Both the position numbers and the translations under genes were made by a program. The notes below the pieces were generated by a model that worked only from the letters and a program-made list of their open reading frames with translations, was not told the origin of the DNA and did no database searches. This document shows positions 1 to 40,731 of a stretch of DNA of 40,731 bases, piece by piece (within the stretch, counting starts at the first letter, position 1; the number at the start of each line of letters is the position of its first letter). The stretch lies in IMG/VR virus record IMGVR_UViG_3300020045_008448, positions 1-40,731 of that record, one strand, 5' to 3'. Source of the DNA: a virus (Duplodnaviria; Caudoviricetes).

Positions 1-118
1 CATTACTGGTATCTTACCATCATTCCAATCTTTAATATCTTGTGGTGTTTTTAATTCTCTGGCTTTTGGAAATGCTTGTTTCAACCTTTCCTTGTCAGAT
101 ATATAGCTATAAAAGATT
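1..118 (-). other. Inverted (fold-back) copy of SNF2 gene sequence; probable assembly or amplification chimera
   Basis: 21-118 is the exact reverse complement of 40518-40615, and 1-33 is the reverse complement of 112-144. Confidence 0.85.
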
Positions 119-414
119 GGAATGATGGTAAGATACCAGTAATGGTGGCTCATCCTGCGTCAGCTGGTCATGGATTAAATCTACAGTTTGGTGGACAATT
201 TATATTGTGGTTCGGTTGTCCCTGGAGCTTAGAGTTATACCTACAAGCCATTAAACGCATACACAGGTCAGGAGTTATAAGTACTGTAACAAATATGAGA
301 CTTGTAGCAAGAGGTACACTTGATGAAGATGTTATTAAGAGAATTGAAGGTAAAGATAGAACACAAAATAATTTATTAGCGGCTGTGAAAGCAATTGTGA
401 AGAAATATTCGTAA
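112..414 (+). CDS. C-terminal part of SNF2-family helicase, continuing from 39529-40614 across the circular junction
   Basis: HPASAGHGLNLQ and QAIKRIHRSG are helicase motifs V and VI. AAAGATTGGAATG at 112-124 equals 40603-40615 in the same frame. Confidence 0.9.
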   Translation, partial: KDWNDGKIPVMVAHPASAGHGLNLQFGGQFILWFGCPWSLELYLQAIKRIHRSGVISTVTNMRLVARGTLDEDVIKRIEGKDRTQNNLLAAVKAIVKKYS

Positions 415-418
415 TATT

Positions 419-433
419 GTAAAAAAGTAAAAC
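419..433 (+). promoter_or_regulatory. GTAAAA-nn-GTAAAAC direct-repeat box just before terS
   Basis: GTAAAAaaGTAAAAC has the same spacing as the boxes at 24786, 26586 and 29057. Confidence 0.4.
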
Positions 434-434
434 A

Positions 435-1046
435 ATGGGAAACAACGGTAAAATAGACGGTGAGCTTATACCATATGTCCACAACGGAAAGGAGTATAAA
501 ATATTGAATAGGGAAAAACTATTTGCAATATCCTTTGTTCAAAATGGTGGGCATTTAGCCAATGCTGTTAAGGCTGCTGGCTACAATCCAAAGAGTGACT
601 CAGTGGCAAGCTCAATCGGGAGCGAACTCCTACGAAGGCCAAGAATTTTTGAATTAATCAGAGACCTCCAAGATGACATTGCTTTCCAGCTTGGCATCAG
701 TGCACTTGACATAGCCCGGGAGTATGCCAAAATTGGTTTTAGTGACGTCCGCAAGGTGTTTGACCCAGAAACGGGTGAAGTACTTGACCCAAAGAACATT
801 GATGACGTCACTGCAGCATCTATAGCAAGCTTTTCTGTGTTGGAAGTGTACGAGCCCAAAACCGGCAAATTTATTGGTAAAAACAAGAAAATGAAATTTT
901 ATGACAAAGTCAATGCTCTTGACAAACTAGCCAAGATGATTGGAGCAGATGCTAAAACAGCCTCACTAACACCAGCCAAGCCAGAACCACTTCAAATAGA
1001 AATATCATCAACCACCGCTAAAATCAAGAAAAGTGCAAACGAGTGA
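435..1046 (+). CDS. terS: Terminase small subunit
   Basis: N-terminal HTH (NAVKAAGY...GSELLRRPRI) and YDKVNALDKLAK motif; lies directly before terL. Confidence 0.9.
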   Translation: MGNNGKIDGELIPYVHNGKEYKILNREKLFAISFVQNGGHLANAVKAAGYNPKSDSVASSIGSELLRRPRIFELIRDLQDDIAFQLGISALDIAREYAKIGFSDVRKVFDPETGEVLDPKNIDDVTAASIASFSVLEVYEPKTGKFIGKNKKMKFYDKVNALDKLAKMIGADAKTASLTPAKPEPLQIEISSTTAKIKKSANE

Positions 1047-2220
1047 TTTATTCCTGGAACTCCAGGACAACGATAAGCCAATAGTCATACTGCAAGGCGG
1101 CGGCGATGCCGGCAAAACTGTGACAGCCCTACAGTACTTAGCTGTAGAATGTTTGAAGCATGATAAGCAGATAGCCACAGTCACCGGCCAGGATTTACCA
1201 AACCTTAAGCGTGGAGCCTTGGTGGCTTTTGACAGATATGTCTTGCCATATATTGCTAAGTACGGGGTCCACTTCAACAAGGCTGAGACTACGTACTACT
1301 TCCCAAATGGTTCCATCTTGGAGTTCAAATCATTTAAGGATGAACTTGATGCAAGGGGGTCTGAGCGTGACTACTTATTCATGAATGAGGCCAACTCCCA
1401 GGCATACAAGATGTTTTGGCAGTTAGAGAGAAAAACCAGAAAGCTCACAATCCTGGATTATAACCCGACAGCACCATTCTGGGTACACGCCAACCTGATT
1501 GGTGGAGGTGAGCCACAGTATAATGGCAAGTGGTTGTATATTCAAGTTGACCACAGACATAATCCCTTTCTGCCTCAAGAGACTCACGACATGTATGAGT
1601 CCATGACGGACCCTGAACTCCACCGGGTGTACGCTCGCGGTGAGACTGGTATGGTAACTGGACTTATCTTAGGGCACTTCAAGAAAATAGATGCTATGCC
1701 TAAGTGTGACCGGTACGTGTGGGGTATTGACTTCGGGTATACGAATGACAAGACAGCCATAGTGAAGATGGGTGTCATAGGTCGCCAGCGTTATTTCCTG
1801 GAGTGTTGCTACCTATCTGGTAAGGAGATGGAAGAGCAAAGCCCAGGCACGCCAATCGCCAGCTTCATTAAGAATGTGTTCTTGCAGAATGGGTGGGACT
1901 TGAGCCAACCTATATATGCCGACCACGACCCAGAGATGATACTTCAGTTGAGAAAGCGTGGATTGCCGGTCAAACAAGCCAAGAAGGGCTCAGGTAGTCG
2001 TGTCGCAGGTGTATCAAAGATGCGGGAGTATGAGTGCTTCTATAAAGGCAAGAACTATGAGAAGGAAATAATCAACTACAAGTATGTGACAGTAACTGAT
2101 GCTATAACAGGTAAAGAGATAACCACGAACGAGCCAATAGACGGTAATGACCACTTGTGTGACTCCGGTAGGTATGCCTGTTATACAGATAGTTTAGTAA
2201 ATAAAAATAATCTAGCTTAA
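1033..2220 (+). CDS. terL: Terminase large subunit (PBSX/SPP1-like Terminase_3 type)
   Basis: Walker A GGGDAGKT, Walker B LFMNEA, LDYNP, nuclease motifs GIDFGY and NDHLCDSGRY. Confidence 0.95.
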   Translation: MQTSDLFLELQDNDKPIVILQGGGDAGKTVTALQYLAVECLKHDKQIATVTGQDLPNLKRGALVAFDRYVLPYIAKYGVHFNKAETTYYFPNGSILEFKSFKDELDARGSERDYLFMNEANSQAYKMFWQLERKTRKLTILDYNPTAPFWVHANLIGGGEPQYNGKWLYIQVDHRHNPFLPQETHDMYESMTDPELHRVYARGETGMVTGLILGHFKKIDAMPKCDRYVWGIDFGYTNDKTAIVKMGVIGRQRYFLECCYLSGKEMEEQSPGTPIASFIKNVFLQNGWDLSQPIYADHDPEMILQLRKRGLPVKQAKKGSGSRVAGVSKMREYECFYKGKNYEKEIINYKYVTVTDAITGKEITTNEPIDGNDHLCDSGRYACYTDSLVNKNNLA

Positions 2221-2302
2221 AACGCGTTTAAAGGCCTCATTTTCGAGCTTTTAGACAGTAAGTAAGCCTAACTACTTAGAAGCTAAAATCGCAGCCGAAA
2301 TG
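2219..2302 (-). repeat. Dispersed periodic element E1 (TAAG-N8-CTTA core at 2263-2278)
   Basis: Reverse complement of 2223-2245 matches 36389-36411 at 22/23; aligns without gaps to E2-E4. Confidence 0.8.
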
Positions 2303-2594
2303 AAGACCAAAATTCAACTCAGCAATTTGCCTAAAAGGAGCCTTGAAAAAAAATTTTAAATTCCATCCACGCCAACTCGTTAACTGTTCACATCGCAAGC
2401 GCCTCAATTGTTATTGCTATGTGAAAGTGTAACAAAGTGTAAAATAAGTCAATAAAAATGACTATATCACATGTGTGTGTTTATATATGATTATATGACA
2501 TTTCATTAACAATTTCTTAACTATGGTCAACGAATAAACCAAATAATATGTTTAGTATATTTATATATTATTAATCATTAAAACAAATAACAAC

Positions 2595-3035
2595 ATGAAT
2601 TTACAAAAAATCGTACAAGAACACCAAGATAGGATAGTATACCTATTTGTGGATGACAACAATGAGGTACAAGGCATTAACTTCCAATTTGGATTAAATG
2701 CGGATATGAACTACCAAAAGATTGACCCTGTACTCACAGAGGAGTTTAGGAAACAAGATGGTACCCTATCACTATTCACCCGCATTGACAATGTAGTTGA
2801 GTGGAAGACCAATATAATACTTGAAGAGTCCAAGGTGAAAAGAGACTTAATAGATTTTAAATTATGGTTTGATACCCAATGTATGGCGGACTTAGAAGGT
2901 TTTAAAGAACAAGAAGGTTTCCAGTTTATGCCACTTGAAATCACCTATCACGATAAAACAATTGAATTACCAATGCACTCACAGTTATATGATGATTTTA
3001 TGGAATTTTTAAACCAACAAATAGACAATGAATAA
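2595..3035 (+). CDS. Hypothetical acidic protein
   Basis: 146-aa ORF with an A-rich start context, downstream of a TATATTTA promoter-like motif near 2556. Confidence 0.75.
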   Translation: MNLQKIVQEHQDRIVYLFVDDNNEVQGINFQFGLNADMNYQKIDPVLTEEFRKQDGTLSLFTRIDNVVEWKTNIILEESKVKRDLIDFKLWFDTQCMADLEGFKEQEGFQFMPLEITYHDKTIELPMHSQLYDDFMEFLNQQIDNE

Positions 3036-3135
3036 CAATAACGAACAAAACGATTCACTAATTATCCTGTACCTACCAGGTTTACTCGCATTGGTAGTAA
3101 TATTAATATTCAAAACAATTCAACACATATGGTAA
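3028..3135 (+). CDS. Small membrane peptide, 35 aa (not in ORF track)
   Basis: MNNNNEQNDSLIILYLPGLLALVVILIFKTIQHIW; fills the gap between its neighbours with short overlaps and has one hydrophobic segment. Confidence 0.55.
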   Translation: MNNNNEQNDSLIILYLPGLLALVVILIFKTIQHIW

Positions 3136-3314
3136 TATACACAATCAAAGTAACACTAATAAATGCCCAGTCTAAACTCAAAGTGGTTCATATTGACACA
3201 AATGTCATGTATGAGAGAGAGACCTTGAGAGATGCCTTGAACCGTTTAGGTTTTATGGACTATGAGATAGTAGTTTGGGTTCACGAGGAAATAAATTTAA
3301 TCACAACAAAATAA
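3129..3314 (+). CDS. Hypothetical protein
   Basis: 61-aa ORF coupled to the previous ORF and followed by a hairpin. Confidence 0.6.
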   Translation: MVIYTIKVTLINAQSKLKVVHIDTNVMYERETLRDALNRLGFMDYEIVVWVHEEINLITTK

Positions 3315-3331
3315 GTTTGGTTAGTATGCGA

Positions 3332-3360
3332 GAGAGTGGGTCCCAAGTGGGCCCATTTTC
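3332..3360 (+). terminator. Probable intrinsic terminator hairpin
   Basis: GAGAGTGGGTCC-caagt-GGGCCCATTTTC stem with G-U pairs and a short T run. Confidence 0.5.
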
Positions 3361-3532
3361 ATTTAAAGTCAAAACCGCCCAGGAATTACAGTTTGAAATC
3401 CCACTGAGCAAATTTAAGCTCCTATGGTCAAAAGGAAAATTTTTATTTCTACCCAACCACATCCACACACAAACAGTTCATTTCAAACAAGTGTTATTGA
3501 TTTGCAAGTGGCACAGTTCTTGATTAGACACT

Positions 3533-3731
3533 TTGACAATAACAATTCATTAACAAATGACTTGATACAAATATCAAATAAAGTTGTATATTTGTATTAG
3601 AAATAAGGTCTTTGAAATATTGAATTATATATAAATTGAACTGTTGACAATAACAATTCATTAACAAATAAGATATTAATAATTCAATATTTTGAACTAT
3701 ATTTGTAGTAGAAATAGTTCTTTGACATATA
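3533..3731 (+). promoter_or_regulatory. Tandem duplicated promoter unit (111-bp period) with TATATTTG -7 boxes and boxA-like motifs
   Basis: TTGACAATAACAATTCATTAACAAAT at 3533 and 3644; TATATTTG at 3587 and 3698; GGTCTTTGAAA at 3607 and GTTCTTTGACA at 3717. Confidence 0.75.
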
Positions 3732-3792
3732 GGAATAGGTTGTACCTGTTCAAAACAAATTTTATTCAATAACAACAAAAAAAACAAACAAA

Positions 3793-4134
3793 ATGACAAC
3801 AACATCAAAAGTTCAAAACAAGACAAAAGTTAATAACCAAGAAGTTACTAACAATTTACCAACGCCAACCGCACCTAAGGTTCCACAACATGTGATATGT
3901 ATGGAGTTGGCGAAACAAGGTTATAAGGCGAAGCAAGTAAGTGAAATTACAAAAATTTCCTACAATAATGTCGCATGGTACTTTTCTAAATATGGCCTAA
4001 CAAAAATCGCCAATGACAAGTTAATGGAGTTATATCCACAAGTTACTAACAATGTCAAAGTAGATGTTAAACCTATTGAACCTAAAACAAAAAAAGTTGA
4101 AGTGGTTGAAAAAACAACTAACAAAAAGAAATAA
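3793..4134 (+). CDS. HTH DNA-binding protein with Lys-rich tails; paralogue of 29339-29752
   Basis: ELAKQGYKAKQVSEITKISYNNVAWYFSKYGL has an HTH pattern. Confidence 0.75.
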   Translation: MTTTSKVQNKTKVNNQEVTNNLPTPTAPKVPQHVICMELAKQGYKAKQVSEITKISYNNVAWYFSKYGLTKIANDKLMELYPQVTNNVKVDVKPIEPKTKKVEVVEKTTNKKK

Positions 4135-4137
4135 GAC

Positions 4138-4172
4138 AAAAGGTCATGACAACAAGTCATGACCTTTTTTTT
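4138..4172 (+). terminator. Intrinsic terminator
   Basis: Perfect stem AAAAGGTCATGAC-aacaa-GTCATGACCTTTT running into a T8 tract. Confidence 0.85.
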
Positions 4173-4290
4173 GTTATAACATATGATGAAAATTAATATA
4201 TGAACCCAGTTGAAAAACCCACTCAAAAATGGTCACGAAAAAATCCCCGAAAATTTTTTCGAGGTGGTGAACCGGTTCAGTCCAGTCCAC

Positions 4291-4326
4291 AACAAGTCAC
4301 TAACAGTTGAATGTTAGTGATTTGTT
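4291..4326 (-). terminator. Hairpin, probable terminator of the minus-strand gene 4346-4519
   Basis: AACAAGTCACTAACA-gttgaa-TGTTAGTGATTTGTT, about 20 bp past the stop codon. Confidence 0.55.
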
Positions 4327-4345
4327 AGTACTAATGAATTGTTAA

Positions 4346-4519
4346 TTATTGTTTGTCCAAATTTTCAATTTCATCAAATATTTCGAATTTTAACATATCA
4401 ACTCTATTAGCAAAAAAATTGCTATCAAGTTCACTTTCCATATAAATATCTTCACACTCATTTAACAATTTGTTAATTTCAACCAGTTTGTTAATAATTT
4501 CTAATTTTGGGTTTTTCAT
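4346..4519 (-). CDS. Small acidic helical protein, 57 aa (not in ORF track)
   Basis: MKNPKLEIINKLVEINKLLNECEDIYMESELDSNFFANRVDMLKFEIFDEIENLDKQ, with an A-rich leader, its own TATATTTG box and a downstream hairpin. Confidence 0.7.
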   Translation of the reverse strand: MKNPKLEIINKLVEINKLLNECEDIYMESELDSNFFANRVDMLKFEIFDEIENLDKQ

Positions 4520-4543
4520 GATTTTTTAATTTTATTTTATATA

Positions 4544-4551
4544 CAAATATA
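4544..4551 (-). promoter_or_regulatory. Bacteroidota-type -7 promoter box (TATATTTG)
   Basis: Lies 24 nt upstream of the 4519 ATG; its upstream sequence resembles the 3661-3705 promoter unit. Confidence 0.65.
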
Positions 4552-4834
4552 ATCAATAATATTGATACTTGATAATATTTATTTGATTTTATTTGATTGA
4601 TTTTTAAACAAGTTACCAACACTTTTAGCTAATAAGGGGTTAAGCGGGTTTTGGCTTGGCCCCCGGCCACTGTCGTCCGGTATGCAGAAAGCAAAAAATG
4701 GGAAAACCCAGAAATCTGGAAAACCCTGGATTCTTGGGTAAATAGGGAGAAAGCTTGTTTTCAGAAATAGTTTGATGTTAAAGTTTCGCTAAAGACATAA
4801 CTATGTGAAAAACCTTACTTATTATTGTACTTAA

Positions 4835-6181
4835 ATGGCAAACTGGCTCACAAGAATATTCAGTGGTAATCGCGAAACAGCTCCCGTTCTACAAGAACGT
4901 GGTCACTTGCCATATTCGGGAAACCCCTACAGTATTCAAAACTATGTTGGCAACAAGGCAATACTACAAAATGCTGAACCTGTATATCACGAGTTAACCA
5001 ACCCAGCAAATATAACAAGAGCTCTTGAAAACTGTCCTGCGGTGCCATATATCATCAACAAGAAAGCGCGGGCATTCTGTAGTGGCGTTATAAAAGCAAT
5101 GCGAGATGGCAAGCCGGTTAAAGGGTTGTACAAGCAATACCAGGATATAATAGATAAGCCAAATTTCATACAGACAGGGTATCAATTCAAAATGCAAAAC
5201 TACGCTCAAATGCAGGCGTATGGTTGGAGTGTATGTCTCAAAATAATGGCTGGTGGGCAATTGTCATCTATTTGGGCGTTACCAAATGATGAGGTAGATA
5301 TTGAGTGGGAATACAAATGGGAGCCTTTCAAGCGCAAAAACATACTATCAGCTATCAAGACAATCAGATATTGTGGCAAAGAGATTGATAAGAATGATAT
5401 TTACATATTCACCGACAGTACGCCATGTGCAACAGGCATAATTCTACCAGTTTCAAGACTTGTACCTCTTAAACACCAGATTGATAACTTGATTATCAAC
5501 TACCAGTCAAGAGGCAAGCTAATGAATAAGCCAATGGGTATACTAACAAGTGCTGTTAAGGATGAAATAAGCGATATTGGCGAAATGGACCCAGCAGCTA
5601 TCGAGAGACTGCATCAGGAATTTGATAAGTATGGTTTGTCAGCAAATCAACGCCGGTTCATAATCACCAACATGAATATGGACTGGAAGCCAATCTCTTT
5701 TCCTCTTAGTGACATGCAAATGGACATATTTGAGAAAAATGATACCATAACGATAGCAGAGGGACTTGATTACCCGCCATTCTTGTTAGGTATTAGTGAT
5801 AAAGGGATATATAACAATGTAAGTGAAGCCCAAAAAGGACTATATACTAGCGCTGTTATACCAGATGGTGATAACTATGTACAACAGTTGGAGCAATGCT
5901 TTAAGTCAAGCAAAGATAGCGTTACATACATAATCGACTTCTCTCACCTCGCAGTGCTTCAAGAAGGGCTAAAAGCCATGAATGAAGCCCGTAAAATCCT
6001 CGGAGAAGCAGTTATGGCAGAATTTAGAGCCAATTTAATCACTTATGGAAGAGCTATGGAGCTTATGAGTGAAACGCAAATAAATGAAGCGTGGAGAGAG
6101 TTATACTTTTTTGAAATGCCTTACGGTACACCGGCTGAACCAATAACACCTAATACTACTAAAAATGAAGACAAGAAATAA
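4835..6181 (+). CDS. Portal protein (HK97 family)
   Basis: 448 aa; LDYPPFLLG...YNNVSEAQKGLY portal motif; precedes protease and capsid. Confidence 0.9.
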   Translation: MANWLTRIFSGNRETAPVLQERGHLPYSGNPYSIQNYVGNKAILQNAEPVYHELTNPANITRALENCPAVPYIINKKARAFCSGVIKAMRDGKPVKGLYKQYQDIIDKPNFIQTGYQFKMQNYAQMQAYGWSVCLKIMAGGQLSSIWALPNDEVDIEWEYKWEPFKRKNILSAIKTIRYCGKEIDKNDIYIFTDSTPCATGIILPVSRLVPLKHQIDNLIINYQSRGKLMNKPMGILTSAVKDEISDIGEMDPAAIERLHQEFDKYGLSANQRRFIITNMNMDWKPISFPLSDMQMDIFEKNDTITIAEGLDYPPFLLGISDKGIYNNVSEAQKGLYTSAVIPDGDNYVQQLEQCFKSSKDSVTYIIDFSHLAVLQEGLKAMNEARKILGEAVMAEFRANLITYGRAMELMSETQINEAWRELYFFEMPYGTPAEPITPNTTKNEDKK

Positions 6182-6902
6182 ACATATTGAACAGCTTCGC
6201 AAGAATGCGCCGCCAATTGCTTACAACAATGTGGTTATAACGGAGCGCTCTTCAAATCTTGACAAACGTATTGTCGAGGGTTATGGTGTTATATGGGGCC
6301 AACGAAATAGCCATGGGGAGAAGGTAGTCAAAGGCGCATACAGCAAATCAATAAAAGAGAATGGCCCAGGGTCAGATAGCCCATACCAAATTAAGTTTAG
6401 AGATGAACATGGTAAGGCTTGTGGCTTATTTGAAGAGTTACGTGAAGATGAAACAGGGTTATACTTCCGCACAAAGCCCCTAGATGATGTGCAATGGGCA
6501 AATGACTTGCTTACACAATTGAAGTCAGGTACCATCAACAACTTCTCAATAGGCTTTCGTTTCTTGTGGGATAAGTTAGAGTGGGACGACAAGGATGACT
6601 CAATGGTTATTCTTGAAGCAAGGCTTCTTGAAATATCAGCTGTAGCCATTCCATCAGACGAAGCAACATTTGCAATAAGGGCTCACGAAGAGCCAGAGTA
6701 TCTCCAGGAAGATACAGAAGAGTTTATACTATCATTGCCAAAAAGCAAGCAGCTTGAGGCACGTAAAATAATTACCAGGAATATATCACTTGCAACAAGG
6801 CAAGAGCCGGTTAAACAAATCGTGAAACCACTCAAGACAGTTAACAAGCCGGTAAAAGCCAAGGTAGACTACAAATATTTAATCAAAAATTTAAACAAGT
6901 AA
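6165..6902 (+). CDS. Prohead maturation protease (HK97 type)
   Basis: VEGYGVIWG, DEH, FSIGF and LLEISAVAIPS motifs. Confidence 0.92.
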   Translation: MKTRNKHIEQLRKNAPPIAYNNVVITERSSNLDKRIVEGYGVIWGQRNSHGEKVVKGAYSKSIKENGPGSDSPYQIKFRDEHGKACGLFEELREDETGLYFRTKPLDDVQWANDLLTQLKSGTINNFSIGFRFLWDKLEWDDKDDSMVILEARLLEISAVAIPSDEATFAIRAHEEPEYLQEDTEEFILSLPKSKQLEARKIITRNISLATRQEPVKQIVKPLKTVNKPVKAKVDYKYLIKNLNK

Positions 6903-6907
6903 AAAAC

Positions 6908-8290
6908 ATGAAAAAGAAAATTTTAGTTTTCAATCGTGGGACCCTGCCAAAAATGCAGAACAGGAATTTCCCACACCAAACTCACCAATTTATTGGTGCA
7001 TCATACAAGTCAGACGGCGACCCGGATGATGACGATGATGACGACGACTTGGACGAGCGCAAGAAATTGCTCGTGACCATTCGTAAGCAAACGGACAAAG
7101 CAATGAACACAAGAGCCTCTGCAAAAGAGTTCAAAGAGTTCAGTGAAAAGTTCAAGGACTTAGCCATTGAAGAGTTACGTGCAATTGCAGACCCTAATAG
7201 CGGTGCAATGGCCATGATTAAGAAAATGGGTGAGGACATGAATGACATGATGGAAGACTTCAAAAAGCGTGGCAATGAAGACATGTCAGTGCGTTCACAA
7301 ATTGCTAAGTGGCAAGAGGAGAATAAAGAAGCTATTGCAAAAGCAAAAACTGGTGCAAGAGCAGATTTGAAGCCATTCAATTTGGATGTTCGTGCTGCGG
7401 CTACAATGACTGTTGGGTCAAACCTTGGTGGTTCAGCTTACTTGCCTAAGCCTGAGTTCATGGCTGGGTTGAACGACCTTGTAAGAGTAGTGCCTACTTT
7501 CTGGGACTACATCAAAAAAGGCCGTACCAAGTCAGCAGCGTTTGTATGGGTTAACAAAAAGAATCCTGATGGAGCAGCTGCTTTCATTGGTGAAGGTATC
7601 TCCAAGCCAGGAGTTGATTTTGAATTAGCTACTGAAATCAGTAACGCCAAGAAAATTGCTGCAAGCTTAAAAGCTTCAACTGAAATCTTGGATGATATTG
7701 ATGGAATGGAGTCATTCATTTTGGAAGAGCTTCGCTACAAGTTAATGGATGTGTTGAATAGCACGTTGATGACAGGTGTATTATCTACAACTGTTCCAGC
7801 TGGTATCCAAACAATCTCTGTACCGTTTTCACAAACTGGTTTGGAGACTGCTAATCCAAACAACTTCGATGCTATCCGTTCAATTGTTGCACAGTTGCGT
7901 ACCGGTAACTTCAAAGGAGTTATCACAGTATTTGTTTCACCGGTTGACAATGCCAATATGGACATGTCAAAAGCAAACTCACAAGGTCAATACACATTGC
8001 CTCCTTTCAGCACTGCTGACGGTAAGACAATTGGTGGAGCCATTGTTGTTGAAGATAACAACATCCCAATTGGGTATGTGCAGGGTGCTATCCTTGATTT
8101 GTTCAAAGTATTGATTTATCAAGACTTTACAATCATGTGGGGTTGGGAGAATGATGATTTCACTAAGAACCTTATCACGGTTATTGCTGAGATGCGTATT
8201 CACTCATTCCATAGTGAGAATAATGCTGGTGCCTTTATTTATGATACATTTGCAAACATCAAAACTGCCATCGCAGCTCCGGTGATTTAA
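6908..8290 (+). CDS. Major capsid protein (HK97 fold) with N-terminal delta-like domain
   Basis: AAFIGEGISKP, KKIAASLKASTEILDD and DFTKNLITVIAEMR motifs; follows the protease. Confidence 0.93.
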   Translation: MKKKILVFNRGTLPKMQNRNFPHQTHQFIGASYKSDGDPDDDDDDDDLDERKKLLVTIRKQTDKAMNTRASAKEFKEFSEKFKDLAIEELRAIADPNSGAMAMIKKMGEDMNDMMEDFKKRGNEDMSVRSQIAKWQEENKEAIAKAKTGARADLKPFNLDVRAAATMTVGSNLGGSAYLPKPEFMAGLNDLVRVVPTFWDYIKKGRTKSAAFVWVNKKNPDGAAAFIGEGISKPGVDFELATEISNAKKIAASLKASTEILDDIDGMESFILEELRYKLMDVLNSTLMTGVLSTTVPAGIQTISVPFSQTGLETANPNNFDAIRSIVAQLRTGNFKGVITVFVSPVDNANMDMSKANSQGQYTLPPFSTADGKTIGGAIVVEDNNIPIGYVQGAILDLFKVLIYQDFTIMWGWENDDFTKNLITVIAEMRIHSFHSENNAGAFIYDTFANIKTAIAAPVI

Positions 8291-8295
8291 GTATC

Positions 8296-8538
8296 ATGAA
8301 AACAGTAAAAACAACGGCACAAGCCCGCTACTACAAAGAGCCAACTGTTATAACTGTTGCCGACCATATAGCTGACAAAATGTTGGCTAATGGTTGGGCT
8401 ACAGAGATTGGCGAAGACGCTCCAGTAGTAGACGCTCCAGTAGTAGACGCTCCAGTAGAAGACGCTCCAGTAGAAGACGCTCCCGTGCCAACAAAAGAAA
8501 CACAAAAACAATCACAAAAAAAACAAACAAAAAAGTAA
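8296..8538 (+). CDS. Small capsid-adjacent protein with DAPV(V/E) repeats
   Basis: 80 aa directly after the capsid gene; ADKMLANGWA helix, repeat linker and basic tail. Confidence 0.7.
   Translation: MKTVKTTAQARYYKEPTVITVADHIADKMLANGWATEIGEDAPVVDAPVVDAPVEDAPVEDAPVPTKETQKQSQKKQTKK
8416..8487 (+). repeat. 15-bp tandem repeat, about 4.8 copies (GACGCTCCAGTAGWA)
   Basis: Units start at 8416, 8431, 8446, 8461 and 8476 (partial). Confidence 0.95.
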
Positions 8539-8539
8539 A

Positions 8540-9100
8540 ATGAAAAAAATCATGATGGGTGTACTGGCCCTATTTACAGTACTAGCATTTTCTTGTAACG
8601 ACCTTCGTGGTCAAACCGGTATTCAGTTGTACAAGACAACCAGTGTCAATGGAACTATTGACAGCACTGTTACCACCCAAGCTTTTGATACCTTGACAAA
8701 TACTACTGTAAAGTATATGGTAACAAGAGCAAGCGCTTTCAATAGCCTGGACAAAGGAAACTACACGATAAGCTTTTGGGCAAAGTCGTTAACCGGTACT
8801 CCAGCAGCTGTAAGCGCAGTATGGGAAGGTTCATTTAACGGGTATACCTGGTTTAAAATGACTGGGGCTTATGGTACAGATGGTTTAAACTGTGATACAT
8901 TAACATTCACTCCTTCTACCACTGCAACACAATATAAGATGGTCTCTAGGCCCGGGTCACCTAAACTGGTCACATCTTATGCGTCAACACCAGTATATAA
9001 CCAGGGAATGCGGGTATTCTATCAGCGACTGAGGCTTATACCAAGTGGTACTCAAACACTGCGGATATATAGCACTTCAATTTTCACGTTTCAACTCTAA
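8540..9100 (+). CDS. Signal-peptide-bearing beta-rich protein in the head module (possible decoration protein)
   Basis: N-terminus MKKIMMGVLALFTVLAFSC...RGQ; WEGSFNGYTW and YQRLRL resemble a discoidin/jelly-roll pattern. Confidence 0.6.
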   Translation: MKKIMMGVLALFTVLAFSCNDLRGQTGIQLYKTTSVNGTIDSTVTTQAFDTLTNTTVKYMVTRASAFNSLDKGNYTISFWAKSLTGTPAAVSAVWEGSFNGYTWFKMTGAYGTDGLNCDTLTFTPSTTATQYKMVSRPGSPKLVTSYASTPVYNQGMRVFYQRLRLIPSGTQTLRIYSTSIFTFQL

Positions 9101-9103
9101 ATA

Positions 9104-9685
9104 ATGTCAATCACTCTCCACACAGATTTTGATGCTAAATACAAACTGGCTAATGTTGCACCTACCAACGCGGTAGGTGCAGCAAACCCAGAAGGTGTTG
9201 ACTTTGCCAAATTCATAGACGATTATGAAGCAGAGTTCTTGACTGAAGTATTAGGGTACAAAACGGCAAAAGACTTTGACGCTGCAATGGTTATAGCTAC
9301 TCCACCAACTGGTGTATGGGCAGCCTTGTATTCAGGTGCAGAGTTCACAGACAAATATGGTCGTCTTAACAAATGGCCAGGTTTTAGAAATGCTGTTGAC
9401 CTTAACCCTATCGCCATGTATGTTTATTGCAAGTGGCAAAAAGAGCGACAGTCATACAGCAGTGGGTCTGGAGAGCGTGTGGTATTAACAGAGAACAGCC
9501 AAGCTATAACAGTAAGAGGTAAAGTAGTTAGAGCCTGGAATGATATGGTAGCTATGAACTGGATATTGGATGACTTCCTTACCCAGAACAGTGCAGACTA
9601 TCCAGACTACACAGGTGTGTATGGTGATATGGTTAATTATGGCAATCGCAAATACTTTCAAACAATAAATATATTCAATGTTTAA
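9104..9685 (+). CDS. Putative head-tail adaptor/connector
   Basis: Synteny after the capsid genes; helical 193-aa protein. Confidence 0.55.
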   Translation: MSITLHTDFDAKYKLANVAPTNAVGAANPEGVDFAKFIDDYEAEFLTEVLGYKTAKDFDAAMVIATPPTGVWAALYSGAEFTDKYGRLNKWPGFRNAVDLNPIAMYVYCKWQKERQSYSSGSGERVVLTENSQAITVRGKVVRAWNDMVAMNWILDDFLTQNSADYPDYTGVYGDMVNYGNRKYFQTINIFNV

Positions 9686-10829
9686 TCCAGCTTCAATACC
9701 AGATATGTTTAGCGAGCTTGTAGCTCAAGTGTCAACAACACTTGGTTATACTGTTAACTACAAGTTTGGTACATGGAAGGTTATCAATGACGAGCTTAAA
9801 AATACCCAAAATGATAAGTTCCCACTAATAGCACTACTTAGAGGTTGGAGAGAAACCCCAGAAGATGATGTTACAATGCTTGTTGAGGATATGAAAATAC
9901 TCATAGCTGTAAAATCAGGTGAAACAGACCAGGAACAAACAAGGAATGACAACAGTTATTTGGCAGTTGTGTTTCCAATCTACAAGGCTTTATGTGAAGC
10001 CATTGCAGATAGTTACTTCTTTACTGGTTATAACCAAAACTTCAAACACTCTACCCGTGACTGGCCTAACATAGGTTTGGAAAATGGTGAAAGGTTGTTG
10101 GAAGATTGCTCTGACGGGAGATTGCTTGAAAATATAACTCTTCGTGTTAACATGCAAGAGTGTGCCTACCCTAAACCTGTTTGTTATTATACACCTTGTC
10201 CAAATGGTAGAGAGTTACTAGCTATAACAATATTCAAGCATGTTGACATATCTGGTTTAGGCACTTCTACTTTAACAGTGGAAGTTGTTGATTATGATTA
10301 TGTAGAAGCTCCACCAGCATTACCTGGTCCATTTTTACCAGAGCTAGACCCTGGAACAGGTGGGCCAGCTACTACTATGCCAGCTAACTTGATAGCTACT
10401 ATTGACACATCAGGGTTACAAGATGGTTTTTATACGCCAGAATTAACTTTTGGTTCAGCAAGTGTAAAGTTTTATTTCAAAGTGTTGAACGGAATAATAA
10501 TCCATCACACTTCACAAGTACTTCAAACACTTACTCCTACCTATGATTGCCAAGAGTACTTTGATACAAACTTCCATTCGTTTACAGTTGGCTTAACATT
10601 CAAAATGGAACGAACAGCACCAGAGACTGAGATACTTAATGGTTATACCATGACACTGTTTGGGCAAACACCTGTTGTTCAAACTTTTGCACCAGTCGAC
10701 ACTATCATAAAGTCTCTAGTTCGACAAACAAAATACACTGAAGGAAATTATCTTGTAATAAATGATATATCCTTCAGCAGTCAAGCCCCACTGAGAAGCG
10801 TGGCATATTTTAAAACCCAATGTTCATAA
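9678..10829 (+). CDS. Putative tail terminator/neck protein with C-terminal beta-rich extension
   Basis: Directly before the major tail gene; KFPLIAL motif in the N-terminal ~160 aa. Confidence 0.5.
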   Translation: MFNPASIPDMFSELVAQVSTTLGYTVNYKFGTWKVINDELKNTQNDKFPLIALLRGWRETPEDDVTMLVEDMKILIAVKSGETDQEQTRNDNSYLAVVFPIYKALCEAIADSYFFTGYNQNFKHSTRDWPNIGLENGERLLEDCSDGRLLENITLRVNMQECAYPKPVCYYTPCPNGRELLAITIFKHVDISGLGTSTLTVEVVDYDYVEAPPALPGPFLPELDPGTGGPATTMPANLIATIDTSGLQDGFYTPELTFGSASVKFYFKVLNGIIIHHTSQVLQTLTPTYDCQEYFDTNFHSFTVGLTFKMERTAPETEILNGYTMTLFGQTPVVQTFAPVDTIIKSLVRQTKYTEGNYLVINDISFSSQAPLRSVAYFKTQCS

Positions 10830-10851
10830 AATTAAAACAAAATAAAACAAA

Positions 10852-11826
10852 ATGGCAAATAAACTAAAACAACTCTTGTGCACTCGAGGTTTAAGTAATA
10901 CTGGTTTAAACAGTTGTTACTTTGACCCAGGTAATATCGAGGGGGCTGTTCTTATCCCAAAGGACAAAGTATTCACACAGACAGAGTTACTTGTATTCCA
11001 AGCAACCTTGGCAGCAGCAATAGCCAATAACAATATTGCTTTACGTATTTTCCCAATCAAACGTTTTGTCGACATGGAAGACAAGAGCGAGGACAATCCA
11101 GAGCAAACCTTTGGTTATGGCGGAAAAACAAAAATTCGTCAAGGCAAATATGCCTGGTACTTTATGTACAAAAATGGCGGACTTGCTTACCACAAATCAT
11201 TGTATACTTTCGACCAAATGCAAGAGGCTTATGACGTCTTGTTTGTTGACGCGAAAAATCGTATACTTTGGGGCGTTGCCGGTGGAACGGACAATACTGG
11301 CTTAGGTGGTTTTGACCTTGAGTTGATTGACGTTAAAAATATGAAAATCAATACTGGTGGAGCTACCTCCATGTATGGTATCGGTTTTTGTATGGAGAAC
11401 CCAAATCAAATCAATGAGCTTTCTGCATTCTACCAGTTTCCAAAGACTGTAGACCTTTTACAAATCTTGACAGGTTTGAAAAACATCGAAGTGACCATCC
11501 AAACACAGAATGTTCTTGGTTTAATCCGCTTGCAGCTTACAACAGCTGATGGGGCGATAAACCTTGGTGACACCTTTGCAACTGAATTGGCAACAGCTTC
11601 TTTGTATAATATGAAAGTGCAAGCTACCCAGGCAGCAATTGATATTTTGTCTGTTGTGTATGATTCTGGAAATGGAACCTTTGATGTACAATTAGACGTT
11701 ACAGACCCTGACTACGTTGGCATGGCTGCAGGCGACTATATGGACGGCACAATCGGCGAAGTGTCAGACTTGACAGCAGCTCTTGTACTTGGCTATGCGA
11801 ACACAGAGTACAGCACTATTAAATAA
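10852..11826 (+). CDS. Putative major tail (tube) protein
   Basis: 324 aa, strong A-rich start, followed by a hairpin; position before chaperone and tape-measure genes. Confidence 0.65.
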   Translation: MANKLKQLLCTRGLSNTGLNSCYFDPGNIEGAVLIPKDKVFTQTELLVFQATLAAAIANNNIALRIFPIKRFVDMEDKSEDNPEQTFGYGGKTKIRQGKYAWYFMYKNGGLAYHKSLYTFDQMQEAYDVLFVDAKNRILWGVAGGTDNTGLGGFDLELIDVKNMKINTGGATSMYGIGFCMENPNQINELSAFYQFPKTVDLLQILTGLKNIEVTIQTQNVLGLIRLQLTTADGAINLGDTFATELATASLYNMKVQATQAAIDILSVVYDSGNGTFDVQLDVTDPDYVGMAAGDYMDGTIGEVSDLTAALVLGYANTEYSTIK

Positions 11827-11829
11827 TCC

Positions 11830-11870
11830 GTGATATGTGGGGGTCACCTAGGTGGCTCCCATAATATTGC
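11830..11870 (+). terminator. Stem-loop after the major tail gene (attenuator or mRNA stabiliser)
   Basis: TGGGGGTCAC-ctag-GTGGCTCCCA, extended by GTGATAT/ATATTGC; no T tract. Confidence 0.5.
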
Positions 11871-11885
11871 ACAAAAACAAACAAA

Positions 11886-12101
11886 ATGAAATTCAAATAT
11901 CCAACAGACCTCAAATACAATGGGGTAGGCTACAACGCCAAGAACATTCGCCAGTTTAAAGATGGCACCAAGAAAACAGAAGCAGACTTTGTAAAACAAG
12001 TTGCTGGTAAATTAACGGAGGTACAAGCAAAAGAACTTTACGCTATTGCCAACACTCCAGAAACGAGCGGAGATGCCAAAGTTGCTCCAACTAAAAAATA
12101 G
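11886..12101 (+). CDS. Hypothetical tail-module protein
   Basis: 71-aa ORF with an A-rich start. Confidence 0.7.
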   Translation: MKFKYPTDLKYNGVGYNAKNIRQFKDGTKKTEADFVKQVAGKLTEVQAKELYAIANTPETSGDAKVAPTKK

Positions 12102-12186
12102 CTCGTTTTAAGGCTAAAAAAGAGCTCTGTAAGTAGATACGCTTACAGAGCTCTTAAAAGGCCGAAAACGGAGCTCTAAACAGCTA
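12100..12186 (+). repeat. Dispersed periodic element E2 (core 12130-12145) containing a 14-bp perfect inverted repeat
   Basis: AAGAGCTCTGTAAG-tagatacg-CTTACAGAGCTCTT; CGAAAACGGAGCTCTAAA at 12163 is identical to 24517. Confidence 0.8.
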
Positions 12187-12188
12187 TT

Positions 12189-12623
12189 ATGACAGTCTAC
12201 GAATTAAGCAACAGGTTAAAACGTTTCGACTTAAATGCCGAGATTGTCAAAGCTATCAAATTGACCAAAGAAGCCATGATTGAAAAAAATCGTGAGCAAC
12301 TAATGAAAGGCCGAAACACGATAAACCTAAAAATACTACCAAGGTATAAAAGCAAGTCATACGCCAAAAAGAAATTTGCAAGAAATGCTAAGCCTGGTCG
12401 AGGTGTGCCAGACTTAAATAATACCGGTGCTTTCCAGGCTGCAATAGATGTGAAAGTTACAGCTAAACAATTTGAGTTTTTTAGTCGTGATGAAAAAGCA
12501 CCAATGCTTGTAGAGAAATACCCACTAATACTTGGTATGACTGCAAAAACCACCGAACAATACAGCAAAAACACGCTCTTGCCAGTATTGGAAAATAGTT
12601 TAAAAACAAAGTTAGCAAAGTGA
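12189..12623 (+). CDS. Putative tail completion/neck protein
   Basis: Basic 144-aa protein with PDLNNTGAFQAAI motif, as in phage virion morphogenesis proteins. Confidence 0.55.
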   Translation: MTVYELSNRLKRFDLNAEIVKAIKLTKEAMIEKNREQLMKGRNTINLKILPRYKSKSYAKKKFARNAKPGRGVPDLNNTGAFQAAIDVKVTAKQFEFFSRDEKAPMLVEKYPLILGMTAKTTEQYSKNTLLPVLENSLKTKLAK

Positions 12624-12838
12624 TATATTTGCAATGTATAGAGTGTGAACGCCGTAGGGCTGAACTGACAAGACAACTTGAATTTCTAAAAATCAAAATA
12701 AGCCACCGTGCAGTCCAAGAAAGAACAACATACGGAATCTACCTTGACAGCGAAGACCAGAAACTCGTCGCTGCCCCACTCAGTGTCTGCCACGCCAGAG
12801 GATTTACCCCCATTGAAATTATATCAGAACATCAATAG
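12620..12838 (+). CDS. Small hypothetical protein with N-terminal CxxC; start uncertain
   Basis: Fills the gap; overlaps the next reading frame. Confidence 0.55.
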   Translation: MIYLQCIECERRRAELTRQLEFLKIKISHRAVQERTTYGIYLDSEDQKLVAAPLSVCHARGFTPIEIISEHQ

Positions 12839-13415
12839 ACTACCTTTTACGGTTTTTCTTGAAATTACTGATACCAAAGATTTATCCTTATTAATTACTC
12901 AAGGAGAAGCCACAGAGGCAGAACTTGTAGAAGCCTGGGATAAGCTTTATGCAGAATATCATGACGCGTGTAATAATGGTGAGGATGACAGTGAAACAAG
13001 AGAAGTAAAATCATTTGCCACAAGTTACAACAAAGTATGCCGTGCAAGAGTATTACTTGACTCGATTGTTGCTATTGGAACACATGAAACTCTTATTGAA
13101 CAACTTTATGCCTTTGGGTACGACTTACCTGAAAACAACGGCAAGAATATGGAACGTATTGTGGCACTATTCACAGCCAACCACAAACGAGACTACATTG
13201 ACTTACAAACAAATACTCTACAAAGAGAAGAGGAGCAACAAGAAGCCACTGTAATTGATGGCAATTACTACATGAACACTATTGCAATAATGATTGCTAG
13301 TTTGAAGTGTAGTATTGACATAAACTCTTTAACACTTGGATTATATGTGGCTTTAATCAAGCAATACAAGCAACATTGCAAATCACTTTTAAAATTACAA
13401 AATCATGGCAGTTGA
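12813..13415 (+). CDS. Putative tail assembly chaperone; start uncertain (TTG 12813 or GTG 12708)
   Basis: Helical protein immediately upstream of the tape measure gene. Confidence 0.55.
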   Translation: MKLYQNINRLPFTVFLEITDTKDLSLLITQGEATEAELVEAWDKLYAEYHDACNNGEDDSETREVKSFATSYNKVCRARVLLDSIVAIGTHETLIEQLYAFGYDLPENNGKNMERIVALFTANHKRDYIDLQTNTLQREEEQQEATVIDGNYYMNTIAIMIASLKCSIDINSLTLGLYVALIKQYKQHCKSLLKLQNHGS

Positions 13416-16400
13416 TGTTAATGACCTCATAACGGACGCCGCGGTCAAACAGATTGATAAACTAAAAGCCGGCCTTGACCAGGTAGTTCAGTCAATAGCG
13501 GATATAAACCAGGCAGGTGCAAAGCTTGATGCACAGCTTAATGCTGGAAATTTAGGCTGGGCTAAGACAATTGGCAAGATGAAGGAAGTTGCAGCCAATG
13601 GACAACAACTTGAAGAGGCTTACAAGAGATTGGTAGCGGCTAATGACGCTTTGCATGCTGCTGAGGCGAGGCATGCTTCAAGACTCGCTCAACTTGCTGA
13701 GCACCAAAGGACACAAGCACTATTGAATGAAAAGGTAACAATAACAAATAACAAGGTTAAAGACTCTACACTAAAAGTTACTGATGCTATCAATGCAAAA
13801 CAAAAAGCCCAACTCAGGGCACAAGTAACAGCCTCAGAAGGTATCAAGGTAAATACCAGGGCAACCCTTGCTGAGAAAGCACATACTGTTGAACTTGAAA
13901 AACAAGCCTCTACCCTTGCAATCCTTATTGCGGATAACAAAGCTTTGATTGCTCAAAGAAATGCAGTGGATATTTCAACAGTAGCTGGTATTGCAAAGGT
14001 CAAAGAGCTCAACAAGGGTATCACTGAAAATACAAAAATTATCAATGCTAATACGACTGCCAACGAAACTACTTTCGGCACTATTGGCAAGGGTGCTACC
14101 AAGGCACTTAGCTATTTAAGAAACTTGGCTTATATATTGCCAGGTATTGGTATAGCCGGTATATTCAATGGTGTGATTGAAGGTTTGTCAGCTATGTTCA
14201 CAGGTCTCATGAAAGCAACAGGTGCCCAGAAATTATTAAGTGATGCTATGGGAGAAGCTGGTAAAGCATCTGCATTTGAAGTTTGGAATTTAGACAGACT
14301 TTACAAGAAAACACAAGACACGACAATATCAATTGAAAAACGTCAAGAAGCTGTAGACAAACTTCAAAAGATGTTTCCAGACTACTTCAAGGATATTAAA
14401 GATGAAGCGATATTGAATGGTGAAGCCAAAGGCTCCTATGATGAATTGCGAACATCTATAGTGGCTGTTGCCAAAGCCAAGGCTGCTGAGGCAGCTATAC
14501 AAAAAGTATTTGCAGACGGTTTGGATGAAGAGATTTTATTAATCAAAGCTTTGTCAAAAGCAAATGCTGATGAAGCTACTAATCGTGGGAAGCCTAGAAC
14601 ATCAAAACAAGGCGGCTTGGCAGAACTTGGTACCTCTGACCTTCAATACACAGCCAAAGAAGCCGATGAGTATAGGAAAAGAGAGAAACACCGTGCACAA
14701 GAAGAGCTATTTGCATTCCGGTCAAAACAAGCTGAGAAGCTTAGGTTACTTGGACAGTTCCTGGATGACCAAGAGAAACTAATATCTGACAAAACACGTG
14801 AGAAAGAAACAAAAGCAACTAGAACTCCAAGAGGTGCCGCTGACTTACAAGATGACTCTCCAACAGCTTACCTAAATGCCAAGAAAGCAGAGTTCCTGGC
14901 TAACTATCAACTCATGAAGGAAGACGCTGAGAAGCAAGCGGAAATAAACAAGCAAATTGCGGAAAGCGACGAAAAGGTTTCAAAAAACAAGCATGACCTA
15001 CTTGGTGAATACTATGACTACAAACAAAGGTTATTGTTACTTGACAATAAAGCTGGTATGCACGAGATTGCAATGAACAATGAAATAACAGATAAATATG
15101 CACAAGAACTATTTGATAGACAAGATGCCTTGGCAGCTTATTATGCAAACAAGCAAAACCTACTTGACCTAGAAGAGACCAAGGAATTAAAAGAACTTGA
15201 ATTCCACAATATTGCTATTCAAAACAAAATGATTCAAATGCAGACTAAGCTTGACCGTGGAAAGCTTAATGCGTACAATACCAAAGTAGTACAGAATGAA
15301 TTGAAAGCTGAACAGTTCTTATATGATGAGAACTTGAAAACAATTGCTACCATCATAGAGAAATACAATAAAGAGCAACTTGGTACCACTGAACAGTTCA
15401 AAGCTGCAAATCTAGCACTTATCAAAAAGTATGACCAAAAAGAAATTGAAGCGGTAATAGAAAGGTGGAAGTGGATAAAGAATTTCAACGAGCAAGCCGC
15501 TAAAGAAGAGCTTGAGCTAATACAAGGAAACCTAGATGCTTATGCCACTATGGCTGATGACACAGACCGGTACCCCCCACCAACAGAAGAGTCAAAGTAT
15601 TTGTTCGAAAAGAAAATGTATTTCTTGGGTACGTATCTGGAAATGGAGCAGACAGCTACGACCATTCTAATGGGTTTGGCTGATGCGCAATATGCTCATG
15701 AGATGGGGTTAATTGATAAGCGTGAGCAAAAGCTCAACGAGTCTTATGATGAAGACAAGAAACGTATAATGTCAAGCTTTACAACAAAGGTAGACCAGGA
15801 CAATGAACTACTAAAGCTCGATGCCAGAAAAGAAGCACTACAAAAACAAATTGACAGAGATAGGAAAGCGGCAGCACGGAAACAAGCTAAAGACCAAAAA
15901 GCTTCTGACGTTGCAAATATTATTGGTAGTACTTATGTTGCTGTTATGGGTGCATTAGGAGCTAAGCCTTGGACATTTGCCAACATTGCAGTGGCAGCAG
16001 GTATTGGAGCAACTGGTGCAGCCAATCTCGCCAGGGTTATTGCAACACCATTACCACAGTATAAAGATGGTACAAGAGACGCTGCGGGTGGTTGGTCGAT
16101 AGTTGGTGACGGTGGTAAAAGAGAGCTTGTAACAGAGCCGGGTAAAAAACCCTGGATAACTGACAGTGTACCAACACTTGTTAATCTACCAAAACATACC
16201 ATAGTTGAACCTGATGCTGAAACAGCTTTACGTGGGGCTAACTTGATAAGTTTGTTTGCAAACAATGTGTCTTCTACAAATGACAAACAAACGCCACAGC
16301 TTATGGCAAAAATTGATGAGTTGATTGAAGAGACAAGAAACAATAAGTCTATAACCAATGTTGATATAATAGATTTTTCAAACCACACTTTACACGTCCG

Positions 16401-16416
16401 AAAAAATATTAGATAA
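13405..16416 (+). CDS. Tape measure protein
   Basis: 1003 aa, Ala/Lys/Glu-rich helical; C-terminal ATPLPQYKDGT...VGDGGKRELV motif. Confidence 0.85.
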   Translation: MAVDVNDLITDAAVKQIDKLKAGLDQVVQSIADINQAGAKLDAQLNAGNLGWAKTIGKMKEVAANGQQLEEAYKRLVAANDALHAAEARHASRLAQLAEHQRTQALLNEKVTITNNKVKDSTLKVTDAINAKQKAQLRAQVTASEGIKVNTRATLAEKAHTVELEKQASTLAILIADNKALIAQRNAVDISTVAGIAKVKELNKGITENTKIINANTTANETTFGTIGKGATKALSYLRNLAYILPGIGIAGIFNGVIEGLSAMFTGLMKATGAQKLLSDAMGEAGKASAFEVWNLDRLYKKTQDTTISIEKRQEAVDKLQKMFPDYFKDIKDEAILNGEAKGSYDELRTSIVAVAKAKAAEAAIQKVFADGLDEEILLIKALSKANADEATNRGKPRTSKQGGLAELGTSDLQYTAKEADEYRKREKHRAQEELFAFRSKQAEKLRLLGQFLDDQEKLISDKTREKETKATRTPRGAADLQDDSPTAYLNAKKAEFLANYQLMKEDAEKQAEINKQIAESDEKVSKNKHDLLGEYYDYKQRLLLLDNKAGMHEIAMNNEITDKYAQELFDRQDALAAYYANKQNLLDLEETKELKELEFHNIAIQNKMIQMQTKLDRGKLNAYNTKVVQNELKAEQFLYDENLKTIATIIEKYNKEQLGTTEQFKAANLALIKKYDQKEIEAVIERWKWIKNFNEQAAKEELELIQGNLDAYATMADDTDRYPPPTEESKYLFEKKMYFLGTYLEMEQTATTILMGLADAQYAHEMGLIDKREQKLNESYDEDKKRIMSSFTTKVDQDNELLKLDARKEALQKQIDRDRKAAARKQAKDQKASDVANIIGSTYVAVMGALGAKPWTFANIAVAAGIGATGAANLARVIATPLPQYKDGTRDAAGGWSIVGDGGKRELVTEPGKKPWITDSVPTLVNLPKHTIVEPDAETALRGANLISLFANNVSSTNDKQTPQLMAKIDELIEETRNNKSITNVDIIDFSNHTLHVRKNIR

Positions 16417-18641
16417 TGGCAAACTGGAAAAATTTTAAATATTACTTAAGGTACCTAGATGGCGTTACCTGGTATTACTATTACGTTGACACTAATGGCG
16501 TTGTACAAACAACTACCACAAAAACACCAATTGAGTTTGCGCCTAAAGGTTGGCGCAACCAGGGTTTAAAGTGGGAGCGTGGTTTTGTTTATCACGGCGT
16601 ATTCCAAACATACACCGAGCCATTAAAATTTGTAAAGGATGGTGGCAAGATACTAAGGTACTTATATGTGAATTATGGCACGGAGCCTAAATGCAACTTG
16701 TTGATTGAAAAGTTTAATCGCACATTGGCTGTTTGGGATTATGAAACTTATTATGAAGGGGAGATAGACTTTTCCAGGTACAACCGAGAAAAGGACTTTG
16801 TTAACAGCGAAGTAATGGAGGGTGGTTTCATGGCAAAGCTAAAAGCCAAAGAAAATACAAACATTGAAATATCTGTCACAGATAACCCCAATAGAGTTTG
16901 GGTTAATATGGATGGCATTATTGTCCTGGCTCTTTTCCAGTTTACTGGTTTAGAACAGCCTGTTGACAATAGCCCACCGACTTATGCGCTTTGTACAAGA
17001 GAACACTTTCCAACGTTATTATGGTACCAAACACAAGGGTACTCAAATGGTGATAATAACCCAAAAGGCAATGATTTTATTGGCCCAAATGCTGCAATGT
17101 TAACACAAAACTATGCAAATGCAGACAGGATAACTTTGTTTAGTGCAGATAATTGGTTTTTGCGTAATGTGTCCGCTACAACATCGTATGACTATACTGT
17201 AAAAGGGTCTATAACAATTGACCATCAAAGTATGGTAGCAACTTCTCGTGAAATGAGCGTGTACCTTTATAAAAACAAAGGCTCTGCAGTTGGCACAGCT
17301 GTTACCAAATACGTCATAGCTACAGGAGGTACAATAATAGGGTTTGGAGCGCTTAGTGAAACAGTCACTTTTGACTTTGACATCACACTAGACCCAGATG
17401 AACAAATCTGGCTTTGGTTCAGGTACACTGGTGCAAATGGTGATGTTAAATATCACTTAGTAAAGTGTGAGGTTGATGTATCAGTGCCAAATAGAGTCAA
17501 ACAATCTTACATACCAGCGTTGCGACCATTTAATGTAGGTGAAGCTCTTATATATGCAATAGACCCAGCCACAACTTTTGCAAGTACCTTGTTAGACACT
17601 ACCAATAAAAATAAGCTGCTTACTTGTGGAGATGCTTTGCGAGGCTTGCTACAAGCTGTTATGAAAACAAGTATAGCAGACTATTACAAGTCAGTTAATG
17701 CCATGTGTAATACTTGTCTTGTTTATGATAAGCCTGGTGCTACTGTTTCAATATACGATAAGTCTTTTGCATTTGATGACGCTACACAGATACTTGATTT
17801 AGGAGTGGTGAGTAAATTCAAACACTATCCATTAACAACTGAGATGTTTGCAAAATACGTTGTAGGGTACAGAGACGTAAAGTATGATGAAGTGAATGGC
17901 AAAGATGAGTTCAATTTAACCCAGGAGTACCAATCCCCACTCATACGTATAACACAAGAAAAAGACCTCCGAAGTGACTACCGAGCAGATATGTATGGTA
18001 TTGAATTAACAAGAGGCAATTTAACCGGTAAAACATTGGCTGATGCTACTGCTGATAATGACGTATTTTGGCTTGACATAGAAGACACACCAGCTGGTAC
18101 AATACCAACCGGTTTACCAGGTGCTGGCGAAGACTACTATAATCTTCAAAGAAGCGGGTATTCAATTATTCAAGGCTTGAATTTTCCAGATGCTGCTTTC
18201 AATTTATTCTTGTCACCAAAATTGAGGATATATGCACATGGTAATTATATCAATAGCGTATTGTACCCTCAAATGAATTTGCCAATAGTACTGCCAGAAG
18301 ATACATTGCAATTTAAAGTAGCTAGCAAGAACCAGGATGATGGAATATACTTAGCTTGGGATATTGCAGGCTTCGGTGTTGATGAACGTGGCAACGTGGC
18401 TTTACCAACACTAGATGGCCCCTTATTCTATCCTATAGTTTTTGAATTTGATTGCCTCATACCACAAAATATTTTATCGCTACTTACAAGTAACCCATAT
18501 GGCAAGATTAGAATTGAGGATAGTGATGGTCGTGAATATTTTGGTTTCCTACTTGAGGTGCAAGATGAGCCAGTCATGAGACCTAAACAAACTTATAAAC
18601 TACTGTGTGCACCATCAACAGACTTAAACAATCTAATCTAA
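16416..18641 (+). CDS. Tail tip/hub structural protein
   Basis: 741 aa, beta-rich, directly after the tape measure gene. Confidence 0.7.
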   Translation: MANWKNFKYYLRYLDGVTWYYYYVDTNGVVQTTTTKTPIEFAPKGWRNQGLKWERGFVYHGVFQTYTEPLKFVKDGGKILRYLYVNYGTEPKCNLLIEKFNRTLAVWDYETYYEGEIDFSRYNREKDFVNSEVMEGGFMAKLKAKENTNIEISVTDNPNRVWVNMDGIIVLALFQFTGLEQPVDNSPPTYALCTREHFPTLLWYQTQGYSNGDNNPKGNDFIGPNAAMLTQNYANADRITLFSADNWFLRNVSATTSYDYTVKGSITIDHQSMVATSREMSVYLYKNKGSAVGTAVTKYVIATGGTIIGFGALSETVTFDFDITLDPDEQIWLWFRYTGANGDVKYHLVKCEVDVSVPNRVKQSYIPALRPFNVGEALIYAIDPATTFASTLLDTTNKNKLLTCGDALRGLLQAVMKTSIADYYKSVNAMCNTCLVYDKPGATVSIYDKSFAFDDATQILDLGVVSKFKHYPLTTEMFAKYVVGYRDVKYDEVNGKDEFNLTQEYQSPLIRITQEKDLRSDYRADMYGIELTRGNLTGKTLADATADNDVFWLDIEDTPAGTIPTGLPGAGEDYYNLQRSGYSIIQGLNFPDAAFNLFLSPKLRIYAHGNYINSVLYPQMNLPIVLPEDTLQFKVASKNQDDGIYLAWDIAGFGVDERGNVALPTLDGPLFYPIVFEFDCLIPQNILSLLTSNPYGKIRIEDSDGREYFGFLLEVQDEPVMRPKQTYKLLCAPSTDLNNLI

Positions 18642-18844
18642 TGACACTTAACTTTTGCCGCTTGCCCATTTACGGGTGTATTTTGTTCTTGCAGCTCCTG
18701 CTCGTATGCTGCCATTTCCGATTTGGTGAGAGGCTTATCACTTATTACAGTATAGATACCATTTATAGTGCATGTTCTAAACTTGGCTTTTTGACAACTT
18801 GCAAGGCTAGCCACCGCCAAAGCAATGATAATAATTTTTTTCAT
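18638..18844 (-). CDS. Small lipoprotein (superinfection-exclusion candidate)
   Basis: MKKIIIIALAVASLAS-C lipobox and two further Cys; fills the gap between two tail genes exactly. Confidence 0.75.
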   Translation of the reverse strand: MKKIIIIALAVASLASCQKAKFRTCTINGIYTVISDKPLTKSEMAAYEQELQEQNTPVNGQAAKVKCH

Positions 18845-18873
18845 TTTGTAAAATTACAACTATATTCGTAGCG

Positions 18874-20592
18874 ATGTTAAACATTATTCAAATACCACAA
18901 ATTAACCCTATAAAGTTCTACTGGCAAAGTGATGCCATGAATGAAGCGGTTAACCCGTATTTTGTTTATAACTCCTTTCAGCCAAATCAAAATGAGAGAG
19001 GTTTTGACAATGACTTTTTCTACCGAAACCTAAAAAGTTGGGTGGATAAAGTTAAGTACTTCCAACCCTGGCAGCAAGGCGATAAAATTGTTCTACAGTT
19101 TTATGGGGCTGGACTAACAACAGCTTTTGGCTTCTACCTGATTGATGAGAAGGGAAATACTGTCAAATCAACTTTAGCTACTATTGGGGCAGAAATTGGT
19201 TCAGGTACTGGTGTGTATATCAGAACTGTTACCATGTTATTGTATGATGTGCCTGAGGGTAAATACATGCCTCAAATATTAAGACTACCACCTTCTCCCG
19301 CAACTGACGGTCGATATGCTTTTGCAGGGGAGCCTATTGAAGTGAAAGCCAATCATGAAAATACCATACTGATAAGGTACAAGCATAGTGAAAATGCTTA
19401 TGGCATATTTTGGGAAACAGATATTGAAATGTGGCAACGTGTTCATGCAGCTTTCACCAAACTAACTCCAGATAGTCAATTCAATGTATATGACGATGAT
19501 ACCTTTAACGCAACCTTGTTATCTGGTGTTAAATATAGAAATTGGCAATTGTCAATTGGAGTAGGTAGCAAGCCTGTACCTGTACACAGATTTGATAACC
19601 TGGAAGAGGTATTCCTATGTGACTCTTTATTCATTGACCACAAGTATTTCACAAGAACAGAAGATAGCAAACTTGAACAAGTACCTATTGAGAAAAACCC
19701 ATTACTTACTGGGAATATAACCTTAAGAGAGAAAATCAATGAGGCTGATTTGGTTGTTGACTTTTACCCTGCAATTGTTTTAGGAGATGCTCCAGAATCA
19801 AAGTGGTTTAGTATTGAGTCGCTTGAACAACCCTTGCCATATTCCTACGCTGTTGAAAAGTATTTTAGCGGTGCAAAAAACTTTGTTGATTATTTGAATA
19901 GCTCAAACCTGATTGGCGCAGTTGATTATGAAAACACTTACTTCGCAATAGACACACATAATCAAATTGTGTTAATGACAACTTCATCAATTGTATATGG
20001 TACGTTTTCACCAGGATTAACTTATGCAGGTTTACTTGAAGGACACTTGATTGTAGAAGTTGAAACAGCAACAGGCAATACAGACTTAGTGGTTCAATTT
20101 GCAAATGCAGTAGTGAGTTCAAAGTATAGATACTATTGGGGTGACGCAACTGTAGATAATGGTACAAGTACGGGTATAACAAAAACAAAAGCTTACACAG
20201 CCGGTAGGAAATTCACAGCTATGTTATTCTGGGACCAGGCTGAAGAGATATACCTTGACGCATCAGACCAAATAATTCAAACTCTTGAAGGTGAATTGCC
20301 ATATAGGCTAGATACCTTCAACTGTGAAAACAATCAACTGAAAAACATTAAAAACAATTTGTTTGGTAGAATGGGAGCTTTGAGCACAACTCTCTTTCAA
20401 CTGTCTGGTAATAGATTGACTCAATACACAATTGATGATTTGATTAAAAGTGCTTTTGATGCTGTTGACCAATTTAGTAACCCTGGTTCTGTGGACGTAC
20501 AAAGCCAAGTACCTGCTGCTGGGCCCAGTACTCAACTATATACACTACTTTCTAAACTGTCACAAGCTGGCGTAACAATACTACACGATTAA
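18874..20592 (+). CDS. Tail protein with C-terminal PKD-like and LRR-like segments
   Basis: YYWGDATVDN; LDTFNCENNQL and FQLSGNRL LRR-like repeats. Confidence 0.65.
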   Translation: MLNIIQIPQINPIKFYWQSDAMNEAVNPYFVYNSFQPNQNERGFDNDFFYRNLKSWVDKVKYFQPWQQGDKIVLQFYGAGLTTAFGFYLIDEKGNTVKSTLATIGAEIGSGTGVYIRTVTMLLYDVPEGKYMPQILRLPPSPATDGRYAFAGEPIEVKANHENTILIRYKHSENAYGIFWETDIEMWQRVHAAFTKLTPDSQFNVYDDDTFNATLLSGVKYRNWQLSIGVGSKPVPVHRFDNLEEVFLCDSLFIDHKYFTRTEDSKLEQVPIEKNPLLTGNITLREKINEADLVVDFYPAIVLGDAPESKWFSIESLEQPLPYSYAVEKYFSGAKNFVDYLNSSNLIGAVDYENTYFAIDTHNQIVLMTTSSIVYGTFSPGLTYAGLLEGHLIVEVETATGNTDLVVQFANAVVSSKYRYYWGDATVDNGTSTGITKTKAYTAGRKFTAMLFWDQAEEIYLDASDQIIQTLEGELPYRLDTFNCENNQLKNIKNNLFGRMGALSTTLFQLSGNRLTQYTIDDLIKSAFDAVDQFSNPGSVDVQSQVPAAGPSTQLYTLLSKLSQAGVTILHD

Positions 20593-21194
20593 TGATTATA
20601 AAAGTTACCATATCTGGAGTTGATAGTTATATAGATACAGACATTGTATTGTATACCTATGATAATACTGGTATGGAACTTATCCTTAATTTGGAAAAAG
20701 CCAAAATATCACCTTGTGCTGAACTGTTTGAAAACAATGCTCCAACTATAGTTTCATATCCAACGTACTCTAATTTTGTTACAGACAATGCTGCAAATTT
20801 TCTTGAGGTGACGCATGCAACACTTACCAATATTTGTTTAAACATTCATCGTGTTTTGCGCCTTGAAGAGATTGACGCTTCTAACACAACTGTTAAATTT
20901 GACAATGGTGCTTCTGTACCTGTTAGTATGTCTTTGGCAACTTTGCAAGCCGCTTTAAATGCTGCCTTGGCGCCATCTAGCTCATCCTCAACATTTGTGA
21001 GTGAAGATATTGCGAGTGATGGTTCCGGTGTATTAACACTTGCACATGGTTATATCTCTGGTACTTGGAATGTGGCTGTTAGAGGTGTCCTAGTGAAAAG
21101 AACTAAAGTATCTGAGACTGGAGCCAATGAGTTAACTCTAACAGCTGGCACAACCGTAGCTGGAGATTTTATTAACGTAACTTATTATTATTGA
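20592..21194 (+). CDS. Hypothetical tail-module protein
   Basis: 200 aa, coupled to its neighbours; C-terminal beta domain ending GDFINVTYYY. Confidence 0.65.
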   Translation: MIIKVTISGVDSYIDTDIVLYTYDNTGMELILNLEKAKISPCAELFENNAPTIVSYPTYSNFVTDNAANFLEVTHATLTNICLNIHRVLRLEEIDASNTTVKFDNGASVPVSMSLATLQAALNAALAPSSSSSTFVSEDIASDGSGVLTLAHGYISGTWNVAVRGVLVKRTKVSETGANELTLTAGTTVAGDFINVTYYY

Positions 21195-21195
21195 C

Positions 21196-23022
21196 ATGAA
21201 AAAATTATTATTTGTATTTTTGTTGTTGTTGTTGAATTTTGTCGTAAGAGCACAAGTATCTAATACCTGGCTTATTGGACAAGATGAACAAATACAATGG
21301 GACACTACAACAGTGGTTCGTACACCATCACTAACAGCCTATCTATTGAAATCGGACAGTACCTTGTACACAACCTTGTATAGATTAGACACGACCAGGG
21401 CCGCTATTGACTTGAGATACCTTTCAGCGTCAACTACTAGTCAACAAAATGGCTACTTCACAAAAACACATTACTACTCAATACCAAGTACGTATTATCT
21501 TGAATTGAGAAATAGCAATACTACAGCCACGGCACACAGGTCAATGGCAATAGATATTGGGGACGCTGATAGAACACTAACGTTGACTGGTAATACTTCT
21601 CTATCCGGTACCAATACAGGAGACAACGCCATCAATAGCTTGTATTCAGGACTTGTTACAAATGCTACACATACAGGTGATGCAACAGGAGCAACAGCTT
21701 TGACAGTAGTTGCGCTCAATGGCACGAACCTTGCAGGTCTTGGAACAGGACTTTTGAAAAATACGACTGGTACAGGTATACCATCAATAATCACAGACAA
21801 TAGTACAAATTGGAATACAGCTCACTCGGACCGTTTGAAATGGGATGGTGGAGCAACAGATTTGGTTGCCGCAACTGGGAGAACTTCTTTAGGGGGAACC
21901 ACAATTGGCCAAAACATATTTACGAGCACAAACCCTGGAGCCATCACATTTGGTAGAGCAAATGCTGATAACTCTTTCACCTGGTTAAATGCTGCAGATT
22001 TTAGAACAGCTATTGGTGCAGGTACTGGTAGTGGTACAGTGACCTCTATTGGTGTGTCTACTGCTAATGGTATTTCAGGCAGTTCAAGTGGAGGGGCTAC
22101 TCCAAGCTTAACACTTGCTTTGGGAGCAATTACTCCTACATCTATTAATACAGGCACTACCTTGAATGGTGTTGGCTTTTTCAAATCAACTACTGATATT
22201 GCTTTGGCCTCCACTACTCATGCTGCAACTTTCGGTGGCGAAGCAAATAGTACAAATCTGGCGCTTGGCGAGTATAGTACAGGGGTCGGCCTGCAGGCAA
22301 GAAACAATGGAGCCGTAGCTGCTTTATACCAAAACCCATTAGGTGGTGATATTCAAGTAGGGAGTTCAACAGTTGGTGTACAAAACTTTATCATCAATAA
22401 CACAGACGCGGGAACCGGTTCGTACATTGAAATGGGTTTGCGAAATGGAGCAGCTTCGGCAGACGGGTTATTATTTAGAACACTTGGAACAGGGTTTACT
22501 ACAAGTGGTATGAATTTCCAGGATGGTGCATTTGTTGCCACATCTACAAACCTCTCAGGTGGGTTATCAATAGGAACCCAGGCCAGCGCAGCTTTTAGGG
22601 TTTATACCAACAACACACTAAGAACTACCTGGGCAGCAGCTACCGGGGATATATCTACAACAGGGCAAGTATTATCAAGTGGTGGTGGTATCGGCTATAC
22701 AACAGGTGCAGGTGGTACAGTCACTCAAATTACAAGTAGAACCACAAGTGTTACAAATAACAAACTGTGTGGGACTATTACAATGTTCAGTGCTGCTCAA
22801 GCAGCTAATGCTCTAGTAACCTTTACCCTTACAAACTCATTCATTGCTGCAACAGATTATGTATTGGTGCAGCACATATCTGCTACAAACGGAGGCGCCT
22901 GGAATGTATCTGTCGTAGCAGGTGCTGGAAGTGCGACTATTAATATTAGAAATGTATCAACAGCCTCAATAACAGAAGCTACTCCACTAAGGTTCACAAT
23001 AATAAAAGCCACAACAAACTAA
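21196..23022 (+). CDS. Tail fibre-like protein with N-terminal Sec signal peptide
   Basis: Gly/Thr/Ala-rich fibre motifs (SGTNTGD, GTVTSIG, GGTVTQITSRTT); N-terminus MKKLLFVFLLLLLNFVVRA-Q. Confidence 0.75.
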   Translation: MKKLLFVFLLLLLNFVVRAQVSNTWLIGQDEQIQWDTTTVVRTPSLTAYLLKSDSTLYTTLYRLDTTRAAIDLRYLSASTTSQQNGYFTKTHYYSIPSTYYLELRNSNTTATAHRSMAIDIGDADRTLTLTGNTSLSGTNTGDNAINSLYSGLVTNATHTGDATGATALTVVALNGTNLAGLGTGLLKNTTGTGIPSIITDNSTNWNTAHSDRLKWDGGATDLVAATGRTSLGGTTIGQNIFTSTNPGAITFGRANADNSFTWLNAADFRTAIGAGTGSGTVTSIGVSTANGISGSSSGGATPSLTLALGAITPTSINTGTTLNGVGFFKSTTDIALASTTHAATFGGEANSTNLALGEYSTGVGLQARNNGAVAALYQNPLGGDIQVGSSTVGVQNFIINNTDAGTGSYIEMGLRNGAASADGLLFRTLGTGFTTSGMNFQDGAFVATSTNLSGGLSIGTQASAAFRVYTNNTLRTTWAAATGDISTTGQVLSSGGGIGYTTGAGGTVTQITSRTTSVTNNKLCGTITMFSAAQAANALVTFTLTNSFIAATDYVLVQHISATNGGAWNVSVVAGAGSATINIRNVSTASITEATPLRFTIIKATTN

Positions 23023-23024
23023 AC

Positions 23025-23240
23025 ATGGAAACAATTACAATTACACTAGAAAATGGTATTGTTACAGAAACAATTACCAACACAAGGCAGACTACTTATA
23101 CAGTGCAACAGTACACAGCGATGGTACAAGAGCAGTTAAGTCAAATGCAAGCTGGTTTAAGTACTTACACAGCCGAGGTAACAAATAACTTGAATAAGCT
23201 ACAGGACAAACTTGATACTATTAACAATTTAAACAAATAG
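23025..23240 (+). CDS. Small coiled-coil protein (possible fibre chaperone)
   Basis: 71 aa after the fibre gene. Confidence 0.6.
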   Translation: METITITLENGIVTETITNTRQTTYTVQQYTAMVQEQLSQMQAGLSTYTAEVTNNLNKLQDKLDTINNLNK

Positions 23241-23242
23241 CC

Positions 23243-23578
23243 ATGCCTGAAGCATTATTGACAGAATTACTCAAATTATCTGTACCAACAGCCTTACTTG
23301 GTTGGATTAGCTATACTTTGTGGAAACGCTTTGATAATCGCGTGAAACAAAATGAAATTGAATTGAAGGAATTACGTACCAGGTATGACAATGAAATCTT
23401 TTCCACCCGGGATGAAATTAAGCAAATTATACAAGAGAATAGTGTTATGTTGGCTGAAGTCAAAAAACAAAGTCGAGCAACCAATAGCGTGATGGAACGC
23501 TGTAATAACGTGATGGATTGCTTAGTCAAAGAAATCAAGAAAGTTAAACCTCATTTTTTAAACCCTCAAAATACATAA
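23243..23578 (+). CDS. Holin-like membrane protein (1 TM plus coiled coil)
   Basis: Hydrophobic LSVPTALLGWISYTLW followed by a coiled coil; upstream of the endolysin. Confidence 0.55.
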   Translation: MPEALLTELLKLSVPTALLGWISYTLWKRFDNRVKQNEIELKELRTRYDNEIFSTRDEIKQIIQENSVMLAEVKKQSRATNSVMERCNNVMDCLVKEIKKVKPHFLNPQNT

Positions 23579-23581
23579 ACA

Positions 23582-23833
23582 ATGTCAAACACAACAATTT
23601 CAACAGACAACTTGAGCAAGCCTGCTCCAAGATGGTATCGTAGACTTAAAAGAGCAATCTACCTTTTACAAGCCGGTGGAATTTTAACCGGTGCATTAAC
23701 AAGATTGAACATAACGGCAGAAGACCAACTATTCATAGTTGCCTGCATGACTGTTGGCCTTGAGGTGTTAGGTGCTTTACTTGCAAACGGCGAAATCTAT
23801 TCAAACAATGACACTCCAGCAAGCAAAGACTAA
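23582..23833 (+). CDS. Putative holin (2 TM)
   Basis: Basic PRWYRRLKR then two hydrophobic segments; in the lysis cassette. Confidence 0.6.
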   Translation: MSNTTISTDNLSKPAPRWYRRLKRAIYLLQAGGILTGALTRLNITAEDQLFIVACMTVGLEVLGALLANGEIYSNNDTPASKD

Positions 23834-24014
23834 GGCCTCCGAGTTATATCAAGATGGTAAGTGGTTAGAGCTTGCTATCTTGATATTTCAATTCGGCAAA
23901 GAGCTGGTATTGTATTTACGTGAACGTTTCAAATCAAAACAAAATGAAAGCAACAAAGATAAACCTATTCAATCTGGAAACAATGTTGACCAAGTCGACA
24001 AGGCAAATCAATAA
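23808..24014 (+). CDS. Small amphipathic protein in the lysis cassette
   Basis: ATG at 23808; WLELAILIFQFGKELVLYLRERFK amphipathic helix. Confidence 0.5.
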   Translation: MTLQQAKTKASELYQDGKWLELAILIFQFGKELVLYLRERFKSKQNESNKDKPIQSGNNVDQVDKANQ

Positions 24015-24465
24015 TATATTTGTGCACTGCACAGCTGGTTGGCAAAATGAAACCAATGAAGACCTCTTTGCCGGGTTTAAGGCACAAGGTTGGAAGAACC
24101 CGGGTTACCACGTTACCGTTGATGCTGATGGCACTGCCTGGCTCTTACAACATCCTGACCTGGTAGCAAACGGGGTAGCTGGTCACAATTCAAATTCATT
24201 GCACATATCATATAAGGGTGGTGTGGCTAAATCTGGGGCAATAAAGGACAAAGGTAAGTTGCTGCCAGTGGATAACCGCACTCCAGCACAGAAGGTCACA
24301 CTACTCCTTATTTTACAGCATTGGCATGAGCAGCACCCTAAAGCCAGGATATTGGGCCATAGAGATATAAGTCCTGATAAAAACAAGAATGGTAAGGTAG
24401 ATGCCTGGGAGCGTATTAAAGAATGTCCTTGCTTTGACGCAATGGTTGAATATGTCGCGATTTAA
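23983..24465 (+). CDS. Endolysin, N-acetylmuramoyl-L-alanine amidase (Amidase_2, T7 lysozyme-like); alternative start at 23944
   Basis: IFVHCTA, PGYH, GVAGHN, ILGHRD and KECPCFD Zn-amidase motifs. Confidence 0.93.
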   Translation: MLTKSTRQINNIFVHCTAGWQNETNEDLFAGFKAQGWKNPGYHVTVDADGTAWLLQHPDLVANGVAGHNSNSLHISYKGGVAKSGAIKDKGKLLPVDNRTPAQKVTLLLILQHWHEQHPKARILGHRDISPDKNKNGKVDAWERIKECPCFDAMVEYVAI

Positions 24466-24552
24466 GGCCTTTAAATAGGCTCGTAAGTAGTAAGGCTTAG
24501 CTAATAGCTTATATCGCGAAAACGGAGCTCTAAATAGCCTTTAAAAGCGTTT
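24455..24552 (+). repeat. Dispersed periodic element E3 (core 24484-24499)
   Basis: TTTAAGGC-N15-TAAGTAGTAAGGCTTA-N17-CGAAAACGGAGCTCTAAA. Confidence 0.8.
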
Positions 24553-24585
24553 GAAGTAATTATGAAAATAGTATTTTTAATTATC

Positions 24586-24605
24586 GTAAAACTGTTTTAC
24601 CTTTG
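24586..24605 (+). promoter_or_regulatory. Palindromic operator GTAAAAC-T-GTTTTAC overlapping a TACCTTTG -7 box
   Basis: Perfect 7-1-7 palindrome; TAnnTTTG ends 4 nt before ATG 24610. Confidence 0.7.
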
Positions 24606-24609
24606 AAGC

Positions 24610-24780
24610 ATGAAAATCATATTAAACGCCAAGGTTGACCCACAGCTCAAAGAAGCTCTAAGACTTGTTGCTCAAGATGAGTCTGTTGCCAAAACTATAT
24701 CCAGTAGTTCTCTACTAGTTGAAATCCTGAAAAAGGACCAAAGAGTGGCAGCAAAGCTCAAAATGTTATTGACACGTTAA
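24610..24780 (+). CDS. Putative ribbon-helix-helix regulator, 56 aa (not in ORF track)
   Basis: MKIILNAKVDPQLKEALRLVAQDESVAKTISSSSLLVEILKK shows a strand-helix-helix pattern. Confidence 0.65.
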   Translation: MKIILNAKVDPQLKEALRLVAQDESVAKTISSSSLLVEILKKDQRVAAKLKMLLTR

Positions 24781-24828
24781 TGTGAGTAAAACAGTAAAAC
24801 TAATTCGATTTGCTGGCGTACATTCACA
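24775..24828 (+). promoter_or_regulatory. Conserved promoter/operator repeat, copy 1
   Basis: CGTTAAtgtgAGTAAAACAGTAAAACTAATTCGATTtgcTGGCGTACATTCACA. Confidence 0.8.
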
Positions 24829-24841
24829 AAAAATAATAACA

Positions 24842-25054
24842 ATGACAACATATCAAAAAGGTGACAAATTTAAAAACCCAGTCACAGGTACAACCAACAC
24901 TATTATAGCTATTGACCATGCCAAGTGGTATCCAGGCTCAAGAACTTTTGGCCCCTATTACACACTTGAAATTGCAGACACAGGCAAGCACGTAGAATTA
25001 ACTCCAGCAATGTTAAGCCGTTTCACTAAAATTAATAGCAATGACAAGAATTAA
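24842..25054 (+). CDS. Hypothetical early protein
   Basis: ATG 24842 after an A-rich leader is preferred over GTG 24782, which lies inside the promoter repeat. Confidence 0.7.
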   Translation: MTTYQKGDKFKNPVTGTTNTIIAIDHAKWYPGSRTFGPYYTLEIADTGKHVELTPAMLSRFTKINSNDKN

Positions 25055-25409
25055 TGCAGGCATACCACCGAAGCAATTGTGTCGCCAACACTTGCTTGCT
25101 GAGCTACGTGAAATAAAGCGAATACCTAACATGCTGCCAAAAGCAAACCTCAAAGACCTGCCTACAAAGTTTACGCTTGGTACTGGTCACGTGCGTTTCT
25201 TTTATGACAAGGGCAAGTACACACTCACACGCTATTTACAATTATACCATGAGGCAAAATTTCGTGGGTATAATGTCACAGACTTTTCTGAAGCCTGGAA
25301 AATATATGAGCAATACCTAAAACTATTTAACGATTGGCTACCAGGTGCTAAAGATATAGTAATGATTAATGAGCGTATTGTTGAACGACTAAAAACTATG
25401 AAACAATGA
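25041..25409 (+). CDS. denV: Pyrimidine-dimer DNA glycosylase / endonuclease V (T4 DenV-like)
   Basis: MTRIN, QHLLAELREIKRI and FTLGTGHVRFFYDK; Thr2 and catalytic Glu equivalents are present. Confidence 0.92.
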   Translation: MTRINAGIPPKQLCRQHLLAELREIKRIPNMLPKANLKDLPTKFTLGTGHVRFFYDKGKYTLTRYLQLYHEAKFRGYNVTDFSEAWKIYEQYLKLFNDWLPGAKDIVMINERIVERLKTMKQ

Positions 25410-25783
25410 TAAAATCAAATGAATTAAGAATTGGGAATTATGTTTTAGATAACTTTGATGCTCATAATCCACGGCAATTAACAAAAATTTCATTAGATGA
25501 TTTTGTTGCAATTTCACACGGTTGCAATAGTTATCAACCCGTCTCTCTCACAGAAGATATACTATTGAAATGTGGGTTTGGTAGAGATAGAGGTGGTTGG
25601 TACTTATCTGCTGAATATAAGTTGTATAATCCGTTGAATCCAATAGATATTCCAAGCAGTAAGTATTATATAATGACGTTCCACGATAAGATTATAGCCG
25701 TTAAAGCTACTATTTACCTCCACGAACTTCAAAACCTTTACTTTGCCTTAACGGGTGAGGAACTTAAAATTAAACTGCCATGA
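25406..25783 (+). CDS. Hypothetical phage protein (ELRIGN...LHELQNLYFALTGEEL family)
   Basis: Motif pattern I associate with Bacteroidota phages; ATGA overlap with the upstream gene. Confidence 0.75.
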   Translation: MIKSNELRIGNYVLDNFDAHNPRQLTKISLDDFVAISHGCNSYQPVSLTEDILLKCGFGRDRGGWYLSAEYKLYNPLNPIDIPSSKYYIMTFHDKIIAVKATIYLHELQNLYFALTGEELKIKLP

Positions 25784-26028
25784 GACCACTAATCTATTCC
25801 CTCAAATATCTATTTCCCATTATGTTAGTTGCAGTAGTTGTATTTCTTGCTTTGTGTGAGATTGGAGATATTATAAACAAGAAACCAAACTATAAGCCTA
25901 TTTATGGAGGGCAGCAAGGCATAGTCTACGATACAACAATTTGGCGTGCTTACACTTTAGTTGAACACAATTGGGTGAACGTATTAGATGGTAATATTGT
26001 CACAGTAAAATTTATAAAGAAGCCATGA
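25780..26028 (+). CDS. Hypothetical membrane-anchored protein
   Basis: N-terminal TM segment; ATGA overlaps. Confidence 0.65.
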   Translation: MRPLIYSLKYLFPIMLVAVVVFLALCEIGDIINKKPNYKPIYGGQQGIVYDTTIWRAYTLVEHNWVNVLDGNIVTVKFIKKP

Positions 26029-26261
26029 GTTTACAAGACGCTAAAGTAGGGGACATAGTATTACTATATGGAAATTTGGTGCGCCGCATAGTGGCAGCTG
26101 ACAAAACCAAAATAACAATATTTGTCAACCCTGAAATACCAGGAGACACCTCGACAGAAAGCTGGTCACGTAAAACGGGTAAACCTGTTGGATGTAAAGA
26201 CCAGGATGAACACACAATTAAAATCATAACTATGGCTGAAGCCATGCAATACTTAACATAA
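26025..26261 (+). CDS. Hypothetical protein
   Basis: Coupled ORF, 78 aa. Confidence 0.65.
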   Translation: MSLQDAKVGDIVLLYGNLVRRIVAADKTKITIFVNPEIPGDTSTESWSRKTGKPVGCKDQDEHTIKIITMAEAMQYLT

Positions 26262-26389
26262 TGGAAAAAATCACACTCGAACAATACCAAGTAGCATTAG
26301 CTGCTCTACAATTCCACCAAGCCAAAGTGGAGGAGTACTTAAAAATAACACGTGCATATAACTATCAAATTGAAAAGAAAAAACCATGA
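26261..26389 (+). CDS. Hypothetical protein, 42 aa (not in ORF track)
   Basis: MEKITLEQYQVALAALQFHQAKVEEYLKITRAYNYQIEKKKP; TAATG and ATGA coupling. Confidence 0.55.
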   Translation: MEKITLEQYQVALAALQFHQAKVEEYLKITRAYNYQIEKKKP

Positions 26390-26565
26390 GTAAACATAAA
26401 TGGAAAGAGGTAGAATTACCCAACACAGACAAGACAAAACACATTTGTACCAGAGGTACTTGTAAGTGTATTAAGTGGACATCAAAATACGGTGTTGTTT
26501 ATGAACGCGCCCGGGTGACATATTCCAAAGAACCTATTTGCCTTGGTGACTCAGCTTTCAAATAG
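26386..26565 (+). CDS. Small Cys/His-rich protein, 59 aa (not in ORF track)
   Basis: MSKHKW...HICTRGTCKCIK...EPICLG; possible Zn-binding. Confidence 0.55.
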   Translation: MSKHKWKEVELPNTDKTKHICTRGTCKCIKWTSKYGVVYERARVTYSKEPICLGDSAFK

Positions 26566-26574
26566 TTATTGTTT

Positions 26575-26627
26575 CGTTAACGACAGTAAAACAGTAAAAC
26601 TATTCGACTTGTTGGCGTATATTCACA
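26575..26627 (+). promoter_or_regulatory. Conserved promoter/operator repeat, copy 2
   Basis: CGTTAAcgacAGTAAAACAGTAAAACTATTCGACTtgtTGGCGTATATTCACA. Confidence 0.8.
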
Positions 26628-26653
26628 CTATCAAATAATTAAAAAATAACAAC

Positions 26654-26896
26654 ATGGAAAAACAGACTCGGCCTATCTACCAGATAGCAAAAGAAATCAA
26701 ACTAAATTGGCCTAAGCCTTATTATGGAGCAGTACCGTACATAAGCGCAATGCTTAACCTGGAGACTATTAACGACCACTATTACCAGGACAACGCTCGC
26801 ACGATTATTAATTACTTTTTGGCGAATGCTTCTACCTGGAAAGGTGAGGCTGCAAGAAAGCTAAAAGCTGAATTGAAGGAGGCGCTAAATGGTTAA
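26654..26896 (+). CDS. Conserved hypothetical phage early protein
   Basis: YYGAVPYISAM...YFLANASTWKGE; first gene after promoter copy 2. Confidence 0.8.
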   Translation: MEKQTRPIYQIAKEIKLNWPKPYYGAVPYISAMLNLETINDHYYQDNARTIINYFLANASTWKGEAARKLKAELKEALNG

Positions 26897-27107
26897 TGAA
26901 ACTATCAACTTCCGCTATGGCCCAAAGCATAAAGCAAAGCTCGTATCATTCACGATTGAGCATAACCTTAAAGACTTTGGCTTAGAACTCTGGGATGCTT
27001 TTACAAACTGGTCTGCCAGATGTGACAACCCAACTGACTTACCTGACTTCATTGACTACATAAAATCAAAAGACCCTATAAATATCATAGCAAATGCCAA
27101 ACAATAA
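26889..27107 (+). CDS. Hypothetical protein
   Basis: Coupled ORF, 72 aa. Confidence 0.65.
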   Translation: MVNETINFRYGPKHKAKLVSFTIEHNLKDFGLELWDAFTNWSARCDNPTDLPDFIDYIKSKDPINIIANAKQ

Positions 27108-27357
27108 TTTCACTCAAATATATGAAGACAACAATGGCGAAGAGTGGGAAGTATCATACCACTTTGAAGGAGCCAGTTTTAGAGGCACCTTGGAACAACC
27201 ACCAGAAGAGCCCTGGATTGAAATTGACTCTATTATAAACATAGCAGATGGTAGAGCCTTTGATGGTGATGAGCAACCAATTGAAAACTATGTAGACAAA
27301 AACCACGTAGATGATATGCTAGACGACTACGCAGACTTTTATGGCGAAATTGATTAA
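27094..27357 (+). CDS. Highly acidic small protein
   Basis: 24 D/E versus 3 K/R in 87 aa. Confidence 0.7.
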   Translation: MPNNNFTQIYEDNNGEEWEVSYHFEGASFRGTLEQPPEEPWIEIDSIINIADGRAFDGDEQPIENYVDKNHVDDMLDDYADFYGEID

Positions 27358-27381
27358 TCACTTTAAAAACAAATATATACA

Positions 27382-27879
27382 ATGAACACAGAAACAACAG
27401 TAGGCACACATTGGATGTGCACAAAGACAGTAATTATAGACTCTTCTGGCGAGCAGCGTTTCACACAAGGTAAAATTTACACTTGTGAGTATTATGGATG
27501 CTTGACAAATGATGTAGGCAATAAAAACCATATTATAAACCCAACATTCCTGGATAAGCACTTTATCCTATGTAGCTATTCTCGTTTTGGCGACATACGT
27601 GCCTGGGCAAAAAATAAAGGTATATTGGACAATGGTGACTCTAAGACCCAGACCGTCAAGCTTTTAGAAGAGGCTGGCGAATTGGCAGCAGCGGTGCTAC
27701 GGGGTAATAGAGCAAATGCCATTGACGCAATTGGTGACATGGTAGTAGTGCTCACTTCTCTTGCTCATCACCAAGGTACAACTATTGAAGAGTGTATTGA
27801 AGCGGCTTATGATGTTATCAAAGGGCGTACCGGTAAAATGGTTGATGGGGACTTTCAAAAGGAGGTTCCCAATGTATAG
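27382..27879 (+). CDS. MazG-like nucleotide pyrophosphohydrolase with an extra N-terminal domain
   Basis: KLLEEAGEL...DAIGD acidic motif; the MazG-like domain starts at about residue 68. Confidence 0.88.
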   Translation: MNTETTVGTHWMCTKTVIIDSSGEQRFTQGKIYTCEYYGCLTNDVGNKNHIINPTFLDKHFILCSYSRFGDIRAWAKNKGILDNGDSKTQTVKLLEEAGELAAAVLRGNRANAIDAIGDMVVVLTSLAHHQGTTIEECIEAAYDVIKGRTGKMVDGDFQKEVPNV

Positions 27880-28651
27880 TTTCGAAATACAATATCGTGA
27901 AGCGCTCAATACAATATGGCGACTTGGTGAATTGCGGTCAAACCGCACAGATACACCAGCACGCTCAATGTTTGACATAGGCTTCAGAGTACTTGTGAAC
28001 AAGTACTACCCAATACTTAATGGTAAGTCAATGGATATTAATATTGTGAATACGGAATTTGAGTGGTTTATAAACGGGCACACAAATACCAAACTATTCA
28101 ATGAAAGAGGTATTAAGATATGGGATGCTTGGGCTGATGACAAAGGTAATTTGGGGCCAGTCTATGGGTATCAACTTATCAACTTTAATGGTGACCCAGC
28201 TTGTAATCAACTCCAAGCTGTTATCAAGTCAATTATTGAAACACCTTTTCATAGACGACACGTTATATCTTTGTGGAACCCTCAGCAACTAAAAGAGATG
28301 GCTCTACCACCTTGTTACTTATACTTCCAGTTTTATGTTGAAGGTAATAAGCTTAATATGTTTGTGGTACAACGGAGTGGTGATATGTTTGCCGGAGTAC
28401 CCTTTGATATTTGCTTGTTTACCAATCTACTTGTTTGGGTAGCGGTACGGACCAATTTGATGCCAAACATTATTTCACATAGAATTGTTGATGCACACAT
28501 ATACGAGAACCACAAGGATGGGCTATATGAATATATGAACAGGTCTATGTCCTTAAAAGCTTTACCAATATATTCAGTTGACCTATTTGGAAATATCACT
28601 TTACACAACTATGACCCCTATCCACGTATTAAAATACCAATAGCAAAATAA
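27872..28651 (+). CDS. Thymidylate synthase-family enzyme with Asp in place of the dUMP-specificity Asn
   Basis: IWDAWAD, LGPVYGYQ, RRHVISLWN, MALPPCY, QRSGDMFAGVPFD and DAHIYENH; likely start ATG 27872. Confidence 0.92.
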   Translation: MYSFEIQYREALNTIWRLGELRSNRTDTPARSMFDIGFRVLVNKYYPILNGKSMDINIVNTEFEWFINGHTNTKLFNERGIKIWDAWADDKGNLGPVYGYQLINFNGDPACNQLQAVIKSIIETPFHRRHVISLWNPQQLKEMALPPCYLYFQFYVEGNKLNMFVVQRSGDMFAGVPFDICLFTNLLVWVAVRTNLMPNIISHRIVDAHIYENHKDGLYEYMNRSMSLKALPIYSVDLFGNITLHNYDPYPRIKIPIAK

Positions 28652-29073
28652 TGAACTGGCATAACACATACCTGAACATAGCTGAAGCCATTGCTCAGCA
28701 TTCAAAAGACCAAGATAGAAAAGTTGGTTGTATTGTAGTCAAAGATGGTCGTATCATATCAACCGGCTATAATGGCACACCTCACAACTTTGACAACAAC
28801 TGTAAGGACGAAAACGGGAAAACCAAAGCAGAGGTTATCCATGCTGAGTCTAATGCAATCACTAAATGTGCAAAGAGCACAGAGTCAATAGCTGGCGCTA
28901 CAATGTACTCAACGTTGAGTTGTTGTGTGGAATGTGCTAAACTAATTATTCAGTGTGAAATTAAAGAGTTCTATTACCTAGAAGCTTGGAAGGATAGTGC
29001 CGGACTTGATTTGTTGACAAAAGCTGGTGTCAAATGTTATAGTCTCGTTAATGACAGTAAAACAGTAAAATAA
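28651..29073 (+). CDS. dCMP deaminase family protein
   Basis: KVGCIVV, STGYNG, HAESNA and CVEC motifs. Confidence 0.92.
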   Translation: MNWHNTYLNIAEAIAQHSKDQDRKVGCIVVKDGRIISTGYNGTPHNFDNNCKDENGKTKAEVIHAESNAITKCAKSTESIAGATMYSTLSCCVECAKLIIQCEIKEFYYLEAWKDSAGLDLLTKAGVKCYSLVNDSKTVK

Positions 29074-29098
29074 TTCGATTGCTTGGCGTATATTTACA
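29046..29098 (+). promoter_or_regulatory. Conserved promoter/operator repeat, copy 3
   Basis: CGTTAAtgacAGTAAAACAGTAAAATAATTCGATTgctTGGCGTATATTTACA; overlaps the 3' end of the deaminase gene. Confidence 0.8.
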
Positions 29099-29122
29099 TT
29101 ATCAATAACAAATACAAAAATC

Positions 29123-29752
29123 ATGTACCAACACACATACAAACGCAAAAAGCGTGATTTCACTGACCCTCCTCCAATGGAGCACTTGGCAGAGTTACAG
29201 GAATGGCTCCAGGACTTATTCGAGACAGTCGTTGAGACCCTTGACAAACAACTACTTGCTCTTTATAACAAGACCGCAAATAAATACAATGCCTTATCCG
29301 GCAAAATCATATTTCTTAATTTTCAAAATCCAATACAAATGGCAACAACAAAAGCCGCCGCAGCCAAAAAAGAAACAGCTGCCGCCGCACCAACACCGAA
29401 GACAGCAGCAGCCAAGAAGGCAGCAGCAACACCAGTAGCTCCAGTAGCTGAGGAACCAGCTGAGAAACCCTTGTCTCAAAAAGAGACGGTTATTGCAGAA
29501 GCTGAAGAGGGTTTATCTGTGAATGAAATCGTTGAAAAACATGGTTTCATCAAGACAAATGTTTCATGGTATTTCAGCAAGCACAAGTTGCACAACTTGC
29601 CGGCGCAAATTGAGCGTAAGGCTAATGAAGCGGCTGAGAAGGCTGCTGCAAAAGCTGAAGTGGCTGCAGCAGTGGCCGCAACCAAAACAAAAGCTGCACC
29701 GGTACCAGCTGCATCAACTAAAAAAGCTGCAAGCGCTCAAAAAACCAAGTAA
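29123..29752 (+). CDS. HTH protein with Ala/Lys-rich histone-H1-like tails; probable internal start at 29339
   Basis: AAKK-type repeats flank EGLSVNEIVEKHGFIKTNVSWYFSKHKL. Confidence 0.75.
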   Translation: MYQHTYKRKKRDFTDPPPMEHLAELQEWLQDLFETVVETLDKQLLALYNKTANKYNALSGKIIFLNFQNPIQMATTKAAAAKKETAAAAPTPKTAAAKKAAATPVAPVAEEPAEKPLSQKETVIAEAEEGLSVNEIVEKHGFIKTNVSWYFSKHKLHNLPAQIERKANEAAEKAAAKAEVAAAVAATKTKAAPVPAASTKKAASAQKTK

Positions 29753-29753
29753 G

Positions 29754-30059
29754 ATGAATATTTTACTTGAGGCTGACCAAATAGTCAACCACAGAGCCGA
29801 GGAGAAGGAGAGGGTTTATGGCCCCTTTCCTGCCTCCATGGCGAAAGCAGCATCCATTGCAAGTGAACTATGCAATAAGGAGATTACCCAGGATGACATG
29901 TATAAAATCATGATTGCCCTTAAGCTCAGTCGTCTGGCTTATAGTTCAAAAGAAGACACAATGCTCGACGCTGTGGCATTTATTGCAGCGTTCAATAATT
30001 TAAAAAATAACAATCATGGCTCCAAAAAAGAACCCACCTCCAGTGGAAGAGAACTCTAA
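29754..30059 (+). CDS. DUF6378-like protein
   Basis: ILLEADQIVNHR...YGP...MIALKLSR...KEDTMLDAVAF pattern; ATG 29754. Confidence 0.7.
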   Translation: MNILLEADQIVNHRAEEKERVYGPFPASMAKAASIASELCNKEITQDDMYKIMIALKLSRLAYSSKEDTMLDAVAFIAAFNNLKNNNHGSKKEPTSSGREL

Positions 30060-30462
30060 CGTTGTAGTAATTGAGCTTGGTGAAAGCACTCTACAAGTTA
30101 TCCGCGATTTGACACAAGCTATCGTGTCACAAAAAGCACCAATCATTAACCTTAAGTCAGTTGATAGCACCGTGCTTGAAGCACTTGTGCAAGGACTTAC
30201 AAACAATGGTGGACATTTGCAACCAGCTCCAGTAGCAAATCTGCCGGCACCAAAACAAACACCGGCAGCTAAGACACCAGCTCCAACAGTTGAGCAAGCT
30301 ACTGTCACACTTACTCAAATTCGTGAACTCATCAATGCAAAAGTAGGTGAAGGTAAACAACCAGCAATTGTAGCTTTGCTCCAACAGCATGGTGCAAAAA
30401 ATGCAAGCACTCTTGATGAGAGTAATTTTGTTTCATTCTATCAAGGCTTAACTGAACTCTAA
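30016..30462 (+). CDS. Conserved hypothetical protein preceding DUF2800
   Basis: Pro/Ala linker and C-terminal TLTQIR...LLQQHGAKNASTL domain typical of this replication module. Confidence 0.7.
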   Translation: MAPKKNPPPVEENSNVVVIELGESTLQVIRDLTQAIVSQKAPIINLKSVDSTVLEALVQGLTNNGGHLQPAPVANLPAPKQTPAAKTPAPTVEQATVTLTQIRELINAKVGEGKQPAIVALLQQHGAKNASTLDESNFVSFYQGLTEL

Positions 30463-31631
30463 TGGGAAAGCACGCTCTATTATCGCCATCTGGTGCTAGT
30501 CGCTGGTTAGCTTGTCCGCCAAGTGCACGGCTTGAAGAGACTTATCCAAGCACTACTAATGTAGCTGCTGAAGAGGGTACCTTTGCACATGCTTTAAGTG
30601 AACTCTACCTGCGGAACCACTTAAAGCTGTTACCCGCTGTTGAGTACAAGAGACAACTCAGAATACTCAAAGCCAACAGTTTTTATAACTCTGAGCTTGA
30701 CGGTCATTGTGTAGACTACGTTGACTTCATTACAGAGAAGTTATCTGAAAGGCCTGGTTACACAATCTTCATAGAAGAGCAAATTGATATGACTCAATTT
30801 GTACCAGAAGGCTTCGGTACTGTGGATTGCGTTATCATATCAGATGGCATGCTTTGTATTAATGATTTGAAGTATGGCAAAGGTGTTGAAGTAAGCGCTC
30901 ATGAAAACAAGCAACTTATGTTGTACGCACTTGGTGCTCTTCAAAAGTATTCACTCATGTACGACATTGAAACAATCTCAATGACCATCTACCAACCTCG
31001 TCTCAATAACTTTTCAAACTATGAGATGAGTGCTGAAGACTTGCAAGCCTGGGGCGAAACAGTTGTGATACCCGCTGCGCAGATGGCCTGGGACGGGCAA
31101 GGTGAATTTACAGCTGGTAAGCATTGCCAATGGTGTAAAGCCAAGACAACTTGTAAAGCACTTGCTGACTACAACATGGACCTTGCTAAGTATGCTTTTG
31201 AAGACCCTAACAAATTAAGTGATGAGGCAATTGCTGAAATACTTGAGAAGGCCGCAGACTTTAAAACCTGGTTGACTAGCATCCAGACTTATGCCTTGAC
31301 TGAAGCTGCCTTGCGACAAAAGAAGTGGCCTGGTTTTAAACTGGTAGCAGGTAGAAGTAACCGCGTGTATGCCAATCCAGACGCAATCATTAAAGTTCTT
31401 AAGAAAGCTAAGATTGACTCTGGTTTATATTTGACTGAACCAAAGCTTATTGGCATAGGTGCTCTTGAAAAGAACCTCGGTAAATCAGAGGTAGCAAGAT
31501 TGGCTGGTACTTATATTATTAAACCAGCTGGTGCTGCAACACTTGTGCCAGAGTATGACAAGCGCCCGGAGCTTAATGGTCTAGAGGCTACTATTGCAGC
31601 TTTTGACGACGTCTCATTAACGAATGAATAA
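30462..31631 (+). CDS. DUF2800 Cas4-like PD-(D/E)xK nuclease
   Basis: HALLSPSGASRWLACPPS, GFGTVD, INDLKYGKG, QLMLYA and HCQWCKAKTTC motifs. Confidence 0.9.
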   Translation: MGKHALLSPSGASRWLACPPSARLEETYPSTTNVAAEEGTFAHALSELYLRNHLKLLPAVEYKRQLRILKANSFYNSELDGHCVDYVDFITEKLSERPGYTIFIEEQIDMTQFVPEGFGTVDCVIISDGMLCINDLKYGKGVEVSAHENKQLMLYALGALQKYSLMYDIETISMTIYQPRLNNFSNYEMSAEDLQAWGETVVIPAAQMAWDGQGEFTAGKHCQWCKAKTTCKALADYNMDLAKYAFEDPNKLSDEAIAEILEKAADFKTWLTSIQTYALTEAALRQKKWPGFKLVAGRSNRVYANPDAIIKVLKKAKIDSGLYLTEPKLIGIGALEKNLGKSEVARLAGTYIIKPAGAATLVPEYDKRPELNGLEATIAAFDDVSLTNE

Positions 31632-31666
31632 CGCCGCTCTCTGTGAAAACAAAGCAAATGAGATAT

Positions 31667-31679
31667 TATATTTGTAGTA
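31667..31679 (+). promoter_or_regulatory. -7 promoter box TATATTTGTAGTA
   Basis: Identical 13-mer to 3698-3710; intergenic, upstream of 31706. Confidence 0.6.
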
Positions 31680-31705
31680 TTATAAACAATTAAAAAATTA
31701 ACAAC

Positions 31706-32011
31706 ATGACAGACCGTCAAAAACAAATCGAGACAAAAACAAAAGAACTTGCTGAGCTGCTAAAAGCTGAAGCCACTGAAGCTCAAAAAACAACTGAACG
31801 ACAAGACTTTGAAGTGGCTGCTCTTCTTTGTGTCAGCATCTTTGACAACAAAGAGAAAACAAACAACTGCACAATTGTTGCTGTTGGTGCAGAGGCAAGC
31901 TTTGACCATATGATACGCAAAGGCTTTTGCAGTGAACTTAAAGCTAAAATGTGTGGCATTTTAATGGACCCATTTGAAGCTCTTCTTAGTCGTATGAAAC
32001 ACGGACGTTAA
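31706..32011 (+). CDS. Hypothetical protein
   Basis: 101 aa with an A-rich start. Confidence 0.7.
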   Translation: MTDRQKQIETKTKELAELLKAEATEAQKTTERQDFEVAALLCVSIFDNKEKTNNCTIVAVGAEASFDHMIRKGFCSELKAKMCGILMDPFEALLSRMKHGR

Positions 32012-32032
32012 CACTTTAAAACAATAAACAAA

Positions 32033-32581
32033 ATGGAAAAGAATCCAGCAAACATCACAATCGGCCCAGTACGCTTAAGCTACGCCCGATTGTTTGAGCC
32101 CGAGGCTATGAAGGAAGGTGACCCTAAAAAGTACTCTACTTCAGCTATTATCCCAAAAACGGATAAAGCAACTATTAAGAAAATCAATGCTGCCATTGAG
32201 GCTGCCAAAGCGACTGGTAAAGAGTCAAAATTTGGTGGTAAGATGTCAGGCTTGAAAACACCTTTGAGAGATGGTGATGAAGAGCGTGCAGAAAACCTTG
32301 AGTATGAAGGTAGCATGTTTTTGAACGCTAACTCCAATCAGCGCCCTGGTATTGTGGATGCAAACAGAAGTCCAATCCTTAACCAATCAGAAGTGTATTC
32401 CGGTTGTTACGGGTATTTGAACTTGACGTTTTATCCCTACAATTTCAACGGTACTCGTGGTGTGGCTGTAGGCCTTAACCACTTTATGAAAACCAAAGAT
32501 GGTGAGCCCTTAGGCGGTGGTATCAGTGTTGACGATGCCTTTGACGGTATTGATGCAACTGACGCTGACGACTTGTTGTAA
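32033..32581 (+). CDS. Single-stranded DNA-binding protein (DUF2815 / gp2.5-like)
   Basis: VRLSYARLFEP, PLRDGD and VYSGCY motifs; acidic C-terminal tail. Confidence 0.9.
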   Translation: MEKNPANITIGPVRLSYARLFEPEAMKEGDPKKYSTSAIIPKTDKATIKKINAAIEAAKATGKESKFGGKMSGLKTPLRDGDEERAENLEYEGSMFLNANSNQRPGIVDANRSPILNQSEVYSGCYGYLNLTFYPYNFNGTRGVAVGLNHFMKTKDGEPLGGGISVDDAFDGIDATDADDLL

Positions 32582-32592
32582 ACTATTTGGCA

Positions 32593-32640
32593 AGCTGTGA
32601 AACCTAATGGAGTGCGCCAGGTTCGAGTCCTGCACAGCTA
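32593..32640 (+). ncRNA. tRNA-like minihelix (acceptor-like stem plus T-arm only)
   Basis: AGCTGTG pairs with CACAGCT; CAGG-TTCGAGT-CCTG. Confidence 0.45.
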
Positions 32641-32659
32641 CTCACTTTTAAATTCAAAA

Positions 32660-32842
32660 ATGATGAAAGCATCAATCAAAAACAACGTCCTAACAATCGA
32701 GATTGAAATGGACAAAGACAGAAAACCTAGCGCAAGCGGGAAATCAATTGTAGTCGCTTCAACAAGAGGTAACAAGACATCTGAAATTCAGGTGGATGGT
32801 AAACCTTTAGTGATTGCCTTGAACGCTTATGTAAGCGCTTAG
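32660..32842 (+). CDS. Small conserved beta-rich protein (PSASGKSIVVASTRGN family)
   Basis: 60 aa from ATG 32660 with an A-rich leader. Confidence 0.75.
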   Translation: MMKASIKNNVLTIEIEMDKDRKPSASGKSIVVASTRGNKTSEIQVDGKPLVIALNAYVSA

Positions 32843-32875
32843 TAAATCAAAGACAGCCAGGAAAGACTGGCACAC

Positions 32876-32954
32876 GGCCTTTATGGTACACATTGCAAAT
32901 TTCTTTGTTGTTATTGATAGCATTGTGACCAGGTTCGACTTCCTGGTAAGGCCA
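32876..32954 (+). ncRNA. Degenerate tRNA-like element, 79 nt
   Basis: GGCCTT pairs with AAGGCC; CCAGG-TTCGACTT-CCTGG T-arm; no canonical D or anticodon arm. Confidence 0.45.
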
Positions 32955-32968
32955 CTAAAACAACAAAG

Positions 32969-33256
32969 ATGTTACACAGTAAACAATTCCAAGACATTGA
33001 AAGTGCTTTGCGCTTTGCCAATGATTTTAACAACAAACTCATACCTGTTAGTTTTGTTGATGTTACCCCTGGTCCAAGTATACTATTGGTATATGAGCCA
33101 ATTGAAGTACCAAAGCCTGGTACACATGAACAAGACTTGCTACGCGAGGCCGTAAGCCTAATCGATGATTTGGCCTATGACGGGCTTGATGCATCAGCAA
33201 ATGTTATAGGTAGATTATTTGACCTCCAAGCTAAAATAAAAAGATGCTTGAACTAG
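32969..33256 (+). CDS. Hypothetical protein
   Basis: 95 aa, overlapping the polA start. Confidence 0.65.
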   Translation: MLHSKQFQDIESALRFANDFNNKLIPVSFVDVTPGPSILLVYEPIEVPKPGTHEQDLLREAVSLIDDLAYDGLDASANVIGRLFDLQAKIKRCLN

Positions 33257-35178
33257 CTATAGATATTGAAACCTTCTCAAGTGTTGACTTGAAAAAGACT
33301 GGTGTGCACAAGTATGCTGAAAGCCCAGACTTTGAGATACTCTTGTTTGGCTACATGGTAGACGGTGTATACTGCGAAGTTCTTGACCTTGCAAACGGTG
33401 ATGCTGTTCCTAATGAAATCATGAACGCATTGCTTGACCCACGGGTATTAAAGACAGCCTACAATGCTGCCTTTGAAATTGCTTGTATATCTAACCATTT
33501 TTGTGTTGTACTAGATGCTTCTCAATGGTCATGCACACAGGCATTAGCTGCACAAGCTGGTTATCCTTTCGGTCTTGACATGGTAGCTAAAGTCATGGGC
33601 ACTGTTGAACAAAAGGACGCAGCTGGCAAAGCTCTTATCAAATACTTCTGTTTACCTTGTAAACCAACTAAAGCTAACGGTATGCGTACCCGCAATTTGC
33701 CTGAACATGACCCGGCCAAATGGGAACAGTTCAAAGAGTATTGTGCTGGTGACGTTATTACGGAACAAGCTGTACGGAAAAGTGTATTATCCTGGTTTAA
33801 ACCTATTCCATTCGAAGACAAGCTTTGGGCACTCGACCAAAAGATTAACACACGTGGCGTTAAGGTAGATATGAAACTTGTCGTTGAAGCTTTGTGTACA
33901 GACGAGCTTGAGACCAATAGACTTATAAGTCTTGCTCAGGAAATGACTGGTATCGATAACCCAAACTCAGATGCTCAAATCAAGAAATATATACTAGACA
34001 CAATTGGTGTTGATATTAAGTCACTTAACAAAGAGTCAATTGAAGAGGTAGAGAAACAAGTCAAAGGCACAGAAGTAGAGGAGTTGCTTGTTATCCGCAA
34101 GATGCTTAGCCGTACCTCTATCAAGAAGTTTGAAGCTATGCGAGTAAGTGCAGGGCTTGACAATCGTGTCCGTGGGTTATTCCAATACTATGGAGCTAAC
34201 CGCACAGGACGATGGGCTGGACGTAATGTTCAGCTCCAAAACCTTGTACGTAACTCTCTCAAGGACTTAGACTTTGCCAGGACTCTTGTACGTAACGGAA
34301 AACGTGACGTGCTTTACTTAACTTATGATGATGTTGGTAAGGTGCTTAGTAACTTGATACGTTCAGCGTTCATACCAGATGCAGGTAAGGTTTTGGTCGT
34401 ATCTGACTTCAGTGCAATTGAGGCGCGGGTGACTGCCTGGTTGGCTGGTGAGAAATGGCGTATGGATGTATTTGCAGGTGACGGTAAGATATATGAAGCT
34501 TCCGCCTCAAAGATGTTCAATATACCATTAGATAGTATTACTAAGGATATTCGCCAACGTGGCAAGGTAGCTGAGCTTGCTCTTGGCTACGGTGGTGGCG
34601 TAGGCGCACTTGTCCGAATGGGTGGCGAAGCTATGGGCCTATCTGAAGATGAAATGGAGTCTATTAAAGTGGCATGGCGTAAAGCTTCACCTACAATTCC
34701 GCGGTTGTGGCGATTGTGCAACGATGCAGCCATACAAGTTATAACTACTGGCGGTAGAGCTAATGTAAATGGCAAGTGTGTCTTTTATATGAAAAATGGT
34801 AACTTGCACATACAACTACCATCTGGACGACCGCTTATATATCTTGACGCCAAATATGACGGTAAGAATGTAACCTACTGGGGTATGGACCAGATCAAAA
34901 AAGTATGGTGCAAACAAACCACTTATGGGGGTAAGCTTGTGGAGAATATTGTTCAGGCAATTGCCCGTGACCTACTTGCCTATAACCTTGTTAAGGTAGA
35001 TGAGATGGGTTATGATATTACCATGCACGTGCATGACGAGATAGTCATTGAGAGTCTTATTGAATATTCAGCAGCCGACAAAACCATACTGACTACCTTG
35101 TTAAGTCAAGAAGTACCATGGGCAAAAGGTCTTGTACTTGGTGCTGAGACATTTATTGCAAACTATTATACAAAATAA
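33244..35178 (+). CDS. polA: Family A DNA polymerase with 3'-5' exonuclease
   Basis: DIET exonuclease motif, RTGRWAG, DFSAIE, RQRGKVAELALGY and HVHDE. Confidence 0.96.
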   Translation: MLELAIDIETFSSVDLKKTGVHKYAESPDFEILLFGYMVDGVYCEVLDLANGDAVPNEIMNALLDPRVLKTAYNAAFEIACISNHFCVVLDASQWSCTQALAAQAGYPFGLDMVAKVMGTVEQKDAAGKALIKYFCLPCKPTKANGMRTRNLPEHDPAKWEQFKEYCAGDVITEQAVRKSVLSWFKPIPFEDKLWALDQKINTRGVKVDMKLVVEALCTDELETNRLISLAQEMTGIDNPNSDAQIKKYILDTIGVDIKSLNKESIEEVEKQVKGTEVEELLVIRKMLSRTSIKKFEAMRVSAGLDNRVRGLFQYYGANRTGRWAGRNVQLQNLVRNSLKDLDFARTLVRNGKRDVLYLTYDDVGKVLSNLIRSAFIPDAGKVLVVSDFSAIEARVTAWLAGEKWRMDVFAGDGKIYEASASKMFNIPLDSITKDIRQRGKVAELALGYGGGVGALVRMGGEAMGLSEDEMESIKVAWRKASPTIPRLWRLCNDAAIQVITTGGRANVNGKCVFYMKNGNLHIQLPSGRPLIYLDAKYDGKNVTYWGMDQIKKVWCKQTTYGGKLVENIVQAIARDLLAYNLVKVDEMGYDITMHVHDEIVIESLIEYSAADKTILTTLLSQEVPWAKGLVLGAETFIANYYTK

Positions 35179-35182
35179 AACA

Positions 35183-35452
35183 ATGAAAATAAAACAAAAT
35201 AAAATAACCAATTATGGAAATGCTGTTGAAGTCAGAAGACACAACAGACGAATACTTGTAAAAGAATATCCACTTGACCAAAACGACTATCTCGTAGAAG
35301 TAAGTTTGGTTGCACCTGATACGGGACCCGCAGCTAGGCACAAGCACTTGCGTAATAAAGTGAGAGTTACTGGTATTCGCTTTACACGTACCGCAATGGA
35401 AGATATTTGCACAGCTTTTAAAATACTCAAAAACAACCAATATGATGGATAA
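35183..35452 (+). CDS. Hypothetical protein
   Basis: ATG 35183 just after the polA stop. Confidence 0.65.
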   Translation: MKIKQNKITNYGNAVEVRRHNRRILVKEYPLDQNDYLVEVSLVAPDTGPAARHKHLRNKVRVTGIRFTRTAMEDICTAFKILKNNQYDG

Positions 35453-35663
35453 CGAAATAAAAGAAACCCAAGAGATTGCAAATGACACGGTCATGATTGG
35501 CAATCCTGAACTTATCTCAAGTGCCTTCAACGCAATCGCTGCGTGTGAGTCATATAATTGCATGACTATTGAAGACACAGAGAGACTATTGAAAATAAAA
35601 ACAAAGTCTCTTGCAATTATAGAGGCTTGTATTGATGAACTTTATGAATATGCAATATCATGA
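35442..35663 (+). CDS. Hypothetical protein
   Basis: Coupled ORF, 73 aa. Confidence 0.65.
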   Translation: MMDNEIKETQEIANDTVMIGNPELISSAFNAIAACESYNCMTIEDTERLLKIKTKSLAIIEACIDELYEYAIS

Positions 35664-35746
35664 TGGAAATAATAATGCTTATAGTTTTAGTGCTTATTTA
35701 CTCTGAGCTTCTTGACATCAATAAAAATACAAAAAGAAAGCTATGA
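35660..35746 (+). CDS. Small membrane peptide, 28 aa (not in ORF track)
   Basis: MMEIIMLIVLVLIYSELLDINKNTKRKL; ATGA overlaps at both ends. Confidence 0.45.
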   Translation: MMEIIMLIVLVLIYSELLDINKNTKRKL

Positions 35747-36006
35747 ATAAGAAATCACGCAAATACCGCAAACTACATTTTATACGTAGAAAAAACCGTT
35801 TACGCTTGGGGGAGCTTTTGTCTGTTTGCTTCAAAGTGGTTGACTCTGTTGATATTGACCAACTGTCCTTGGATATAAATACGGCAATTGTAAACCAGGA
35901 AACACGCTTTAAGTTGACTCTGTGTATTGTAAAACAAGAGATTGGAATTGTGGATGAAGACTTTGCAAAGTCACTACTCACTGTATTACTCACACTAAAA
36001 CATTAA
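35743..36006 (+). CDS. Hypothetical protein
   Basis: 87 aa with a basic N-terminus. Confidence 0.6.
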   Translation: MNKKSRKYRKLHFIRRKNRLRLGELLSVCFKVVDSVDIDQLSLDINTAIVNQETRFKLTLCIVKQEIGIVDEDFAKSLLTVLLTLKH

Positions 36007-36008
36007 TC

Positions 36009-36086
36009 ATGAAACGACTGTTTAAATTCATTACTTGGCTTGGGGCCTTCTTAATAACCACAAATAGAATGTACCACAATGAATAA
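36009..36086 (+). CDS. Small peptide, 25 aa (not in ORF track)
   Basis: MKRLFKFITWLGAFLITTNRMYHNE fills the gap. Confidence 0.35.
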   Translation: MKRLFKFITWLGAFLITTNRMYHNE

Positions 36087-36372
36087 ATGTGTTATATTTG
36101 GTTGTCATAGAATACTAACTGCACACGAGCGACTTTGTGGCTTTGTTTGCACAGAGCACTCTGGCGAAGGTGAGACTGTGAATAAGCCTGTAGACGTGAT
36201 AACTCTGGAGCTCGATGTCCTAACTAGTCAACTTGAGGTTGATGTTCAAAAGCTACGCGATACCCCTACATCTGCCAGCTGTGTAATTAACAAGCAGCGA
36301 CAAGAGATGATATTAAGTCTCGAACGGTCGATTTTAAGGCTTAAAAAGCTACTTATAAGGCTTACTACTTAG
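36079..36372 (+). CDS. Hypothetical protein with N-terminal Cys/His cluster
   Basis: CVIFGC...CGFVCTEH, then a coiled coil. Confidence 0.6.
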   Translation: MNKCVIFGCHRILTAHERLCGFVCTEHSGEGETVNKPVDVITLELDVLTSQLEVDVQKLRDTPTSASCVINKQRQEMILSLERSILRLKKLLIRLTT

Positions 36373-36413
36373 CTAGTAGAAAATATCGCGAAAATGAGGC
36401 CTTAAAACGCGAT
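36326..36413 (+). repeat. Dispersed periodic element E4 (core 36356-36371)
   Basis: TTTAAGGC-N15-TAAGGCTTACTACTTA-N17-CGAAAATGAGGCCTTAAAACGCG. Confidence 0.8.
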
Positions 36414-36479
36414 TATGACTATAAATTTTTAAAACTGAAAACTATCTAATATATTCGACTTAAATAATGAAAAGAACCA

Positions 36480-38921
36480 ATGCACAAATATAATATAGCC
36501 ACTGGCAGGTCGAAGAGAGATACCAGGTGGCAAAATAAGCAAGTTACCTGGGAAGCATTCCTTGATAAGATACGTGACACGACTCGCACGTCGGAGACAA
36601 TTGGAGTTTACCTCAAAGCATCGTCCAAGATGCAAGATGATATTAAAGACGTTGGTGGTTTCGTGGGTGGGCACCTCAGTGGAGGCCGACGGACAGCTGC
36701 AGCCATAATGACTCGCTCGATGTTAACGCTTGACGCTGATGAGGCTACAATTGACTTCTGGGATAAGTTTGTCATGCAGTATGGCTGCACCGCAGCTTTG
36801 TACAGTACTCACAAGCACACAGAGGCTGCACCTAGGTACAGACTTGTCATACCTCTCTCACGTGAAGTATTTCCTGATGAGTATGTAGCCATTATGAGAA
36901 GAGTGGCTGGTGACATAGGAATTGATATGTTCGACCACACTTGCTACCAGCCTGAGCGTCTTATGTATTGGCCGTCTACGGCTAAGGACGCTATTTATTA
37001 CTTCAGGACACAGGACGGTGACTTGCTCAACCCTGACACGGTGCTTGAGACCTACCACGATTGGCATGACGTCTCAGAGTGGCCTATTGGCATAAGAGAA
37101 AATAAGATTGTACTCAAAGAGGCTAAGAAGCAGGGAGAACCTACTGAGAAGCCTGGACTAATAGGAGCCTTTAACAGGGCTTATAGCATCACAGAGGTTA
37201 TTGAGAAGTACTTGTCAGATGTTTATGAAGAGGCTGGTGACGGGCGTTACAGCTATATAGAGGGTAGCACGTCCGCAGGCGTGATTGTATATGACGACAA
37301 GTACTCGTTCTCACATCACTCCACAGACCCTACCTCTGGTCAGCTATGTAACGCTTTTGACCTGGTACGACTGCATAAATATGGATTGCTCGATACAGGA
37401 GATGACATACCAATAAATAAGAGGACCAGCTATCTGTCAATGTGTGACTTCGTTAGCGGTGATAAAGTGGTGGTGCAACAAATGGGTGAAGCGAAGCTCA
37501 AGTCCGCACAAGAAGCATTTGACGACATACCTTTAGGCATGGGGGGTGCTGAAGGCGAAGGCGAAGGCGAAGGTGCTGGGGTGGGAGTGGCTACTGACAC
37601 TGCTTGGCTCGCAGATATGGACGTTGACCGGAAAGGTAACTATCTAGGGACTATTCATAATATAGCAATGATACTGGAGCACGATGTTGCCTTTAAGGAC
37701 AACCTTGCCTTTGACGAGTTTAAGCAACAAGGCATCTTTAGGCGGGACTTGCCTTGGAGGCGGCTTAAGGGGGTGACGAGTATCACTGATAAGGACCTAG
37801 CCAATATTGAGAATTATATTGAGAAGGTATATAAGCTTGCTACTGGTACGAAGCTGGCTAAAGGTTTGCTGGTTGTGCTCCAAAAGCATTCATTCCATCC
37901 TATTGTCTCGTACCTTAAGAGTCTGAAGTGGGACGGCACAGAGAGAGTAGAGCGATTGCTTATTGACTATCTAGGTGCTAAAGATTGTGAATATACTAAG
38001 ACGGTGACTCGTAAGTCGCTTGCAGCATGTGTAGCCCGCGTAATGCAACCAGGCACTAAGTTTGATTATGTATTAACGCTTGTTGGTGATGAAGGTCAAG
38101 GTAAGTCAGCTCTTTGGGATAAGCTCGGTGGTGCCTGGTTCTCTGATACCTTTAATATGCACATGTTGGCTAGCAAAGAGGCCTATGAACAAATACAAGG
38201 CGTTTGGATAATAGAGATTGGCGAATTAGCAGGTATGGCTAAAGCTGAAGTTGAACGAGTGAAAGGGTTTATATCTGCCAGGATGGATAACTACCGGTCG
38301 CCTTACGGTCATACTACTGAACAGCGCTTGCGGCAATGCGTGTTCTTTGCTTCTACCAACACTTCTGACTTTTTGAAAAGCCAAACAGGTAACAGACGGT
38401 TTTGGCCTGTTGCCACGTTCGAGGCTGAGCCGTTAGCCGACGTGCACGGAATGGGGAAGGAAACAATTGACCAGATATGGGCGGAGGCATTTGAGCTGTA
38501 TGCCAATGATGAGCCACTGTATTTAGACAAGGAGTTGACTGTGGAAGCGAAGGAAATACAAGAAGCCTATACCCAGGAAAACCCTTTGGTAAAACCGCTT
38601 GAAGACTTTTTGAATATGCGAATACCTAAAAACTGGTATACGATGAGTTTATGGGATAAACAAGATTTCATAGATAACTATGGCACACAAGATTTATTAG
38701 AACTAGTTGAACGTGACAGAGTATGCAAATATGAAATATGGGATATTATCTTTAAGGGTAGAGGTTTAATAACTCTTGTAGCATGGCAGCAAATTAAACA
38801 GGCTATGGATAAAATACCTGGTTGGACAAAAAGTAAAAGTATTCAACGCTTTGGCAATTACCCTCAACATGTTGGTGGTTACTTTAAAAATAAACCTATT
38901 AAACCAAATAATTTAAACTAG
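36480..38921 (+). CDS. Primase-helicase (N-terminal prim-pol-like domain plus VirE/VapE helicase)
   Basis: LTLDAD, YSTHKH and PRYRLVIPL; Walker A GDEGQGKS, IIEIGEL and STN...GNRRF. Confidence 0.92.
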   Translation: MHKYNIATGRSKRDTRWQNKQVTWEAFLDKIRDTTRTSETIGVYLKASSKMQDDIKDVGGFVGGHLSGGRRTAAAIMTRSMLTLDADEATIDFWDKFVMQYGCTAALYSTHKHTEAAPRYRLVIPLSREVFPDEYVAIMRRVAGDIGIDMFDHTCYQPERLMYWPSTAKDAIYYFRTQDGDLLNPDTVLETYHDWHDVSEWPIGIRENKIVLKEAKKQGEPTEKPGLIGAFNRAYSITEVIEKYLSDVYEEAGDGRYSYIEGSTSAGVIVYDDKYSFSHHSTDPTSGQLCNAFDLVRLHKYGLLDTGDDIPINKRTSYLSMCDFVSGDKVVVQQMGEAKLKSAQEAFDDIPLGMGGAEGEGEGEGAGVGVATDTAWLADMDVDRKGNYLGTIHNIAMILEHDVAFKDNLAFDEFKQQGIFRRDLPWRRLKGVTSITDKDLANIENYIEKVYKLATGTKLAKGLLVVLQKHSFHPIVSYLKSLKWDGTERVERLLIDYLGAKDCEYTKTVTRKSLAACVARVMQPGTKFDYVLTLVGDEGQGKSALWDKLGGAWFSDTFNMHMLASKEAYEQIQGVWIIEIGELAGMAKAEVERVKGFISARMDNYRSPYGHTTEQRLRQCVFFASTNTSDFLKSQTGNRRFWPVATFEAEPLADVHGMGKETIDQIWAEAFELYANDEPLYLDKELTVEAKEIQEAYTQENPLVKPLEDFLNMRIPKNWYTMSLWDKQDFIDNYGTQDLLELVERDRVCKYEIWDIIFKGRGLITLVAWQQIKQAMDKIPGWTKSKSIQRFGNYPQHVGGYFKNKPIKPNNLN

Positions 38922-38924
38922 TGG

Positions 38925-39225
38925 TGCATAAGTTTTACATATTAGTAGTTGTATTTCTGGTTATGCAGACTAAAAATGCTATGCAAACCAGAAATCAAGG
39001 CTGCATAGGCTGCATAACCCGTCTGCATAACTTTTCATTGTGTGAAAACACAAAAGTTATGCACTTGAAAACTAGTCTGTATTGCTTTTCATCTATTTTG
39101 CATAAGTTGCATAGGTTTTTTAATAGTAAAAGAAATAAATTGAAATTAGACTGTTTATTCTTAAAAAATAGTCTAATAGAATATACTTTATATAAAAAGC
39201 CTAAAAAGTTATGCGAACCTATGCA
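38925..39225. repeat. TGCATA iteron cluster; candidate replication origin
   Basis: 10 exact TGCATA/TATGCA copies in about 300 bp around an AT-rich spacer, directly after the primase-helicase gene. Confidence 0.65.
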
Positions 39226-39266
39226 ACGTGCGCGGTTTTATTATTTCACTCTAAAATCAAAAAATC

Positions 39267-39548
39267 ATGCTTGAGAAGCAAATTGAAAAGTATTTAAAAG
39301 ACCAAGTTGACAAAAGAGGAGGCTTGGCATTGAAGTTCGTAACACCAGGCACAAGCGGTGTAATGGATAGATTAATAATGTTGCCAGGAGCAATAATTGT
39401 GTTTGTAGAGACTAAGGCTCCTGGTAAACCACTTAAACCGTTGCAAGCAGCAATGAAACGTAAATTTGAAGCGTTAGGCTTCAGGTGTGAAAAGATAGAC
39501 TCAAAAGAACAAGCAAAACAATTGATAAATGAAATATACCCCGCGTAA
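39267..39548 (+). CDS. VRR-NUC domain nuclease
   Basis: EKQIE, KFVTPG, GVMDRL and FVETKAPG motifs. Confidence 0.9.
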   Translation: MLEKQIEKYLKDQVDKRGGLALKFVTPGTSGVMDRLIMLPGAIIVFVETKAPGKPLKPLQAAMKRKFEALGFRCEKIDSKEQAKQLINEIYPA

Positions 39549-40614
39549 ATATCAAGAGCATACGACTCAGCAAATAATTGAACTGCCTGAGGTAGGGCCA
39601 TTCCTAGACATGGGCCTTGGTAAGACAGTAGCAACACTATTTGCTATTAAGAAACTATTTGAAGAGAAACAAATCAAGAGGGTGTTAGTAGTAGCGCCAA
39701 AGAAAGTAGCTGAGACAGTGTGGACAGACGAAATTGCGAAGTGGGATGGTTTAGGCCACCTAAGAGTAAGCAAGATACTTGGTTTAGAAAAAGATAGACG
39801 AAAAGCTTTGGCTACACCAGCAGACATCTATATAATCAATCGTGAGAATGTAGTTTGGCTAGTAGCCTTGTTAGGCAGTAACTGGAATTTCGATATGATG
39901 GTAATAGATGAGCTGTCAAGTTTTAAGTCTCATAAGTCTCAGAGGTTTAAAGCTTTGAGACTTGTTAGGAAATATATCAAGCGTGTAGTAGGATTAACGG
40001 GTACACCAGCACCTAATGGAATGCTAGACCTATGGGCACAATTGTTTTTAATTGACAGAGGTCAAAGATTAGGTGACAACTTTGTAAAGTATAGGGATAA
40101 CTACTTTGAGCCTGGTAAAAGAGATGGTCATGTGGTATTCAACTACACTTTGAAAAAAGGAGACATGTTATTAGGGGATGACTTTTATGTAAAGGAATTA
40201 CATAACAAGATAGGTGATATTTGTTTTTCAATGAAGACAGAAGATTATGTGGACTTACCAGAGAGATTGGATATTATTAGATATGTGGAATTGCCAAAAG
40301 CAGTATTGCAGAAGTATCGCGATTTTGAGAGAGAACAAGTATTGGAACTAATCGACAAAGAAATTACAGCAATCAACGCCGCAGCACTATCAAATAAGCT
40401 TTTACAATTTGCCAATGGTGCAATGTATGATGAAACTAAAAAATGGCACTTGCTACATGATGAAAAGATTGATGTTGCAAAAGAAATAGTGGAAGACCTA
40501 GACGGCAAACCAGTGTTAATCTTTTATAGCTATATATCTGACAAGGAAAGGTTGAAACAAGCATTTCCAAAAGCCAGAGAATTAAAAACACCACAAGATA
40601 TTAAAGATTGGAAT
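39529..40614 (+). CDS. SNF2-family helicase, N-terminal part (open at the window end, so absent from the ORF track)
   Basis: MKYTPRKYQ, FLDMGLGKT, VIDELS and GLTGTP; joins 124-414 to give about 458 aa. Confidence 0.9.
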
Positions 40615-40731
40615 GTAACCTACTGGGGTATGGACCAGATCAAAAAAGTATGGTGCAAACAAACCACTTATGGGGGTAAGCTTGTGGAGAATATTGTTCA
40701 GGCAATTGCCCGTGACCTACTTGCCTATAAC
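40611..40731 (+). other. Exact 121-bp duplicate of 34866-34986 (inside polA); probable assembly chimera
   Basis: Identical sequence joined through GAATG microhomology. Confidence 0.85.

Follow-up and report, generated by a model that had tools for sequence, protein, structure and literature searches.

A MazG-like, thymidylate synthase-like and deaminase gene cassette of an uncultured phage as a probable pre-replicative cytosine-methylation module of the Xp12 type

Phage Xp12 carries fully methylated DNA and obtains its dTTP by deaminating 5m-dCTP (bioRxiv 10.1101/2024.12.05.627091), and 5mC DNA and the provision of thymidine by deamination occur together in the described systems (bioRxiv 10.1101/2024.12.05.627091; PMC12088426). 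The genes concerned in the Xp12 record (MT664984) encode a PRA-PH pyrophosphohydrolase (46207-46980), a thymidylate synthase (TS) homologue (45326-46195), a deaminase (44850-45326) and a dihydrofolate reductase (DHFR; 44377-44865). The MetaGPA studies describe a similar neighbourhood for modified contigs: a TS with N177D, accompanied within 3 kb by PRA-PH and a deaminase of PF00383, with a polymerase of family A in the vicinity (PMC8670742; bioRxiv 10.1101/2024.12.05.627091). Asp at position 177 (numbering of E. coli ThyA) is reported to shift the preference to dCMP, and positions 177 and 147 together separate best between the synthases of cytosine-modified and unmodified contigs (PMC8670742). 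With respect to the product, Leu143 correlates with a methyl group, L143D/E with a hydroxymethyl group and D169N with a hydroxy group (PMC13326640), and of seven Asp-type synthases put to the test five yielded 5mdC in vivo, in an assay with added T4 gp1 (bioRxiv 10.1101/2024.12.05.627091). The enzyme class and its signature positions are in print, as are the neighbourhood of the gene and the thymidine-by-deamination route; a claim of novelty for the present locus is not supported, and no concept is changed by what follows.

The window, i.e. the whole stretch of viral DNA that was analysed (40,731 bases; the record is rated 90% complete), was covered by a scan of 55 ORFs, which include genes for terminase, portal, protease, major capsid protein, amidase and a DUF2800 nuclease, and the replication genes for an ssDNA-binding protein, a VapE-type primase-helicase and a family A DNA polymerase (33244..35178, + strand; PF00476, phrog_17). 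We establish here the identities of the cassette genes, their coupling, the active-site residues, their conservation and the co-occurrence of the genes across relatives. Three genes lie in a row on the + strand: a MazG/PRA-PH-like nucleoside-triphosphate pyrophosphohydrolase (27382..27879; Pfam/PHROG matches), a ThyA homologue of 259 aa, the predicted 5-methyl-dCMP synthase or dCMP 5-methyltransferase (27872..28651; PF00303, E 9.4e-68), and a Zn-dependent protein of the deoxycytidylate-deaminase family (28651..29073; PF00383, E 4.2e-26). The gene cluster had been recognised before, and the family matches bear it out. The synthase starts with the ATG at 27872, 8 nt before the end of the MazG-like stop codon, and the last base of its TAA stop is the first base of the deaminase ATG. 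The cassette is bracketed by two copies of a 70-nt repeat with 86% identity (26565..26634 and 29036..29105, both +), the right one of which overlaps the last 12 codons and the stop of the deaminase gene; these repeats may be promoter-like. A complete relative (G001) is collinear with the window, with about 64-86% DNA identity across the long matches, and has counterparts of both repeat copies at equivalent places. Among 80 polymerase relatives a MazG-like or deaminase gene was found in none and a distant TS in two (in the fetched stretches, some of which were short upstream), and the cassette is therefore best seen as an add-on in the lineage of the window. The host of the clade is probably a member of the Bacteroidota, as judged from relatives in the synthase clade and not from the window itself.

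Xp12, with PaMx74 named alongside it, resembles the window in having an Asp-type TS gene preceded by a pyrophosphohydrolase gene and followed by a deaminase gene, and in the overlap of genes. The Xp12 synthase also has Asp at 177 (Asp196 in Xp12), a residue other than His at 147 and Asp at 169; the two deaminases share SKDxDRKVG, and a dNMP kinase is annotated in neither record. The differences are considerable: the Xp12 synthase has Cys-Pro and Asn at 143 and the window synthase Cys-Tyr and Leu, at 23% identity, the pyrophosphohydrolases are barely alignable (E 0.054), and the GC content is 68% in Xp12 and 40% in the window phage. DHFR, which adjoins the module in Xp12 and in AXL1, had no match among the 55 scanned ORFs; since it is an accessory gene, this lowers the sameness with the Xp12 locus and not that of the mechanism. 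T4 gp42 likewise has Asp at 177, a non-His residue following the catalytic Cys and a pyrophosphatase partner (the gp56 dCTPase), but it is only 19% identical to the window synthase and has Asp in the place of Leu145, and T4 brings a gp1 kinase and a glucosyltransferase, the like of which is absent from the window scan.

Canonical ThyA of E. coli resembles the window synthase in fold (TM about 0.9), length, and catalytic and folate-binding residues, and it is closer in sequence (34% identity). In the alignment to the MG1655 protein R21 corresponds to R25, E58 to E62, W80 to W84, Y94 to Y98, R126/127 to R128/129, L143 to L145, C146 to C148, H147 to Y149, D169 to D171, N177 to D179, H207 to H209 and Y209 to Y211. 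The two active-site substitutions and the otherwise intact TS residues pointed out earlier are thus all found in place: Asp179 is encoded by GAT (28406..28408, +), Cys148-Tyr149 by TGT TAC at the end of the stretch that begins with the Leu145 codon (28304..28318, +), both read directly from the sequence, and the catalytic Cys and phosphate-binding Arg residues are kept beside D179 (C148, R25, R128, R129, R168). The AlphaFold model has an ordinary ThyA fold (pLDDT 94; TM 0.93 to M. tuberculosis ThyA), and the closest solved structure is Elizabethkingia 6AUJ. Among the best 120 of 494 homologues, the query counted, all 120 have Tyr and Asp at the equivalents of 147 and 177, and the catalytic Cys, the Tyr and both Asp residues (171 and 179) are invariant, so that a sequencing error or a lone mutation at Asp179 can be rejected; Asn, which had been named as the residue that would speak against the proposal if close homologues carried it, occurs in none of them. 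The contigs of the one sequencing run listed for the record span short pieces of the window, with position 28406 lying outside them.

The clade is confined to uncultured material as far as the searches reach. No cultured member was found by best hits among 50,697 phage records, the highest identity in which was 38.5% to the window synthase and 42.7% to P0037, the best hit in the latter case being an uncultured fosmid. One pattern scan over the genomes of 185,579 prokaryote species recovered the Tyr/Asp type in five metagenome-assembled contigs only, four times beside a phage MazG, and the other 22 matches carry Asn. Maximum-likelihood trees were built from the 104 of 172 sequences left by filtering at 80% identity, and then from 31. 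They place the Cys-Tyr/Asp enzymes within the Asn-type ThyAs as a supported group whose sister is a His/Asp group, and the Xp12 and T4 synthases fall apart from them. The trees suggest that the clade arose separately from the Xp12 synthase; grouping it with Xp12 was not rejected by the AU test (p 0.56, 31 rows). We found no published description of the Cys-Tyr/Asp clade, the synthases tested in the MetaGPA work having been compared by description.

Judged by the published rules, the substrate of the synthase is very likely dCMP and the group that it transfers very likely methyl. The canonical marks Asn177 and His147 are replaced by Asp179 and Tyr149, which agrees with the earlier proposal of dCMP as substrate and leaves it a prediction, now with the two published signature positions behind it. 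A methyl product is predicted because position 143 is non-acidic (L145) and position 169 is Asp (D171), the signature of a 5-methyl-dCMP synthase: the Asp/Glu at 143 of T4-type hydroxymethylases and the Asn at 169 of the 5-hydroxy-dCMP synthases of the RB69/DLP3 type are both absent. In our alignment the Xp12 synthase has Asn, not Leu, at 143, and the rule for this position is therefore loose. An engineered dCMP methylase with His199/Asn229Asp has reportedly been described in one paper. That the product would instead be 5-hydroxymethyl-dCMP or 5-hydroxy-dCMP, possibly hypermodified afterwards, is highly improbable, given Leu145 and Asp171 and a scan of the 55 ORFs that matched no glycosyl- or carbamoyltransferase, although the rule for 143 is a correlation and relatives use the same gene slot for hydroxymethylase-type enzymes (see below). 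It is also quite unlikely, if less so, that the protein is a relaxed or compensated TS working mainly on dUMP, in a conventional pathway from dCMP over dUMP to dTMP with the MazG-like protein as dUTPase. Its greater nearness to ThyA than to Xp12 or T4 gp42, the retention of all folate- and phosphate-binding residues that were checked and the presence of MazG relatives in many ordinary phages would fit such an enzyme, and the authors of the AXL1 study interpreted the homologous Pamexvirus genes in this way; the AXL1 DNA nevertheless resists C-sensitive enzymes (PMC9206674), Asn177Asp shifts the preference away from dUMP and marks modified contigs (PMC8670742), and Asn is seen in none of the best 120 of 494 homologues and in none of the 93 slot occupants described below.

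The MazG-like ORF matches PRA-PH (E 2.5e-6, above the Pfam cut-off), MazG (E 3.3e-4, just below it) and the MazG-like PHROG (E 2.4e-29), with a domain that makes up the C-terminal part of about 95 aa and an N-terminal part that is variable. The family accompanies the TS at 80 of the 81 loci, at a distance of no more than 100 nt in 78 cases, and the single exception ends at the synthase; at the metagenome loci it is found in 64/65. As Cys-Tyr is part of the search patterns by which these loci were retrieved, the Tyr, unlike the Asp, is there partly by construction. The protein is likely a dCTPase. Relatives with about 50% identity are carried by Staphylococcus and Streptococcus phages, and the substrate is therefore not fixed by sequence.

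The deaminase is far less constant. A test of whether Asp-type homologues co-occur with deaminases had been proposed. The gene is present in just 2 of 50 relative contigs (1/21 among those at least 90% complete) and at 4 of the 81 TS loci, the window counted, and at none of the 65 metagenome loci that extend 1 kb or more downstream, from which we conclude that the synthase is independent of it. Within the subclade of the window it seems to be the regular partner: it adjoins the synthase in G001, and four further TS/deaminase pairs, whose contigs are equal in length, probably belong together.

A second phage family, sampled via its primase-helicase, was informative about the gene slot beside MazG (95 of 140 loci retained, after dropping those below 11 kb, those with less than 4 kb downstream of the primase and duplicates). 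An Asp-type enzyme occupies this slot at 93 of the 95 loci and an Asn-type enzyme at none; the occupants are 21 members of the present clade, 13 enzymes with Leu/His/Asp and 59 T4-like hydroxymethylase types with D-x-x-C-T, and a deaminase stands at one locus. On the sequences of its occupants, the slot is a cytosine-modification slot. In AP013540, an uncultured marine phage, an NTP pyrophosphohydrolase, a thymidylate-kinase-like gene, a Cys-Tyr/Asp synthase and a deaminase follow each other in a row. The constancy of the MazG-like gene together with the rarity of the deaminase, the Asp-type slot occupants and the gene row of AP013540 all favour DNA as the destination of the product.

We consider it probable that the three genes form a pre-replicative cytosine-methylation module of the Xp12 type, by which 5mC enters the DNA and part of it is deaminated to thymidine. 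The MazG-like protein would convert dCTP to dCMP, the Asp179/Tyr149/Leu145 synthase is predicted to turn dCMP into 5-methyl-dCMP, some kinase would raise this to 5-methyl-dCTP and the family A polymerase would incorporate it into the phage DNA, to an extent that may be partial or complete; the deaminase would divert part of the methylated nucleotide, at one phosphorylation level or another, to a thymidine nucleotide. The presumed purpose is protection against restriction, combined with a thymidine supply independent of the host ThyA. This reading rests on the synthase signature, the gene order of Xp12, the slot occupants and the published linkage of deaminases to TS genes, and is weakened by the missing dNMP kinase match, an equivocal motif test and the low number of deaminases active in vivo (both below).

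The sequence-only reading had posed a uracil-free thymidylate route and 5mC DNA as alternatives and preferred the first. This choice is poorly supported since both coexist in Xp12; of the proposed route, the deaminase-based supply of thymidine stands, being published for Xp12, and its exclusiveness of 5mC DNA is not supported. A route from dCTP over dCMP and 5-methyl-dCMP to dTMP in a phage with unmodified DNA, in which the relatives that lack a deaminase would use the dCMP deaminase of the host, we regard as unlikely. It would suit the coupling of synthase and deaminase seen in the window and in G001, and probable throughout the nearest subclade, the lack of a kinase match, the ability of ordinary dCMP deaminases (DCTDs) to take 5m-dCMP as well (PMC12088426) and the avoidance of C-containing palindromes by several small carriers. 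The synthase is the single ThyA-family gene in each of 50 carrier contigs, and ThyX was found in none of five checked; the sole ThyA-family gene is compatible with either reading. The rarity of the deaminase does not fit this route, nor does the exchange of the synthase in its slot for hydroxymethylase-type enzymes, whose product is unable to yield dTMP; a module of the same order gives 5mC DNA in Xp12, and in the prokaryote scan the Tyr/Asp type is limited to the five contigs named above, four of them with the phage MazG. The step from 5-methyl-dCMP to dTMP that it needs finds a poor precedent in mSCD-B5, which deaminates 5m-dCTP (99% in 30 min) and not 5m-dCMP, and the characterised Xp12 and mSCD-B5 enzymes both have a triphosphate substrate (bioRxiv 10.1101/2024.12.05.627091).

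Within the favoured methylation module, the deaminase likely acts on methylated deoxycytidine nucleotides and is a candidate 5mC-selective enzyme. Its zinc motifs are intact (HAE 64-66, CxxC with C92/C95, GYNG). In the published collection, 104/149 deaminases of modified contigs have a TS within 3 kb, against 17/277 of those in unmodified contigs, and about half of the 17 synthases linked to a deaminase in unmodified contigs are not predicted dT makers; a screen of homologues, drawn from IMG/VR contigs filtered for an Asp-synthase and a deaminase, is also described there (bioRxiv 10.1101/2024.12.05.627091). Trp113 (codon 28987-28989) is found in 14 of 120 homologues, those closest to the window, and Tyr in the other 106; the same 14 share Cys for Pro at 91 and Asp20/Asp22. 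Trp113 aligns to T4 Tyr153, a position for which an aromatic residue contacting the 5-methyl group is described, Trp128 in Xp12 and Trp121 in PBCV-1 (PMC12088426), and our MAFFT alignment pairs it with Trp132 of Xp12, not Trp128. It fits adaptation to a methylated substrate but is suggestive only, since the T4 Tyr plays the same role and the Xp12 alignment disagrees, and since only 7/90 TS-linked deaminases were positive in vivo and phylogeny is no guide to the polyphyletic 5mC selectivity (bioRxiv 10.1101/2024.12.05.627091). The phage might have 5mC DNA and yet an ordinary dCMP/dCTP deaminase that feeds dUMP to the thymidylate synthase of the host, which we hold to be improbable. The closest solved relative, the cyanophage deaminase 4P9C (E 5.8e-29), points in that direction, as Xp12 (35% identity over 98 aa) and PBCV-1 are far more distant, and so do the 7/90 above and the finding that 34/194 soluble deaminases were 5mC-selective on ssDNA (bioRxiv 10.1101/2024.12.05.627091). 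Such an enzyme would rival the synthase for dCMP, and Trp113, Cys91 and Asp20/Asp22 in the nearest 14 homologues suggest adaptation to the cassette.

If the methylation reading is correct, an abundant uncultured lineage that likely infects Bacteroidota would be added to those phages whose DNA contains 5-methylcytosine, a near-canonical ThyA altered at two active-site positions would fill the gene slot of a T4-like hydroxymethylase, and the label 'thymidylate synthase' on such virome genes would be wrong. Deaminases selective for 5mC are the sort used in methylome sequencing, for which the window enzyme would be a candidate. Should the thymidine supply turn out to be the only function, it would be a natural route that bypasses dUMP, uncoupled from genome modification.

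Neither a dNMP kinase nor a glycosyltransferase or carbamoyltransferase was matched among the 55 scanned ORFs, as had been noticed before for the first two, and the gp1-type kinase PF21448 is absent from 23 of 23 genomes. The argument for a pure thymidylate route that had been built on this does not discriminate, as sugars are not attached to a methyl group and the Xp12 record is also without an annotated dNMP kinase. A small, all-helical DUF6378 protein is encoded at 29754..30059 (+; PF19905, E 1.8e-10). DUF6378 is found at 29 TS loci, mostly directly upstream of the TS, and other TS loci carry an unrelated small helical family, one or the other being present at 77/80; the two profiles do not match each other (4%). 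It also occurs in 18 of the 80 polymerase relatives, 16 of them without a TS match in the fetched stretch. The idea of a kinase function through T7 gp1.7/DUF3310 found no support in profile comparison for either family (probability <1%). DUF6378 had no match in the PDB by profile or Foldseek, a structure search of viral models returned mainly other DUF6378 proteins and the Atlas DUF6378 only, so none of these comparisons links it to a known kinase.

Avoidance of restriction sites was equivocal as proof of modified DNA. We compared 40 of the 80 polymerase-relative controls with 32 of 76 carriers, after dropping loci below 14 kb, near-duplicates and two TS-bearing controls, for motifs including 12 that we took to be of the 5mC type. 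Avoidance of 5mC-type motifs did not differ (7/40 TS-less relatives, 5/32 carriers; Fisher p 1.0), and five 4-mers were avoided by 0/40 against 4/32 (p 0.035), contrary to the 5mC-DNA reading; a cruder version without dereplication favoured that reading for 6-mers and was given less weight. The small low-GC carriers L083, L124, L147 and L149 avoid GCGC, CGCG, CCGG or GGCC, and for this reason we leave the thymidylate route with unmodified DNA its small share of probability; methyl-directed nucleases or a recent acquisition of the cassette could explain the same avoidance. In the second family the one complete member without the cassette (G051) has a C-palindrome ratio of 0.57 versus 0.81-1.05 in 93 carriers and avoids CCGG, CGCG and GGWCC, and G052, which is 88% complete and in which no TS was found, avoids no motif. 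The window has two GATC sites, one of them in the duplicated end, against 71 expected, and also avoids GAWTC, GATATC and GAAGAA and none of the 12 5mC-type motifs; GGWCC is mildly low, at 0.69 in the window and 0.53 in G001.

Either of two small helical proteins accompanied the Asp-type synthase in 77 of the 80 loci: a DUF6378 protein (window 29754-30059) or a member of an unnamed family (3054-3344 of locus L103) with the motifs R-S-x-x-G-x-x-K-Y and Q-E-E-x-x-D. Both are candidates for the missing dNMP kinase, expected for the conversion of 5-methyl-dCMP to 5-methyl-dCTP, or for a second pyrophosphatase. In the small low-GC phage carriers (L083, L087, L089, L111, L124, L147 and L149) the gene set was DUF6378-synthase-MazG, without a deaminase in the fetched stretches, and many C-containing palindromes were still avoided. 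A gene related to the T4 endonuclease V-like pyrimidine-dimer glycosylase of the window (25041-25409; PF03013) was found again in 16 synthase loci.

The MazG-like domain at L138:10778-11611, and in most related loci, is usually preceded by 100-200 additional N-terminal residues, for which no Pfam match was found in these loci. The window and its complete collinear relative, G001, differ from the related loci in that the N-termini are short and different, and in that the MazG-like gene lies upstream rather than downstream of the synthase.

The primase-helicase relatives of L134 and L291 (L245-L384) constitute a large family of aquatic phages (~60 kb), nearly all of which contain an Asp-type synthase adjoining MazG, with three exchangeable types (Cys-Tyr, Cys-His and T4-like D-x-x-C-T). 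No conserved transferase family was prominent in the 8 kb downstream, families being taken without a Pfam scan. At L291 (genome G051, 11934-14008) the cassette is absent and its slot is occupied by ORFs that include one resembling a dATP/dGTP diphosphohydrolase gene (PF18909); C-containing palindromes are strongly avoided in this genome. In the ThyA homologues of Paenibacillus, Aneurinibacillus and Bacillus (L495-L516), Cys-Val replaces Cys-His and Asn is kept.

The nucleotide cassette of the window is flanked on both sides by a repeated intergenic element (24758-24802, 26565-26634 and 29036-29105), probably a phage promoter, that is kept in G001 and whose right copy (29036-29105) encodes the deaminase C-terminus. 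Directly after the deaminase lies a 209-aa ORF rich in Ala/Lys (29123-29752).

Repeats within the window mark both end regions (40611-40731 and 1-144): the final 121 nt (40611-40731) are an exact copy of polymerase DNA (34866-34986), and 40518-40615 recurs inverted at 21-118. The SNF2-type helicase is present in two pieces (39529-end and 76-414). These features probably arose during assembly, as artefacts at the two ends of a genome that is circularly permuted. A tandem repeat with a 15-nt unit (8415-8489) lies within a small ORF after the capsid gene.
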